From: an uncultured Rubrobacteraceae bacterium
GTDB lineage: Bacteria; Actinomycetota; Rubrobacteria; Rubrobacterales; Rubrobacteraceae
DNA length: 61,481 nt
Assembly: GCA_902806075.1 (NCBI GenBank)
Contig: CADCVG010000086.1
Coordinates: forward strand, 5,854-67,334
Reading direction: 5' to 3'
Shown: piece after piece, positions 1-61,481 of the stretch
Layout of the letters: each line of letters starts with the position of its first letter
Numbering within the stretch: position 1 is the first letter of the stretch
The notes under the pieces: model-generated
Told to the model about the DNA's origin: nothing
The model's input: only the letters and a program-made list of their open reading frames with translations
Databases searched by the model: none
Program-made: the position numbers and the translations under genes

Positions 1-166
1 CCACCGCTGACAGGTGCGCTGTGCCTCCGGCGTCCTGGCGCGCTACCTGCGACTCCCGCAACCCCGGCGACAGCTCCTTGGGCTCTGTCTCCGGCGGCGC
101 TTCTCGTAGACCGACGGCCCCACCTGGGGGCGCGAACGAGCATCGGTGGGGTCGGCCGGAGAACTT

Positions 167-1384
167 TCAAGCTGCGTGTTGTTCGTTGCGCGTGGAGACG
201 GCGCGCACTGCGCTGTCGAGCTCTCCGGCGGCCTCATCGAGGTGCATCCCGGAGGCTCTTAGCAGGTCGACCGCTGTCGAGCGGATCTGTCCGACGAGCA
301 TGCTGGTCGGCAGATCGTTGCGCTCGCCGAGGGCGATGGTCGCCTCTTCGGCTGCCTTGAGGGCGAAACGGTTCCCCGGTCTCTCGATCGCCTTGGGCAC
401 GCGCCCGGGCTCATCCAGATACCCGGCGAGGTCTCCGACCGCCCGGGCGAGGTCGAGGACGGCCTCGCCGAGCAGGGCCGGGGTGGGCTCTCCCCTACGC
501 ACGAGGCCCACGGTGTCGCGTGCCAGCACGCGAGTGTTGCGCACGGCGAGGTCCAGCGAGTCTGCCGCCTCGGCGTAAGGGACCAGACGTTTGAGGGAGC
601 CCCGGCAGGACGGGGAGAGCCTGGCGGTCTCGAAGCCGGCCTCCAGGACCTCCCTGAACCCTGACACTCGCACATCGACCCCGCGCGCCCGCCGGAGCGC
701 CGCCTCGGCCCGGTCCGGGTCCCCGCTCGCCAGCGCGGAGGCCACCTCCTCAAGCGCCGCCCTCAAATCGTCGAAGATCGGACGCGCCGCCTGCTTTACG
801 AGTAGTTTTGGATCCACCGGGAAGAGCGAGTGTACGGCGAGCGCCACGCAACTGCCCACCAGCGCGTCGAGGAAGCGGTCGGGCGCGGGTCCCGCCGTCG
901 AGGGGTCGAGGGTGACCACCAGCAGGGCCGTAACCCCGGCCTCGGTGATTACGAGCGGCCCCGCGCCAAGGAAGATCGCCGCCGCCATCGCCAAGGCGAC
1001 GACCACCCCGATCTGCACGGTGCCCGTCCCTATGACGGACATGACGAGGTCAGCGATCGCGAGCCCGAAAGAGAGTCCGAAGAACCACTCGACCGCCCGC
1101 CGGCCCGTCCGGCCAGCCGTCGCCCCAAGCGAGATGACCGCCGCTATGGGCGCCACGAATGGCTGCTCGTGACCGAGGATCAAGGTCGCCAGATACCACG
1201 CCACACTCGCGGCAACAGCCGTCTGCAATACCGGCCACAAGCTGCCCCCGACCTGCCGGGCACCTACGCTCAACCGCCGCCGCAGCCTCCAAACCCAACC
1301 GCCGATACGAACCCGCCCAGGTACTGAACCCGCGCAACCGTGAGTCCCGCTCCCTACTACAACCATACGCAAACTATCGAACAT
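167..1384 (-). CDS. FUSC / aromatic acid exporter family membrane protein
   Basis: N-terminal hydrophobic segments with family-type motifs (LQTAVAASVAWYLA, PFVAPIAAVISLG, DRFLDALVG), then a helical soluble C-terminus; GGAGGTGA RBS before the ATG. Confidence 0.75.
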   Translation of the reverse strand: MFDSLRMVVVGSGTHGCAGSVPGRVRIGGWVWRLRRRLSVGARQVGGSLWPVLQTAVAASVAWYLATLILGHEQPFVAPIAAVISLGATAGRTGRRAVEWFFGLSFGLAIADLVMSVIGTGTVQIGVVVALAMAAAIFLGAGPLVITEAGVTALLVVTLDPSTAGPAPDRFLDALVGSCVALAVHSLFPVDPKLLVKQAARPIFDDLRAALEEVASALASGDPDRAEAALRRARGVDVRVSGFREVLEAGFETARLSPSCRGSLKRLVPYAEAADSLDLAVRNTRVLARDTVGLVRRGEPTPALLGEAVLDLARAVGDLAGYLDEPGRVPKAIERPGNRFALKAAEEATIALGERNDLPTSMLVGQIRSTAVDLLRASGMHLDEAAGELDSAVRAVSTRNEQHAA

Positions 1385-1451
1385 CTCACCTCCTCGAAAA
1401 CGTAAAACTACCCGCGCTTACACCCCCAAGCTAACACGCCCCCACGCATGC

Positions 1452-1472
1452 AAAAAGGCCCCCGAAGGGGCC
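1452..1472 (-). terminator. Rho-independent terminator downstream of gcvH
   Basis: Minus strand reads GGCCCC-TTCG-GGGGCC-TTTTT (6-bp GC stem, UUCG loop, U-tract). Confidence 0.8.
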
Positions 1473-1571
1473 AGGAACAAAATGTTGCTAGATCGTTGCT
1501 TTCAAGCAACAAGCACTTCACATTGCGGACGGTCAGGGGGCTGCTTCCAGCCCGGTAGGGCTATCTCGGGG

Positions 1572-1952
1572 TTACCCGGCCTCCTCTTCGAGGAACTTCT
1601 CGTACTCATCGGCGGAGAATAGGTCTCCCTCGTTCGAGACGCGGAGCCTGACGATCCAGCCTTCCCCGTAGGGGTCCTCGTTCACCTTCTCCGGGGCGTC
1701 GTTCAACGCCTCGTTCACCTCGACGACCTCGCCGCCGACCGGGGCGTAGAGGTCGGAGACGGCTTTGACCGACTCGATCGCGCCGAAGGCGTCGCCCGCT
1801 CCGTAGGTCGCGCCCTTCTCCGGCAGCTCGACGAAGACGACGTCGCCGAGCTCGTCCTGGGCGTGCTCGGTGATCCCGATGGTCGCCACGTCGTCCTCTC
1901 GCCTCATCCACTCGTGGGTCTTCGCGTAAGAAAGCTCCCCGGGTACGCTCAA
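1572..1952 (-). CDS. gcvH: glycine cleavage system H protein
   Basis: HEW, GITEHAQDELGDVVFVELP, lipoyl-Lys motif ESVKAVSD, VNEDPYGEGW. Confidence 0.97.
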   Translation of the reverse strand: MSVPGELSYAKTHEWMRREDDVATIGITEHAQDELGDVVFVELPEKGATYGAGDAFGAIESVKAVSDLYAPVGGEVVEVNEALNDAPEKVNEDPYGEGWIVRLRVSNEGDLFSADEYEKFLEEEAG

Positions 1953-1963
1953 CTTTTCCTCCC

Positions 1964-3049
1964 CTACTTCTTCTCTCGCTTGTAGAACGGCAGCGGCACG
2001 GCGCGGGCCGCGACGGGCCGGTTCCGTATCACTACCTCGAACTCATCTTCCACTTCCGGCGTCACTAACGCAAGCCCTATGGCCTCGCCGAGCGTCGGGG
2101 ACTGGGTCCCGCTCGTGACGCGCCCGACCGTCTCGCCGTTCAGGACAACCGGATAGTCGTGGCGCGCTATCCCACGCCCTTCAACCTCGAAGCCGACGAG
2201 CTTCTTCCTCAGGCCCGCCTCTCTCTCCCTGCGAAGAGCCTCCTGCCCCAGGAACTCCTCCTTCTTGTCCAGATGGACCGCGAAGCCGATTCCAGCCTCA
2301 AGGGGGGTCGTCTTGGCGTCGAGCTCGTTACCGTAGAGGCACATCCCAGCCTCCAGCCGCAGGGTGTCCCGAGCCCCGAGCCCGACCGGGGCGGCTCCGG
2401 CGCCGACCAGAGCGCGCCACACGCGCGGCGCGTCGTCGGGACGGACGAAGACCTCGAACCCATCCTCGCCCGTGTAGCCGGTGCGCGAGAGGATGGCAGC
2501 CATGCCCCCGACCTCCCCCTCCACGAAGCGGTAGTACTTGATGGAGGAGAGGTCGGTCTCCGTAAAGCCCTCCAGGAGTTCCACTGCCTCCGGCCCCTGC
2601 AAGGCGAGCAGCGCCCAGTCATCCGACTCGTCCGTGACCTCGATGTCGAGGTCCTTCGTGTTCTCGCGGAAATGTTCGAGGTCCTTCTCGCGGTTCGAGG
2701 CATTGACGACGATGAGGAAGTCGTCCGGCCTGCGGTAGACGAGCACGTCGTCCACCGTCCCGCCGCTCTCGTAGCAGACCGCCGCGTAGCCGGCCTGTCC
2801 GACCGACAGACGACCTACGTCCCGCGTGACGAGCCTCTGCACCGCCTCCTCGGCCTGCGGACCACGGAAGAAGACCTCGCCCATGTGGGAGACGTCGAAG
2901 AGGCCCACCGCCGTACGAACCGCTTCATGCTCGGCCTTTATACCCTCGTACTGAACCGGCATCTCCCAGCCGGCGAAGTCCACGATCCGCGCCCCGGAGG
3001 TTTTGTGCTCCTCGTAGAGCGGGGTCCGGCGGAGCGCCCCCGTAGCCAT
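1964..3049 (-). CDS. gcvT: glycine cleavage system aminomethyltransferase T
   Basis: RTPLY, FAGWEMPVQY, FDVSHMG, SRTGYTGEDGFE, GLGARDTLRLEAG. Confidence 0.97.
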   Translation of the reverse strand: MATGALRRTPLYEEHKTSGARIVDFAGWEMPVQYEGIKAEHEAVRTAVGLFDVSHMGEVFFRGPQAEEAVQRLVTRDVGRLSVGQAGYAAVCYESGGTVDDVLVYRRPDDFLIVVNASNREKDLEHFRENTKDLDIEVTDESDDWALLALQGPEAVELLEGFTETDLSSIKYYRFVEGEVGGMAAILSRTGYTGEDGFEVFVRPDDAPRVWRALVGAGAAPVGLGARDTLRLEAGMCLYGNELDAKTTPLEAGIGFAVHLDKKEEFLGQEALRREREAGLRKKLVGFEVEGRGIARHDYPVVLNGETVGRVTSGTQSPTLGEAIGLALVTPEVEDEFEVVIRNRPVAARAVPLPFYKREKK

Positions 3050-3053
3050 CGCG

Positions 3054-4469
3054 CTACCACCGGGCCTTGAGCTTGCGGGCGGCCCGGGCCTCGTCGAGGC
3101 GTCTGGTCGGGGCGCTGACCGGGGCCTCTTCCAACTCCTCGGACGTGCTCTCGGCCAGCTCCAGCATGGTCCCGATAAAGTCGTCGAGGGTCTCCTTCGA
3201 CTCCGTCTCGGTTGGCTCTATGAGCATGGCCTCCTTGACAACTAGCGGGAAGTAGATGGTCGGCGGGTGGTAGCCGTGGTCTATGAGGCCCTTGGCTACG
3301 TCGAGGGCCTTCTTCCCCTTCGGCGGCTGGACGACGACCTCGTGCTTGCACAACTCGTCGTAGGGGATGCGGTAGGTGCCGCGCAGCCTCGCCCGTATGT
3401 AGTTGGCGTTCAGGACGGCCATGTCCGTAACGTCCCTAAGCTCGGGGCCGTGCATCTTTATGTAGTTCCAGGCGCGCAGGACCTGGCCGAAGTTGCCGTG
3501 GAAGCCCGCCACGCGCCCGATGCTCTTGTCGGGACGAACGAAGGCATAGCCGTCTCCGCTCTTCTCCGCGACCGGGTCCGGACGGAATGGGGCGAGCGCT
3601 TCGGAGCAGGCGATGGCTCCGGAGCCGGGGCCGCCGCCGCCGTGGGGGGTGGAGAAGGTCTTGTGCAGGTTGAAGTGCATGACGTCCACGCCCTTGTCGG
3701 CGGGGCGCATCCGGCCCAGGTTCGCGTTCATGTTCGCGCCGTCCATGTAGAGGAAGGCGCCGGCCTCGTGCAGGACTTCCGCTATCTCGACCATGTTCCG
3801 CTCGTAGACGCCGCAGGTGTTTGGGTTCGTGATCATGAGCGCAGCGGTCGTCTCGTCGACCATCTCCCGAAGCTCCTCGACATCCACGCAGCCGTGCTCG
3901 TCGAGCCCGATCTCCTTCGACCCGAAACCGGCCATCGTGGCAGTCGCCGGGTTGGTCCCGTGCGCCGTGGAGGGCACGAGCACCGTGGTCCGCGCGTCGT
4001 CCCCGGCATCCTCGAAGAACTTCTTGACCATGAGTATGCTGGTCAATTCGCCCTGCGCCCCGGCCAGAGGCTGCAAGGAGACCGCCGGGAAGCCGGAGAC
4101 CTCCGAGAGGAAGCCCTGAAGCTCGTGCATCACCTGCAGAGCGCCCTGCGCCTGTGATTCCGACTGGAGGGGATGAAGCCCGGCGAAGCCCGGCGTGTTC
4201 GCGGCGGCCTCATTGGCGCGCGGGTTGTGTTTCATCGTGCAGGAGCCGAGAGGGTAGAAGTTCGTGTCTATGCCCCAGTTCTGGCGCGAGAGGTTTGTGT
4301 AGTGACGGACCACGGTCGGCTCGTCCACCTCCGCAAGCTTGGGCTTCTCCTTGCGGAGCGCCCCCTTCGGCAGAACCTTCTCCAGGCTCACGCTCTTCAC
4401 GTCGGGGCGAGGAAGGGTGTAGCCTCTACGGCCCTCGCGGCCTTTGTCCCGGATCAGGTTACCCAGCAT
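3054..4469 (-). CDS. gcvPB: glycine dehydrogenase subunit 2 (P protein beta)
   Basis: PLGSCTMKHNP, AHGTNPATA, PLP-Lys motif NLHKTFSTPHGGGGPG, IEPTETESK. Confidence 0.97.
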   Translation of the reverse strand: MLGNLIRDKGREGRRGYTLPRPDVKSVSLEKVLPKGALRKEKPKLAEVDEPTVVRHYTNLSRQNWGIDTNFYPLGSCTMKHNPRANEAAANTPGFAGLHPLQSESQAQGALQVMHELQGFLSEVSGFPAVSLQPLAGAQGELTSILMVKKFFEDAGDDARTTVLVPSTAHGTNPATATMAGFGSKEIGLDEHGCVDVEELREMVDETTAALMITNPNTCGVYERNMVEIAEVLHEAGAFLYMDGANMNANLGRMRPADKGVDVMHFNLHKTFSTPHGGGGPGSGAIACSEALAPFRPDPVAEKSGDGYAFVRPDKSIGRVAGFHGNFGQVLRAWNYIKMHGPELRDVTDMAVLNANYIRARLRGTYRIPYDELCKHEVVVQPPKGKKALDVAKGLIDHGYHPPTIYFPLVVKEAMLIEPTETESKETLDDFIGTMLELAESTSEELEEAPVSAPTRRLDEARAARKLKARW

Positions 4470-5748
4470 TCGAAACCACCTCCACGAAGGCGTCGAGCTC
4501 TTCTCTTGTCCTTTTCTCCGTCACCGCAACGAGCATCGCCCCGTCGCCGAGGTCTAACCCGCCTACCATCCCATTCTCCAGGAGCGCCTGGTTTGCCCGG
4601 CTTACGTCCGGCAGCTCTACGGCAAACTCCCACAGGAACGGCGCATCCGGATAGCGCAACCGGAAGCCCGCCTCCTGCAACCTCTCCGCAAGGTAGTGGG
4701 CCTTCGAGATCGAAAGCTCCGCGACCTCGCGCAGGCCCTCGGGCCCCATGAGCGAGGAGTAGACGGTAGCGACGAGCGCGGTGAGCGCCTGGTTGGTGCA
4801 GATGTTTGAGTTCGCCCGGGCGCGCCGGATGTCCTGCTCTCTAGCGCGGAGCGTAAGCACGTAGGCGAGCTTGCCCTCAGTATCGACCGTCTCCCCGCAG
4901 ATGCGTCCCGGTAGCTGGCGGACGAACTCCTGCCTGGTAGCCATGTACCCGGCGTACGGCCCACCGAAGAGCAGCGGCATCCCGAGAGGCTGGGCCTCCC
5001 CCACCGCCACGTCCGCCCCGAGGTTACCGGGGCCTTCCAAGACTGCCAGAGAGATCGGATCGCACACCGCGACGCACAGCGCCCCCACTCTGTGCGCCGC
5101 CTCGGCGGCAGCTTCCACGTCCTCGACTATCCCGTAGTAATTCGGGCTCTGTACGAAGACGCCGGAGACGTCGTCGGGCACCTCCGAGAAGTCTGTTGTT
5201 CCATCGTTGTACGACAACTCGACTATATCGACCCTGTAGGTCTCGATTACCTCGCGGTAGCGAGGGTTGAGACCAGGAGAGACCGCTACTTTGGGTTCGC
5301 GTTTGGTCTGGCGGGCGGTCATGAGGGCGGCCTCGGCGACGGCGGAGGCGCCATCGTAGACGGAGGCGTTGGAGATCTCCAGTCCGGTAAGCTCGGAGAT
5401 CACCGACTGGAACTCGAAGATCGTCTGTAGGGTGCCCTGGCTAATCTCCGGCTGGTACGGGGTATACGAGGTCAGGAACTCCCCGCGAGAGATAATCGCC
5501 CCGATGGAGGATGGCGTGATCCTGTCATACGCCCCGGCCCCCAGGAACATCGGCAGCCCCGCGACGTTCTTACTCGCGAGCCGGTTGACGTCCGAGAGCG
5601 CCTCGTACTCGGAGAGTGCGGGCGGGAGGTTTAACTCCCCCTCGAACTTGGGCGAGACGTCGGAGAAGAGGTCGTCCAGGGTCTCCACCCCGATCGCCTC
5701 AAGCATCTCCCGGACGTCGTCCTCGGTGTGCGGTGTAAACCTCGCCAC
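4459..5748 (-). CDS. gcvPA: glycine dehydrogenase subunit 1 (P protein alpha)
   Basis: FLGAGAY, EFLTSYTPYQPEISQG, NASVYDGASA, LPGRICG, REQDIRR, SNICTNQAL. Confidence 0.97.
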   Translation of the reverse strand: MARFTPHTEDDVREMLEAIGVETLDDLFSDVSPKFEGELNLPPALSEYEALSDVNRLASKNVAGLPMFLGAGAYDRITPSSIGAIISRGEFLTSYTPYQPEISQGTLQTIFEFQSVISELTGLEISNASVYDGASAVAEAALMTARQTKREPKVAVSPGLNPRYREVIETYRVDIVELSYNDGTTDFSEVPDDVSGVFVQSPNYYGIVEDVEAAAEAAHRVGALCVAVCDPISLAVLEGPGNLGADVAVGEAQPLGMPLLFGGPYAGYMATRQEFVRQLPGRICGETVDTEGKLAYVLTLRAREQDIRRARANSNICTNQALTALVATVYSSLMGPEGLREVAELSISKAHYLAERLQEAGFRLRYPDAPFLWEFAVELPDVSRANQALLENGMVGGLDLGDGAMLVAVTEKRTREELDAFVEVVSNAG

Positions 5749-5788
5749 GCGACAATACCCCCTTCTCAGGTGAGCTTTCTATAAGCAT

Positions 5789-5975
5789 CGCCCTGTCCCA
5801 AACCTGAGAGTATTACCCCTTCGGCGCCGGCCCCGCGGCCGCCACCGCGACAACGAGCCGGTCTCTCCAGGACGCCCTCCGGCTACGATCCTTTTGCCTG
5901 AGAGATTCGGTCCATCAACGGACCTTTCACCTTCGGCGGCCGCCTCTAGTATCTTGGCGACTCTCTCCCGCAGCC
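5789..5975 (-). promoter_or_regulatory. tandem glycine riboswitch (aptamers ~5881-5975 and ~5789-5877)
   Basis: Minus strand carries the glycine aptamer motifs GGAGAG...GCCGAAGG...CTCTCAGG twice, each closed by a P1 helix (GGCTGCG/CGTAGCC; CGTCCTG/CAGGGCG), directly upstream of gcvPA. Confidence 0.93.
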
Positions 5976-6035
5976 TTCACCGAGCAAGCACAAACTATAG
6001 CGCATGAGAGACACCAATGCTCCGTCCGCGCGCTC

Positions 6036-6491
6036 TTACAGAGCTACAATCTCATCTTGCGGCCGGATACGGCCACCCTCGACGACCCGGGCGCAGATGC
6101 CGCCACGTCTCCTCAAGGCGCGCGTCATGCCCGGCTCGGTCACGTCCTGCACGTGCTTGCAGGGCGGGCGGGGCCGGTCGTACTCCAGGACCACTTCCCC
6201 GATTCTAAAACGCGTCCCGCGCAGGCTCTCAAGGCTCACGCCCCGGGTGATGATGTTGCGCCGGTGCTCGCCGTTCTTGACGTTGAGACCGTCCTCCCGC
6301 TCTATCTCGTCGAGGTCTTCGCCCTCTATGAGCGTCACCTCGCACACGTCGCCGTAGCGAGTCCAGTAGCCGGTCCCCTCCTTGTAGCGGTCACCCTCCA
6401 GCCCGTCAGCCGTGGCTCTCACCTCCTCGACACGCTCCATCGGCTCGCTACCCTTGCCGGTCACGTAGATCTCCTCGACCACGCCTGCCAT
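6036..6491 (-). CDS. MOSC domain protein
   Basis: GLEGDRY, RRNIITRG, FRIGEVVLE, conserved Cys in RPPC, GGICARVVEGGRIRPQD. Confidence 0.85.
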   Translation of the reverse strand: MAGVVEEIYVTGKGSEPMERVEEVRATADGLEGDRYKEGTGYWTRYGDVCEVTLIEGEDLDEIEREDGLNVKNGEHRRNIITRGVSLESLRGTRFRIGEVVLEYDRPRPPCKHVQDVTEPGMTRALRRRGGICARVVEGGRIRPQDEIVAL

Positions 6492-6663
6492 CTCTCTATC
6501 CTCCTCTATCTAGTAATAGGCCTCCGCCCGATACGTCATCGGAGACCGTTATGGGGAGTATACGGGCGCGGTAGCGTAACTTCGAACAAGCCGCGGCTAC
6601 TTCTACAGGCGAGCACCCGGGGCTTGTAGACTGCTCGGAAGCTCTAGCAAACGAGGAGGCGGC

Positions 6664-7005
6664 ATGCCGCGAAAGATAAGCTGGGAAGACTTCGAGAAGG
6701 TGAATGTAAGGGTCGGGAGAGTAGTCGAAGCCGAGCCCTTCCCGGAAGCGCGCAAACCCTCTATAAAGCTCGCGGTGGACTTCGGACCGGAGGTCGGGGT
6801 CAAGAGGACGAGTGCTCAACTCACGGTCTACTACGAGCCGGAGGAGCTCTTGGGGAGGCAGGTCATCGCGGTGGTGAACTTCCCCCCGAAGCGTATCGCG
6901 GGCTTCAAGAGCGAGGTGCTGGTGCTTGGGGTGCCGGACGAGGATGGTGCCGTGGTCCTGCTCACCCCGGATCGGGAGGTGCCGCTGGGTGGAAGGATCT
7001 TCTGA
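6664..7005 (+). CDS. csaA: tRNA-binding OB-fold protein / chaperone CsaA
   Basis: [51 protein letters not shown]. Confidence 0.9.
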
Positions 7006-7072
7006 CGATCAAATCTATTCGCCATTCTTGCCGATAAGGTGTGATAACTTCGGCGAGAGAGGAGGTTGATAG

Positions 7073-8131
7073 ATGAGCAGATGTAGCCGATGCGAGAGTT
7101 TGCCGGATCTGTCGGAGGCCGGGGTTTTGTATCTAGCTCCGCCACTGGCCCATACTCAGGGTACGCTACAGCGTATCCTCTTGGAGTCTGGTTTGCCGTT
7201 CGAAGAGCCTTCGGAGGACATTCTGGCGATCGAGATCACGCCGGAAGGCTTGAGGAGTCTGAGCAAGCTCCTGGTAGACGGCCTCAGCGAGGCGGAGCTC
7301 ATGGATTGCAAAGCTGTCCTGATCGAGAAGGGCTCGGCCTTTGATCTCGGGGCGCTCCCACGGATGCAGGACCTCGCCACCCTGACCGCCGTCGTCCGGG
7401 GCGAGTGGCTCGTGGAGATGATGCGCGAGGACCGGCTGGCGGTCCACTTCCAGCCTATCGTCTCGGCCGCCAGCCCGGAGAAGGTCTTCGCCTACGAGTG
7501 CCTCCTTCGTGGCCTCGACAAGGAGGGTGGTTTCGTGAGCCCGGGGGACATGTTTGGGGTGGCGAAACGGGCGGGGCTGCTCTTCAACCTGGACCGGGAG
7601 GCCCGCATAAAAGCCATATTGGAGGCCTCCGGGTTCGGCCTGGAGCACAACATCTTTATCAACTTCAACCCCAGATCCATCTACGATCCCGTGTCCTGCC
7701 TGAAGAGCACGATGAGTGCGATCGGCCGCTCCGACCTCTCCCCCGAGCGGATAGTCTTCGAGATAACGGAGAGCGAGGAGATCAAAGACGAGAAGCAACT
7801 CAAGAGAATCCTGGACTTCTACCGCGAGAGGGGGTTCAAGGTCGCCCTTGACGACCTCGGGGCAGGCTACAGCTCCCTGAACCTCCTCGCCTCCCTGCGC
7901 CCGGACTTCGTGAAGCTGGACGTGGGCCTCGTCCGGGACGTGGACAGCGATCCCTACCGAGCCGCGATCGCCGCGAAGCTGCTCGAGCTTGCCAAAGACC
8001 TCGGCATAACCGTTGTCGCCGAGGGGGTCGAGACCGAGGAGCAGTGGCGCTGGCTCGTCACCCATGGCGCGGACTTCGTGCAGGGCTTCTTCTTCGCCAG
8101 ACCCGCCTCTCCCCCACCCGTACCCGCGTAG
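7073..8131 (+). CDS. EAL-domain c-di-GMP phosphodiesterase
   Basis: HFQPIV, YECLLR (EAL variant), FINFNP, FEITE, DDLGAGYSSL, KLD, AEGVE, QGFFFARP. Confidence 0.9.
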   Translation: MSRCSRCESLPDLSEAGVLYLAPPLAHTQGTLQRILLESGLPFEEPSEDILAIEITPEGLRSLSKLLVDGLSEAELMDCKAVLIEKGSAFDLGALPRMQDLATLTAVVRGEWLVEMMREDRLAVHFQPIVSAASPEKVFAYECLLRGLDKEGGFVSPGDMFGVAKRAGLLFNLDREARIKAILEASGFGLEHNIFINFNPRSIYDPVSCLKSTMSAIGRSDLSPERIVFEITESEEIKDEKQLKRILDFYRERGFKVALDDLGAGYSSLNLLASLRPDFVKLDVGLVRDVDSDPYRAAIAAKLLELAKDLGITVVAEGVETEEQWRWLVTHGADFVQGFFFARPASPPPVPA

Positions 8132-8200
8132 GGCAGAGAAACTTTCCGACGGGTCCCGCGTAACCGGGTAGTAAAAACCAGACCCAGGGAGGTAAGGGAA

Positions 8201-8914
8201 ATGAGCGAGACGAACCTCGAACAGTTCCGGGAGGTAACGCCGGTCGGCAGGTTTACGCTACAGAACTCCTCACTACTGAAGGTGAGGTTGGACAACGACC
8301 GGATACAGGCCAAGCTCGGCTCGATGGTCGCCTATCAGGGCGACGTCCGCTTCGAGCATCAGGGCGGGGGCCTCGGGCGCTTCTTCAAGAAGGCCCTCAC
8401 CGGCGAGGGTGTCAAGCTCATGGCGGCGACCGGTGTGGGCGACCTCTTCCTCGCCCAGGATGCACGAAAGATCATGGTGCTCGACCTCAACAACGACCGA
8501 ATGACCGTAAACGGCGACTCCATCCTCGCCTTCGAGGGGGACGTGGACTGGGACATCAGAAGGGTAGAAGGAGCCGGACGGCTAGCCGGCGGCCTCTTCA
8601 ACGTCGTCCTCGAAGGGACCGGCAAGGTCGCCCTCACCTCGCACGGCGAGCCGGTGCTGCTGGACACGAGCACCCCGACCTTCGCCGACCCGGACTCCGC
8701 GATAGCGTGGAGCGGCGGCGTGAGGACGAGCGTCCGCTCGGACGTCTCGTTCAAGACCTTTATGGGACGCGGGAGCGGGGAGACGTTCCAGATCTCCTTC
8801 GAAGGCCCCGGCTGGGTCCTCGTCCAATCCTCCGAAGGTCCGACCATCCCCGAACACTCCCACGGCGGAGAGAGCGGAGGCGGCGGCATAGGCTCGCTCT
8901 TCGGCAACGATTAG
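8201..8914 (+). CDS. AIM24 family protein
   Basis: GSMVAYQG, KKALTGEG, GDLFLA, ILAFE, GGLFNVVLEGTG, GRGSGETFQ, GPGWVLVQSSE. Confidence 0.85.
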   Translation: MSETNLEQFREVTPVGRFTLQNSSLLKVRLDNDRIQAKLGSMVAYQGDVRFEHQGGGLGRFFKKALTGEGVKLMAATGVGDLFLAQDARKIMVLDLNNDRMTVNGDSILAFEGDVDWDIRRVEGAGRLAGGLFNVVLEGTGKVALTSHGEPVLLDTSTPTFADPDSAIAWSGGVRTSVRSDVSFKTFMGRGSGETFQISFEGPGWVLVQSSEGPTIPEHSHGGESGGGGIGSLFGND

Positions 8915-9083
8915 TCTTCTGGTCAGCTCTTTGGGTAGTCGGCGGAGCGTTAAGGCGCCGGATGCATCTCTCCGCCTGGACGCATCGTGAGAGCAAGCGT
9001 CCGGCGACGAAATGTCGCGTTCGGGCGCGGTACCGGGCGTTCTTGATCTTCCTGACCGGCTGAAATGCTGCCCGGCTTTGACT

Positions 9084-9620
9084 TTACGGAGCTTCCCGGT
9101 AGCTCTGGTGCAGGAACGCCAGGGCGAGAGCCAGGATGATCGCGTGCTCGACGAGGGCACATTGCAGCGCGTAGCAGTTGCGGTCCCAGTAGGAGATAGG
9201 GCTCTTCCACCGCCACTTCGAAAGCGGCCAGAACGGCGGACGGGCGTCGGAGGAGTGTGTCGGCAAGTCCAGGAGATTGTGCCCGGCCCAGCCGAGCAGG
9301 AAGTAGAGCATGGCTTTGCGCGGGTCTTTTCTCTCCAGACCGAGCAACTTGTATAGAGCAAGCATGGAGCCTACCGGGACCAGGGAGTGAACCGCAAGGT
9401 CCAGCTTCCCGGAAGGCTCCTCGTAATACTCGAGGGCCTCGTAGAACTCTTCCTTCGTCATCGTGTCCCGGTGGCGCCACAGCAGGCAACCCGCCTTCAC
9501 GAGCGTCGGCATGTCCGGTACCGTCGATCCCACCGCACCCCATGCAGCGGCATGAGGTTCTTTCCGCTCGACGTATCGGGCCACCGCCCACGTGAAAACC
9601 GCGTGAGAGTACGTGTGCAT
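9084..9620 (-). CDS. putative membrane metal-dependent hydrolase
   Basis: His/Asp motifs MHTYSH, PD, HS, GHNLLDLPTH and FWPLS, typical of membrane-bound hydrolase-like families. Confidence 0.55.
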   Translation of the reverse strand: MHTYSHAVFTWAVARYVERKEPHAAAWGAVGSTVPDMPTLVKAGCLLWRHRDTMTKEEFYEALEYYEEPSGKLDLAVHSLVPVGSMLALYKLLGLERKDPRKAMLYFLLGWAGHNLLDLPTHSSDARPPFWPLSKWRWKSPISYWDRNCYALQCALVEHAIILALALAFLHQSYREAP

Positions 9621-9842
9621 GGATAGTATGTTAGCCCGACTTGCATCTCATATGCTAACTCAACGTCAGCTATAGGTATAGCTTGCTATGCTGGGCATGA
9701 GTTGTTATAGAAGGGCCCTCAAGCAAAGGTACACAACAGATATGGACGTGCTACACGAGTGGTAGACGTAGTCGGTAGGTTTACAGAGGGGCAGATTACA
9801 TCGTGAAAACGGCTCCCTACAGTCGGGGAAGGAAGATCTAGC

Positions 9843-10430
9843 ATGAATAGAGACATACGGGAGAGAATCCGTTTCTTCCGCTCTTTCCTGGCGAATCCCA
9901 GGGCGGTTGGGGCGATCCTACCGACCAGCAGGCGGGCTGTACGGGACATGCTGGACATGGCAAACGTGGAGCAGGCCCGGGTAGTCGTCGAGCTTGGCGC
10001 GGGTACGGGAGTGTATACGGAGGAGGTCTTGAAGAGGCTTCGCCCCGACGCCCGTTTTCTGGCGGTCGAGATCGACCCGGACCTGGTCTCCACGCTCTCC
10101 GGGCGGTTCGACGATCCGCGGTTACGGATCATCCAGGGCTCGGCGGAGAGCGTCGAGGAGCACCTGGAAGGGGAGAAGGTGGACGTCATCGTCTCGGGCA
10201 TTCCGTTTACCTCGTTGCCGGTCTCGGTCAAGAATAATATCTTCAAGGAGATTACGCGGATTCTAGCCCCCGAAGGGGTTCTGGTGGCGATCCAATACTC
10301 CACGATGGTGCAGAGGGATCTCAACCGCTATTTCGCCTCGGTGCGGAGACGCTTCTCCCCTCTGAACGTCCCCCCGGCGTTCCTCTTCGCGTGTAGCGCG
10401 GCGACGCCACAGGAGGCCAACGGGCGATGA
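9843..10430 (+). CDS. pmtA: phospholipid N-methyltransferase (PmtA-like, class I SAM)
   Basis: FFRSFLANPRAVGAILPTS, SAM motif VVELGAGTG, VSGIPF, IQYS, NVPPA; overlaps psd. Confidence 0.75.
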   Translation: MNRDIRERIRFFRSFLANPRAVGAILPTSRRAVRDMLDMANVEQARVVVELGAGTGVYTEEVLKRLRPDARFLAVEIDPDLVSTLSGRFDDPRLRIIQGSAESVEEHLEGEKVDVIVSGIPFTSLPVSVKNNIFKEITRILAPEGVLVAIQYSTMVQRDLNRYFASVRRRFSPLNVPPAFLFACSAATPQEANGR

Positions 10431-11083
10431 TAACCAACAAAAGTTGGACGGTGGCCCGGCGCTACGTGACCGGACCTCTCGTCTTAGGCGGGGTATTGCT
10501 GCTCGCCGGATGGCGCAGGAGCGGTCTCACGGCCCTCGGGGCAGCCGGGGCATCCCTACTCTTCTTCCGGGATCCCGAGCGGCCGCTCGACCCGGACCCG
10601 GAGGTGGTCTACGCTGCGGCCGACGGGTTCATAACCGACGTCGAGGAGGCGCGGGAGGATTGGATCCCCGGCGGCAGCGCTTTGAGGATTAGCACGTTCC
10701 TCTCCATCCACAACGTCCACGTAAACCGCAGCCCCGTGGAGGGGAGCATCGTAAAGCAGGAGGAGCTAGAGGGCAGGTTCGTACCGGCCTTTTTGGGTGG
10801 CGCGAAGGAGGAGAACCACCAGAATCGAATCGCCATAGACGGCCCTAAAGGACGCGCGGTAGTAGTGCAGATAGCGGGCATGGTGGCCCGCAGGATCTCG
10901 CGCTGGGTGCAGACCGGCGAGAGCGTTACACAGGGACAGAGGATAGGGCTCATACACTTCGGCTCGCGCACGGACGTGCTCCTGCCAGCCGGCAGCGCCG
11001 ATCCACTCGTAAGCCCGGGAGACCGGGTAAGGGCCGGTGTCACTCCCCTGGCCCGCTACCGTAAGGGAGAGAACAGCGCATGA
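10427..11083 (+). CDS. psd: phosphatidylserine decarboxylase proenzyme
   Basis: FFRDPER, AADG, FLSIHNVHVNRSP, QIAGMVARRI, self-cleavage motif FGSRTD. Confidence 0.93.
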   Translation: MITNKSWTVARRYVTGPLVLGGVLLLAGWRRSGLTALGAAGASLLFFRDPERPLDPDPEVVYAAADGFITDVEEAREDWIPGGSALRISTFLSIHNVHVNRSPVEGSIVKQEELEGRFVPAFLGGAKEENHQNRIAIDGPKGRAVVVQIAGMVARRISRWVQTGESVTQGQRIGLIHFGSRTDVLLPAGSADPLVSPGDRVRAGVTPLARYRKGENSA

Positions 11084-11649
11084 AAGAGTACGTCTCTCTG
11101 GCCAACTTCCTGACCAGCGGCAGCCTGGTGGCAGGCTTCCTCTCCGTACTCCTAATCTTCCGCGACAACTTCGTCGCGGCGGCGGCCCTGATCGCCGTCG
11201 CCGCCGTCCTCGACGTCCTCGACGGGGCCGCGGCCCGCCGCAATGACAACGGAGATGACCCCTTCGGCACCAACCTCGACTCTTTAGCCGACGTGGTCTC
11301 CTTCGGAGCCGCCCCCGCCCTCGCGCTCTATATGGGCTCGCTCTATGCCCTGCCGATCGTCGGCCTCGGAGCCTGTCTCCTCTTCTTCCTGTGCGGGGCC
11401 TGGCGCCTGGCCCGGTTCTCGACGCGCAAGAACCCCTTCTTCTTCGTTGGCTGCCCCATACCGGGTGCGGGCGTCCTCGTCGCGTTGCTCGCCGCCTTCG
11501 GGGCGCCTCCATTCTTCGCCTTGCCAGTCGTCCTCATTTTAGGCGCCCTGATGATCGGCACGATGCCATTCCCAACCCTCTCTGGCTTGCGCAACCGCGA
11601 AGAGCTCTCCCAAGAGGTGGAAGAGTACCGCCAGACGCGCAACGCCTGA
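11080..11649 (+). CDS. pssA: CDP-diacylglycerol--serine O-phosphatidyltransferase
   Basis: CDP-alcohol phosphotransferase motif DVLDGAAAR...G..LDSLADVVSFGAAPA; RLARF; FVGCPIP. Confidence 0.88.
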   Translation: MKEYVSLANFLTSGSLVAGFLSVLLIFRDNFVAAAALIAVAAVLDVLDGAAARRNDNGDDPFGTNLDSLADVVSFGAAPALALYMGSLYALPIVGLGACLLFFLCGAWRLARFSTRKNPFFFVGCPIPGAGVLVALLAAFGAPPFFALPVVLILGALMIGTMPFPTLSGLRNREELSQEVEEYRQTRNA

Positions 11650-11681
11650 GCTGTTTCTAGTCCCCGCCGGTAGCTGGCCGG

Positions 11682-14123
11682 TTAAGTAACGACCAGATTT
11701 ACCAATCGCCCGGGCACGTAGATGCTCTTGCGGATCTGGCGCCCTTCTACGTGGGGCCGCACCTTCTCACTAGTGAGCGCAAGCTCTTTGGCGAGGTCTT
11801 CGGAGATGTCCGCCGGCGCCTCGATGCGGTCGCGCAGCTTGCCGTTGACCTGGACGATGAGCGTTACCTCTTCAGCCTCTATGAGGCTCTCGTCCCAAGT
11901 CGGCCACACCTGCTCGTGGGCCGAGTACGGCAGACCCATCAGCGCCCACATCTCCTCGGCGTGGTGCGGCGCGAGCGGCGCGAGTGCGAGCACAAACGTA
12001 CGCAACGCCTCCGCCCACTGGTCGTCCTCGACCTTGCCCTTGACCCCCAGCAAGTAGTTCGTGTGCTCCATGAGCGCCGCGAGCGCCGTGTTGAACCGGA
12101 ACGCCTCCAGGTCCTCGGTAACCTTTTTGACAAGCCTCGCCGTGCGGCGGTCGAGCTCTTTGGGGTCTGACTGGGCGCCCGAGGGGTCTCCTCCAGCCAC
12201 GAGCGAGTAGGCCCGCCTCAGAAAACGGGCGATGCCCTCAATGCCGCGCCCGTCCCACGGCCCGCCCTGGTTCCAGGGGCCGATGAACATCAGGAAGCAG
12301 CGCAGGGCGTCGGAGCCGTAGCGGTCCACGAGCTCCTGCGGGTTCACCACGTTGCCGCGGCTCTTGCTCATCTTCTCCGCGTCCTCACCCAGGATAATGC
12401 CCTGGTTAAAGAGCTTGAGCATAGGCTCGTCGAAGTCCACCAGGCCGAGGTCGCGCATGACTTTAGTGAAGAAGCGCGTGTAGAGCAGGTGCATGACGGC
12501 GTGCTCGATCCCGCCGGTGTACTGGTCCACCGGGAGCCACTCTCTGCCCCTCTCCGGATCGAACGGCCCCTCGTCGTAGTGCGGCGAGAGGTAGCGGTAC
12601 TGGTACCACGACGAGTCCATGAACGTGTCCATCGTGTCCGTCTCGCGCTCGGCGGGGCCGCCACAGATAGGACACGTGGTGTTGCGGAAGCCCTCGTCGA
12701 GCTTCAGCGGCGACTCGCCCGTTGGCATGAACTCCGCGTCCTCCGGCAAGAGGACGGGCAAGTCCTCTTCGGGGACGGGGACGGCGCCGTGTTCGGGGCA
12801 GTAGATGATCGGGATAGGGGTCCCCCAGTACCTCTGCCGCGAGATGAGCCAGTCCCTCAGACGGTAGGTAACGGCGGCCCTACCAACACCCCGCTCCTCC
12901 AGCCAGTCCGTAATTGCCTTCTTGCCTTGCGTACTCGGGGTGCCGTCGAAGCCGTCGGAGTTGACCATCATGCCCTCGCCGGGGTAAGCCTCGGTCAACT
13001 CTTTGCCGTTCCAGTCCCGCGGGGCGATGACCGTTCTGATCTCTATCCCGTACTTCCTCGCAAACTCGAAGTCGCGCTCGTCGTGGGCAGGTACGGCCAT
13101 GATGGCACCGGTCCCATAGCCGAGCAGGACGTAGTCGGCGGCGTAAACGGGTATCTCCTCCCCGTTCGCCGGGTTGACGGCGTACGCCCCGGTAAAGACG
13201 CCCGTCTTCTCTCGCGTCACGTCGGTCCGGTCGATCTCGGACATCCGCCCGGCATGTTCGACGTAGGCGCGAACCTCGTCCGCCTGCTCCAGCGTCGTGA
13301 TCTGCTCTACCGCCGGATGCTCGGGCGCCACGACGAAGAACGTCGCCCCGAAGAGCGTGTCCGGCCGCGTCGTGAAGACCTCGATAGGCTCGTAGCCCGG
13401 CACCTCGAACGCTATCTCGGCCCCTTCGGAGCGCCCGATCCAGTTCGTCTGCAGCGTCTTGACCCGCTCGGGCCAGTCTATCTTAGAGAAGTCAAGCAAC
13501 TCCTCGGCGTAGTCGGTGATCTTGAAGAGCCACTGCGCCAGGTTCTTCTTTATGACCGGCGTCCCGCACCGCTCGCACCGCCTGTCCACCCCCACGACCT
13601 GCTCACGCGCGAGCGTCGTGTTGTCCTTCGGGCACCAGTCTACCGGCGCCTCCTTGCGGTACGCGAGCCCCTTCTCGAAGAACTTGACGAAGAACCACTG
13701 GTTCCACCTGTAGTACTCGGGATCGCAGGTGACGATCTCGGAGTCGGTGTCGAACATCGCCCCCATCTGCCGAAGCTGGCCGCGCATGTTCTCTATGTTT
13801 GACATCGTCCACTTGTACGGATGGATACCTCTGTTTATCGCCGCGTTCTCCGCGGGGAGCCCGAAGGCGTCGAAGCCTATTGGGAAGAAGACCCGGTACC
13901 CGTTCATCCGCATGAAGCGCGCCCGGCTATCTGACGGGGTCATCGCGTACCAGTGGCCGACGTGCAAGTCACCACTCGGGTATGGGAGCATCGTGAGCGC
14001 GTAGTGTTTAGGCTTGTTCGGATCATCGTCGGTCTTGTACAGGTCCGTCTCGGCCCACCGCTCCTGCCAGCGGTGCTCCAGAACCGTAGGATTGTAGGTC
14101 TGCTTTTCGGTTGCCTCGCTCAC
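11682..14123 (-). CDS. leuS: leucine--tRNA ligase
   Basis: [11 protein letters not shown] (HIGH), FTTRPDT and AVPAHDERD editing domain, [13 protein letters not shown]. Confidence 0.98.
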
Positions 14124-14238
14124 TCGGTCTCCTTCTAGTACGCGCTCAAGGTGATTTTAGAGCATGATTACGAAACGGTCTCCGCACGAGAAGCGATGTT
14201 CGTGATTCGATGCTCGGGGACTTCGGTGACGACGTTGG

Positions 14239-14254
14239 TCGAACACCAGTTTGA
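14239..14254. promoter_or_regulatory. putative LexA (SOS) box
   Basis: TCGAAC-ACCA-GTTTGA, one mismatch to the actinobacterial consensus TCGAAC-N4-GTTCGA, in the leuS/cupin divergent intergenic region. Confidence 0.45.
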
Positions 14255-14340
14255 GTACAGCTTTGACCAGTTGGTGACGAACCGTGTACAGTACTCTTAC
14301 CGTTTGACGAACCTGGTGTTAGCGGAAATTATGAGGGGAA

Positions 14341-14880
14341 ATGGTTATGGTTGGAGCGGGAAGCCCACGCGCGCGCATCGTACTGTCGCCGGAGGAGGGC
14401 GAGATGGTGTGGCTCGGTGGTTTCGGCGTACGGTTCATGATCGACGGAAAGGAGACCGGGGAGACCTTCGCTCTCGTCGAGCACCCAATCGAGCCGCACG
14501 TCCTCGCCGCGCCTGTGCATACACACCAGTACGAGGACGAGTACACCTACGTGCTTGAGGGCGAGGTCGGCGTACAGGTCGGGGACGAGGTCCGCGTCGC
14601 ACGGCCCGGAGACCTCATCTTCAAGCCCCGTCACGTGCCGCACGCCTTCTGGAACGCGGGCGATGCGCCGGCGCGGGCGCTCGAGATCATCTCCCCCGCG
14701 GGCTTCGAGCGGTACTTCGCGGAGATTGCGGCCCTACTCCCCCCAGCTCACGTTGGCCCGCCCGACGAACAGGCACTCGGCGCCGTCATGGTCAGGTATG
14801 GGCTGGAGATGGACATTAGCTCTATACCCCTGCTCGTGGAACGCTACGGACTTGTCTCAGGTGAAGCGCCCCAGGCTTGA
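14341..14880 (+). CDS. cupin domain protein (quercetinase-like metal site)
   Basis: PVHTHQYEDEYTYVLEGE and PGDLIFKPRHVPHAFWN cupin motifs; SPAGFERYF. Confidence 0.85.
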   Translation: MVMVGAGSPRARIVLSPEEGEMVWLGGFGVRFMIDGKETGETFALVEHPIEPHVLAAPVHTHQYEDEYTYVLEGEVGVQVGDEVRVARPGDLIFKPRHVPHAFWNAGDAPARALEIISPAGFERYFAEIAALLPPAHVGPPDEQALGAVMVRYGLEMDISSIPLLVERYGLVSGEAPQA

Positions 14881-14954
14881 GACTTCGCTCCTCAACTATC
14901 CGCCCAGCCGCAAGAGAACGCTAAACCGGGGAGCAACCAGGAGTATTCATTCGG

Positions 14955-15650
14955 TCACACGAAGGCCAAAACCAGACCGGCAGCGACGAGCGTGCAGAGG
15001 ACGTTTGTGACCTCGTTGCCGATACGTGGCGTGAGCGCACCGAGGAGGCTATCTACCACCGTCCCGAAGAACGCCGCTCCCGCCACGATGAACGTCACGC
15101 CAGGCCCAGGCACGAGCCCGAGCGTGAGCCCCAGAAGCGCGGTAATGCCGGCGGCGGTGATGCCGGCGAGCGTCCCCGGTACAGAGACCGCACCGTCCAT
15201 GCCGGGCGGGACTTTTCGCAGGGTGGTGATGAGGCGCGGGGTGCGTCGGGCGAGCTGCCCCACCTCGGATTCGGCCGTATCCGCGAAGGCCGCGCCCAGA
15301 GAGGCGACGAAGGCGGCGGCGAAGGCCTCAGAGGCGGTAAGCGCGGCGAAGAGAGCGCACGCTACCGCGACGCCACAGTTGGCGAGGGCGTTGCGGGCGC
15401 CGCGCCGGCCGCCGCGAGATTGGGCGATACCGCGTCCGTGTTTGCTCCGGTAGCCGAGCCGGGTGAGGATGGAACCGCCGACCACGAACAGGGCCAGAAC
15501 CGCGAACCCCTGCGGGCCGAGGCAGGCGTAGATCAAAGCTCCCACCACGAGCCCGCCCAGAGCGCCGCCCCGGCTCACCATCCCCAAGTGGTAGGCGAGC
15601 CCTGCGAAGGTGCCCGTCACCAGCGAAGCTTCGGCCAGGTCGCCGAACAC
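14955..15650 (-). CDS. DUF92 / TMEM19 family membrane protein
   Basis: GGRRGARNALANCG, ADTAESEVG, ITTLRKVPPGMDGAVS..GT, DSLLGA, NEVTN; start placed at the GTG overlapping the upstream stop (ORF track begins at 15707). Confidence 0.85.
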   Translation of the reverse strand: MFGDLAEASLVTGTFAGLAYHLGMVSRGGALGGLVVGALIYACLGPQGFAVLALFVVGGSILTRLGYRSKHGRGIAQSRGGRRGARNALANCGVAVACALFAALTASEAFAAAFVASLGAAFADTAESEVGQLARRTPRLITTLRKVPPGMDGAVSVPGTLAGITAAGITALLGLTLGLVPGPGVTFIVAGAAFFGTVVDSLLGALTPRIGNEVTNVLCTLVAAGLVLAFV

Positions 15651-16111
15651 TACGCCTCCAAAAGAGGCGCGAGGCGTTCGAGAAGCCTCCTCGCATAAGA
15701 CTCGCACTCACCCGGAAGGGCATGCAGTAAGGCGGGCTCGACTAGGCCGGCCTTGACGCCACCCTCCTTCAGACGCTCGACTCCCTGGTAGAGGAGCGAG
15801 CCGGAGAGCGGGCTTGGCCGTTCTGGAACCGCGACGACAACGCCGTAGAGGTGAGTTGCCTTCGCGCCGCCGGCCGGAGCGATAGCGTCTATGGCGTCCG
15901 GGCGGTCCTGGCCGACGACGAAGACGTGTACCCGCGACCCTTCGAGAGTCTCCGTGCTCCTCGTCGCCCGCAGGCTCTCCCAGAGGGCTGTCGCCCTGGT
16001 GTAGCCGGAGTCAAGCGCCGCCACGGAGAGCCCTGACCAGATCTTCTCAGCGACCCCGCGTGAGAGCGGGCTCTCGTAATCCACGAAGATGCCTACCCTC
16101 GGTTCCGGCAC
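15650..16111 (-). CDS. hypothetical protein
   Basis: 153-aa ORF abutting both neighbours with no intergenic gap; no recognised motif. Confidence 0.6.
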   Translation of the reverse strand: MPEPRVGIFVDYESPLSRGVAEKIWSGLSVAALDSGYTRATALWESLRATRSTETLEGSRVHVFVVGQDRPDAIDAIAPAGGAKATHLYGVVVAVPERPSPLSGSLLYQGVERLKEGGVKAGLVEPALLHALPGECESYARRLLERLAPLLEA

Positions 16112-16453
16112 CTACGTACCCGCCTCTCCCCTCTCGCGTTTCTCCAACCGCCGGATGAAGACGCCTATCTCCTTGACGGTCTGCAGGTCTCCGTTCCTCC
16201 CCGCTACCTCGCGCCCCTCATCGAAGACCCGGCGGGCCTCTGCATCCTCCCCGAGCTCGTAGAGCGCCCTGCCCAGCATCCTGTACGCGACCGAATAGTC
16301 CGGCTTGTTCTCTACGGCCCGGCTCAGGTGCTCTCTGGCCTCCGGATACTTCTTCTCCTTGAACAGTTCGTTGCCCAAAGAGTAGAGAACCATCGGGTTC
16401 TCCGGGTCCCTCTCGAGCAAATTACGGAACATCTCGGATCTCGACCCCTCCAC
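16112..16453 (-). CDS. tetratricopeptide repeat protein
   Basis: DPENPMVLYSLG...A...L.RAV...PDYSVAYRMLGRAL TPR pattern; GGAGG RBS. Confidence 0.85.
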   Translation of the reverse strand: MEGSRSEMFRNLLERDPENPMVLYSLGNELFKEKKYPEAREHLSRAVENKPDYSVAYRMLGRALYELGEDAEARRVFDEGREVAGRNGDLQTVKEIGVFIRRLEKRERGEAGT

Positions 16454-16531
16454 GCTGTACCTCCGGGTTGCGGCGCCTGCATTTGGACATTTTTAGCACG
16501 GTCGTACTCCGCCTGTTACAACAGGTGGCCG

Positions 16532-16864
16532 ATGGACGTAGAACCCCTACTCTAAGAGCTGTCCCGCTCGCCGGACCTCTCGCCCTTTGGCGGGATCGTC
16601 GAGCCCATTCTGGTATACGACCGGGAACGCCGGAGCGACCTGGTTCGTACCTTACAGGTTTACTTCGCCACCGGAGCCAACGCGAGCGAGGCGGCCGACC
16701 GCCTCTTCCTGCATCGCAACAGCATGCTCTACCGTCTCGCCCGCATCGAGAAGCTGACTGGTCTAGACTTGAAGGACCCCCGGGCGAGGCTGGCCCTCCA
16801 ACTCGGGCTGTTGTTCGTCAGTGAGCAAGAGAGGAGAGCAGACGATGAAGTTGAGCACCCGTAA
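16532..16864 (+). pseudogene. stand-alone PucR-type C-terminal HTH protein interrupted by an in-frame TAA
   Basis: Frame reads MDVEPLL*ELSRSPDL...YDRERRSDLVRTLQVYFATGANASEAADRLFLHRNSMLYRLARIEKLTGLDLKDP..RLALQLGL; TAA at 16553-16555; not in the ORF track. Confidence 0.8.
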
Positions 16865-17066
16865 CCGTCTCCCCGGCACTGTTACCGAAGTGGTCAAGGG
16901 AGAGGCGGCGGCCAAGGTAACCTTGCAGGTCGGGGACAACCACATGGTAGCCCTCATAACCCGCGAGAGCGCCGACGAGCTCGGTCTGGAGCCCGGCAAG
17001 CAGGTAACAGCCCTCGTAAAGGCCACGGACGTCATGCTCCTTACTGATGAGGGCGGGGTAGCTTAA
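16845..17066 (+). CDS. molybdate-binding TOBE protein (Mop/molbindin)
   Basis: MKLSTRNRLPG, ITRESADELGL, ALVKATDV; GAGGAG RBS before ATG 16845. Confidence 0.9.
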   Translation: MKLSTRNRLPGTVTEVVKGEAAAKVTLQVGDNHMVALITRESADELGLEPGKQVTALVKATDVMLLTDEGGVA

Positions 17067-17893
17067 CCTGCACGTTCCTCCGCCTTCCGGGTGAAGAACC
17101 GGGCGGCGAGGATGACGGCGAACGAGAAGCCCAGGACCAGTACGGAGAGCGCTACCGCAGCGTCGAAGTCGCTCTCAAGAGTGCCGTAGATGGCGAGCGG
17201 CAGGGTCTGCGTAACCCCCCGGAAGCTACCGGCGAAGATGATCGTGCCCCCAAACTCGCCCAGAGCGCGTGCCCAGGCGGTCACCGCCCCCGCCACCAGC
17301 GCCGGTAACGTCAAGGGTACGGTGATCTTTGCGAACACCCTGGCGCGGCTCGCCCCATCCACCATCGCCGCCTCCTCCACGTCTCGGTCTATCTGGGCAA
17401 AGCTCACAGCCGCCTGCCGCACGTAGAAGTGAGTAGCGACGAAGAGCTCGGCCAGCACGACCGCCGCCGTCGTGAAGCTGAGCTGTATGCCGAAGACAAG
17501 CAGATGCTCCCCGAGCAGTCCCATCCTCCCGAACGCGAGCAGCAGCGCTATCCCGGCGGCGCTCGGCGGCAAGACCGCCGGTATGTCCACCAGGGTGTTG
17601 ACCAACCGCTTCCCCGGAAACTCAGCCCGAGCCAGTACGAAGGCTGCAGGGGTACCGACGACGATCACGATCGTCATCGTTATAGCGGTTGTACGTACGC
17701 TAAGAAGCAGGGCGTCCCTCGCGACCGGAGAGGCCATCGCCCGCCAGGACCCTTCGCTTACCGTCCAGATGATCAAACTCAGTAGCGGCAGGCTGATGAA
17801 CCCCGCGAGCAGGGCGAGCGCGGCCACGGCGAAACCCGACGCGAGCCGGTCGGCCCCACCGCCACCGCCCAGACCTCTCTGCTTTAGCTTCAA
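17063..17893 (-). CDS. modB: molybdate ABC transporter permease (in-frame with modA in this sequence)
   Basis: DIPAVLPPSAAGIALLLAFGR, EAA loop (EEAAMVDGAS), WARALGEFGGTIIFAG, TQTLPLAIY; probable own TTG start at 17893. Confidence 0.88.
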   Translation of the reverse strand: MKLKQRGLGGGGGADRLASGFAVAALALLAGFISLPLLSLIIWTVSEGSWRAMASPVARDALLLSVRTTAITMTIVIVVGTPAAFVLARAEFPGKRLVNTLVDIPAVLPPSAAGIALLLAFGRMGLLGEHLLVFGIQLSFTTAAVVLAELFVATHFYVRQAAVSFAQIDRDVEEAAMVDGASRARVFAKITVPLTLPALVAGAVTAWARALGEFGGTIIFAGSFRGVTQTLPLAIYGTLESDFDAAVALSVLVLGFSFAVILAARFFTRKAEERAG

Positions 17894-18697
17894 ACCGCCC
17901 GCTGGAAGTTGTACCTCTCCAGCCTGGCCCTCATCGCTGAGCACGAAGTCTACCCACGCCCGCGCCAGCTCGGAGTTTGGCGAACTCTCTATGGGCGCTA
18001 TCGGGTAGGTAGCCAGCACGTTGAGGTTCTCTGGTATCTCCACGACCCGAACCCGCTCGCTGATGTCCTCGGTCACGTCGCTTGCGTATACGAACGTGGC
18101 GTCCGCCTCCCCCAGAGCGACCCTGTTCGCCGAGGCCCGCACGTTCGCCTCCTGGGAGGCTATCTTGTCGAGGACACTCTGATCGAAACCATCGCCGTAC
18201 TCGGAGTTGGCGTTAGCCAGCACCTCCTTTGCGTACTCTGCTATCGGTACCTTATCCTCCGCCAGCACCAACCGCGCATCGCCCTCGCCCAGGTCACGGA
18301 ACTCCTGTATCCCCGTCAGGTTGTTCGCCGGCACGATCACCACGGGAAGGTTCCTCGCAAATATATTCGGCTCCGCCACGAGTCCCTCCTCCAGGGCGGT
18401 CTCCATCTTCGCCTCGTCTGCCGAAGCGAAGACGTCGGCGGGTGCGCCCTGCTGAATCTGGGTGAGCAGGTCCGAGCTGCCGGCGAAGCTCATGCTTATG
18501 TCGACCCCCTGGTTCTGCTCCTCGAAGGTGGTCTCCAACTCCCCGAAGGCATCGGTGAGCGAAGAAGCCGCGAGCACGGTTAGCGTGGAAGCCTCTTCCT
18601 CCTGCCCTCCTCCTGAACCCTCGCCGCAACCAGCGACGCCCGTCACCGCGAGCAGCGCCAACACCAGACTCGCTAACATGCCACGGAACGAGCGCAC
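17890..18697 (-). CDS. modA: molybdate ABC transporter substrate-binding lipoprotein, frameshifted near its 3' end
   Basis: Lipobox VAGC, AASSLTDAF, FAGSS.L..QI.QGAPADVFASAD, GEADATFVYASD; native-looking C-terminus LERYNFQRAV* lies in a shifted frame (shift near 17923). Confidence 0.85.
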
Positions 18698-18800
18698 GAA
18701 ACCCTCATCATTACCGCCTCTCTGGCCACAGCCTACAGGCAGCCTATGCTAGAGAAGTACCGGCCTCGTTCTTCGGACAACATGCACAAAACTTCCCTAC

Positions 18801-18831
18801 GAAAAGGGACCCGGTCGACGACCGGGTCCCT
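18801..18831 (-). terminator. Rho-independent terminator
   Basis: Long inverted repeat AGGGACCCGGTC...GACCGGGTCCCT followed by a T-run on the minus strand, just after the transglycosylase stop. Confidence 0.75.
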
Positions 18832-18858
18832 GCGTAGTGCGAAGTCTCTACCCGAGAA

Positions 18859-20043
18859 CTACATGTAGGGCTCTACCTCGTCATCTTGTGCGAGCCTGCG
18901 GTAGCCTTCGGCGATACCTAGTACTTCGCGGACGTACCATCCGGCGCGGTTATAGGTGTAGAGCGCAGCGTAGAAGTCCTCGGGTGCACCGCCGTACTTC
19001 AGGTAGGAAGCGGCGGCCGGTATGGCGTCTTCGGGGTCCATGATGTTCGCGACGCCGTCCCTATTGCCGTCCACCCCGAACTGTTGCCAGGTCGAAGGCA
19101 GGAACTGCATCGGCCCCATCGCCCCGGCGCTGGAGGGACCCATGTTCTCCCCGTGGTCTGACTCGACCTTACCCACGGCCGCGAGCACGTACCAGTCCTC
19201 GGCGAATCCGTACCGCTTCGCCGCTGCCTTATAGATCTGGACGTACCTCTTGTAGGGGATCTCCTCGACGGGCTGGGCCACGATCTCTTCCCGCGCGATA
19301 TCTAACTCTTGCTCTACTCCCAGGCCTCCCCCACCGCTACCGCTCGCCGGCGGCACCTGGATCTCCCCGGCCTCCTCGGCGACTTCGAGCTGCCCGATCC
19401 GCTTCTCCATCTGCTGCTCTTTGTCAGTACCGAGCTTATCAACGGCGACCTTAAGCTTGCCCTCGCGCCGCTTGAGTTCCTCGGCCCGGGTCTTCTCCTC
19501 TTCCCGGGACTTCTCTTGCTCCTCTCTCGCCCCGTCAAGCTGGCGGAGAGTCTCCTTCAGCGCCCGCTCGGAGTCCTTGTGAGTCTTTACGACCTGGCGA
19601 TCTTCCGCCAGCATACGCCCCAAAGGCCCCTCGACAATGGCGTCCAGATCGGGACCGTCGTCGCCGAAGACGCTGTCTACAACGGCGGAGGCACCTGCGA
19701 TATCTTCGCCTTTGTACGCGGCCTTCGCCCTTTCCCCGAGCCGGACCTGCGCCTTCGCAGCTTTCAAGCGTTGCAAATCTGCTTGCTCCGTAAGGCTTCG
19801 GGTCTGCTCCTCGAGCTCCCGAGTGCGTGCCTCCGCTGCACTAATAGAGTCTTGCGCCTCCTTCAACTGTGCAGCCACATCATCAAGACCCCCCACCTCC
19901 GCCTCGAGCGCCGACTCCTGCTTCTGCCGTAGGCCATTGTCTGACTCCGGATCCACACTCTCCGCCCTGGCGGCCCCGCCAAGCAGTAGTAACGCTATCG
20001 GAACCCCAACCACTAATACCAGTATTGTGCTCCTTGTGCCCAT
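18859..20043 (-). CDS. secreted lytic transglycosylase with N-terminal coiled coil
   Basis: Signal peptide (..GAARA-E), long heptad region, SLT-type motifs LAAVGKVES, GAMGPMQFLPSTW, DAIPAAASYL, ALYTYN; start moved to ATG 20043 after a G-rich RBS. Confidence 0.85.
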   Translation of the reverse strand: MGTRSTILVLVVGVPIALLLLGGAARAESVDPESDNGLRQKQESALEAEVGGLDDVAAQLKEAQDSISAAEARTRELEEQTRSLTEQADLQRLKAAKAQVRLGERAKAAYKGEDIAGASAVVDSVFGDDGPDLDAIVEGPLGRMLAEDRQVVKTHKDSERALKETLRQLDGAREEQEKSREEEKTRAEELKRREGKLKVAVDKLGTDKEQQMEKRIGQLEVAEEAGEIQVPPASGSGGGGLGVEQELDIAREEIVAQPVEEIPYKRYVQIYKAAAKRYGFAEDWYVLAAVGKVESDHGENMGPSSAGAMGPMQFLPSTWQQFGVDGNRDGVANIMDPEDAIPAAASYLKYGGAPEDFYAALYTYNRAGWYVREVLGIAEGYRRLAQDDEVEPYM

Positions 20044-20192
20044 TCCCCCCCTTTGCACAGCACAGCGCCTCTGAAGTTTCTCAGCAAGGACATCCGAAGG
20101 CAACTGAGTCTACAGTACGTTCATCATTGGAGAAATATTTGGTGTTGTTTAAGTTCTTGGGTTAGGCGGCTCCAATTATGTAGAAGAGAAAT

Positions 20193-21086
20193 TCAGGTAT
20201 GCGGGGAGCTAGTGGGGTGAATACCGTTGGCTGTGAGCAGGGCGATCAGTGCCTCCAACTCCTCCCTCTCACGGAAGCGTATCTCGATCCTGCCACCCCT
20301 ACGGGAGGGTCGTACTCGTGTAGGCAGCATAAGGACTTCCTGGATTATCCGTGAAGCCTCACCGTACTCGTCAACGAACGCCGGCTCCTCTTGGGGCTTC
20401 TCCTCGGGCTCGGTTTTCTCCCGCGGTCCGGACAACTCCTCCCGTACCAGCTCTTCAGTCTTGCGCACGGAGAGCCTCTCCGCCTGCACCTTCTCGGCCA
20501 CATGCAGCATCCGCTCCTCGGCATCCAGTCCGAGTAGCGCCCGAGCATGGCCCTCCGAGAGCCTCTCCGAAAGGACCATTGACCTTATAGATTCTGGCAA
20601 TCGTATGAGTCGCAATGTGTTCGTTACCGCGGCCCGGCTCTTCCCAAGCCGGTTCGCGAGTTGGTCCTTTGTCAGGCCGAAGCTATCCATGAGAGCCTGG
20701 TATGCGGCGGCGGTCTCCAGAGGATTCAGGTCTTCCCTTTGCAGGTTCTCGACGAGCGCCATCTCCATAGACTCGCCCTCCCCCGCCTGCTTAATAAGTA
20801 CCGGAACGCGATCCAGGCCCGCCTCCTTTGCAGCCCTGAGCCTCCTCTCTCCGGCGATCAACTCGAAGCCGGTCTCGGTAGACCGGATCACGAGCGGCTG
20901 TAGTATCCCCACCTCTCGTATCGAAGCCGCAAGTTCTTTTATGCTCGCCTCGGAGAAGTTGCGGCGCGGCTGGTGGGTGTTGGGCCGGATCGCGGTGACC
21001 GGCACTTCCTCAAACCTCAACCCTCCGACGCTGTCGCCGGCGGAGATCAACGCGGAAAGCCCTCGTCCCAACCCGCGCCTACCCAC
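20193..21086 (-). CDS. parB: chromosome partitioning protein ParB
   Basis: GLGRGLSAL, QPRRNF, GILQP, IAGERRLRA, ALVENLQREDL, HTH GKSRAAVTNTLRL, SEGHARALL. Confidence 0.97.
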   Translation of the reverse strand: MGRRGLGRGLSALISAGDSVGGLRFEEVPVTAIRPNTHQPRRNFSEASIKELAASIREVGILQPLVIRSTETGFELIAGERRLRAAKEAGLDRVPVLIKQAGEGESMEMALVENLQREDLNPLETAAAYQALMDSFGLTKDQLANRLGKSRAAVTNTLRLIRLPESIRSMVLSERLSEGHARALLGLDAEERMLHVAEKVQAERLSVRKTEELVREELSGPREKTEPEEKPQEEPAFVDEYGEASRIIQEVLMLPTRVRPSRRGGRIEIRFREREELEALIALLTANGIHPTSSPHT

Positions 21087-21843
21087 GACTCAACACCTCT
21101 TCGGCGACGGCTGCATAAGCCTCAGCCCCCGTACTCTTTGGAGCGTATAGAGCGACGGGCATCCCGAAGCTCGGCGCCTCGCTGAGCCGAACATTACGGG
21201 GTATGACCGTGTGGAAGACTTGATCTCCGAAGAAGGATCGCACCTCTTCGACTACCTGGTGGGCGAGGTTGGTGCGCGTGTCGAACATGGTGAGCAAGAC
21301 GCCGCCGATCCGCAGGTCCGGGTTGAGCTCCTCCCTGACCATTCTCACACTCCTCATAAGCTGCGTGAGGCCTTCAAGCGCGTAGTACTCGCATTGTATC
21401 GGTATCAGCACCTCGTCCGCCGCCGTGAGCGCGTTTAGGGTAAGGAGATCCAGGGAAGGCGGGCAATCCACTAACACCCGGTCGTACAGACCCCTCGGCA
21501 GCTTTTGTAATGTGCGCTTCAACTTGAACTCGCGGGCCAGAGTCGAGATCATCTCCACCTCCGCACCCACGAGGTTTATAGTAGCTGGCGCAACGTCGAG
21601 ACCCTCGATCTCTGTTCTTACAGCAACTTTTTCTAGAGGCTTCCCTTCTAGGAGTACGTCGTACATGCATCCGCTACCACCAGCCGTAACGCCTAGACCG
21701 CTCGTAGCATTGCCCTGGGGATCCATATCGATAATGAGAACCTTCTCCCCCAACTCCGCAAGATAAGCGGCGAGGTTGATAGCGGTGGTGCTCTTACCCA
21801 CCCCACCCTTCTGGTTCACTATGGCAACGACGGTAGTCACCAT
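21079..21843 (-). CDS. parA: chromosome partitioning ATPase ParA/Soj
   Basis: NQKGGVGKST deviant Walker A, DMDPQGNA, DCPPSL, PIQCEYYALEGL, IPRNVRLSEAPS. Confidence 0.97.
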   Translation of the reverse strand: MVTTVVAIVNQKGGVGKSTTAINLAAYLAELGEKVLIIDMDPQGNATSGLGVTAGGSGCMYDVLLEGKPLEKVAVRTEIEGLDVAPATINLVGAEVEMISTLAREFKLKRTLQKLPRGLYDRVLVDCPPSLDLLTLNALTAADEVLIPIQCEYYALEGLTQLMRSVRMVREELNPDLRIGGVLLTMFDTRTNLAHQVVEEVRSFFGDQVFHTVIPRNVRLSEAPSFGMPVALYAPKSTGAEAYAAVAEEVLSRG

Positions 21844-21985
21844 CGGTATCTTAGCACGACTCCTTTATAATCCGCCCAATTGCTTCAACGACTTCTCAGC
21901 ATACGCCATGATCGGGGGTAGACTCTCCTTCACCACAACATTTGGTAGCCATAGGGGCGGCGTCAGGTCTGCCGATTGCACCTCT

Positions 21986-22723
21986 CTAAACGCCTAATGG
22001 ACGCTTTCTGGCTAGTCCTATCCTTCTTGGAAACTTCTTCGGAGTTGCCGCAACCTTCTCAAATACTACGAGCCGCCGCTCTTTCTGCGTTAACTCCGCA
22101 CAGTACTTCACCTCCAACACCCCGCGTAACTTCAACCCTAGCTCGGCTCCAGCCGCGACCCCTTGCGCCAACTCTTCTTCTGCCAATCGCCCCTTCATCG
22201 CTAGTATCGCGCCACCGACCTTTATAAACGGAGCACAGTACTCTGCAACTACCGGCAGTGCTGCCAATGCACGAGCCGTCGCAATCTCGAAGACCTCTCT
22301 ATACTCTGATCCTCTCCCCACCTCTTCTGCACGAGCGTTGAGCAACCACAGATTTTGCAGATCCAACTCTTCACGTACATGCCTCAAAAACTTGACTTTC
22401 TTCTCCGTAGCCTCCAAGAGGGTAACGCTTAACCCTGGGCGTGCTATTCCTAAGGGCACTCCGGGCAAGCCTCCCCCCGCCCCCACGTCTATAAGCGAAT
22501 TGCCCTTATCAAAGCCGTCGAATAATAAACAACTAAGGGAGTCGAGCAAATGTTCGATAACTATCTGGTCTCGGTCCGTGGTCCCTATCACGTTGGCTAA
22601 CTCGTATCCGGCGAGAAGCTGAGCATATCGGTCTAGAAGAGGAAGCTGCAACTCATCTAATTCGAGGTTCCAAGCCTCGACCTGTAAGCGCAATTGCTCG
22701 GCAGTAGCCGTCACAGTAGACAA
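21986..22723 (-). CDS. rsmG: 16S rRNA m7G527 methyltransferase
   Basis: HLLDSL, DVGAGGGLPG.PL, RAE, TARALA, MKG, FPRRIG; canonical position upstream of parA. Confidence 0.93.
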   Translation of the reverse strand: MSTVTATAEQLRLQVEAWNLELDELQLPLLDRYAQLLAGYELANVIGTTDRDQIVIEHLLDSLSCLLFDGFDKGNSLIDVGAGGGLPGVPLGIARPGLSVTLLEATEKKVKFLRHVREELDLQNLWLLNARAEEVGRGSEYREVFEIATARALAALPVVAEYCAPFIKVGGAILAMKGRLAEEELAQGVAAGAELGLKLRGVLEVKYCAELTQKERRLVVFEKVAATPKKFPRRIGLARKRPLGV

Positions 22724-22739
22724 CGTTTCACGTGAAACG
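22724..22739. promoter_or_regulatory. parS site 1
   Basis: Palindrome CGTTTCACGTGAAACG matching the consensus TGTTTCACGTGAAACA core. Confidence 0.9.
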
Positions 22740-22819
22740 GCTTCGTAGGACTAAGGCTCTTCACTAGCGTGACAAAAGTTAGCCAAGAACAACAATTGAC
22801 TCAATACCCTTTAGAGATG

Positions 22820-22835
22820 TGTTTCACGTGAAACT
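22820..22835. promoter_or_regulatory. parS site 2
   Basis: TGTTTCACGTGAAACT. Confidence 0.9.
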
Positions 22836-22843
22836 ATATAGCC

Positions 22844-23611
22844 TTAGACCGGGCTTACAACGACTCTACGGTCCTCTTCCTGACCTTCACTAGAAGTTGT
22901 AACGCCGGGATTCTCTTTAAGATAAAGGTGTACGACGCGGCGCTCGGCGGCGGTCATTGGGGGGAGGCTTAGGGAGCGTTTCTCGCGGAGGGCGCGGCGG
23001 GCGGTGCGGTGAGCCATACCCTGTAGAGCTTCTACGCGACGCTGCCGGTAGCCTTCTGAGTCCACCATGATCTTCTTCACGAATGGACGGTTCTTGTAGA
23101 CGGAGACGTTCAGGAGGTGCTGGATCGAGTCTATCGTCTCACCTTTCTGGCCAATAAAAAGCCCCGTCTCCTTGGTAGCCACGTCCACGGAGATCACGTC
23201 TCCCGCGTCATAAGCGTCTACCGTCGCATCGAAGCCAACCCTGTCGAGAAGCGAGGTCATAAACTCGTCGACAGCCAGGATCAAATCGTCTGGCGCATCG
23301 ACGGTGACAGCAGAAGGCTCTTCTTGTTGAGGAGCTTCTTCTAGCGGAAGCTCCTCCAACGATGGCCGTGTCGCTTCCTCCTCATCGGAAACAAGCGCAG
23401 GGCCCTCCTTCGCCGAAGCTGGGACCTCGGTCTCGGCTTCGGGGAGCTCGACCAGTATGCGTGCGTCCCTCGATCCCATGCCCAAAAATCCGGCGCTACC
23501 CCGATCTACAACTTCGAAGCTTAATTGCTCTGGGACTACACCTAAGGTAGCCGCGGCTTTATCTACGGCTTCCTCGACCGTTGCAGCGTTAAACTCTCGA
23601 CTCTCGCTCAT
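22844..23611 (-). CDS. jag: Jag/EloR (KhpB) RNA-binding protein
   Basis: Jag_N (TVEEAV..A, GFLGMG), KH (GLFIGQKGETIDSIQ), R3H (ERRVVH). Confidence 0.92.
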   Translation of the reverse strand: MSESREFNAATVEEAVDKAAATLGVVPEQLSFEVVDRGSAGFLGMGSRDARILVELPEAETEVPASAKEGPALVSDEEEATRPSLEELPLEEAPQQEEPSAVTVDAPDDLILAVDEFMTSLLDRVGFDATVDAYDAGDVISVDVATKETGLFIGQKGETIDSIQHLLNVSVYKNRPFVKKIMVDSEGYRQRRVEALQGMAHRTARRALREKRSLSLPPMTAAERRVVHLYLKENPGVTTSSEGQEEDRRVVVSPV

Positions 23612-24402
23612 TTCTTCTTTTTCCTTCTCTTCCTCTTGGTGCTCTTGGCCTTCTGCACATCTCCCGCACCGCCATTTTGCGGGGCGTCTGCTGGCTGAGA
23701 GGCGGACTCTGCTTTGTCAGTAGACCGATCCTTCTCGGCGGTATCGGGCGATTTCTTGCCAGGACCGTAGTTGTAGATCAGGAAGTTTTGCACGAGAGTC
23801 ACTAGGTTAGAGGTGATCCAGTACATAAACAGACCGGCGGGGAAGCTGATGAGGAACACCGTAAATACCACGGGCAGCAACCGCATCAACCAGCGCTGTT
23901 GAGGATCTAGGCTCTTCGCAGTGATCTCCGACGCGGCGAGCATGGTGACCGCCGATATAACCGGCAAGATGTACAGAGGATCCTGCACGGAGAGGTCCTG
24001 GAACCACAGAATCCCGCCTGAAGTGAAGCTCTCGTGCGTCTCGCCAAAGTTGCTGACGACGACGTAAATCGCGATAAATATCGGCATCTGGATCAGAAGG
24101 GGAAAACAACTACCAAAAGGGTTGACCTTGCGCTCTTGATAGAGCTTCATCAACTCTTCCTGCTGCTTCTGTTTATTATCCTTGTACTTTGCCCGCAACC
24201 GATCCATGTCGGGCTTCAGATCCTGCATGGCACGCATGCTTTTGACCTGCCTGACCGTGAGCGGGAAGAGGATGGAGCGTACGATTATGGTCAGGATCGC
24301 GATGCTCAACCACCAGGGCAAACCCTGCGCGTGCAATAATTCCAGGCCGCTGCCCAGAATATTCGTGAGCGGTGAAAATATCCGTTCGATAAACTCTATC
24401 AT
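23608..24402 (-). CDS. yidC: membrane protein insertase YidC
   Basis: LTIIVRSILFPL, VNPFGSCFPLLIQMPIF, PAGLFMYWITSN, basic C-terminal tail. Confidence 0.95.
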   Translation of the reverse strand: MIEFIERIFSPLTNILGSGLELLHAQGLPWWLSIAILTIIVRSILFPLTVRQVKSMRAMQDLKPDMDRLRAKYKDNKQKQQEELMKLYQERKVNPFGSCFPLLIQMPIFIAIYVVVSNFGETHESFTSGGILWFQDLSVQDPLYILPVISAVTMLAASEITAKSLDPQQRWLMRLLPVVFTVFLISFPAGLFMYWITSNLVTLVQNFLIYNYGPGKKSPDTAEKDRSTDKAESASQPADAPQNGGAGDVQKAKSTKRKRRKKKK

Positions 24403-24412
24403 GTAATCCTTC

Positions 24413-24640
24413 TCATCTTACCGGGTCTATGCCTCCATCCGACCAGGGATTGCAGCGGAGTATCCGCCAAGCTCCCATAAAACCGCCTCTCACAAGGCCG
24501 TATTTCTGTATAGCCTGAAGCGTGTACTGCGAGCAGGTCGGCCAGTACCTGCAAGAGGGCGGTAGCATGGGGGAGAGAAGCCTCTGGTAAACACGGATAG
24601 CGCCGACGGCAAGGTTCCTCGGCCGTATCCTACGAAGCAT
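24413..24640 (-). CDS. yidD: membrane protein insertion efficiency factor YidD
   Basis: [31 protein letters not shown]. Confidence 0.95.
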
Positions 24641-24998
24641 CCCTGGCCTCTCCAGTCCCGGTGCTCTTGCCTAGCCTACGTAGGGATCGCAGGAACTCGT
24701 CGTTCAACTCCTCAAACGAAGCCTCAGCGGCTGGGGGACGGGCCGAGATGACGAAGTCAGCACCACCCGGTAGGCTCATCACCGAAGAACGAAAGATCTC
24801 CTTCAAGCGCCGCCGCACCTTATTGCGGTTGACCGCGCCCCCGACCTTCTTGGAGACAGAGAGGCCTAACCTGGGGCTACCCAAAGTGTTCGGGAGAAGG
24901 TGTACAGAGAACAGTCTTCCCCTGTAGACCGACCCCTTACGATAGACCCTCTCGAACTCGGGTGAGGCGGTAAGGCTAGTGCTCCTGCGACGGCCCAA
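24630..24998 (-). CDS. rnpA: ribonuclease P protein component
   Basis: [34 protein letters not shown] (RNR motif). Confidence 0.95.
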
Positions 24999-25001
24999 AG
25001 G

Positions 25002-25136
25002 TCAGACGGCCAGACGCTTGCGCCCCTGACGCCGGCGCGAGGCTATGATCCTACGGCCACCGGTAGTACTCATGCGCTTCCGGAAGCCGTGGGTCTTGGC
25101 CCGCTTGCGACGGTTCGGCTGGTAAGTACGCTTCAT
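25002..25136 (-). CDS. rpmH: 50S ribosomal protein L34
   Basis: Manual translation [44 protein letters not shown] (too short for the ORF track). Confidence 0.97.
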
Positions 25137-25179
25137 AGAACTCCCTCAGACTTGTTACCACAATAATTAAGGTCAACCT

Positions 25180-25208
25180 AGTATATCTGAACCAGCAAAC
25201 CAGTCCAA
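25180..25208 (-). promoter_or_regulatory. putative sigma-A promoter of the rpmH operon
   Basis: TTGGAC-17 nt-TATACT on the minus strand. Confidence 0.55.
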
Positions 25209-25388
25209 CAAGCTTGACTCGTCTCACCGCTTTACCATTCCACGGAGCGTAGTACCTATGTTTATGCGAAAAGAACTGCAAATCACTGTTTATCGTAAGA
25301 CGCAACGATCCACTAATAGCCGATTGTCCATCCACGCTAACTCTATCTGCGCCGCTCAACTCCGTAGCGTGCAACAACAAGGTCAAGT

Positions 25389-25421
25389 TTATCCACAACC
25401 TGTGGATAAACTTGTGGATAA
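25389..25421. promoter_or_regulatory. upstream DnaA-box cluster (oriC1 / dnaA operon control region)
   Basis: Three perfect boxes: TTATCCACA 25389, TGTGGATAA 25401, TGTGGATAA 25413, in an AT-rich intergenic region. Confidence 0.88.
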
Positions 25422-25505
25422 ATATGGTAATTGGCTGCAAATCTCTATTTTCATCTTCTTTGCTCTAGCGTACTATCGAGGGGGGCGCCATAATCCGGGT
25501 CGGGG

Positions 25506-26303
25506 ATGATGTACGCGAATCGGACACAGAGAGACACGGGGCATGCCGGCATCGGCGTCAAGCTCGCGGTATACCCGAAGAGCGGAGAGCCGGAGGTAAG
25601 CGAGGTCTCGGCATCCTCTCCGCGCGCGGCCGGGATGAAGTTCTCGAAGCTGGTGATGGAGAAGGTGCGTGAGGCCGGCGGGCGCGTCCCCGAGGAGGCG
25701 GTGCGGGAGTTGGTCGAGAACCTCATACACGCAGAGTACAAAGGCGTGGTGATCTCCGTCCTCGAAGAAGGAAACGTGGTGAGGATTTCGGATAAGGGAC
25801 CGGGCATAGAGCACAAGAGCCGCGCCTTCGAGTTCGGTTTCTCCGGCGCGACGTCGGAGGCGATCCGGGAGATACGAGGAGTTGGAGCAGGCCTCGGCAT
25901 GGCGCGTGCGGCGGCCGAGAAGGCGGGGGGAACCGTAACGGTGGAGGACAACATCGGGGGCGGCACGGTAGCGACCGTCTCGGTGGGAGAGACCAGTATG
26001 GTGCGAGAGGCGGTAGAGCAGGATGACAGTCCGGTGCGGACGCAGAGAAAGTATCCGGACGCCGTGCCAAAGATGAACATCTCCGAGAGGCAGCAGAAGG
26101 TTTTGATCACGGTGCTCGAGAGCGGTGAGGTAGGGCCTTCGACGGTCGCCGACAGGTTGGAGATAAGCGTCAGCACCGCCTACAGGGACCTCTCGGTCCT
26201 GGAGGAGCACGGTCTCGTCGCCGCTGCTGAATCAGGTAAGCGTGAGATCACGCCGCTCGGACGCGACGTGGTTGAGGCTATCGTCGACTCCTGGGTGAAG
26301 TAA
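25506..26303 (+). CDS. GHKL (HATPase_c-type) ATPase fused to a C-terminal winged HTH
   Basis: N-box ELVENLIHA, G1 ISDKGPGI, F-box AFEFGFS, G2 GVGAGLG, G3 GGGT; no His-phosphoacceptor domain; HTH STVADRLEISVSTAYRDLSVLEEHGLV. Confidence 0.8.
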   Translation: MMYANRTQRDTGHAGIGVKLAVYPKSGEPEVSEVSASSPRAAGMKFSKLVMEKVREAGGRVPEEAVRELVENLIHAEYKGVVISVLEEGNVVRISDKGPGIEHKSRAFEFGFSGATSEAIREIRGVGAGLGMARAAAEKAGGTVTVEDNIGGGTVATVSVGETSMVREAVEQDDSPVRTQRKYPDAVPKMNISERQQKVLITVLESGEVGPSTVADRLEISVSTAYRDLSVLEEHGLVAAAESGKREITPLGRDVVEAIVDSWVK

Positions 26304-26306
26304 CCG

Positions 26307-27656
26307 ATGTATCGTCCGGTCGAAGAGGTCTGGATAGAAGTGCTCGACCGCGTGTCCGAGCACATAAACACGCCCTCTTTGCGAGTCTGGTTCGAGGGCA
26401 CGAGACCTGTCGGCCTCTACGAGGACCGGTTGGAGATCTCCGTCCCAAACGACCTGGCCAAGGAGTACATAGAGAGCCGCTTCAAGCCGCTACTGGAGGA
26501 GGCTCTCGACTCCACTTTGGGCAAAGAGGACACGAGCCTCGTGGTCAGCATCGAGGGCGCCCGCGGAAGAGAGACCGGTAACGGCCGGAGCTCGAACGGC
26601 GTGGACTTTATGAAGAATACGCGCACATCGCGTCCGTTCAAGGCCAAGTACACCTTCGACACCTTCGTCATCGGGGCCGGCAACAGGTTCGCACACGCGG
26701 CGGCCCTGGCGGTGGCCGAGACTCCGGGCGTCGTCTACAACCCTCTCTTTATCTATGGGGGAGTAGGGCTGGGTAAAACGCATCTCCTGCGCGCGGTCGG
26801 GCAGTACGTCGAAGAAGAGGATCCGGGCATGAGGATGCGTTACGTCACCTGCGAAAACTTCACCAACGACTTCATCAACGCAGTGAGAGACAACGCTCCG
26901 CTGGAGTTCCAGAAGCGCTACCGGGAGAACGACGTGCTCCTCATCGACGACATCCAGTTCCTGGAGGGCAAGATCGAGACGCAGGAGGCGTTCTTTCACA
27001 CCTTCAACGCCCTCTACGAAGAGAACAAGCAGATCGTCATAACATCAGACCGGCACCCGAAGTACATCCCAACCCTCGAAGATAGACTCGTCTCGCGCTT
27101 TGAGTGGGGCCTCGTCACCGACATACAGCCACCGGACCTGGAGACGCGCATTGCGATCCTGCGCAAGAAGGCGCTGATGGACCGGCTGGAGGTGGACGAC
27201 GAAGTCCTGACGTTTATCGCCTCGAAGGTCTCGACGAACATCCGGGAGCTCGAAGGTGCACTGGTACGTATCCTGGCCTACGCCTCGCTCTACGGGCGAA
27301 CGGTGAGCGTGGCCCTCGCCGAAGAGGTCCTGAAAGACATACTGCTCGACGCAGCCTACAGGGAGATACCGGTCGAGCTCATACAGCACGAGGTCTGCCG
27401 CTACTTCGGTATCTCCAAGGGAGACCTCGTCGGCCAGAGTCGCTCCAGAGGTTTCGCCTACCCGAGGCAGGTCGCCATGTACCTCTGCCGCGAGCTAACC
27501 GACGAGTCACTGCCGAAGATAGGACGCGCCTTCGGCGGCCGCGACCACTCCACGGTCATGCACGCGAATACCAAGATCTCCAACCTCATAAACAGCGACC
27601 GCGACGTCTTCAACCAGATCCACGAGATCACCTACCACGTCAAAAGTAAACGCTGA
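26307..27656 (+). CDS. dnaA: chromosomal replication initiator DnaA
   Basis: [45 protein letters not shown], domain IV RQVAMYL...[12 protein letters not shown]. Confidence 0.99.
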
Positions 27657-27778
27657 TCCTCACCAGTAAGGTCCCTCAGGTCTCCCTATTCACATCCACC
27701 AATACTCTAAATACGCTCCTCACCCCTCCCCTGGTGGGAGGGTATATTGTAACATTAGTCAGGCATACCATTCAAAAG

Positions 27779-28210
27779 TTATCCACAGCCTATCCACAGC
27801 ATACCTCGCTAATGTGGACAACCTTCTCCACTCCGGTGGCTAAAACACCCAGTTATCCACATTTTCTGTGGATAGAAAGCGTATCCTGTGTATAACTCTC
27901 TTAGTTCATGGCTAAACAAGACACTTGTATATGGTTTTATGTATACAATCTGTGGATAACCCTGTGGATAAGAGGGGTAAAAGCTGTGGATAACTTTGTG
28001 GATAACTTTGTGGATAACTTCAGCCTGTGGATAACTCCCGACTTATCCACATTTCTTCCACAGGAAATCGTGAGTTGTCCACAATTTCGTCCACAGGTAT
28101 GTGGGGCACTTTTGGCCATATATAAGCAGAATCCCAGAGTTATCCACACTATCCACAGGCCTTATTATTACTATTAATATAAGAACTTAAGGGTTTAAAT
28201 AATAATAGTA
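27779..28210. other. replication origin oriC (dnaA-dnaN intergenic)
   Basis: Ten perfect TTATCCACA/TGTGGATAA boxes (27779, 27853, 27951, 27963, 27985, 27997, 28009, 28026, 28043, 28140) plus near-matches; box pair 28140-28157, GGCC, then TTATTATTACTATTA trio-like repeats and an AT-rich unwinding element. Confidence 0.95.
27985..28020 (+). repeat. 3 x 12-bp tandem repeat TGTGGATAACTT (tandem DnaA boxes)
   Basis: Exact copies at 27985, 27997 and 28009. Confidence 0.95.
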
Positions 28211-28228
28211 AAGGAAGGAGGAGGAGCT

Positions 28229-29368
28229 ATGAGGGCCGTTTGCAACACAGATTTGTTCGGAAAGAAGCTTGCGTTGGTCTCACGGGGGGTATCGGCTCGT
28301 TCGACGATACAGCTTCTGGGGGGGATCCTGTTGGAGGCAACGTCTGGGGGTGCGGTGCGGCTCTCGGCGACAGACATGGAGATCTCCATCCAGAGCTCTT
28401 CGCCGGCGGAGGTAGAGGAAGAGGGACGGGTGGTGATACCGGCCCGCATCTTCAACGACGTGGTGCGCTCCCTGCCGAAAGGTGAGTTCACCCTTGTGCA
28501 TGACCGGTCCGAGGGCGTGGTAAGGCTCTCGGCGCGGGAGAACGAGTACCGTATCCGGGCTTACGCGGCCGAGGATTTTCCGCAGTTGCCGAAGTTCGAC
28601 GAGTCCGGGGCGTTCAAGATGAGCGGCGAGGCGCTGGTCGAGACCGTGGAGAAGGTCTCGCGGTCGTACTCGCGGGACGAGACACGGCCGGTACTGACAG
28701 GCATCTTGATCTCCTTCGAGGAGTCGCGGGTCAGGATGGTGACGACGGACTCGTACCGGTTGAGCATCAAGGAGACCGAGCTTGCGACGACGTTCGACGG
28801 CGCAAGGGAGGCGATCATCCCGGCCAGGGCGATGCAGGAGGTTGGACGCATCTTCTCCGGTTCGGACGAGGAGCAGGTCGAGGTCGCGCTCTCAGAGAAC
28901 CAGGCGCTCTTCAGGATCGGGGACGTCCTCTTCGGCACCCGTCTGATCGAGGGGAACTTCCCCGAGTACAAGCGCCTGTTACCCAACACGTTCCATCGCG
29001 AGATCTCCGTCCATCGCGAGGACCTCGTTGACTCCCTGCGCCGCGTAAACCTCTTCGCCCAGCGCCAGACGCCACCGGTGCCGGTGAGCCTGGCCTTCTC
29101 CGAGGGGGCAGTCGAGGTATCGGTGAGGAATGGCGAGGTGGGGGAGGCCCGCGAGAAGCTCCCCGCAAACAGCGAGGACGAGTTCCACATCTCCTTCAAC
29201 CCGAGCTACCTGCTCGACGGCGTCTCGGCGGTGGACTCGGAGAAGGTCCTCTTCAAGCTCAACGAGTCCCTGAAGCCGGGGCTCATCGTGCCGGAGAACG
29301 GCGACGACGGGGAGGAGTCGGACTTCCTGTACCTGATCATGCCGATGCGCGACCCGTCCCAGGGCTAG
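28229..29368 (+). CDS. dnaN: DNA polymerase III beta sliding clamp
   Basis: ATDMEISI, SRDETRPVLTG, TTDSYRL, RLIEGNFPEY, FNPSYLLD, YLIMPMR. Confidence 0.97.
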   Translation: MRAVCNTDLFGKKLALVSRGVSARSTIQLLGGILLEATSGGAVRLSATDMEISIQSSSPAEVEEEGRVVIPARIFNDVVRSLPKGEFTLVHDRSEGVVRLSARENEYRIRAYAAEDFPQLPKFDESGAFKMSGEALVETVEKVSRSYSRDETRPVLTGILISFEESRVRMVTTDSYRLSIKETELATTFDGAREAIIPARAMQEVGRIFSGSDEEQVEVALSENQALFRIGDVLFGTRLIEGNFPEYKRLLPNTFHREISVHREDLVDSLRRVNLFAQRQTPPVPVSLAFSEGAVEVSVRNGEVGEAREKLPANSEDEFHISFNPSYLLDGVSAVDSEKVLFKLNESLKPGLIVPENGDDGEESDFLYLIMPMRDPSQG

Positions 29369-29375
29369 TAGTTCT

Positions 29376-29569
29376 TTGGAGATCTCCCCCGGCATCACCC
29401 TCGGTCAAGCTTTGAAGGTCGCCGCGCTCGTCGGCACCGGCGGCGAGGCGAAGGTCGTCATCCAGTCCGGCGAGGTCCTGGTGAACGGCGAGGTCGAGAC
29501 CCGCCGCGGCCGCAGGCTGAGGGAGGGGGACGTGATCGAGGTGGGCGGCGAGAGGCTGGAGGTGCGCCC

Positions 29570-29573
<4 letters not shown>
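29376..29573 (+). CDS. yaaA: S4-domain RNA-binding protein (YaaA/YbcJ-like)
   Basis: ITLGQALK..GTGGEAK..IQSGEVLVNGEVETRRGRRL. Confidence 0.88.
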
Positions 29574-35330
<5,757 letters not shown>

Positions 35331-35338
<8 letters not shown>

Positions 35339-35753
35339 CGGTAGGACCTGCGACGGCGTGGTTGAGTGTACGGCGCTCGTCCTGGCGGAGAGTTGCGCCG
35401 AGCTTGACGGTCGGATCACCCTCTTCGGGATACTCGACGAGTTGAGGCCCAACGGGGCCGACGGTGGGTACTCCTTCGTGATCTACGCCAAGTTCGAGGG
35501 GTGCGAGCACGCCGACGGCGGCGAGCGGCGGGCACGCATCCTCATCACCGACGAAGAAGGCGAAGTCCTGGAAGAGTCGGCCGAGTACTCCGTGTGGCTG
35601 AGTGGTGAGGAGAGCCCGGCGACCATCTTGGCTGCCTTTGATCTTCCGGGGGACCTGGAGGTCGAGGAGACGCTGCTGTGGGTCGAAGCGGAGCTCGACG
35701 AAGAGACATTGGCGCAGACGGCGATACCCCTGCGCGAACGATACAACGTGTAA
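35331..35753 (+). CDS. hypothetical acidic beta-rich protein
   Basis: 140-aa ORF overlapping the gyrA stop by 8 nt, GGAGAGG RBS, followed by a hairpin. Confidence 0.65.
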
Positions 35754-35760
35754 ACGATAC

Positions 35761-35789
35761 AGAGAGGCCCGGAAATCCCGGGCCTCTCT
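35761..35789 (+). terminator. hairpin / probable terminator after the gyr operon
   Basis: AGAGAGGCCCGG-AAATC-CCGGGCCTCTCT 12-bp stem, weak U-tract. Confidence 0.6.
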
Positions 35790-35813
35790 CACTATGGTCA
35801 AGGAACTGATTCG

Positions 35814-37037
35814 ATGCCCGAAGATCTAGCAATATTTATCGACTGGGAGAATATCTACATCTCCACGGTCACGGAGTACGGTGCGAAGCCGAACGTCTCG
35901 GCGATCCTGGAGAAGTCCCGTGAGTACGGGCGCATCGTCTCCGCGACCGCCTACGCGGACTGGACCGACGGAGACTTCCGCCAGGCTCCGCCCACCCTGT
36001 ACTCGAACGGCATCTCGCCGCGCTACATCTCTGCCCGATACTTCCCCGGAGGCCGCTCGCAGAAGCGCCGAACGAACTCCATTGACGTGATGCTGGCGGT
36101 TGAGTGCGCGGACTTCCTGCACTACCATCCGCAGGTCGATACCTACGTGCTCGTGACCGGCGACGGGGACTTTATTCCGCTCGTGAGCCTGCTCCGCAGC
36201 CGGGGGAAGAATGTCGTGGTGATAGGGGTTTCGGAGGCGACCTCCTACCACCTCATAGAGTCTGCTGACCACTTTATCTCCTACGCCTCCCTCTTGGAAG
36301 AGGAGCGCGCCGCACGTGCCCGCGATCGGCAGCCGAAGAAGAAGACGTCCGACCCGTACAGGGAGCTGGTGAGCGCTGTCGAGGCTCTCAAGAAGGGCGG
36401 CAAGACGCGGGTTTTGGGGCAGGTCAAGCAGCAGATGATCGTGCAACTCGGTTCATTCGACGAGCGCAACGAGGGCTTCAAGAAGTTCAAGGACTTCGTG
36501 GTCGAGGCGGAGCGTCGCGGTCTGGTGAACACGGTGGACCAGGATCTGGAGCTCCAGGTCTACCTGCCGGACGAGGAGGTCCCCGAGGGCCCCGAGTCCG
36601 ACCTGGCCACCGAGGAGCCGAAGGAGCCAACCGCCGAAGTCCAGGCGAACGGTAGTGCGGACGGGCAGCCCCAGCGGGCCGAGGTGGAGGAGACCGAGGA
36701 GCCGGCCGAGCCGCGCGCGGAGCAGGGGGCGGAGCCGGGCTTCGATCTTCTGGAGGATCTCACGCCCTACGAGTTGAGGACCATCTGCAAGAGCGTGGCG
36801 GGGCTCGAGGAGCCGGCATCCTTCGTGGAGATCTTTGGGAGCATCCGGGATCTCGACGAGCGGGGGGAGTTGGAGCTGTCGCAGGATGAGATAAGGGAGG
36901 TCATAGGGGCGATGCTGGAGGCCGGATACCTCACGCCCACCCGCACCAGGCCCTACGAGAAGGCCAAAGCCGACATAACCTTCTACACTCTCGCCCGCGA
37001 CCGCCAGGAGGTCAAGGCCGCGCTCGCGGTCTCCTAA
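35814..37037 (+). CDS. NYN (LabA/DUF88) domain protein with OST-HTH/LOTUS domain
   Basis: AIFIDWENI, AYADW, NSIDVMLAVE, LVTGDGDFIPL, ADHFISY; LOTUS-like FDERNEGFKKFKDFV. Confidence 0.85.
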   Translation: MPEDLAIFIDWENIYISTVTEYGAKPNVSAILEKSREYGRIVSATAYADWTDGDFRQAPPTLYSNGISPRYISARYFPGGRSQKRRTNSIDVMLAVECADFLHYHPQVDTYVLVTGDGDFIPLVSLLRSRGKNVVVIGVSEATSYHLIESADHFISYASLLEEERAARARDRQPKKKTSDPYRELVSAVEALKKGGKTRVLGQVKQQMIVQLGSFDERNEGFKKFKDFVVEAERRGLVNTVDQDLELQVYLPDEEVPEGPESDLATEEPKEPTAEVQANGSADGQPQRAEVEETEEPAEPRAEQGAEPGFDLLEDLTPYELRTICKSVAGLEEPASFVEIFGSIRDLDERGELELSQDEIREVIGAMLEAGYLTPTRTRPYEKAKADITFYTLARDRQEVKAALAVS

Positions 37038-37324
37038 TCGGCCAGCTTGTAGACGGTTAGCGCGGCGCAGATGAGCGCCACGGCGACCTGGACTAGCGAG
37101 AGCCCTATAGTCTGGACGATCTGGATCGCGGAGACGCTGCGCAGCAGGAGTTGCAGGGTAATGATCCCGCCGAAGCCGGCGAGGAATACCAGTGTGGCCT
37201 TGGTCCTGTAGCTCTCTCCGCGCTCCTTGATCAGGGCCATCCCTATGAGGGCGGGCACGTAGAAGACGAGGATCAGGGGCACGAGGCGCAGAACCTCGAT
37301 CGTGAAGCCTAGCAGTGATTCCAT
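37034..37324 (-). CDS. small membrane protein (about 3 TM)
   Basis: 96-aa hydrophobic ORF with GAGG RBS. Confidence 0.65.
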   Translation of the reverse strand: MESLLGFTIEVLRLVPLILVFYVPALIGMALIKERGESYRTKATLVFLAGFGGIITLQLLLRSVSAIQIVQTIGLSLVQVAVALICAALTVYKLAD

Positions 37325-37429
37325 GGCCTCAGTCTACTACGTGCCGTGGACGGTCTCTCTGGACATGTATGCGTATGTACGCTAGTGTACTTGTACAATC
37401 TAATGAGAATATCGGAGGCTGCGGCAGTC

Positions 37430-37843
37430 ATGGGTATCAACCAGAGGATCTCGCTCAGGAAGTTCGTCGGTGACATCAGGCGCTGGGTCGACGAGGGCCG
37501 GAGCGATGAGTGGATAGCGAGCGCTTTGGGGACGAGCTCGTCGTCCGTGCAATCCTTCCGCTCGCGCAACGGCATCTACCGCAAGTCTCCGGGTGTGGAG
37601 ATCGAAGATCCTACAGAGTATGAGACTTACGAGGGAGTATTGGATATCGAAGGGGGGCCTGGGAACTCTCCGGGAGCGTGGTTCGACCCTTCCGTCTCTG
37701 ACGATCCGCGCTGGCAGAGTCGTTGGGGGTCGGTCGGCAGGGTCGAGGTGCGTGTGAGCCCCACCAGGATCTTGCTAGTCCCCCGCGGCGGACGCAACTC
37801 TGCGAACGGAAACGGGCGGGTTACCGGCCAGCCTGCGGTATAA
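37430..37843 (+). CDS. hypothetical protein with N-terminal HTH-like segment
   Basis: GRSDEWIASALGTSSSSVQSFRSRNGI resembles an HTH; ATG 37430 follows GGAGG. Confidence 0.6.
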   Translation: MGINQRISLRKFVGDIRRWVDEGRSDEWIASALGTSSSSVQSFRSRNGIYRKSPGVEIEDPTEYETYEGVLDIEGGPGNSPGAWFDPSVSDDPRWQSRWGSVGRVEVRVSPTRILLVPRGGRNSANGNGRVTGQPAV

Positions 37844-37852
37844 TTAGTACTC

Positions 37853-38286
37853 GGTTCGGGCCGTCCGACCCGTCGCTGCGTCCGGTTTGTCACCGGGCGT
37901 AGAGCAAAGTCCGGACTCGTAGAAGAGGCCGCTCGGGCCAAGAACCCGAGGGGCGGGGATAGCCCGGCGATAGCTGGGCGGCGCAAGCCCCCCGTCACGT
38001 CAAGTGCAACAGAGAGCAGACCAGCCGATGGCCGGAAGGACACGCCCCACTGGGGTATGTCCTCGGGCACAGGTGATGGGTGAAAGGGTGGGGTAAGAGC
38101 CCACCGGCGGTATCCCGCGAGGGACCGGCCAGGTAAACCACCGGTGCGAGCAAGCCAAATTGTCCTGGGGTCTTTGAGTAGGTCCCGGGCTGGTAGGCGC
38201 GGCTCTCCACAGGGGAGCCCGGGAGCAATCTCCCGGAGATGGATGGCGGGATAGAGCAGAATCCGGCTTACGGGACGGCCCGAGCC
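37853..38286 (+). ncRNA. rnpB: RNase P RNA, bacterial type A
   Basis: P1 GGTTCGGGCCGTCC/GGACGGCCCGAGCC; AAAGTCCGG...TCCGGCTTA P4; AGTGCAACAGAGAG, GGTGAAAGGGTGGGGTAAGAGCCCACC, GGTAAACC, GAGCAAG; TATAAT at 37839. Confidence 0.96.
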
Positions 38287-38447
38287 CTGGCGTGTTCGCC
38301 CTGACGTATTCGATACGCAACTTTTAGAACGGATTCACAGTAGGGGTCGGACCGATCCTCTATACTGCGACGAGCAGTCGCGTTCCCCTCCAACTCGCTT
38401 GGAGAGTGTAGAAAGGAAGTGGGGTATATGATGAGGAGAGGGCTACT

Positions 38448-39197
38448 ATGAGCGGGGGCACTCTGAGTTGGAGTTCCTTTACCGCGCGGTTCCCCTGGTG
38501 GGCCGGATCGGTGACGACGGTCGCTATTTTAGGGGCGTTTACCATCTACTCCATCTTTATCGTGTTCTTCCAGCCGGTGGGAGAGTACGGTGGATACTTG
38601 CTCTCTCCCATGTATTCGCCGCCCGTGCCCAGCCCCATAGACTGGCTCTCGCCGGCGATCTTCGTACTGTGGATACCTTTGGGATTCCGGCTTACGTGCT
38701 ACTACTACCGAAAGGCGTACTACAGGGCGTTCCTCTGGGATCCTCCGAATTGCTCCAGCAAGGCCCAGCAGCGGGAGCCCCGAAGCCCCGAGAATTACAG
38801 TGGCGAGAGGAACCTGTGGGTCTTCAACAACGTTCACCGATACTTCCTCTACGGGTCGATAATAGTGGTGGCGTTTCTCCTTTATGAAACGATTCGCGCG
38901 TTCTTCCCGGACGGGTTCGGGATCACCATCGGATCTCTCCTTTTCCTGCTAAACGTGGTCCTGCTCTCGGGTTACACCTTCGGATGCCACTCCATGCGGC
39001 ATCTCGCCGGGGGTAGGGTGGATTGCTACTCCTGCGTGAGGGGAGGCAACCTGCGCCGCAAGTCCTTTCAGTGGGTTAGCGTCCTAAATGGACGGCACAT
39101 GTTCTGGGCCTGGGTTAGCCTGTTCTCGGTGTGGGGGGCGGACGTATACGTGCGGCTGCTCATGGCGGGCGTCATAACTGACTTGAGGCTGGTGTAA
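38448..39197 (+). CDS. succinate dehydrogenase membrane anchor (Sdh1/SdhF-type)
   Basis: About 5 TM; PLGFRLTCYYYRKAYYRAF, NNVHRYFLY, YTFGCHSMRHLAGG, LNGRHMFWAW; first gene of the sdhAB operon. Confidence 0.8.
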   Translation: MSGGTLSWSSFTARFPWWAGSVTTVAILGAFTIYSIFIVFFQPVGEYGGYLLSPMYSPPVPSPIDWLSPAIFVLWIPLGFRLTCYYYRKAYYRAFLWDPPNCSSKAQQREPRSPENYSGERNLWVFNNVHRYFLYGSIIVVAFLLYETIRAFFPDGFGITIGSLLFLLNVVLLSGYTFGCHSMRHLAGGRVDCYSCVRGGNLRRKSFQWVSVLNGRHMFWAWVSLFSVWGADVYVRLLMAGVITDLRLV

Positions 39198-39198
39198 G

Positions 39199-40995
39199 GT
39201 GGAGAGTAACGGACAGACAAACGGTCACCGCGACCGGCACGAGGTACGCGAGCACGACATCCTGATCGTTGGTGCCGGTGGCGCGGGTCTGAGAGCGGCT
39301 ATTGCCGCAGCGGAGCGCGGACTCTCGGTCGGCGTAGTCACCAAGAGCTTGATTGGCAAGGCGCACACGGTTATGGCCGAGGGTGGGGTTGCGGCCTCTA
39401 TGGGGAACGTCGACGCTGATGACGGGTGGCAGACGCACTTCATGGACACCATGAAGAGCGGCAAGTTCCTCAACAACTGGCAGATGGTGGAGATCTTCGC
39501 CAAGGAGGCCCCAGAAAGGGTCTACGAACTTGAGCAGTGGGGTGCCCTCTTCAATCGAACGGAGGAAGGCAAGATCTCCCAGCGTCCCTTCGGCGGCCAC
39601 ACGTACCGCAGGCTCTGCCACGTCGGGGATAGGACGGGTCTGGAGATGATCCGGACGCTCCAGGAGAAGACGTTGGCGACCGATACGACTGTCTACATGG
39701 AGACCACGGTCACAAGGCTCTTCAAGAACGACGAGGGCCAGGTAGTGGGGGCTCTCGCGTACACCCGCGAGTCAGGTCGCTTTATCCACTTCAAGGCGAA
39801 GGCGGTCGTAATGGCGACCGGCGGGTGGGGGCGCAACTACAAGGTGACCTCCAACTCCTGGGAGGGGACGGGGGACGGAGCCGTGCTGGCCTACGACGTA
39901 GGAGCCGAGCTCGTGGACATGGAGATGGTGCAGTTCCATCCTACGGGGATGGTCTGGCCACCGGGGGTGCGCGGCCTGCTCGTCACCGAGGGCGTGCGCG
40001 GCGAGGGCGGCATCTTGCGGAACTCCGAGGGCGAGCGGTACATGGAGAACTACGACTCCGAGAAGATGGAGCTCTCGACGCGCGACGTGGTCGCGCGGGC
40101 CAACTATACCGAGGTTACCGAGGGACGGGGGAGCCCCCACGGCGGGGTCTACCTGGACATCACGCACCTCGGGTACAACGGCATCATGAAGAAGCTCCCC
40201 GTTATGTACGAGCAGTTCAAGAACCTCGCGGACATAGACATCTCGAAGGAGCCAATGGAGGTCTTTCCGACCATTCACTACGTCATGGGCGGGATCAAGG
40301 TGGATCCCGAGACCTGCGTGACGAACGTGCCCGGGCTCTTCGCTGCCGGCGAGTGCGCCGGAGGGTTGCACGGGGCCAACCGCCTCGGCGGTAACTCGCT
40401 CTCGGACCTACTGGTCTTCGGTCGGCGGGCGGGCGAGGGGGCCGCAGAGTACGCCAAGTCAAACGGCTACTCTACCGAGATCGATGACTCCCAGCTCGAG
40501 ACCGAGAAGCAGCGCGTCCTGGAGCCGCTGGAGAGGCAAGACGGCGAGAACCCGTACGAGCTCCAGCAGCAGGTCCAGGAGGCAATGATGGAGCATGCTA
40601 ACCTGATGCGCAATGAGGAGTCCTTGAAGGAAGGGCTTGAGAAGATCCTGGCGATCAAGGAGCGGGTGCCGAACGTGAAGGCTCACGGCTCGACGCTCTT
40701 CAACCCGGGCTGGCACGCCGCGCAAGACGTCCGGTACCTGACCCAGATCTCGGAGATCATCCTGCGCACGGCGCTGGAGCGTAAGGAGCGGCGCGGGGCG
40801 CAGTGGCACCTCGACTACGATGGACCGAGCGACGAGTTGGGTAAGATAAACTTCATCGTGAAGAAGGACGAGCAGGGAGAGATCGGCATCGAGAGGCGGG
40901 AGATACCGCCGATGGCGGAGCACCTGTCCAGGCTCTTCGACGAAGGAGACGACAAGCACGGTGGAGAGCAGCAGGGGAAAGAGAGTCAGTTCTAA
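39199..40995 (+). CDS. sdhA: succinate dehydrogenase/fumarate reductase flavoprotein
   Basis: GAGGAGLRAA, FAD-His AHTVMAEGG, QFHPTG, EGVRGEGG, HYVMGG, LHGANRLGGNSL. Confidence 0.96.
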   Translation: MESNGQTNGHRDRHEVREHDILIVGAGGAGLRAAIAAAERGLSVGVVTKSLIGKAHTVMAEGGVAASMGNVDADDGWQTHFMDTMKSGKFLNNWQMVEIFAKEAPERVYELEQWGALFNRTEEGKISQRPFGGHTYRRLCHVGDRTGLEMIRTLQEKTLATDTTVYMETTVTRLFKNDEGQVVGALAYTRESGRFIHFKAKAVVMATGGWGRNYKVTSNSWEGTGDGAVLAYDVGAELVDMEMVQFHPTGMVWPPGVRGLLVTEGVRGEGGILRNSEGERYMENYDSEKMELSTRDVVARANYTEVTEGRGSPHGGVYLDITHLGYNGIMKKLPVMYEQFKNLADIDISKEPMEVFPTIHYVMGGIKVDPETCVTNVPGLFAAGECAGGLHGANRLGGNSLSDLLVFGRRAGEGAAEYAKSNGYSTEIDDSQLETEKQRVLEPLERQDGENPYELQQQVQEAMMEHANLMRNEESLKEGLEKILAIKERVPNVKAHGSTLFNPGWHAAQDVRYLTQISEIILRTALERKERRGAQWHLDYDGPSDELGKINFIVKKDEQGEIGIERREIPPMAEHLSRLFDEGDDKHGGEQQGKESQF

Positions 40996-41043
40996 AGGCC
41001 ACGCGGCTGGCGTACACGGCCGGCTGTTTTGAGGAGAGCAAAG

Positions 41044-41910
41044 ATGAGCGAACAGGACGCACAGCAGAAGGATATGGCCTCCAAGGCTCACGCCGACGTA
41101 CATCAGGACGAGTCCGATGCCGCCCAGGGCACCACGAGGTTGAAGATCTTCCGGGGCGACGCCGAAGGTGGTAGCGAGGTCGAGTACGAGATACCCAACA
41201 TCGAGGGAATGGTCGTCCTCGACGCGGTGCTGTACATCCAGGCGCACCAGGCGGGGGATCTCGCAGTGCGCTGGAACTGCAAGGCGGCCCACTGCGGGTC
41301 GTGCAGCGCGGAGATCAACGGCAAGCCGAAGCTACTGTGCAAGACGCGCGTCGAGGAGTACGAGGGGCAGGAGATACGGGTGCATCCCATGCGGGCGTTC
41401 CCGGTGATAAAGGACCTCGTCTCGGACGTGAAGTGGAACTACGAGGTGGCGCGCTCGACGATACCGTTCCAGAGCGACGAGCAGGCGCCGTTCATCATGT
41501 ACGAAGAGGACGTCGAGAGGCTCTACGAGCCGAAGAAGTGTATAGAGTGCTTTATGTGCCAGGATGTCTGCCACGTCTTGCGCACCCACCACAAGCACCC
41601 CGAGTTCGCCGGTCCGCGCTTCTTCGTGCGGAACCAGTGGCTCGAGATGCACCCGAAGGATACCCAGAGCCGGCTGGAGTACCTCAAGGAGGGTCAGGGC
41701 GGCATAGGGTACTGCAACATAACCAAGTGTTGCACCGAGGTCTGTCCGGTGAACATCAAGATCACCGACAACTCCATCATCCCCTTGAAGGAGCGGGTCG
41801 CCGACGAGTACTACGACCCGGCCAAGTGGCTGATGCGAAAGATCCGGGGCCGCAGGAGCCCGAAGACCGGCGCCGTAGTCGGGAGGAACGGTAACAGGAA
41901 CGGAGGGTAA
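41044..41910 (+). CDS. sdhB: succinate dehydrogenase iron-sulfur subunit
   Basis: WNCKAAHCGSC, CIECFMCQDVC, CNITKCCTEVCP; ATG 41044 after GAGGAG. Confidence 0.95.
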   Translation: MSEQDAQQKDMASKAHADVHQDESDAAQGTTRLKIFRGDAEGGSEVEYEIPNIEGMVVLDAVLYIQAHQAGDLAVRWNCKAAHCGSCSAEINGKPKLLCKTRVEEYEGQEIRVHPMRAFPVIKDLVSDVKWNYEVARSTIPFQSDEQAPFIMYEEDVERLYEPKKCIECFMCQDVCHVLRTHHKHPEFAGPRFFVRNQWLEMHPKDTQSRLEYLKEGQGGIGYCNITKCCTEVCPVNIKITDNSIIPLKERVADEYYDPAKWLMRKIRGRRSPKTGAVVGRNGNRNGG

Positions 41911-41916
41911 GAAGAG

Positions 41917-41989
41917 AGCGGACGACGGGCTTCGAACCCGCGACCTCCAGCTTGGGAAGCTGGCGCTCTACCAACTGAGCTACGTCCGC
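41917..41989 (-). tRNA. tRNA-Gly (CCC)
   Basis: GCGGACG acceptor stem, TAGCTCAGTTGGTAGAGC D-arm, CCAGC-TTCCCAA-GCTGG anticodon arm, GGTTCGAAGCC T-arm; CCA not encoded. Confidence 0.96.
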
Positions 41990-42033
41990 ATGGATGATTA
42001 TTCTACCATGACGGGCGTAGCTCTTGTTCTGTC

Positions 42034-42537
42034 ATGAGCCCGCCAGAGTACGAGTTCTGCCCCCGATGCGGCGGACCGCTCGGGCTTCGCGCCGTCAAGG
42101 AAGGCGAGCCGGAGCGGCTGGTGTGCGAGGAGTGCGGCTTCGTCTTCTACCAGGGGCCGAAGCTGGTGGCGGCGGTAATCTTCGAGCTCGACGGCGGGAT
42201 CCTGCTGACCCAACGCGCCATAGAGCCGGGTTATGGCAAGTGGACCTTTCCAGGCGGATTCGTGGAACGCGGGGAGAGGGCCGAGGCCGCCGCCGAGCGC
42301 GAGGCGCGTGAAGAGGCGGGGATGGTGGTCGAGGCGGGCGAGATCGTAGGTCTATACTCCTACGAGGACCAGGTGCCTGTTATCGCGGTCTTCATGGGAC
42401 GGGTTACGGGTGGAGAGATGCAGCCTCTCGACGAGACGATGGCTGTGAAAATATTCCCCCATGACGACCTACCGTGGAGCGAGATGGCCTTCCCGAGCAC
42501 CAAAGAGGCGCTCGAGGATTACCTGCGCAAGTTCTAG
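42034..42537 (+). CDS. NUDIX hydrolase with N-terminal zinc ribbon
   Basis: FCPRCG...VCEECG; Nudix box PGGFVERGERAEAAAEREAREEAG. Confidence 0.9.
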   Translation: MSPPEYEFCPRCGGPLGLRAVKEGEPERLVCEECGFVFYQGPKLVAAVIFELDGGILLTQRAIEPGYGKWTFPGGFVERGERAEAAAEREAREEAGMVVEAGEIVGLYSYEDQVPVIAVFMGRVTGGEMQPLDETMAVKIFPHDDLPWSEMAFPSTKEALEDYLRKF

Positions 42538-43094
42538 TGTGCGTCGACGGAGAGCGTTCTCTCGACCGCTGCGACGATCTCAGCTTCGTCCGCCAGCCGC
42601 CCTACCCCGGGCTCCTCTTCGGAGGAGGCCATAACGCCTTCCCCAGGGCCGACGAAGGAGTGGCCCCAGCCTTCGAGGGTCTGGACGTTACGCGTTGTCG
42701 CCGGGTTGCGCCACATCTCCGGGTTCATGGCGGGGGCCCAGAGGACGCGTCTAGCGCCGGCGAGGACGGTGGCGGAGAGCAGGTCGTCGCCGAGGCCGAC
42801 GGCCACGCGGGCCATCGCATCGGCGGTTGCGGGGGCGACGAGGACGAGGTCGGCCCAACGCGCCAGAGAGACGTGTTCGACCCGGCCCGATTCCTCCCAC
42901 CAGGTCTTGTCGCTGTGGATGCGGCTACCGGTGGCGATAGACAGGGTCTCTTCGGGGATGAAGCGGAAGGCGGCTTCAGTGGCTATGGTTTTCACCTCGC
43001 AACCGGTCTCGCGGAGGCGCCGGATCACACCGGGTACCTTGTACGCGGCGATGCCGCCCGTCACCCCTACGAGTATCTTCTTACCGTCTTCCAC
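42534..43094 (-). CDS. coaC: HFCD flavoprotein, stand-alone phosphopantothenoylcysteine decarboxylase-like
   Basis: GVTGGIAAYK, EHVSLARWADLVLVAPATAD, PAMNPEMW, GVGRLA; GTG start at 43094; no CoaB domain. Confidence 0.8.
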   Translation of the reverse strand: MEDGKKILVGVTGGIAAYKVPGVIRRLRETGCEVKTIATEAAFRFIPEETLSIATGSRIHSDKTWWEESGRVEHVSLARWADLVLVAPATADAMARVAVGLGDDLLSATVLAGARRVLWAPAMNPEMWRNPATTRNVQTLEGWGHSFVGPGEGVMASSEEEPGVGRLADEAEIVAAVERTLSVDAH

Positions 43095-43128
43095 AAATCG
43101 AGAGTATATACCGCTAAGATAAGTACCT

Positions 43129-43911
43129 GTGAAAGAGACGCTGAAAGGCAAAGTAGCCCTGGTCACCGGGGCCTCGAGCGGTATAGGCGAGGCTACGGCG
43201 CGTGCCCTGGCCAGCCGGGGCGCCGCGGTCGCGCTCGCCGCGCGGAGCGAGGAGAGGTTAGGGTTCCTGGTGCGTGAGATCTCCGCCGCCGGGGGGCCGG
43301 CGCTCGCCGTGAAGACCGACGTTGCGGACGAGGATTCGGCGAGGGGCGCGGTCGAGCGAACGGTGGGGGAGTTCGGCGCCCTGGACATACTGGTGAACAA
43401 CGCGGGACTCGGGCTCTCGGGGCGCGTCGCGGAGTTGCGACCGGAGGATCTGCGCTACGTCTTCGACGTGAACCTGCTGGGACCATTGAACTGCGTGCAG
43501 GCGGCACTGCCGCACATGGAGCGTGGCGGGCGCATAATCAACGTCTCCTCGGTGGTGGGGAAGCGCGCGATACCAAAGGTCGGCGGCTACTGTGCGACGA
43601 AATTCGCCCTGAACGCCCTCTCGGAGGCCCTGCGCGTCGAGGTCGCCGACCGGGGCATTACGGTCACCAGCGTGTATCCGGGGACGACACAGACCGCTTT
43701 CCGGGAGAACTCACGCCGCACGAAGGATGAGAAGCGCGGATGGCGACCCGGAGGTGTGACGCCCGAGAAGGTAGCCGAGAAGATATCAGCCGCCGCGGAG
43801 AGTGGCGGTCGGGACGTCTACGTGACCCTCCCGGACCGTATCTTCGTCGCGGGTGCGACTCTGGCGCCGGGCCTGTTCGACCGCGTGCTGCGTCGCTGGG
43901 CGAGGGACTGA
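43129..43911 (+). CDS. SDR family oxidoreductase
   Basis: TGASSGIG, NNAG, NVSS, YCATK. Confidence 0.93.
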   Translation: MKETLKGKVALVTGASSGIGEATARALASRGAAVALAARSEERLGFLVREISAAGGPALAVKTDVADEDSARGAVERTVGEFGALDILVNNAGLGLSGRVAELRPEDLRYVFDVNLLGPLNCVQAALPHMERGGRIINVSSVVGKRAIPKVGGYCATKFALNALSEALRVEVADRGITVTSVYPGTTQTAFRENSRRTKDEKRGWRPGGVTPEKVAEKISAAAESGGRDVYVTLPDRIFVAGATLAPGLFDRVLRRWARD

Positions 43912-43915
43912 TCGT

Positions 43916-44542
43916 ATGGGCTTCGAGGAGAGCGCGCTCACGAGGCTCAGACGCTACCGTGAGGAGGCCGACCGCTCGCTGGAGGTCCAGCGCGGGATAG
44001 GGGAGATCACCCGCCGCTTCTCTGAACGGCTCTTCGCTGGGCTGGAGCACTCGGCGGCACTCGGACGGAAGGCCGGTTTCGCAATGGAGACCGAGCGAGC
44101 CAAGAGCGTCCTCGTCCTGCGGGTAGAGGCCGCCCCCGGCGCGGAGACGCGCCTCACGCTCGGGCTCATCGGTGGCGTCGCAGCCGAGACGGACGAGGAC
44201 CTGATGCACGAGGACCTCAGCCGCTACAGTCTCGAACCCTCGGGCTACTCGGGCCGTATCCTTGGCTGGTCGGAGGAGGCGGGGGAGGAACCCTGCCAGA
44301 CCTTTGCCGTCTACTGGGACGGGGTGTGGAAGACAAAGGGGCTCTTCGTGACGAAGGCCCGGGGGCGAGTGGAGGATGCGGACGAGATACTCAACGGCTT
44401 CTGCCTGCGCATCGTCGGACGACTCGTGGACCTTGCGGCGATGACCGGGGGTGCGGGACGGCGATGGGGGACGGAACCCTACACTTTACCGGCTCTCTTA
44501 TCAGGGGGAGATCACCCCACGGAGATGCGCTGGCCCGGGTAG
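43916..44542 (+). CDS. hypothetical protein
   Basis: 208-aa ORF 4 nt after the SDR stop, GC3-rich codons. Confidence 0.65.
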   Translation: MGFEESALTRLRRYREEADRSLEVQRGIGEITRRFSERLFAGLEHSAALGRKAGFAMETERAKSVLVLRVEAAPGAETRLTLGLIGGVAAETDEDLMHEDLSRYSLEPSGYSGRILGWSEEAGEEPCQTFAVYWDGVWKTKGLFVTKARGRVEDADEILNGFCLRIVGRLVDLAAMTGGAGRRWGTEPYTLPALLSGGDHPTEMRWPG

Positions 44543-44814
44543 GGTGCTCTTACCGACGGCGACGCTGTCCGCGACCCCGACGAGGTAAGGCACCTTCGCC
44601 GCCGGGCTGCCCAGGAAGGTGACCGTTGCACTGTAGAGGTCCTGCGCGGTCGTCACGTAGAGGTTCAAGAGCCGCGAGAGCGGCAGATAAATCTCCTCCT
44701 CCTCAGGACCTCCAGATCTGTCTCCCGCAAGGTGAGCGGGATGGCCGTCCGCAACCGGCCCTACTCCTCGCGCGAGAAGCGTGCGTACCGGGAGAGCCTT
44801 GCACCGCCGGCCAA
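44543..44814 (-). pseudogene. coaA: type I pantothenate kinase 5' remnant
   Basis: Manual translation SRYARFSREE*GRLRTAIPLTLRETDLEVLR/(frameshift)/EEIYLPLSRLLNLYV...FLG...KVPYLVGVADSVAVGKST; matches the CoaA N-terminus up to Walker A. Confidence 0.85.
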
Positions 44815-44833
44815 CTCGTCGATCATCGCGGGG

Positions 44834-45193
44834 CTAGCCGTTGAATCTCTCGATGGACCTGACCTCGTAGCCCGGCAAGATGTCGCTACCCGTGACCTTT
44901 TCGATGGGCACGAGCAGGCTATGACGTACCAGATCTTCCAGCGCCGCTGCTATCTCTTCCTCGGTGCAATTCTTGAGGGTATTACGGAGGTCTTTACGGT
45001 TGATCTGGCGGTGCCCGAGGAAGGAGCAGAGACCGGCGTAGAGAACCTTTGGGGCGGGTGAGAGGGGGAGTGACCACACCTCGGGCTCGTACCAGAGGTC
45101 GCCGACGCCCACGGCGTTCTCCGGACGCGAGCCGCGGGCGTCGATCAGGAGCGTGACCTCGGGGAGCATGGTGGTCTGACGCTCCGCTTTCAT
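44834..45193 (-). CDS. hypothetical protein, probable winged-helix fold
   Basis: LSPAPKVLYAGL...INRKDLRNTL...EEEIAAALEDLVRHSLL; ATGA overlap with the upstream nuclease gene. Confidence 0.6.
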   Translation of the reverse strand: MKAERQTTMLPEVTLLIDARGSRPENAVGVGDLWYEPEVWSLPLSPAPKVLYAGLCSFLGHRQINRKDLRNTLKNCTEEEIAAALEDLVRHSLLVPIEKVTGSDILPGYEVRSIERFNG

Positions 45194-47670
45194 CGCAGGA
45201 TGGTGCGGACCGTCTCGCCGACGGCGGGGGTGTGGATCTTGTAGCTCGGCCCAAGGCGGTAGGCGAAGTCACTTATGCGCCGCCTGGAGCCGTGGATGAG
45301 GATGATCTGTCGCGGCGTCAGCTTCTCCGTTATGTTCATGAGCTCTTCCTGGGTGCAGTGCGCCGCGAACTGGACCTTCTCGACCCGCCAGCCCTCCTCC
45401 TCACCCGGGGCTCTGGAGGCGCCGTAGGAGGCCGAGGCGTTGGACGGCAGGATTACGGCGTTCGTCGGGTCGTCCTGTAGGCGCCTGCGATAGAACGCGC
45501 TCGCGCCCCCCTGCATCGTGACCGGCGAGGCGACAATGGCGCACGGGTTCGTGAGTATCCGTTCGCGGGCCTTATCGTCGTTGGCGACCGCCCGGATGTT
45601 CTCGCCGAAGAAGAGCTCCCTTGGGTCCGTGTGCTGGAGGTACGGCTTCATGTACCCGAGCTGCTCCGCGTAGAGGCGCTCCGAGGTCGTGACCACCGAA
45701 CCGTCCACGTAGACGAAGACGTCCTTGTCCAGACCGTACTCCTTGCCGTAGTGCTTGAGGCCGAGGATGATCTCCTGTGCCTGACCGAGAGCGTACGTGG
45801 GGATGAGAACTATACCCTCGCGCTCGACGGTGGTCTCGTTGATGACCCGGATCATGGTACGTACCGACTCGCTGAAGGGCTGGGGCTTCTGGTCGGCGAG
45901 CGTAGCCTCCATAATGAGCAGGTCTATGTCCTTTACGTTGGGCAGCCGCGCGGACGGTATGGAGAAGTGATCCTCCAGGCAAATATCCCCGGTGTGGAAC
46001 ACGGTCGCGGAGCCCGTCTCGAAGAGGACGCTCGCCGCTCCAAGGATGTGGCCGCTCTCGGTAAGCGTGATCCTGGCGTCCCCGGCCTTTACCGGCTTGC
46101 CGAACGGCACGGGACGCAGACGCTTCTTTACCTCTTGCAACGTCGCCCCGCCCTGCAGGCCCCCGCCCATCGCCGCGTGGTCATTTAGTGCCGAGGCGAT
46201 GAGCCTGGCGGAGGGCGGCGTGCAGTAGATGGGTATGTCAGGCTGGTCCCGAACCAGGAGCGGCAGCGCTCCGCAGTGGTCGAGGTGGGCGTGCGTGATG
46301 ACCGCCGCGTCGAGGCCCTTCACCGAGCGGAAGTTCGGCGCGAGAGAGCCCCTGCCGTCGGGCCTTATACCGGCGTCCACCAGCACCCGCGCCCCCCCGA
46401 AGTCAAGGAGGTGGCTGCTGCCGCCAACCTCGCCGGCCCCACCTAAAGCGCGGAACGAGAGCGTGGGCCGGGGCTTCGTGTAGGCTAAGGGAGGCTTGGG
46501 CTCCTCGCGCGGAGCGACGCCGTTCGACGCCTCCGTGACACTGGCGACGGCCTGAGAGGGTTCTGAGTCTTCTTTCTCCTCGGATGGGCGGGTGTTGGAG
46601 GAGTGTCCTGGGGAACGGGGCTCGCGCAGGTCGGCATGTGCGCGGAGCACACTGCCCATGAACTCCATAAGTTGGGCGGTGCGGGTCGTGGCATCTAAGG
46701 AGTTTGGGAGGTTGCTCACCTCGTTCTTTACCGCGCGGACGAGGAGCTCACCGAATCCCTCGTCGGTAAAGCGAGCATGTTTGAGTGCATCCCGAATCTT
46801 GTCGCGCTCGGCGACGACGCGCCCCAACTCCTCGTGCATCTCCTCCAGACGCTCGGCGGCGGAAGAGTAGGCCTTTCGCTCGCCTTCGAGGGTACGTTCG
46901 AGGTGGCGCGCCCTTCGCTCCAGCTCCGCGACCTTCTCGCTCATCTGGCCCCGTAGATCCAGGGCCGCCGTCGCCCGTTCCTCGGCTTTTCTGGCCCCCG
47001 CGACGGCGTTCTCGTTCTCGCCGCGCAGGACCTCGACCTCGCGCCCTAGAGACGCGGCCCGCTCGTTGGCGGTCCTGGAGGTAAAGGAGAGCCGTTCATT
47101 CTCGCGTTTGAGCCGCTCTAGCTGCGCCTCAAGGTCTGCGGCGCGAGCGTCTTCGGTGGCCTTCTTCGTGGCCTGCTGGTTCTCCTCTCGCCAGGCGGAG
47201 ATCAGGGCCTCCACCACCTCCTCTTCGGGGTCTTCCTGATCGCACAGGGCCGCGAGGAGGAGTCCCTCGGTGGTGTGGGTCCCGGCGAGCTCCTCAAGGT
47301 TGTCGGGGGTCAGGTCTTCGAGGACCTCGAAGGTCTCTGGTGGTATCTGCTCGGCGACGGCGGTACGGAAGGCGCCCCAGGCCGTGACATCGTTGAGGAT
47401 CCTGCGTGAGAGACCCTTTTGGATAGCGGCGCTGCCGCCGGACTTGCGGGTCAGGGCATCGGCCTGAATTCCCCTGGGTAACAGGGCCTCTTCGAGACCC
47501 GGAATGTTTTTGCACAACTCAACGAGCGTCCTCCGGGTGTCCAGCCTGGCGAGGCGGCGCTGCAAGAGCTCCTCGGGCATATCCTTCGGCGGAGAAAGGG
47601 GCGAGAGCTTGTCGGCTTCCGCTGGACCATCCGGCTCAGTTCCTCCGTCTTTGGGTATGGGATCTGACAT
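45190..47670 (-). CDS. MBL-fold beta-CASP nuclease with ~400-aa N-terminal helical/coiled-coil extension
   Basis: LGGAGEVGGSSH, DAG, THAHLDH, GHILG, TGD, MEAT, FAAH, LIHG; heptad-rich residues ~160-300. Confidence 0.85.
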   Translation of the reverse strand: MSDPIPKDGGTEPDGPAEADKLSPLSPPKDMPEELLQRRLARLDTRRTLVELCKNIPGLEEALLPRGIQADALTRKSGGSAAIQKGLSRRILNDVTAWGAFRTAVAEQIPPETFEVLEDLTPDNLEELAGTHTTEGLLLAALCDQEDPEEEVVEALISAWREENQQATKKATEDARAADLEAQLERLKRENERLSFTSRTANERAASLGREVEVLRGENENAVAGARKAEERATAALDLRGQMSEKVAELERRARHLERTLEGERKAYSSAAERLEEMHEELGRVVAERDKIRDALKHARFTDEGFGELLVRAVKNEVSNLPNSLDATTRTAQLMEFMGSVLRAHADLREPRSPGHSSNTRPSEEKEDSEPSQAVASVTEASNGVAPREEPKPPLAYTKPRPTLSFRALGGAGEVGGSSHLLDFGGARVLVDAGIRPDGRGSLAPNFRSVKGLDAAVITHAHLDHCGALPLLVRDQPDIPIYCTPPSARLIASALNDHAAMGGGLQGGATLQEVKKRLRPVPFGKPVKAGDARITLTESGHILGAASVLFETGSATVFHTGDICLEDHFSIPSARLPNVKDIDLLIMEATLADQKPQPFSESVRTMIRVINETTVEREGIVLIPTYALGQAQEIILGLKHYGKEYGLDKDVFVYVDGSVVTTSERLYAEQLGYMKPYLQHTDPRELFFGENIRAVANDDKARERILTNPCAIVASPVTMQGGASAFYRRRLQDDPTNAVILPSNASASYGASRAPGEEEGWRVEKVQFAAHCTQEELMNITEKLTPRQIILIHGSRRRISDFAYRLGPSYKIHTPAVGETVRTILR

Positions 47671-47795
47671 CGTAACTCCCCTCGCGGATAATAATGTTTT
47701 CCGGCGATTTCATACCTCCAAATTTTATCATGGGCCTCCTGAGAGCCTTATGGGGACTTCTACGAGACGCGAAATTGCTATAGACTTCTCGAGTC

Positions 47796-48062
47796 ATGGG
47801 CGGAACACTGAAGAACGAGGCAAAGATTTTGGCCTACTCTCCAGGCCGCTACCCTATACTGGTCGTGGAATTGCCTTCCGGCGAGCTACGGACGTTCTAC
47901 TACGAGACCGGCTACGACTCCGAACAGACCAAGCCTGTGACGGAGGACTGGATGCGGGAGAATGCCATCGGACGCCATAGCTTCGTCGAGATTCCGCCCC
48001 GCGAGGTCCCCATCTCCGCCCTCAGAGACTACGTCCGCCGGGAGCTATTAGAAGAGTCCTAG
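47796..48062 (+). CDS. hypothetical protein
   Basis: 88-aa ORF with globular-protein composition, divergent from the nuclease gene. Confidence 0.55.
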   Translation: MGGTLKNEAKILAYSPGRYPILVVELPSGELRTFYYETGYDSEQTKPVTEDWMRENAIGRHSFVEIPPREVPISALRDYVRRELLEES

Positions 48063-48093
48063 AAGCCGCGAGCACCGGACGGCTCACAACGCG

Positions 48094-50037
48094 CTAGTCA
48101 TTCTTGCTGTCTCCGCCTTTGCTCTTGGGCTGTGCGGGCTGTTTCGGAGCAGCCTGTTCCGATGCGGGCTGCGGCGTATTCGACTCCGGCTCCGGGGTGG
48201 GCGCCGGGCTGGGAGGCGGCGGTCCCTGGCTCGTGGACAGGGTTATCAAGGTCCCCGGGGCAACCTGAAGGCCCGCCTGTAGATCGGTGCTGACCACCTC
48301 ATTCTCGGGTCGGCTGCTTGGTATGGTGTTCACCGTCTCGTTTACCGTCAGCCCCGCCTCCCTCAACCTTTGGGCCGCCGTGACCCAATCCTGTCCCACG
48401 ACGTCCGGGACGGTTATCTCCTCAGGACCCGAGCTTACTACGACGTCTACCGAGCTGTCGGGCTCTGCGCTGCTCTGCGCGGCAGGATTCTGCGAGGTGA
48501 TCGAGCCAGCCGCTACCGTATTGCTCGCCTCCCGTGTCTGGACGCCTAGCGCGAGGCCGGCCTCCGCGAGTACGTTGTTCGCTCCTTCGGGGGTAAGGTT
48601 GTAGAGGTCGGGGACCGTCACGGTCTCGGGTCCGTCGCTGACCATGATCGTCACCGTCGAACCCGCCTCGGCAGTCTCGCCCGGCCCACCCCGTGGGTTT
48701 TGCCGGATCACGTAATCATCCTCTACCACGGAGCTCGTCTCGATCTCCTCCGCGACCTCGAATCCCGCCTCTTCGAGGGTCTCTCTGGCCTCCTGGCGCG
48801 TCTCGCCTCTAACGTTCGGCACCCCCTTGCCATCGCTGACGTCCACGGAGATGACCGAATTGATGTTTTGCTCCTCCCCGCTATTCGGGTCTTGCTCCAC
48901 GATGGTGCCTATGGGTTCTTCGCTCTCCACCCTGCTGCCCTCGTCGATCACGAAGTCTTCCCCGACCTCCTCTCGCGCCTCGACGATGGTACTGCCGGCA
49001 AGGTCCGGGACAGCGACCGTCCTGGGCGATAGCAACGGGGCCAGGACAGCGTAGGCGCCACCACCGAGCAGGGCCAGGAGCAGGAGAACGAGCAGGATCG
49101 GGACCCAGCGACGGTTCTTGTGCTTGCCTTGAGTAGGCGGCGGGACGACGCGCGTCTGGGCCGGGCTCGTGGGCGCTACACGGTTCATGACCTGGGTCTT
49201 GCTCATCGCGAAGGGCTTGAGGCCGTCGAGCACCCTTTCGAGGTCCCGTATGAGCTCGTTGGCGTCGGCGTAACGGTCTTCGGGGTTCTTGGCGAGGAGC
49301 CGAACGGTAATGGCGTTGATACCTTCCGGTACCTCGGGGTTGACCTCTCCGGGCGGGACGAGGTGGCCGTTTACGTGCTTCATGGCGATACCAATGGACG
49401 TCTCGGCGTCGTAGGGGAGCCCGCCGGTGAGCATCTCGTAGAGGACGACGCCCAAGGAGTACAGGTCACTCTGCGGGCCGACCGGCTCGCCCATCGCCTG
49501 CTCCGGGGAGATGTAGTGGGCGGTGCCCAGGATCGAGCCGGTCTTCGTCATCGTGCTCGACGAAGCGGCTCTGGCGATGCCGAAGTCCCCGACCTTGACG
49601 TCACCCGAGGCGGTGACGAGGACGTTGTGCGGTTTTATGTCCCGATGCACGACTCCGGCCCTGTGCGCGGCCTGCAACGCCTCGGCGATCTGGAGCGCCA
49701 CCGCGGCCGCCGTCTGGGGCGGCAACGCCCCGCGCTTCAAGATGCGATCCTTCAGGGCGCCGCCGGGCAGGTACTCCATCGCGATGTAGTACGTTCCGTC
49801 CTCGGACTCGCCCCGGTCGTAGATAGAGACGATGTTAGGGTGACTTAGGGCGGCTGCACTCTGGGCCTCGCGCTTGAAGCGCTCGACGAACTCCTCGTCG
49901 TCGGCGTAGCGCCCGTTCATCGTCTTGAGGGCCACGTCCCGGTCCAGCACGTCGTCGTGGGCGAGATAGACCTCTGCCATGCCCCCCGATCCCAGGGGCC
50001 TGACTACGCGGTAACGGTTGTCTACGAGCTGTTCCAA
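48094..50037 (-). CDS. pknB: PASTA-domain Ser/Thr protein kinase
   Basis: GSGGMAEVY, HRDIKPHN, DFGIA, GTAHYISPEQ, one TM, about four VP(D/N)-type PASTA repeats. Confidence 0.95.
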   Translation of the reverse strand: MEQLVDNRYRVVRPLGSGGMAEVYLAHDDVLDRDVALKTMNGRYADDEEFVERFKREAQSAAALSHPNIVSIYDRGESEDGTYYIAMEYLPGGALKDRILKRGALPPQTAAAVALQIAEALQAAHRAGVVHRDIKPHNVLVTASGDVKVGDFGIARAASSSTMTKTGSILGTAHYISPEQAMGEPVGPQSDLYSLGVVLYEMLTGGLPYDAETSIGIAMKHVNGHLVPPGEVNPEVPEGINAITVRLLAKNPEDRYADANELIRDLERVLDGLKPFAMSKTQVMNRVAPTSPAQTRVVPPPTQGKHKNRRWVPILLVLLLLALLGGGAYAVLAPLLSPRTVAVPDLAGSTIVEAREEVGEDFVIDEGSRVESEEPIGTIVEQDPNSGEEQNINSVISVDVSDGKGVPNVRGETRQEARETLEEAGFEVAEEIETSSVVEDDYVIRQNPRGGPGETAEAGSTVTIMVSDGPETVTVPDLYNLTPEGANNVLAEAGLALGVQTREASNTVAAGSITSQNPAAQSSAEPDSSVDVVVSSGPEEITVPDVVGQDWVTAAQRLREAGLTVNETVNTIPSSRPENEVVSTDLQAGLQVAPGTLITLSTSQGPPPPSPAPTPEPESNTPQPASEQAAPKQPAQPKSKGGDSKND

Positions 50038-50057
50038 ACTAGTAGCGCATTATAGCG

Positions 50058-51725
50058 TCAGCTGCCCGGTCTCTGGACGGGTGGCTGTCCGGGGGTCTGA
50101 TTCGGGGGCTGTCCGGGAGGCTGGTTGGAGGGCTGAGACGGAGGCTGTGTCGGGTTGCGGCCGGGGCTCTGGTTGGGGGCTCGGAAAGGCGCGAACGGGT
50201 CCGCGTTCTGCGGTTGCGCGGGCTGGGTGGTCGGGACCGTGCTCTCGCTCGGCGGTTGAGCAGGCTGGGCCGGTGGCTGAGCGGTCGTGCTCTCGTTCGG
50301 TAGCTCGCCCTGGCTCTTGAGGTAGGTCTCCATCATGCGGCGGGCGATCGGGAGGGCTTGCTTGTAGCCCTCGTTCCCGTTCTCGACCATGACGGCGACG
50401 GCTATCTCCGGGTCGTCCGCCGGGGCGAAGGAGATAAACCAGGAGTGAGGGTCGCCGGCCGGGTTCTCCGCGGTACCGGTCTTCGCGGCCACCTTGACGC
50501 CGGGAATCCTGGCCGTGGTCTCTTCGTCCTCCACGACGCTCTCCATCATGTCGGTCAGAGTATTTGCGGTCTCCTCGTCGAGCACGTTCTGGCGGACGCT
50601 AGAGGTAGGCTGGTCGAGGATGACGCCATCCGGAGAGCGGACCTCCCGGACGAGGCGGGGGTCCATCAGGTTCCCGTCGTTTGCGATGGCGCCGGAAACC
50701 TGTGCCATCTCAAAGACGGTGCTGGTGACCGGTCCCTGGCCGAAGGAGATCTGGGCTATGTTCCCCTTGACCCACTCCTCGGGCGGAATGTCGCCCAGAG
50801 AGCTCTGGGCAACGGGGATCGGGAAGCCCTCGTAGGTATCGCCGTAGCCGAAGTCGTAGGCCGTCTGGGCGAGGGTCTGGTTGCCGACGTACTCGTAGGC
50901 GACCCTGGCGAAGATGGTATTTATGGACTTAGAGATAGCCTCCTCGAAGGTCACCTCCCCATAGCTTTTGGCCTGGTAGTTGTACACCGTGTAGCCCGGC
51001 GTCTCGTAGGTGCCGTTGTCCCTAAAGGTGTCCGACGGCTCCACACCCTCCTTCAGGGCGGCCGCGGCCGTTATGACCTTGAAGGTCGAGCCCGGTGGGT
51101 AGAGTCCCTGCGTCGCCCGGTTGTAGAGGGGGTTGTCCGGATCCTCGATGAGGTCGGAGAAGTTCTCGTCTATGTTGTTCGGGTCGTAGGAAGGGTAGGA
51201 GACGAGGGAGAGTACCTCGCCGTTCTGCGGGTTCAGGGCGACGGCGGCGCCGCGCCCGGTGCTGCTGGCGGCCAGGCCGTCGTAGGCGGCGCGCTGGAGC
51301 TCGGGGTCCAGGGTGAGCTCGACGTCGTTGCCAGCCTGGGGGCCGCCGGAGACCTGGTTCAAAAGCTCGTCTAAAGTCTCGGGTTCGCCGTTACCGGAGA
51401 GGTTGTTGTTCTCCCCGATCTCGATTCCGCTCGCCCCATACCTGGTGCTCCAGTAGCCGGTGATACCCGCGTAGAGAGGTCCTTCGGGATAGACGCGCTC
51501 GTAGGTACCACCGTCCTGCTCCTCGCTTCTAGCCAGCTCGGTCTCACCGTCGCCGGCGAGGATCAGACCACGCGGGACCGACTGGACCCGCTGCGACTGC
51601 AAGGAGTTGGACGGGTCGGTCGCCAGAGACTCCTGAGCGTAGACCTGCCAGTATGCCAGAACCCCGACTAGCGAGACGAAGCCGGCAACAAAGAAGTAGA
51701 AGGTGCGCCTGAGGTGGGCGTTCAA
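50058..51725 (-). CDS. pbpA: class B penicillin-binding protein
   Basis: YPPGSTFK (SxxK), SIN (SxN), KTGTAE; Pro/Gln-rich tail. Confidence 0.92.
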   Translation of the reverse strand: MNAHLRRTFYFFVAGFVSLVGVLAYWQVYAQESLATDPSNSLQSQRVQSVPRGLILAGDGETELARSEEQDGGTYERVYPEGPLYAGITGYWSTRYGASGIEIGENNNLSGNGEPETLDELLNQVSGGPQAGNDVELTLDPELQRAAYDGLAASSTGRGAAVALNPQNGEVLSLVSYPSYDPNNIDENFSDLIEDPDNPLYNRATQGLYPPGSTFKVITAAAALKEGVEPSDTFRDNGTYETPGYTVYNYQAKSYGEVTFEEAISKSINTIFARVAYEYVGNQTLAQTAYDFGYGDTYEGFPIPVAQSSLGDIPPEEWVKGNIAQISFGQGPVTSTVFEMAQVSGAIANDGNLMDPRLVREVRSPDGVILDQPTSSVRQNVLDEETANTLTDMMESVVEDEETTARIPGVKVAAKTGTAENPAGDPHSWFISFAPADDPEIAVAVMVENGNEGYKQALPIARRMMETYLKSQGELPNESTTAQPPAQPAQPPSESTVPTTQPAQPQNADPFAPFRAPNQSPGRNPTQPPSQPSNQPPGQPPNQTPGQPPVQRPGS

Positions 51726-53044
51726 GCGGTCACCTTCTCGGTCGCGTACTCCCCCGCCTCCTTATCCTCCTCGACGGGCTGCTTACCGGCGTTCTCGGAG
51801 ACGACCAGGAGGAGGCCGGTAATGATGAAGTTGCCGACTACTGAGGAGCCGCCGTAGGAGACGAAGGGGAGTGTAATGCCGGTCAGCGGTATTGCCTTCG
51901 TAACGCCGCCGACGATGACGAGGGTCTGTAAAGCGAACATGGCTGTCAGGCCGAAGGCGAGGAGCTTCGAGCCGTCGTCTTCGGCGAGGAGGGCTATCTT
52001 CATACCCCGGTATACGAAGATGAGGAAGGCCAGAATCAGGGCGGTCGCCCCCAGAAGACCCAGCTCGCTGGCGATCGTCGAGAAGATGAAGTCGGTCTGG
52101 ACCTCGGGGATGGTCTGGGAGAAGCCCTCGCCGAGACCCGTGCCAGTGAGGCCGCCGTCGGCGATGTTGAAGATGCTCTGGGTAATCTGGAACCCAGCAT
52201 CGTCGGGGTCGGACCAGGGGTCGAGCCAGGCCGATACGCGCAACTGCACGTGCGGGAAGAGCAAGTATGTCGCGTACGAGCCCACCGCGAAGAGCAGTGT
52301 GCCGAGGATGATGTAGGCTATGCGCCCGGTCGCCGCGTAGAGCATCAACAGGGGCACGGCAAAGAAGAGCAGGCTACTCCCGAGATCCTTCTCGAAGACG
52401 AGGAGCCCCAGAGAGGCCGCCCACACGAGGGCGACGGGTCCGAAGTACTTGAGCGCCGGGAGCTGCACACCCATGAACGAGCGGCTCGTCGCCGCCCAGA
52501 GGTCCCGCGTGTCGGCGAGATAGCCGGCGAAGAAGATGACGAGTGCGATCCTCGCGAACTCCGAGGGCTGGAGGTTGACCGGCCCGAGGTTCAGCCAGAG
52601 CCTCGCACCGTTGACCTCGTAACCCAGAGGGGTGAAGGTCATGGCCACGAGGACGACCGCCGCCAGAGCCAGGAGGTACTTGTAGGCGAAGAGCTTCTGG
52701 TAGTCGCGGAAGAGGAGGACCGTGAGCGTTAGCGCGCCGCTCCCAACGAGGATCCAGACAGCCTGAGTGGTGGCCAGGTTTTCGACGCCCGGCACCTCGT
52801 AGGTGAGACGATAGATCATGACGAGCCCGACCCCTGTGAGGAGGGTTACTATCGCCAGCAGCAGCGTGTCCGCGTGCGGCAGCCAGATCCTGACGCCCAG
52901 GTAGAGCAGGATCATCGTCCCCGCGTAGTAGGCCCCGTAGATCAGGGGCGGGCTCTTGGCCTCCTGTACGAAGATGAGGGTCGCGAAACCTAAAGTGGTG
53001 ATGATGAGGGCGAGGGCCATCGGTATGCTCGCGCGCTGGGTCAT
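51722..53044 (-). CDS. rodA: SEDS peptidoglycan glycosyltransferase
   Basis: NGARLW, QPSEFAR, EKDLG, PEVQTDFIF, IPLTGITLPFVSYGGSS. Confidence 0.93.
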   Translation of the reverse strand: MTQRASIPMALALIITTLGFATLIFVQEAKSPPLIYGAYYAGTMILLYLGVRIWLPHADTLLLAIVTLLTGVGLVMIYRLTYEVPGVENLATTQAVWILVGSGALTLTVLLFRDYQKLFAYKYLLALAAVVLVAMTFTPLGYEVNGARLWLNLGPVNLQPSEFARIALVIFFAGYLADTRDLWAATSRSFMGVQLPALKYFGPVALVWAASLGLLVFEKDLGSSLLFFAVPLLMLYAATGRIAYIILGTLLFAVGSYATYLLFPHVQLRVSAWLDPWSDPDDAGFQITQSIFNIADGGLTGTGLGEGFSQTIPEVQTDFIFSTIASELGLLGATALILAFLIFVYRGMKIALLAEDDGSKLLAFGLTAMFALQTLVIVGGVTKAIPLTGITLPFVSYGGSSVVGNFIITGLLLVVSENAGKQPVEEDKEAGEYATEKVTA

Positions 53045-53048
53045 CGGG

Positions 53049-54248
53049 CTATCTCCCCTCTTCCCGCAAGTCGCTCACGACGTTCTCTGCCTCTCCTTCG
53101 GACGGATAGAGGTTGTGCTTCTCCACGTCGTCCTGGTAGCGTGTCTGGATATCCGACTGCAAGAGACCCGTCCTCTGGACCTCCCTGTTGAGGGCGTAGC
53201 CGAAGGGCGCGTAGGGCAGCCCACGGTAGATCACCACCTCTTCCTCGTCGAAGCCCAGGAAGTACCGGCTCGAGCTCCAGAGGTAGAAGGGCGTAAGGAG
53301 AGCCGCCACAACCAGCACCACCGCCACCGCCCGGACCAGTGACCCGAGCACCTGTCCCAATCTACCGGACTTCGTCCGCTTCTTCTTGCTTCGCGCCACG
53401 TTGCGGCTCCGGGTCTCTTTACCCTCACCGCTCCCGCTCGAGGTGCTGCCGCCGGTGGATCTTTCGGGGGAGAGCGCTCTCATCTCCTGAGTGCCGCCTC
53501 GGGGCCTTCTCTCGGGGGGTGGGGGCTCCTCCTCGCTCACGTCGATAATTACGACGGTCACGTTGTCGGCGCCGCCGGCGTCGAGGGCGGCGCCGACGAG
53601 GGTGCGAGCCGCCTTCTCGGGGTCGGGGGAGGAGGTGAGGATCTCTTGCAGCTTGGTCTCGGGGACCATATCCGTGAGGCCGTCCGAGCAGAGGACGAAG
53701 CGGTCCTCGGGCTCGACCGGGAGGACGGCGGTATCTACCTCGACCGTGTCTTCGGCGCCGAGAGCACGGGTGATCAGGTTCTTCTGCGGGTGCTCGCTGG
53801 CCTGGGCGCGCGTGAGGTCTCCACTGCGCACCAACTCGGCGACGAGGGAGTGGTCTTCGGTTACGGGCTTGAGCTCGCCGCCGCGCACGAGGTAGGCCCG
53901 AGAATCGCCGACGTGCGAGACCTCCACGACCGGCTCCCCATTCTTCTCACCGAAGCGTACCGCGACTACGGTCGTGCCCATCCCGGAGAGCTTGTCGTCG
54001 CCCCTGGAGGCAGCGAGGATGCGCCGGTTCGCCTCCTTGATGGCGGTCTCGAGCGACTCCGAGGGCGGGAGTTCCTTGAGGACGTCGACCGCGATGGAGC
54101 TCGCGACCTCCCCGGCCTCAAAGCCGCCAATACCGTCGGCGACCACGAAGAGCGTCTCGTTGCGGCCCTCGCCGGTGAGGAGGGAGTCTTCGTTGTTCTT
54201 GCGGACCTTGCCCGGGTCCGTCATCCCGTAGTGTTCCAGGACCAGCAC
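53049..54248 (-). CDS. pstP: PP2C-family Ser/Thr phosphatase with TM and extracellular tail
   Basis: RKNNED, VADGIGG, GMGTT, HVGDSRAY, LCSDGL, GGADNVT. Confidence 0.93.
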   Translation of the reverse strand: MLVLEHYGMTDPGKVRKNNEDSLLTGEGRNETLFVVADGIGGFEAGEVASSIAVDVLKELPPSESLETAIKEANRRILAASRGDDKLSGMGTTVVAVRFGEKNGEPVVEVSHVGDSRAYLVRGGELKPVTEDHSLVAELVRSGDLTRAQASEHPQKNLITRALGAEDTVEVDTAVLPVEPEDRFVLCSDGLTDMVPETKLQEILTSSPDPEKAARTLVGAALDAGGADNVTVVIIDVSEEEPPPPERRPRGGTQEMRALSPERSTGGSTSSGSGEGKETRSRNVARSKKKRTKSGRLGQVLGSLVRAVAVVLVVAALLTPFYLWSSSRYFLGFDEEEVVIYRGLPYAPFGYALNREVQRTGLLQSDIQTRYQDDVEKHNLYPSEGEAENVVSDLREEGR

Positions 54249-54251
54249 GGC

Positions 54252-54749
54252 CTACTCCGAGTACCTGAAGGTCGTGGACCCTACCCGCAGACGGTCGCCG
54301 CTCCTCAAGGGGGTGGCGCCAACGGTCTTACGGTCGTTGACGTAGGTGCCGTTGGTGGAGCCGGAGTCTTCGACGTACAGAAGCCCACCGTGACGGGTGA
54401 GCATGGCGTGACTCCCGGAGACGTAGTCGTCGTTCTTCAAGACAATGTCGCTCGACGACGAGCGGCCGATGTTCGTCGTGTCCCCGGACACGTGGAATGG
54501 GGTGCTAGGGGCGAGGATGTCCGAATCTTCGACGACGAGCTTCGAGGAGCCGTTGAGGCTGTCGGCATAGGGCGTCGCCCCGTCGCGCTGGACGTCGGAC
54601 TTTCGGCCCTCTCCCGGGACAAAGGTCTCATCCTCGGGTAAGGAGCGCAAATCACCGATGCCGCGCCGGACCACGGCGTAGATAAACGCGAAGAGCAAGA
54701 GCAAGAGCAGAGCCTTCGCCGCGAGCAGCGGCACCTGGAGGTCGAGCAC
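54252..54749 (-). CDS. fhaB: membrane-anchored FHA protein
   Basis: N-terminal TM, IGRS, VSGSHA, GSTNGT. Confidence 0.88.
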   Translation of the reverse strand: MLDLQVPLLAAKALLLLLLFAFIYAVVRRGIGDLRSLPEDETFVPGEGRKSDVQRDGATPYADSLNGSSKLVVEDSDILAPSTPFHVSGDTTNIGRSSSSDIVLKNDDYVSGSHAMLTRHGGLLYVEDSGSTNGTYVNDRKTVGATPLRSGDRLRVGSTTFRYSE

Positions 54750-54752
54750 GGC

Positions 54753-55625
54753 TCAACGCCCCCCGCGGCCTTCTTTGCGCTCCTGCTGGCCGTCGTCGCC
54801 GCCAGAGGAGTTCCGTCGGGACGAGGCCCTGTCGCCTGTCTCGCGGACGAAGCGGGTGGTGATTCCCCCGAAGGTGAGCTTGTCGCCCCCCTCGATGCGC
54901 TCGCGGTCTATAGGCGCGTCGTCGAGTAGGGTGCCATTGGTCGACTCCAGGTCCTCGACCATAAAGCCGTTCTCCAGGCGCGAAAGACGGGCGTGCCGCC
55001 GCGAGACGTTCGGATCTGAGATGACGATGTCGTTCTCCTCGCTCCTTCCGATGCTCCACGGTCCCCGCCCCTCCAGGGGATAGGTCTTGCCGTCGTCGAT
55101 GACCAGGCTGATCATCTCCCGCGCCAGCCCGTGCTTGCTGGCCTCCTCGGCGGAGATGGCGGCCGTACCCTGATCCCCGCCGTCTGTCTTCTCGGTGCGG
55201 AAGATCCTGGTCTGCCCCGAGGTGTCCTCCGGAGCTCCCTTCTCCCGCGGTCCTTCGCCGCCGGTGAGCTTGGCCGTCACCCCGAACTCGCCGAAGCGCA
55301 GGGAGTCCTCGGTGGTAAACCGGACTCTGGGTGGGGTCATGAGGTGGTAGCTCTTCGACTGGGCGTGGGTCGAGGCGTACTGGATGAGCTCGTCCCTAAG
55401 CGCGCTCTGGTAGGCCTGGATAGACTCGGAGTCGGCTTTCGATAAGTGGACGGTGAAGTCGTTGGGGGCGTAGGTCCTGGAGACGCTGACCATGCGATTC
55501 TCGTCCATCTGCTTGGTGAGGCCCTTGGCGATCTCGACCGGATGGACCTGTTTCCTGAAGGCACGACCGAACGCTCCCTCTACGAGGGACTGCATCCGTT
55601 TCTCTATAGATCGGAGGAAACCCAA
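54753..55625 (-). CDS. fhaA: DUF3662 + FHA domain protein
   Basis: EGAFGRAF..VHPVEIA, APNDFTVHLS; FHA IGRS...VSRRHA...STNGT. Confidence 0.9.
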   Translation of the reverse strand: MGFLRSIEKRMQSLVEGAFGRAFRKQVHPVEIAKGLTKQMDENRMVSVSRTYAPNDFTVHLSKADSESIQAYQSALRDELIQYASTHAQSKSYHLMTPPRVRFTTEDSLRFGEFGVTAKLTGGEGPREKGAPEDTSGQTRIFRTEKTDGGDQGTAAISAEEASKHGLAREMISLVIDDGKTYPLEGRGPWSIGRSEENDIVISDPNVSRRHARLSRLENGFMVEDLESTNGTLLDDAPIDRERIEGGDKLTFGGITTRFVRETGDRASSRRNSSGGDDGQQERKEGRGGR

Positions 55626-55631
55626 AAAGAC

Positions 55632-57239
55632 CTACCCAACGACGCCGGACCCGAGATACTTCACGAGCCCGTATATTATAGCTGCCAACCCCAGGGAAGT
55701 CATAGCCTGAGAGAGGGAATCGGGAGTGGACGAGATCGCGAGCGCGTACCCCAAGACCCCCCCGACGACCGCGAGCACGAGCCCCACGAAGGGAAACCCG
55801 AGCCACTCGGCGGCCGATATCACTGCCGCCATTGCCCCCCACAATGCGGCCAGCAGCGCCAGCGTGGGGTACGCTCGCAACAGCGCCTCGCCCGTCTCCA
55901 GGAGCGCCAGGGGACCCGCGGCGGCGGGGAGGTTGCCGAGCTCGAGCCCGAGGTAGGGGATGATGCCGTCCCCGCGCGCAAGGTCGTAGGCGATGAGCGA
56001 GAACGCCGCCGCCGCCGCCGAGAGGGCGGCCCCCAGAGGCCGCATCAGCGCCCCCAGGAGGAGTGGCAGCCCCGCCCCGAGCCCGTAGGCGGCGAGGGGG
56101 ATGGCGAGCAAAGGCCCCAGAGGCAGGCGGCGCATGCCCCCGCTCACCGAGCCGGTCGCAACCCACAGAGCCCCCACCGCTGGCAGGAGCAGAACGGCAC
56201 CGAAGCCCGCCTGCTGGCTCCTGGCGAGCGCAACGGCGAGAGCGATGATCACCCCCAGAGCGCCCAGGCGCGGCAGCAGGTAGCCCAGAACCCCGAAGCC
56301 TGCGGCGATCCCCAAAGACTCGGCGCCGTCGAGGACGAGTCCGGCCCCAAGGTAACCGAGCCAGCCGGCTACGAGGCCGTTCACGACCCTGAGGGCCTGG
56401 TTCGCGTACCTCCCGTTGAGGGGCTCCCTACTCTTCTTCGTGATGTCCCTCGTGGCCCCGGTGCTCTCGCGGCGGCCGGTGAGGAGCTTCAGGGCGGCGT
56501 CGGCGCTGCGGGGGCGGTGGGCCGGATTTGGGGAGGTCGCGCGATTCACGAACTCTAGGAGGCGTCGCGGCGGCTCGTCCGGCTGGTAGGCCAGGAGAGA
56601 TCGGGCGGTCGCCCCGACCGCGTAGATGTCGGTAAGCTCCGTGGGGTCTTCGCCCTCCATGATCTCCGGTGCTATGTAGCCGGGGGTGCCGACAGCGTAG
56701 CCGATCTGTGTCAGGCGCGTGTCCCCGGCCCGATAGGCCACCCCAAAGTCCGTGAGCTTCACGCGGCCCCGGTCGTCCACGAGGGCGTTCTGGGGTTTTA
56801 TGTCCCTGTGGATAATCCCCTGAGAGTGGGCGTAGGAGAGGGCTTCGAGGATTTCGGCGAGGGCGTCGATGACCTCGTGGATGTCGTAGTGTTTGGCCGC
56901 GACGTCGAGCGGCACACCCCGGACGAACTCGGTCACCAGATACACTTCCAGGTCGCCGGGGATGATCTCCTTGGTTTCGACGATGTTCGGATGCTTGAGG
57001 GCCTGGGCGATCTGGCCCTCCCGCAGCGCTCGGGAGCGCTCCTTTGCGCTGTAGACCGGGATAACCTTGACGGCTACCTCCTGCGCTCCGCCCCCGAAGC
57101 CCCGGAGGAAACCCTTGCGGGAATCGTCCACGGGGTGCGCCCGCCACACGGTTCCGAAGCCGCCACGGCCAACCATCTCCGCGAGCGCGTAGCAGCCCTG
57201 GCCCGGATCCCGGCCACCGATGTAACGCGTCTCGACCAC
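55632..57239 (-). CDS. Ser/Thr protein kinase with polytopic membrane C-terminus
   Basis: GRGGFGTVW, VAVK, HRDIKPQN, DFG, GTPGYIAPE; residues ~280-535 almost wholly hydrophobic. Confidence 0.88.
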   Translation of the reverse strand: MVETRYIGGRDPGQGCYALAEMVGRGGFGTVWRAHPVDDSRKGFLRGFGGGAQEVAVKVIPVYSAKERSRALREGQIAQALKHPNIVETKEIIPGDLEVYLVTEFVRGVPLDVAAKHYDIHEVIDALAEILEALSYAHSQGIIHRDIKPQNALVDDRGRVKLTDFGVAYRAGDTRLTQIGYAVGTPGYIAPEIMEGEDPTELTDIYAVGATARSLLAYQPDEPPRRLLEFVNRATSPNPAHRPRSADAALKLLTGRRESTGATRDITKKSREPLNGRYANQALRVVNGLVAGWLGYLGAGLVLDGAESLGIAAGFGVLGYLLPRLGALGVIIALAVALARSQQAGFGAVLLLPAVGALWVATGSVSGGMRRLPLGPLLAIPLAAYGLGAGLPLLLGALMRPLGAALSAAAAAFSLIAYDLARGDGIIPYLGLELGNLPAAAGPLALLETGEALLRAYPTLALLAALWGAMAAVISAAEWLGFPFVGLVLAVVGGVLGYALAISSTPDSLSQAMTSLGLAAIIYGLVKYLGSGVVG

Positions 57240-57388
57240 GGGTAATTATTCTATAGGAACTTCTGCTAAAAGGCGGGACGTTTGTTACTAGATCCCGTGG
57301 AGGCTCGCCGCGTTGGTCTTTCGTGTTTCGTCTTGATACAATCCGCAAGGTTTCTTCAGTACGGTGATCGCCGGAAGGAAGCCGGATC

Positions 57389-57472
57389 GGGCGAGTGGCG
57401 GAATAGGTAGACGCGCTAGGTTCAGGGTCTAGTGTCCGAGAGGACGTGGGGGTTCGAGTCCCCCCTCGCCCA
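57389..57472 (+). tRNA. tRNA-Leu (CAG)
   Basis: GGGCGAG/CTCGCCC acceptor stem, CTAGG-TTCAGGG-TCTAG anticodon arm, long variable arm, GGTTCGAGTCC. Confidence 0.96.
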
Positions 57473-57533
57473 CGACATCGTCGGCGCCGCCCGTGCGGGA
57501 GGCGGTCTTTGATCTCCGTGTAGGGAGTTGTTC

Positions 57534-58619
57534 ATGGAGCGCAGGTCCCACAGGTCCGCACCGTCGGTCCGCCGCGCCAGGCCCAGGGGCCAGGAGAGCG
57601 GCGCCCGTAAGCGTCCCGCGCGGACCCGCCGTGAACGCGCCGTGCCGCCGTGGCTCACGCTTCTCGGGAGCATAGTTTTCCTCCTCATCTGCTTCGCCTT
57701 CATCTTCTTCGTCGCCAAGAGTTGTGTCGCGACCCAGGAGTCAAGCCAGATCCGCAAATACGTCACCGGTGCGGACAGCGCCCTCAGCGACTCGGCAAAC
57801 GTGGGTAACGAGCAGTTGCAGGGTGCCATCTCCGCCGGCCTCGAAGACCCCGCAAGCCTCGATGCCGCGACCATCAAGGGAGTCGCGGACGAGAGTCAGA
57901 AGTACTACCTGGGTTCCTTGCGCAACGAGGAGGTGCCGCTAGAGTTCGAGGACGCCCACCACTACATGGTAACGGCTTTGGGCATCCGGGCTGCGGCGAC
58001 CGGGAACCTCGCCGCCGTCGCGCAGGGCGACAGCGGGGAGTTCGAGGAGGCCGTCTCCTCCGCCGTCGAGGACTATAAGCTCAGTGACGCCATCGTCCGC
58101 GACCACTATGTCCCCTCCTCCGAGGAGTCCCTAAAGGAGTCCGGCCAGAGGGGGGATCAGAACTATCTCTACGAGCCGAGGCCGTTCATGGACTACGAGG
58201 CGCTGGGCCTGGGGAGCGGCTCCACCCAGGAAGCGGCCATGCCGGAGGACCCGAACGCCCTGCGCGACGTGCGCATCGTAGACGTCAAGCTTGCCGGCCA
58301 GCCCCTGCTCCCCGGTGGAAACGTGGTGCTCACCGGCAGCGACGAGTTGACCTTCTCCGTAACCATCGCCAACGCTGGTGAGGTTGCGGAGACCGGGGTG
58401 CAGGTCGAGGTCGTCCTCAACACCAGGGCCGAGCGCCAGGCTATTCTGGCCACCGTTGAGCGTATGGACCCCGGAGGTACGGCCATCGTGGAGGTGAGAG
58501 GGTTCAAGCCCGGCGAGTTCAACGAGACTGCACCGGTCAGCATCGAGGCCGGGCCGGTAGAGTACGAGCAGAGAAAAGAAGACAACACCCTCGCGGGCAC
58601 GGTGACGTTCGGGATCTAG
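57534..58619 (+). CDS. membrane-anchored protein with C-terminal Ig-like (CARDB-like) domain
   Basis: Arg-rich N-terminus, single TM, helical ectodomain, VTIANAGEVAE...EQRKEDN Ig-like motif. Confidence 0.65.
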   Translation: MERRSHRSAPSVRRARPRGQESGARKRPARTRRERAVPPWLTLLGSIVFLLICFAFIFFVAKSCVATQESSQIRKYVTGADSALSDSANVGNEQLQGAISAGLEDPASLDAATIKGVADESQKYYLGSLRNEEVPLEFEDAHHYMVTALGIRAAATGNLAAVAQGDSGEFEEAVSSAVEDYKLSDAIVRDHYVPSSEESLKESGQRGDQNYLYEPRPFMDYEALGLGSGSTQEAAMPEDPNALRDVRIVDVKLAGQPLLPGGNVVLTGSDELTFSVTIANAGEVAETGVQVEVVLNTRAERQAILATVERMDPGGTAIVEVRGFKPGEFNETAPVSIEAGPVEYEQRKEDNTLAGTVTFGI

Positions 58620-58641
58620 GAGAGAAGGAGGCGATGAGGGT

Positions 58642-58920
58642 ATGGTAACGGCGGTCGTCCTCGTCAGGACGGAGAGAGAAAGGGTGCAGGAGGCTGCCCA
58701 GGCTATGCTCGGGATCGAAGGCGTAACCGAGGTCTACTCCGTTACCGGTCCCTACGACCTCGTCGTCATGGTGCGGATACCGAACTTCGAGAGGCTCGCC
58801 GAGATAGTCCCCGAAAAGCTCGCCCAGACCCCCGGCGTCGCCCGCACCGAGACTATGGTCGCCTTCCGCATGTACTCCAACTACGATCTCGACCGCATCT
58901 GGTCTCAGGGGTTTGAGTAG
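58642..58920 (+). CDS. stand-alone Lrp/AsnC ligand-binding domain protein
   Basis: IEGVTEVYSVTGPYDLVV...GVARTETMVAF. Confidence 0.88.
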   Translation: MVTAVVLVRTERERVQEAAQAMLGIEGVTEVYSVTGPYDLVVMVRIPNFERLAEIVPEKLAQTPGVARTETMVAFRMYSNYDLDRIWSQGFE

Positions 58921-58955
58921 AGCGGTCGACTCGTCCGCAAAAGCGATTCGTTAGC

Positions 58956-59507
58956 GTGGCACCATTAGAGATCGAGACGGATCGGCTCCGGCTGCGCCCC
59001 TGGAGGGAGGGTGATCTGGACGCCTACGCCCACATGTGCGCCGATCCGGAGGTGATGCGCTACATGCCTGGAGTAATGACCCGTGAGCAGGCCGCTGAAC
59101 AGATCGCGCGGTTCGTGCGCCACTTCGAGGAACGGGGACACTGTTACTGGGCGGTAGAGGACAAGGTGTCGGGCGCCTTTGTCGGCAGGATCGGCCTCAC
59201 GCACCAGCAAGACTGGCCCGAAGACCCGCACAAGACCGATGTAGGGTGGCTGCTCGACCGTGCCTATTGGAGCCGGGGCCTCGCCACCGAGGGGGCCTGG
59301 GCCAGCCTGCGCCACGGCTTCGAGGAGCTAGGGATCGAGCGCGTCATAGGCATAACACTCCCCGACAACCTGGCCTCCCGACGTGTGATGGAGAAGCTGG
59401 GGATGGCCTACCGGGGCGAGGCCCGGTGGAAAGGCTTCGACCTCGTCTGGTACGCCATCGACCGCCGAGAGTGGCGAGCCGACCGAGGGTCGAGAACCGG
59501 TAGTTGA
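58956..59507 (+). CDS. GNAT acetyltransferase (RimJ/RimL-like)
   Basis: IETDRLRLRPW, DPEVMRY, WSRGLATE, NLASRRVMEKLGM. Confidence 0.9.
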   Translation: MAPLEIETDRLRLRPWREGDLDAYAHMCADPEVMRYMPGVMTREQAAEQIARFVRHFEERGHCYWAVEDKVSGAFVGRIGLTHQQDWPEDPHKTDVGWLLDRAYWSRGLATEGAWASLRHGFEELGIERVIGITLPDNLASRRVMEKLGMAYRGEARWKGFDLVWYAIDRREWRADRGSRTGS

Positions 59508-59516
59508 CCGGCTAGA

Positions 59517-60662
59517 TCAGCCCGGCTCCTCGCCCTGGCTCTCGCCTGGAACTTCGACCATCGCGGGGCGGGTGTTCTCGATGAGATACGCGACTACGTC
59601 GAGGAAGTCGCCGCTGTTCTCGTAGACGTTGCGCTGGTGCTGGCTTCCGGTACCGTTCTCGACTATCTCCAGCGCTCCTTCTAGCTCGTTCTCGCAACCC
59701 AAGTCCTGGCTTATGGGGCGCAGCTCGTTTACGAGATCGCGGGTGAGCGTTCTGGCAGGGATCGAGGCACCTTTTCCGGCGTCGTAGAAGGCGGCTTCGA
59801 GGCCGTGGCGGGAGGCGCGCCATTTGTTCTCGATGGCGAGTTCGCGGTCATAGGGGCCTTTGGGGTCTCCGGTGAGGAAGCTGGCGACCAGGCATTGGGT
59901 GAGAGCGGCGAGGGACATGGCGGACTGCAGGCTCGTTTGGGAGTCGAGGACGCGCAGCTCTATGGTCCCGATCCTTGAGTGGGGCCGAACGTCCCACCAG
60001 CAGAAGGTGTAGTCGTCCATTGCGCCCGAGTCGACCATCAGGTCCACGTAATTCTCGAATGCCTCGTAGTCTGGGAAGGCGGGGGGGAGACCGGAGCGGG
60101 GGAAGGTCTCGAAGATCTTGACGCGCGTGGAGTCGTAGCCGGTGTCCGCGCCCTGCCAGTAGGGAGAGTTGGCCGAGAGGGCCAAAAGGAGCGGCACCTG
60201 CTCGGAGAGGCGGTTGTGGGCCTCGATGACTGCTTCCTCATCCGGGACACCGACATGGACGTGCTGGCCGAAGATCACCTCGCGCTCGGCGACCCAGCGG
60301 AGCGTTTCGATAACCCTCTTGTAACGGTCCTGCGCGGTAATCTTCTGGTCCTTATACAGCGAGAAGGGATGGGTGCCGGCGGAGGCGAGCGAGGAGCCAC
60401 AGGCCGCCGCCCACGACCCGACCCGGCTCCTGAGTTCCCGCAGTATTCTCTCGGCCTCAGCGACCGAGGCGCACGGTGGGGTCTTTATCTCCAGGACCGA
60501 CTGGAAGAGCTCGTAGGAGACGGCCTCCTTCAGGTCCTCTGGCAGGCGCGCCATGATCTCCTCTACCCTCGGGACGAGTTCACCCGTGGCCGCGTCCACG
60601 ATTTGCATCTCCTCTTCGACCCCCAAGGTGTAGCCTCCGCTACCCTTGAACTCTACCGGCAT
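59517..60662 (-). CDS. YbdK-family carboxylate-amine ligase (GCS2)
   Basis: TLGVEEE, LASAGTHPF, FGQHVHVG, LLALSANSPYW, WWDVRP, TIELRVLD, ENKWRASRHG; ATG 60662 after AGGAGG. Confidence 0.9.
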   Translation of the reverse strand: MPVEFKGSGGYTLGVEEEMQIVDAATGELVPRVEEIMARLPEDLKEAVSYELFQSVLEIKTPPCASVAEAERILRELRSRVGSWAAACGSSLASAGTHPFSLYKDQKITAQDRYKRVIETLRWVAEREVIFGQHVHVGVPDEEAVIEAHNRLSEQVPLLLALSANSPYWQGADTGYDSTRVKIFETFPRSGLPPAFPDYEAFENYVDLMVDSGAMDDYTFCWWDVRPHSRIGTIELRVLDSQTSLQSAMSLAALTQCLVASFLTGDPKGPYDRELAIENKWRASRHGLEAAFYDAGKGASIPARTLTRDLVNELRPISQDLGCENELEGALEIVENGTGSQHQRNVYENSGDFLDVVAYLIENTRPAMVEVPGESQGEEPG

Positions 60663-60822
60663 CAAGCCTCCTAGAACCCGGACGGACAGGCGAGCACCGT
60701 AATGCTCTCCGAACCGTCCCACTAGCAATTAGCGCCCGTATAGTAGCCGTTCCGCCACCGGGACACCAAACCGGCTCCGGCTACTGCCTCAACGCGGCCT
60801 GAAGGCTTCTTCAAGCTACGTA

Positions 60823-61481
60823 CTACCCCCGAGACGTCTTCCGGAGCCTTACTTGGGCGAGTGCCGCACCGGCCAACACCAGGACGGCCCCCACGAGCTT
60901 TGGTGCTGTCAACTCCTCCCCGAGCAGCGCGACGCCGACTGTCCCCGCCACCACCGGCTCGACGGTCGCCACGATGGCCGCCTGCCCCGCATCGAGCCTC
61001 CTGAGCCCCGCCGTGTAGAGCCCGAACGCCAGAGCGGTATGCACCACCGCAAGCATGAGGAGCAGGGCGTAGGAGCCCGAGGGGAGCCCGGCGAGCGTGT
61101 GAAAGGTCGGTAGGGCGGCGAGAACGAGCAGCACGCTCCCGATACCGAGGGCGTAGCTCAGGATGACGGCGGGTTCGAGGTGCCCGGCCACGGGCTTCCC
61201 AAAGATCGAATACAGACCGTAGGTCAGCCCGCTCAAGAGGCCCGCCGCGAGCACCAGGGGGCTCACCTCCAATGTAGACGGGGCGTACCCGCCGACGACC
61301 AGGAAGATCCCGCCAAAGGTCAAACCGAGCGCCAGGAGGCGCGGAAGACCGAGCGCCTCCTTCAAGAAGGCTCGGGCCAGGAGCACCACGAACGCCGGAG
61401 AGCTGTAGAGCAGGATCGCCGCTGTCCCGACCGTGCTCTCGCGCACTGTGAAGAAGTACAGGAGATAGAAAGCTCCCACCC
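60823..61481 (-). CDS. EamA/DMT family transporter (5'-truncated by window edge)
   Basis: AAILLYSSPAFV...FLKE, ATVEPVVA...LLGEEL. Confidence 0.88.
   Translation of the reverse strand, partial: VGAFYLLYFFTVRESTVGTAAILLYSSPAFVVLLARAFLKEALGLPRLLALGLTFGGIFLVVGGYAPSTLEVSPLVLAAGLLSGLTYGLYSIFGKPVAGHLEPAVILSYALGIGSVLLVLAALPTFHTLAGLPSGSYALLLMLAVVHTALAFGLYTAGLRRLDAGQAAIVATVEPVVAGTVGVALLGEELTAPKLVGAVLVLAGAALAQVRLRKTSRG

What the first reader, a model, noticed from the sequence alone, without database searches (positions are those of the whole stretch)
25389..27656. GHKL-ATPase/winged-helix gene inside the split origin, tightly coupled to dnaA: candidate undescribed initiation regulator
Seen: the usually gene-free rpmH-dnaA gap holds a 265-aa ORF (25506-26303). 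It starts ~85 bp after three perfect DnaA boxes and ends 3 bp before the dnaA ATG, leaving no intergenic room for a separate dnaA promoter and no obvious RBS. It has all GHKL ATP-binding boxes (ELVENLIHA, DKGPGI, FGFS, GAGLG, GGT) but no sensor or His-phosphoacceptor domain, plus a C-terminal wHTH. Known: dnaA promoters are autoregulated through DnaA boxes, and the initiation regulators I know (DiaA/HobA, YabA, SirA, Hda, MtrA, AdpA, CtrA) lack this architecture. Inference: an ATP-gated DNA-binding protein co-expressed with DnaA that may bind the origin or dnaA promoter, or act as an anti-sigma-type Ser kinase/ATP clamp on DnaA.
Basis: partly seen in the sequence, partly recalled or inferred. 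Interest (0 to 1): 0.75.

Follow-up and report, generated by a model that had tools for sequence, protein, structure and literature searches.

The report
ATPase–DNA-binder gene heading dnaA operon
An unstudied gene joining a predicted ATP-splitting module to a predicted DNA-binding winged helix sits directly in front of the replication-initiator gene dnaA here and in every checkable relative from at least two bacterial phyla, so it is likely, though untested, a new ATP-gated regulator of dnaA expression or of replication start.

Summary
The ORF is real: 265 aa, GHKL (HATPase_c) plus winged helix, ending 3 nt before dnaA and 84 nt after three perfect DnaA boxes. "No RBS" is wrong: a Shine-Dalgarno-like site lies in its last codons. 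It defines a conserved, nearly always single-copy family, found in 145 of 400 sampled Actinomycetota genomes and 79 of 94 genomes of a second phylum. Of 201 family loci, 188 have dnaA immediately downstream; the other 13 are cut short. In one clade the gene inverted together with dnaA. It is dispensable elsewhere: 0 of 60 non-carrier dnaA loci hold it. It keeps the MutL/GyrB-type catalytic pair E68/E71, which histidine kinases typically lose. Its best structural match is DIP2311 (3LMM), tied with kinase domains and SpoIIAB. Best reading: a likely ATP-switched, dimerising DNA-binding regulator, transcribed first in the DnaA-box-controlled dnaA operon. Its DNA target, any DnaA contact and the "split origin" are untested; I found no operator motif specific to carriers. 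Ten literature searches found no description. This scan already found the same family on other genomes (nine earlier notes seen).

The parts
25005..25136 (-). rpmH (L34), divergent neighbour
   Evidence: Pfam Ribosomal_L34
25180..25207 (-). Likely rpmH promoter; its -10 is conserved across the family
   Evidence: Promoter scan; conserved in 27 family loci
25276..25282 (+). First copy of a conserved non-coding CTGCAAA motif, function unknown
   Evidence: Conserved block in 27 aligned family loci; 17 similar sites genome-wide
25389..25421 (.). Three perfect DnaA boxes at 12-bp spacing; likely autoregulatory operator of the operon, possibly an upstream origin half
   Evidence: conserved in 27 family loci; a similar cluster at 11-12 bp spacing in many of 30 second-phylum loci
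25435..25441 (+). Second CTGCAAA copy, between the boxes and the predicted promoter
25466..25494 (+). Predicted operon promoter (-35 at 25466-25471, 17-nt spacer, -10 at 25489-25494), implying a nearly leaderless mRNA
   Evidence: Inferred from conservation in 27 family loci; not found by the consensus scan
25506..26303 (+). The gene: beta-beta-alpha extension (16-56), GHKL ATP-binding domain (63-160; E68, E71, N72, H75), flexible linker, winged helix (191-265)
   Evidence: (pLDDT 88); start codon conserved in the family
26293..26298 (+). Shine-Dalgarno-like site for dnaA inside the last codons of the ORF; translational coupling likely
   Evidence: Duplex energy -8.3 kcal/mol; -3.6 to -10.4 in 23 family loci
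26307..27656 (+). dnaA
   Evidence: TIGR00362 above cut-off
27657..28228 (.). Main oriC: 11 strict DnaA boxes, a tandem pair at 28140/28149, then trio-like repeats and an AT-rich stretch (likely unwinding site)
   Evidence: GC-skew minimum near 25 kb; likeness to the B. subtilis unwinding module is recalled
28229..29368 (+). dnaN
   Evidence: Pfam DNA_pol3_beta

Best explanation
This gene lies directly upstream of dnaA and encodes a GHKL domain joined to a winged helix; it is likely the first gene of the dnaA operon and likely acts as an ATP-switched, dimerising DNA-binding regulator of dnaA expression or of origin firing. Shown: the gene, its two domains, its conserved ATP-site residues, its fixed position and the DnaA boxes upstream. 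Inferred: one promoter under DnaA-box control makes this protein and DnaA together, with translational coupling here. Inferred by analogy with MutL/GyrB and the Schlafen-associated GHKL domain: ATP binding closes the lid and pairs two GHKL domains, which brings two tethered winged helices into a DNA-binding arrangement, and hydrolysis via E68/E71 releases them. The likeliest target is the rpmH-dnaA promoter/box region or oriC. That would give an accessory, energy-sensitive brake or timer on initiation, which many lineages have lost.
For: Position:
- 153 of 171 family loci have dnaA right downstream on the same strand; the other 18 have at most 414 bp after the gene. 0 of 64 lower-scoring loci (mostly generic GHKL hits) have dnaA.
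- 5 of those 18 are contig ends whose contig begins with dnaA.
- 30 of 30 second-phylum loci show the same order.
- In four loci forming one clade, the gene and dnaA inverted together relative to rpmH and dnaN, so the unit is gene+dnaA.
- Single copy in the own genome and in 78 of 79 carriers.

Operon layout:
- In 24 of 49 divergent upstream regions an extended -10 faces the gene (posterior 0.8 or more). In 23 of those 24 a strict DnaA box lies between it and the gene or within 75 bp upstream.
- Stop-to-start gap is 0-14 nt in 23 of 23 own-family loci, with no rise in synonymous conservation at the 3' end to suggest an internal promoter.
- Near-identical contigs from RNA libraries bridge the junction in 3 of 4 runs clearly and the fourth barely. 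This is one study and does not prove one transcript.

Chemistry:
- E-x-x-E/D-N in 219 of 252 members, E68 in 240, H75 in 250.
- PMC13614785 (passages) shows both acids act in MutL/GyrB hydrolysis and says histidine kinases typically replace the glutamate.
- DIP2311 covers most of the N-terminal module, 148 of 155 residues (Z 12.0, rmsd 3.0).
- In a Schlafen-associated GHKL domain ATP binding drives oligomerisation (10.64898/2026.05.29.728809, section 9).
- Winged-helix R195, G210, P211, T224, R227, R246 and G252 are 86-95% conserved.
Against: - No binding site identified. The only cross-lineage non-promoter motif is a loose T-tract. It scored in 47% of held-out carriers against 18% of non-carriers and 33% in the second phylum, but it also arises de novo in non-carriers. 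No strong palindrome was found.
- Many complete or near-complete relatives lack the gene at dnaA (0 of 60), with at least 10 state changes on a DnaA tree. One genus has both states.
- No DnaA residue cleanly tracks the gene across independent losses.
- Ten loci of one family carry a -10-like TAGAAT just after the stop and a gap of about 48 nt, and some Coriobacteriia have gaps up to about 200 nt. dnaA may have its own promoter there.
- RNA-library contigs also cover the upstream box region (depth 3-5), so DNA in those libraries is not excluded.
- Structural Z-scores for DIP2311, kinase domains and SpoIIAB lie within about 1 of each other.
- Loci are related and some are duplicates, so the counts are not independent.
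Confidence: 0.5

Rival explanations
1. A general regulator or nucleoid protein that is co-expressed with dnaA for growth-rate or gene-dosage reasons but acts at many other sites and does not control initiation.
For: No carrier-specific operator near dnaA. A conserved CTGCAAA-type site occurs 17 times genome-wide. The gene has been lost repeatedly.
Against: Never seen away from dnaA in 188 checkable loci across two phyla, and it moved with dnaA, not rpmH, in an inversion. A general regulator would be expected to relocate sometimes.
Confidence: 0.2
2. A direct protein partner of DnaA or of the origin complex: the winged helix docks it at oriC and the GHKL module clamps or remodels DnaA oligomers in an ATP-dependent way.
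For: Tight coupling of stop and start with an embedded RBS suggests matched amounts of the two proteins. Pairwise identities of the two proteins correlate (rho 0.63), though shared ancestry explains that. In Coriobacteriia both the linker and the DnaA N-terminal half are long and divergent.
Against: No DnaA surface residue is specifically kept in carriers against 15 loci from independent losses; the best was P34, 0.74 against 0.20.
Confidence: 0.15
3. A SpoIIAB/RsbW- or PDK-like Ser/Thr protein kinase that uses its winged helix for localisation and phosphorylates DnaA or another replication protein.
For: SpoIIAB aligns at Z 10.9 over 129 residues, tied with the top hits. BCKD kinase is among the best profile hits (E about 1e-7). 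Such kinases also keep the first glutamate (recalled; PMC13614785 passage for mitochondrial kinases).
Against: The second acid E71, absent in mitochondrial kinases per PMC13614785, is kept in 219 of 252 members. Pfam HATPase_c_2 hits only 5 of 74 members, weakly. No sigma or anti-anti-sigma gene among 20 neighbours scanned in this window.
Confidence: 0.15

Closest known systems
DIP2311 of Corynebacterium diphtheriae (PDB 3LMM) and Schlafen-associated GHKL ATPases ('Schlatpase', PF13749)
   Same: Best structural cover of the whole N-terminal module, extension included (148 of 155 residues, Z 12.0, rmsd 3.0). Glu-x-x-x-Asn ATP site. Many Schlatpase proteins also end in a short HTH (10.64898/2026.05.29.728809, section 5). 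That DIP2311 is a Schlatpase is recalled; PMC8780604 (one passage) calls it of unknown function.
   Different: No Schlafen/AlbA_2 nuclease domain. PF13749 is not among the 25 listed families for 74 members. 14% identity. It sits at dnaA and not in defence islands.
MutL/GyrB/MORC-type GHKL ATPases
   Same: Both catalytic acids, E68 and E71 (aqMutL E29/E32 in PMC13614785), and a full ATP lid.
   Different: No S5 transducer or nuclease/topoisomerase part. It is a small protein with a tethered winged helix.
Catalytic domain of sensor histidine kinases (HK853, KinB, CpxA)
   Same: HATPase_c with N, G1, F and G2 boxes; these give the top sequence and Foldseek hits.
   Different: No DHp/phospho-His or sensor domain; keeps the catalytic glutamate; has a DNA-binding-type domain.
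Anti-sigma kinases SpoIIAB/RsbW
   Same: Stand-alone GHKL fold, Z 10.9-11.3.
   Different: Fused winged helix; no sigma or STAS neighbour in this window; weak HATPase_c_2 match in 5 of 74 members.
Origin- or dnaA-binding regulators AdpA, MtrA, IciA, HP1021 (PMC4285127, passages)
   Same: What it likely works like: a transcription-factor-type protein acting on the origin region.
   Different: Different families; by recall none has a GHKL module or is encoded at the head of the dnaA operon.

Membership tests
Sensor histidine kinase | HATPase_c domain with N/G1/F/G2 boxes | tested here: met
   74 of 74 members hit PF02518
Sensor histidine kinase | DHp/HisKA phospho-acceptor domain | tested here: not met
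   No HisKA hit in the window protein or among the listed families for 74 members. The model has a beta-beta-alpha extension, not a helical hairpin. H75 lies in the N-box helix.
GHL ATPase (MutL/GyrB/MORC type) | E-x-x-E/D-N catalytic pair | tested here: met
   219 of 252 members; motif role from PMC13614785
GHL ATPase (MutL/GyrB/MORC type) | S5-fold transducer domain after the ATPase | tested here: not met
   A low-confidence linker and a winged helix follow residue 160
GHL ATPase (MutL/GyrB/MORC type) | ATP hydrolysis and ATP-dependent dimerisation | not testable with these tools
   Needs biochemistry; no homodimer model was run
Schlatpase / PF13749 (DIP2311-like) | GHKL module with the same extended topology | tested here: inconclusive
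   Top structural hit and longest cover (Z 12.0, 148 aligned), but within about 1 Z of kinase domains; PF13749 not among the 25 of 31 families shown
Schlatpase / PF13749 (DIP2311-like) | N-terminal Schlafen/AlbA_2 domain | tested here: not met
   Only about 15 residues precede the module here. The best 120 longer relatives were 273-364 aa with no AlbA_2 listed; weaker, longer hits were not seen.
Anti-sigma Ser kinase (SpoIIAB/RsbW) | HATPase_c_2-type domain | tested here: inconclusive
   5 of 74 members, best E 4.4e-4; Z 10.9
Anti-sigma Ser kinase (SpoIIAB/RsbW) | Cognate sigma / anti-anti-sigma gene alongside | tested here: not met
   None among 20 neighbouring genes in this window; other loci were checked only for rpmH, rnpA, yidC, dnaA, dnaN, recF and gyrB
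Anti-sigma Ser kinase (SpoIIAB/RsbW) | Protein kinase activity | not testable with these tools
   Needs an assay
Bipartite oriC (B. subtilis / H. pylori type) | DnaA-box clusters on both sides of dnaA, one with an AT-rich unwinding element | tested here: met
   3 boxes upstream, 11 downstream with an AT-rich stretch; definition from PMC4285127 passages
Bipartite oriC (B. subtilis / H. pylori type) | Both halves needed for initiation | not testable with these tools
   Needs minichromosome or deletion tests
Origin/dnaA-binding regulator (AdpA, MtrA, HP1021 class) | Sequence-specific site in oriC or the dnaA promoter | tested here: inconclusive
   No carrier-specific motif
MarR / HrcA / TrmB winged-helix regulators | Family-specific winged helix and effector domain | tested here: inconclusive
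   MarR-type hits Z about 12-12.7, tied with 1STZ (recalled as HrcA) at 12.0; none of their effector domains was detected

The most novel reading that the evidence does not exclude
An ancient, undescribed class of replication-initiation control: an ATP-hydrolysing GHKL switch with a winged helix, made together with DnaA, that reads the cell's ATP state and gates the dnaA promoter or oriC. It would predate the split of Actinomycetota from a neighbouring phylum, was lost in the lineages of the model actinomycetes, and survives in cultured Rubrobacter and gut Coriobacteriia.
Probability: 0.4. Interest if true: 0.85.

Novelty: new variant of a known kind. Interest (0 to 1): 0.68.

Why it matters
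How DnaA is regulated outside E. coli and B. subtilis is largely open; PMC5720831 (abstract start in the listing) notes that many bacteria have no identified DnaA regulators. Here is a nearly always single-copy family fixed at the head of the dnaA operon across deep Actinomycetota and a second phylum, with a clear catalytic residue to mutate (E68) and a clear DNA-binding surface (R227). It occurs in named, cultured genera (Enorma, Collinsella), so the question can be tested directly. A GHKL ATPase used as a switch on a transcription-factor-type domain at the origin would be a new input into initiation control.

Tried and rejected
- Complex prediction of the protein (14-265) with full DnaA, using 74-row alignments: no answer (0.00 and 0.00; mark 0.32; controls not folded). 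This is no evidence either way. A homodimer was not modelled.
- Read-through fusion to DnaA (the two are in frame here): rejected. Frames were 53/20/30 over 103 loci, with the in-frame excess mostly from the own family (one frameshifted locus is mis-scored there).
- Internal dnaA promoter in the own family: no rise in synonymous conservation at the 3' end, and none in the consensus scan.
- Operator search: palindromic models scored below non-palindromic ones. The T-tract motif beats shuffles (log-likelihood 99.6 against 21-27) but also appears in non-carriers. CTGCAAA is not enriched genome-wide (146 observed, 156 expected).
- DnaA co-variation: apparent markers (Q360, V363, P386) reflect the one large non-carrier clade and fade in independent losses.
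- RNA runs: contigs only, one study. Low or missing cover between rpmH and the gene, and contigs starting near the ATG, are not taken as evidence; some contigs do cover the box region.
- A third phylum: not established. Two clusters carry NCBI Armatimonadota labels and one a Bacillota label, and the locus encoding P0278 has dnaA downstream. But labels on such genomes can mislead: L121, titled Acutalibacteraceae, has a DnaA that groups with Coriobacteriia.
- Alignment-based locus searches failed for lack of a conserved block; single proteins were used.
- Opposite-strand ORFs 25451-26176 and 25473-26210: treated as shadows, since the + strand protein is the conserved one; not scanned.
- Literature: searches gave no paper on this family. 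Paywalled papers are not covered, and no supplements were read; gene tables there could mention it.

Full report
Observation. The window holds the standard origin block: parB-parA-gidB-jag-yidC-yidD-rnpA-rpmH on the minus strand and dnaA-dnaN-recF-gyrB-gyrA on the plus strand, with the GC-skew minimum near 25 kb. Between rpmH and dnaA lies a 265-aa ORF, 25506-26303, whose stop is 3 nt before the dnaA ATG. Three perfect DnaA boxes end 84 nt before it, and 11 strict boxes fill the dnaA-dnaN gap (16 in the window against 0.57 expected). The last boxes are followed by trio-like repeats and an AT-rich stretch, so unwinding most likely happens downstream of dnaA. Whether the upstream boxes are an origin half or only an operator is untested. 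Close relatives carry the source name Rubrobacter.

The gene is real. The word-indexed search found 1154 proteins at E<=0.001 among 7995 candidates, the best 120 at 77-93% identity over nearly the full length. The search of 50% representatives found 124 at E<=1e-30. It is single-copy in its own genome. AlphaFold2 gives pLDDT 88: a beta-beta-alpha extension, a GHKL core, a loose linker and a winged helix. The linker runs from 17 to 242 residues across 238 members.

Range. In 400 other genomes of the phylum, best E-values split in two: 145 at 2e-18 or better (28 of 31 in the own family, 117 of 369 outside it; counted by hand from the table) and the rest at 1.5e-11 or worse, consistent with generic kinase hits. 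That tally includes six genomes marked unpublished, all without a strong hit; no other claim rests on them. Named carriers include Coriobacteriia, Enorma, Collinsella, Atopobiaceae and Eggerthellaceae records. A second, unnamed phylum has it in 79 of 94 genomes. A third phylum rests on database labels only.

Linkage. I held loci for all 28 own-family carriers and 81 of the 117 others, and added 80 loci from named genomes and 43 from metagenomes. Of 235 loci, 171 scored at least 100 bits on the family profile. Of these, 153 have dnaA directly downstream on the same strand and 18 end within 414 bp of the gene; none of the 64 lower-scoring loci has dnaA. Five of the 18 are contig ends whose contig begins with dnaA (circularity assumed). 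All 30 fetched loci of the second phylum, the best-scoring of 79 carriers, match. The total is 188 of 201, with 13 unresolved and no counter-example; some loci are duplicates and all are kin. In four loci forming one clade the gene and dnaA are inverted together between dnaN and rpmH.

Control. In 60 dnaA loci from genomes without a strong hit, the profile found nothing; 57 have rpmH 204-1029 bp upstream. On a 172-row DnaA tree (21 near-duplicate rows dropped) presence changes at least 10 times. The pattern looks like one large clade without the gene plus scattered losses, though the tree is unrooted. The gene is thus accessory. No DnaA residue tracks it cleanly across 15 loci from the scattered losses.

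Expression signals. In 27 own-family upstream regions the conserved blocks are the rpmH -10, two CTGCAAA motifs, the three boxes, a -35/-10-like pair 17 nt apart, and the start codon. This implies a nearly leaderless mRNA starting near 25501 (inferred). In 49 divergent regions, 24 have an extended -10 facing the gene, and 23 of these have a strict DnaA box downstream of it or within 75 bp upstream. That is the usual autoregulated dnaA promoter layout (recalled), moved one gene forward. Counter-signal: ten loci of one family show a -10-like hexamer right after the stop. RNA-library contigs bridge the junction in three runs clearly and one barely, all from one study, and DNA in those libraries is not excluded.

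Chemistry. The N-box keeps E68 in 240 of 252 members and E-x-x-E/D-N in 219. PMC13614785 (abstract, outline and passages read) shows that the matching E29/E32 pair activates water in MutL and GyrB, that the second acid is missing in Hsp90 and mitochondrial kinases, and that histidine kinases typically replace the first. The isolated N-terminal module (pLDDT 91.7) matches DIP2311 over 148 of 155 residues (Z 12.0), ahead of but nearly tied with HprS (11.1, 114 aligned) and SpoIIAB (10.9, 129 aligned); Foldseek ranks kinase domains first. For a Schlafen-associated GHKL domain, ATP binding drives oligomerisation and E314 is needed for hydrolysis (10.64898/2026.05.29.728809, passages and sections 5 and 9 read). 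The winged helix matches MarR-type and other winged helices equally well, and its recognition-helix and wing arginines are over 90% conserved.

Mechanism. Most likely (0.5) it is an ATP-switched, dimerising DNA-binding protein made with DnaA from a DnaA-controlled promoter and acting on that promoter region or on oriC. Every step after 'domains and position' is inferred. Rivals: a general regulator merely co-expressed with dnaA (0.2), a direct DnaA or origin clamp (0.15), or a Ser/Thr kinase (0.15). No carrier-specific operator was found.

Novelty. It fails membership as a histidine kinase, as a MutL/GyrB-type multidomain ATPase and as a Schlatpase; anti-sigma membership is not supported. Ten full-text searches (listings only, except the papers named) found no description. 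PMC4255298 (passages) and PMC4285127 (passages) showed no mention in the parts seen. Earlier notes of this scan report the same family on other genomes. They are not independent support, but their 'three phyla' claim prompted my search outside Actinomycetota, which confirmed two. Verdict: real, conserved, apparently undescribed, function untested; interest 0.68.

Noticed in passing
window 25276-25282 and 25435-25441; 17 sites in G000: A CTGCAAA-N5-8-TTT motif is strongly conserved twice in the rpmH-gene spacer of 27 family loci and recurs genome-wide in AT-rich contexts; it may be a nucleoid-protein or bending site.
   Followed up: partly
L085, L089, L095, L129: The gene and dnaA are inverted together between dnaN and rpmH in one clade (L129 is titled Eggerthellaceae), which rearranges the origin halves.
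   Followed up: partly
L075-L082, L099, L101-L103, L109, L130-L136: In these Coriobacteriia-type loci the DnaA N-terminal part is too divergent for tblastn. In those measured DnaA is long (about 490-590 aa; L130-L136 not measured), and the partner gene's linker is often long too.
   Followed up: no
L083, L088, L090, L094, L105-L107, L110-L112, just after the stop codon: Conserved TAGAAT about 48 nt before dnaA, a possible separate dnaA promoter; the same family also has members lacking the gene.
   Followed up: no
L029 (G193); G087:C3; L224: Apparently frameshifted or split copies of the gene; decay or assembly error not distinguished.
   Followed up: no
window 27724-27742: Terminator-like hairpin about 70 nt after dnaA, which may limit read-through into oriC.
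   Followed up: no
window 35331-35753, 35814-37037, 37346-37843, 38448-39197: After gyrA: two ORFs with no Pfam hit (140 and 249 aa), a NYN-domain protein and a weak HTH protein.
   Followed up: no
G006, G293 (family f7), G035: No DnaA match at E<=1e-60 in these three of 80 genomes; they may be incomplete or have a divergent DnaA.
   Followed up: no
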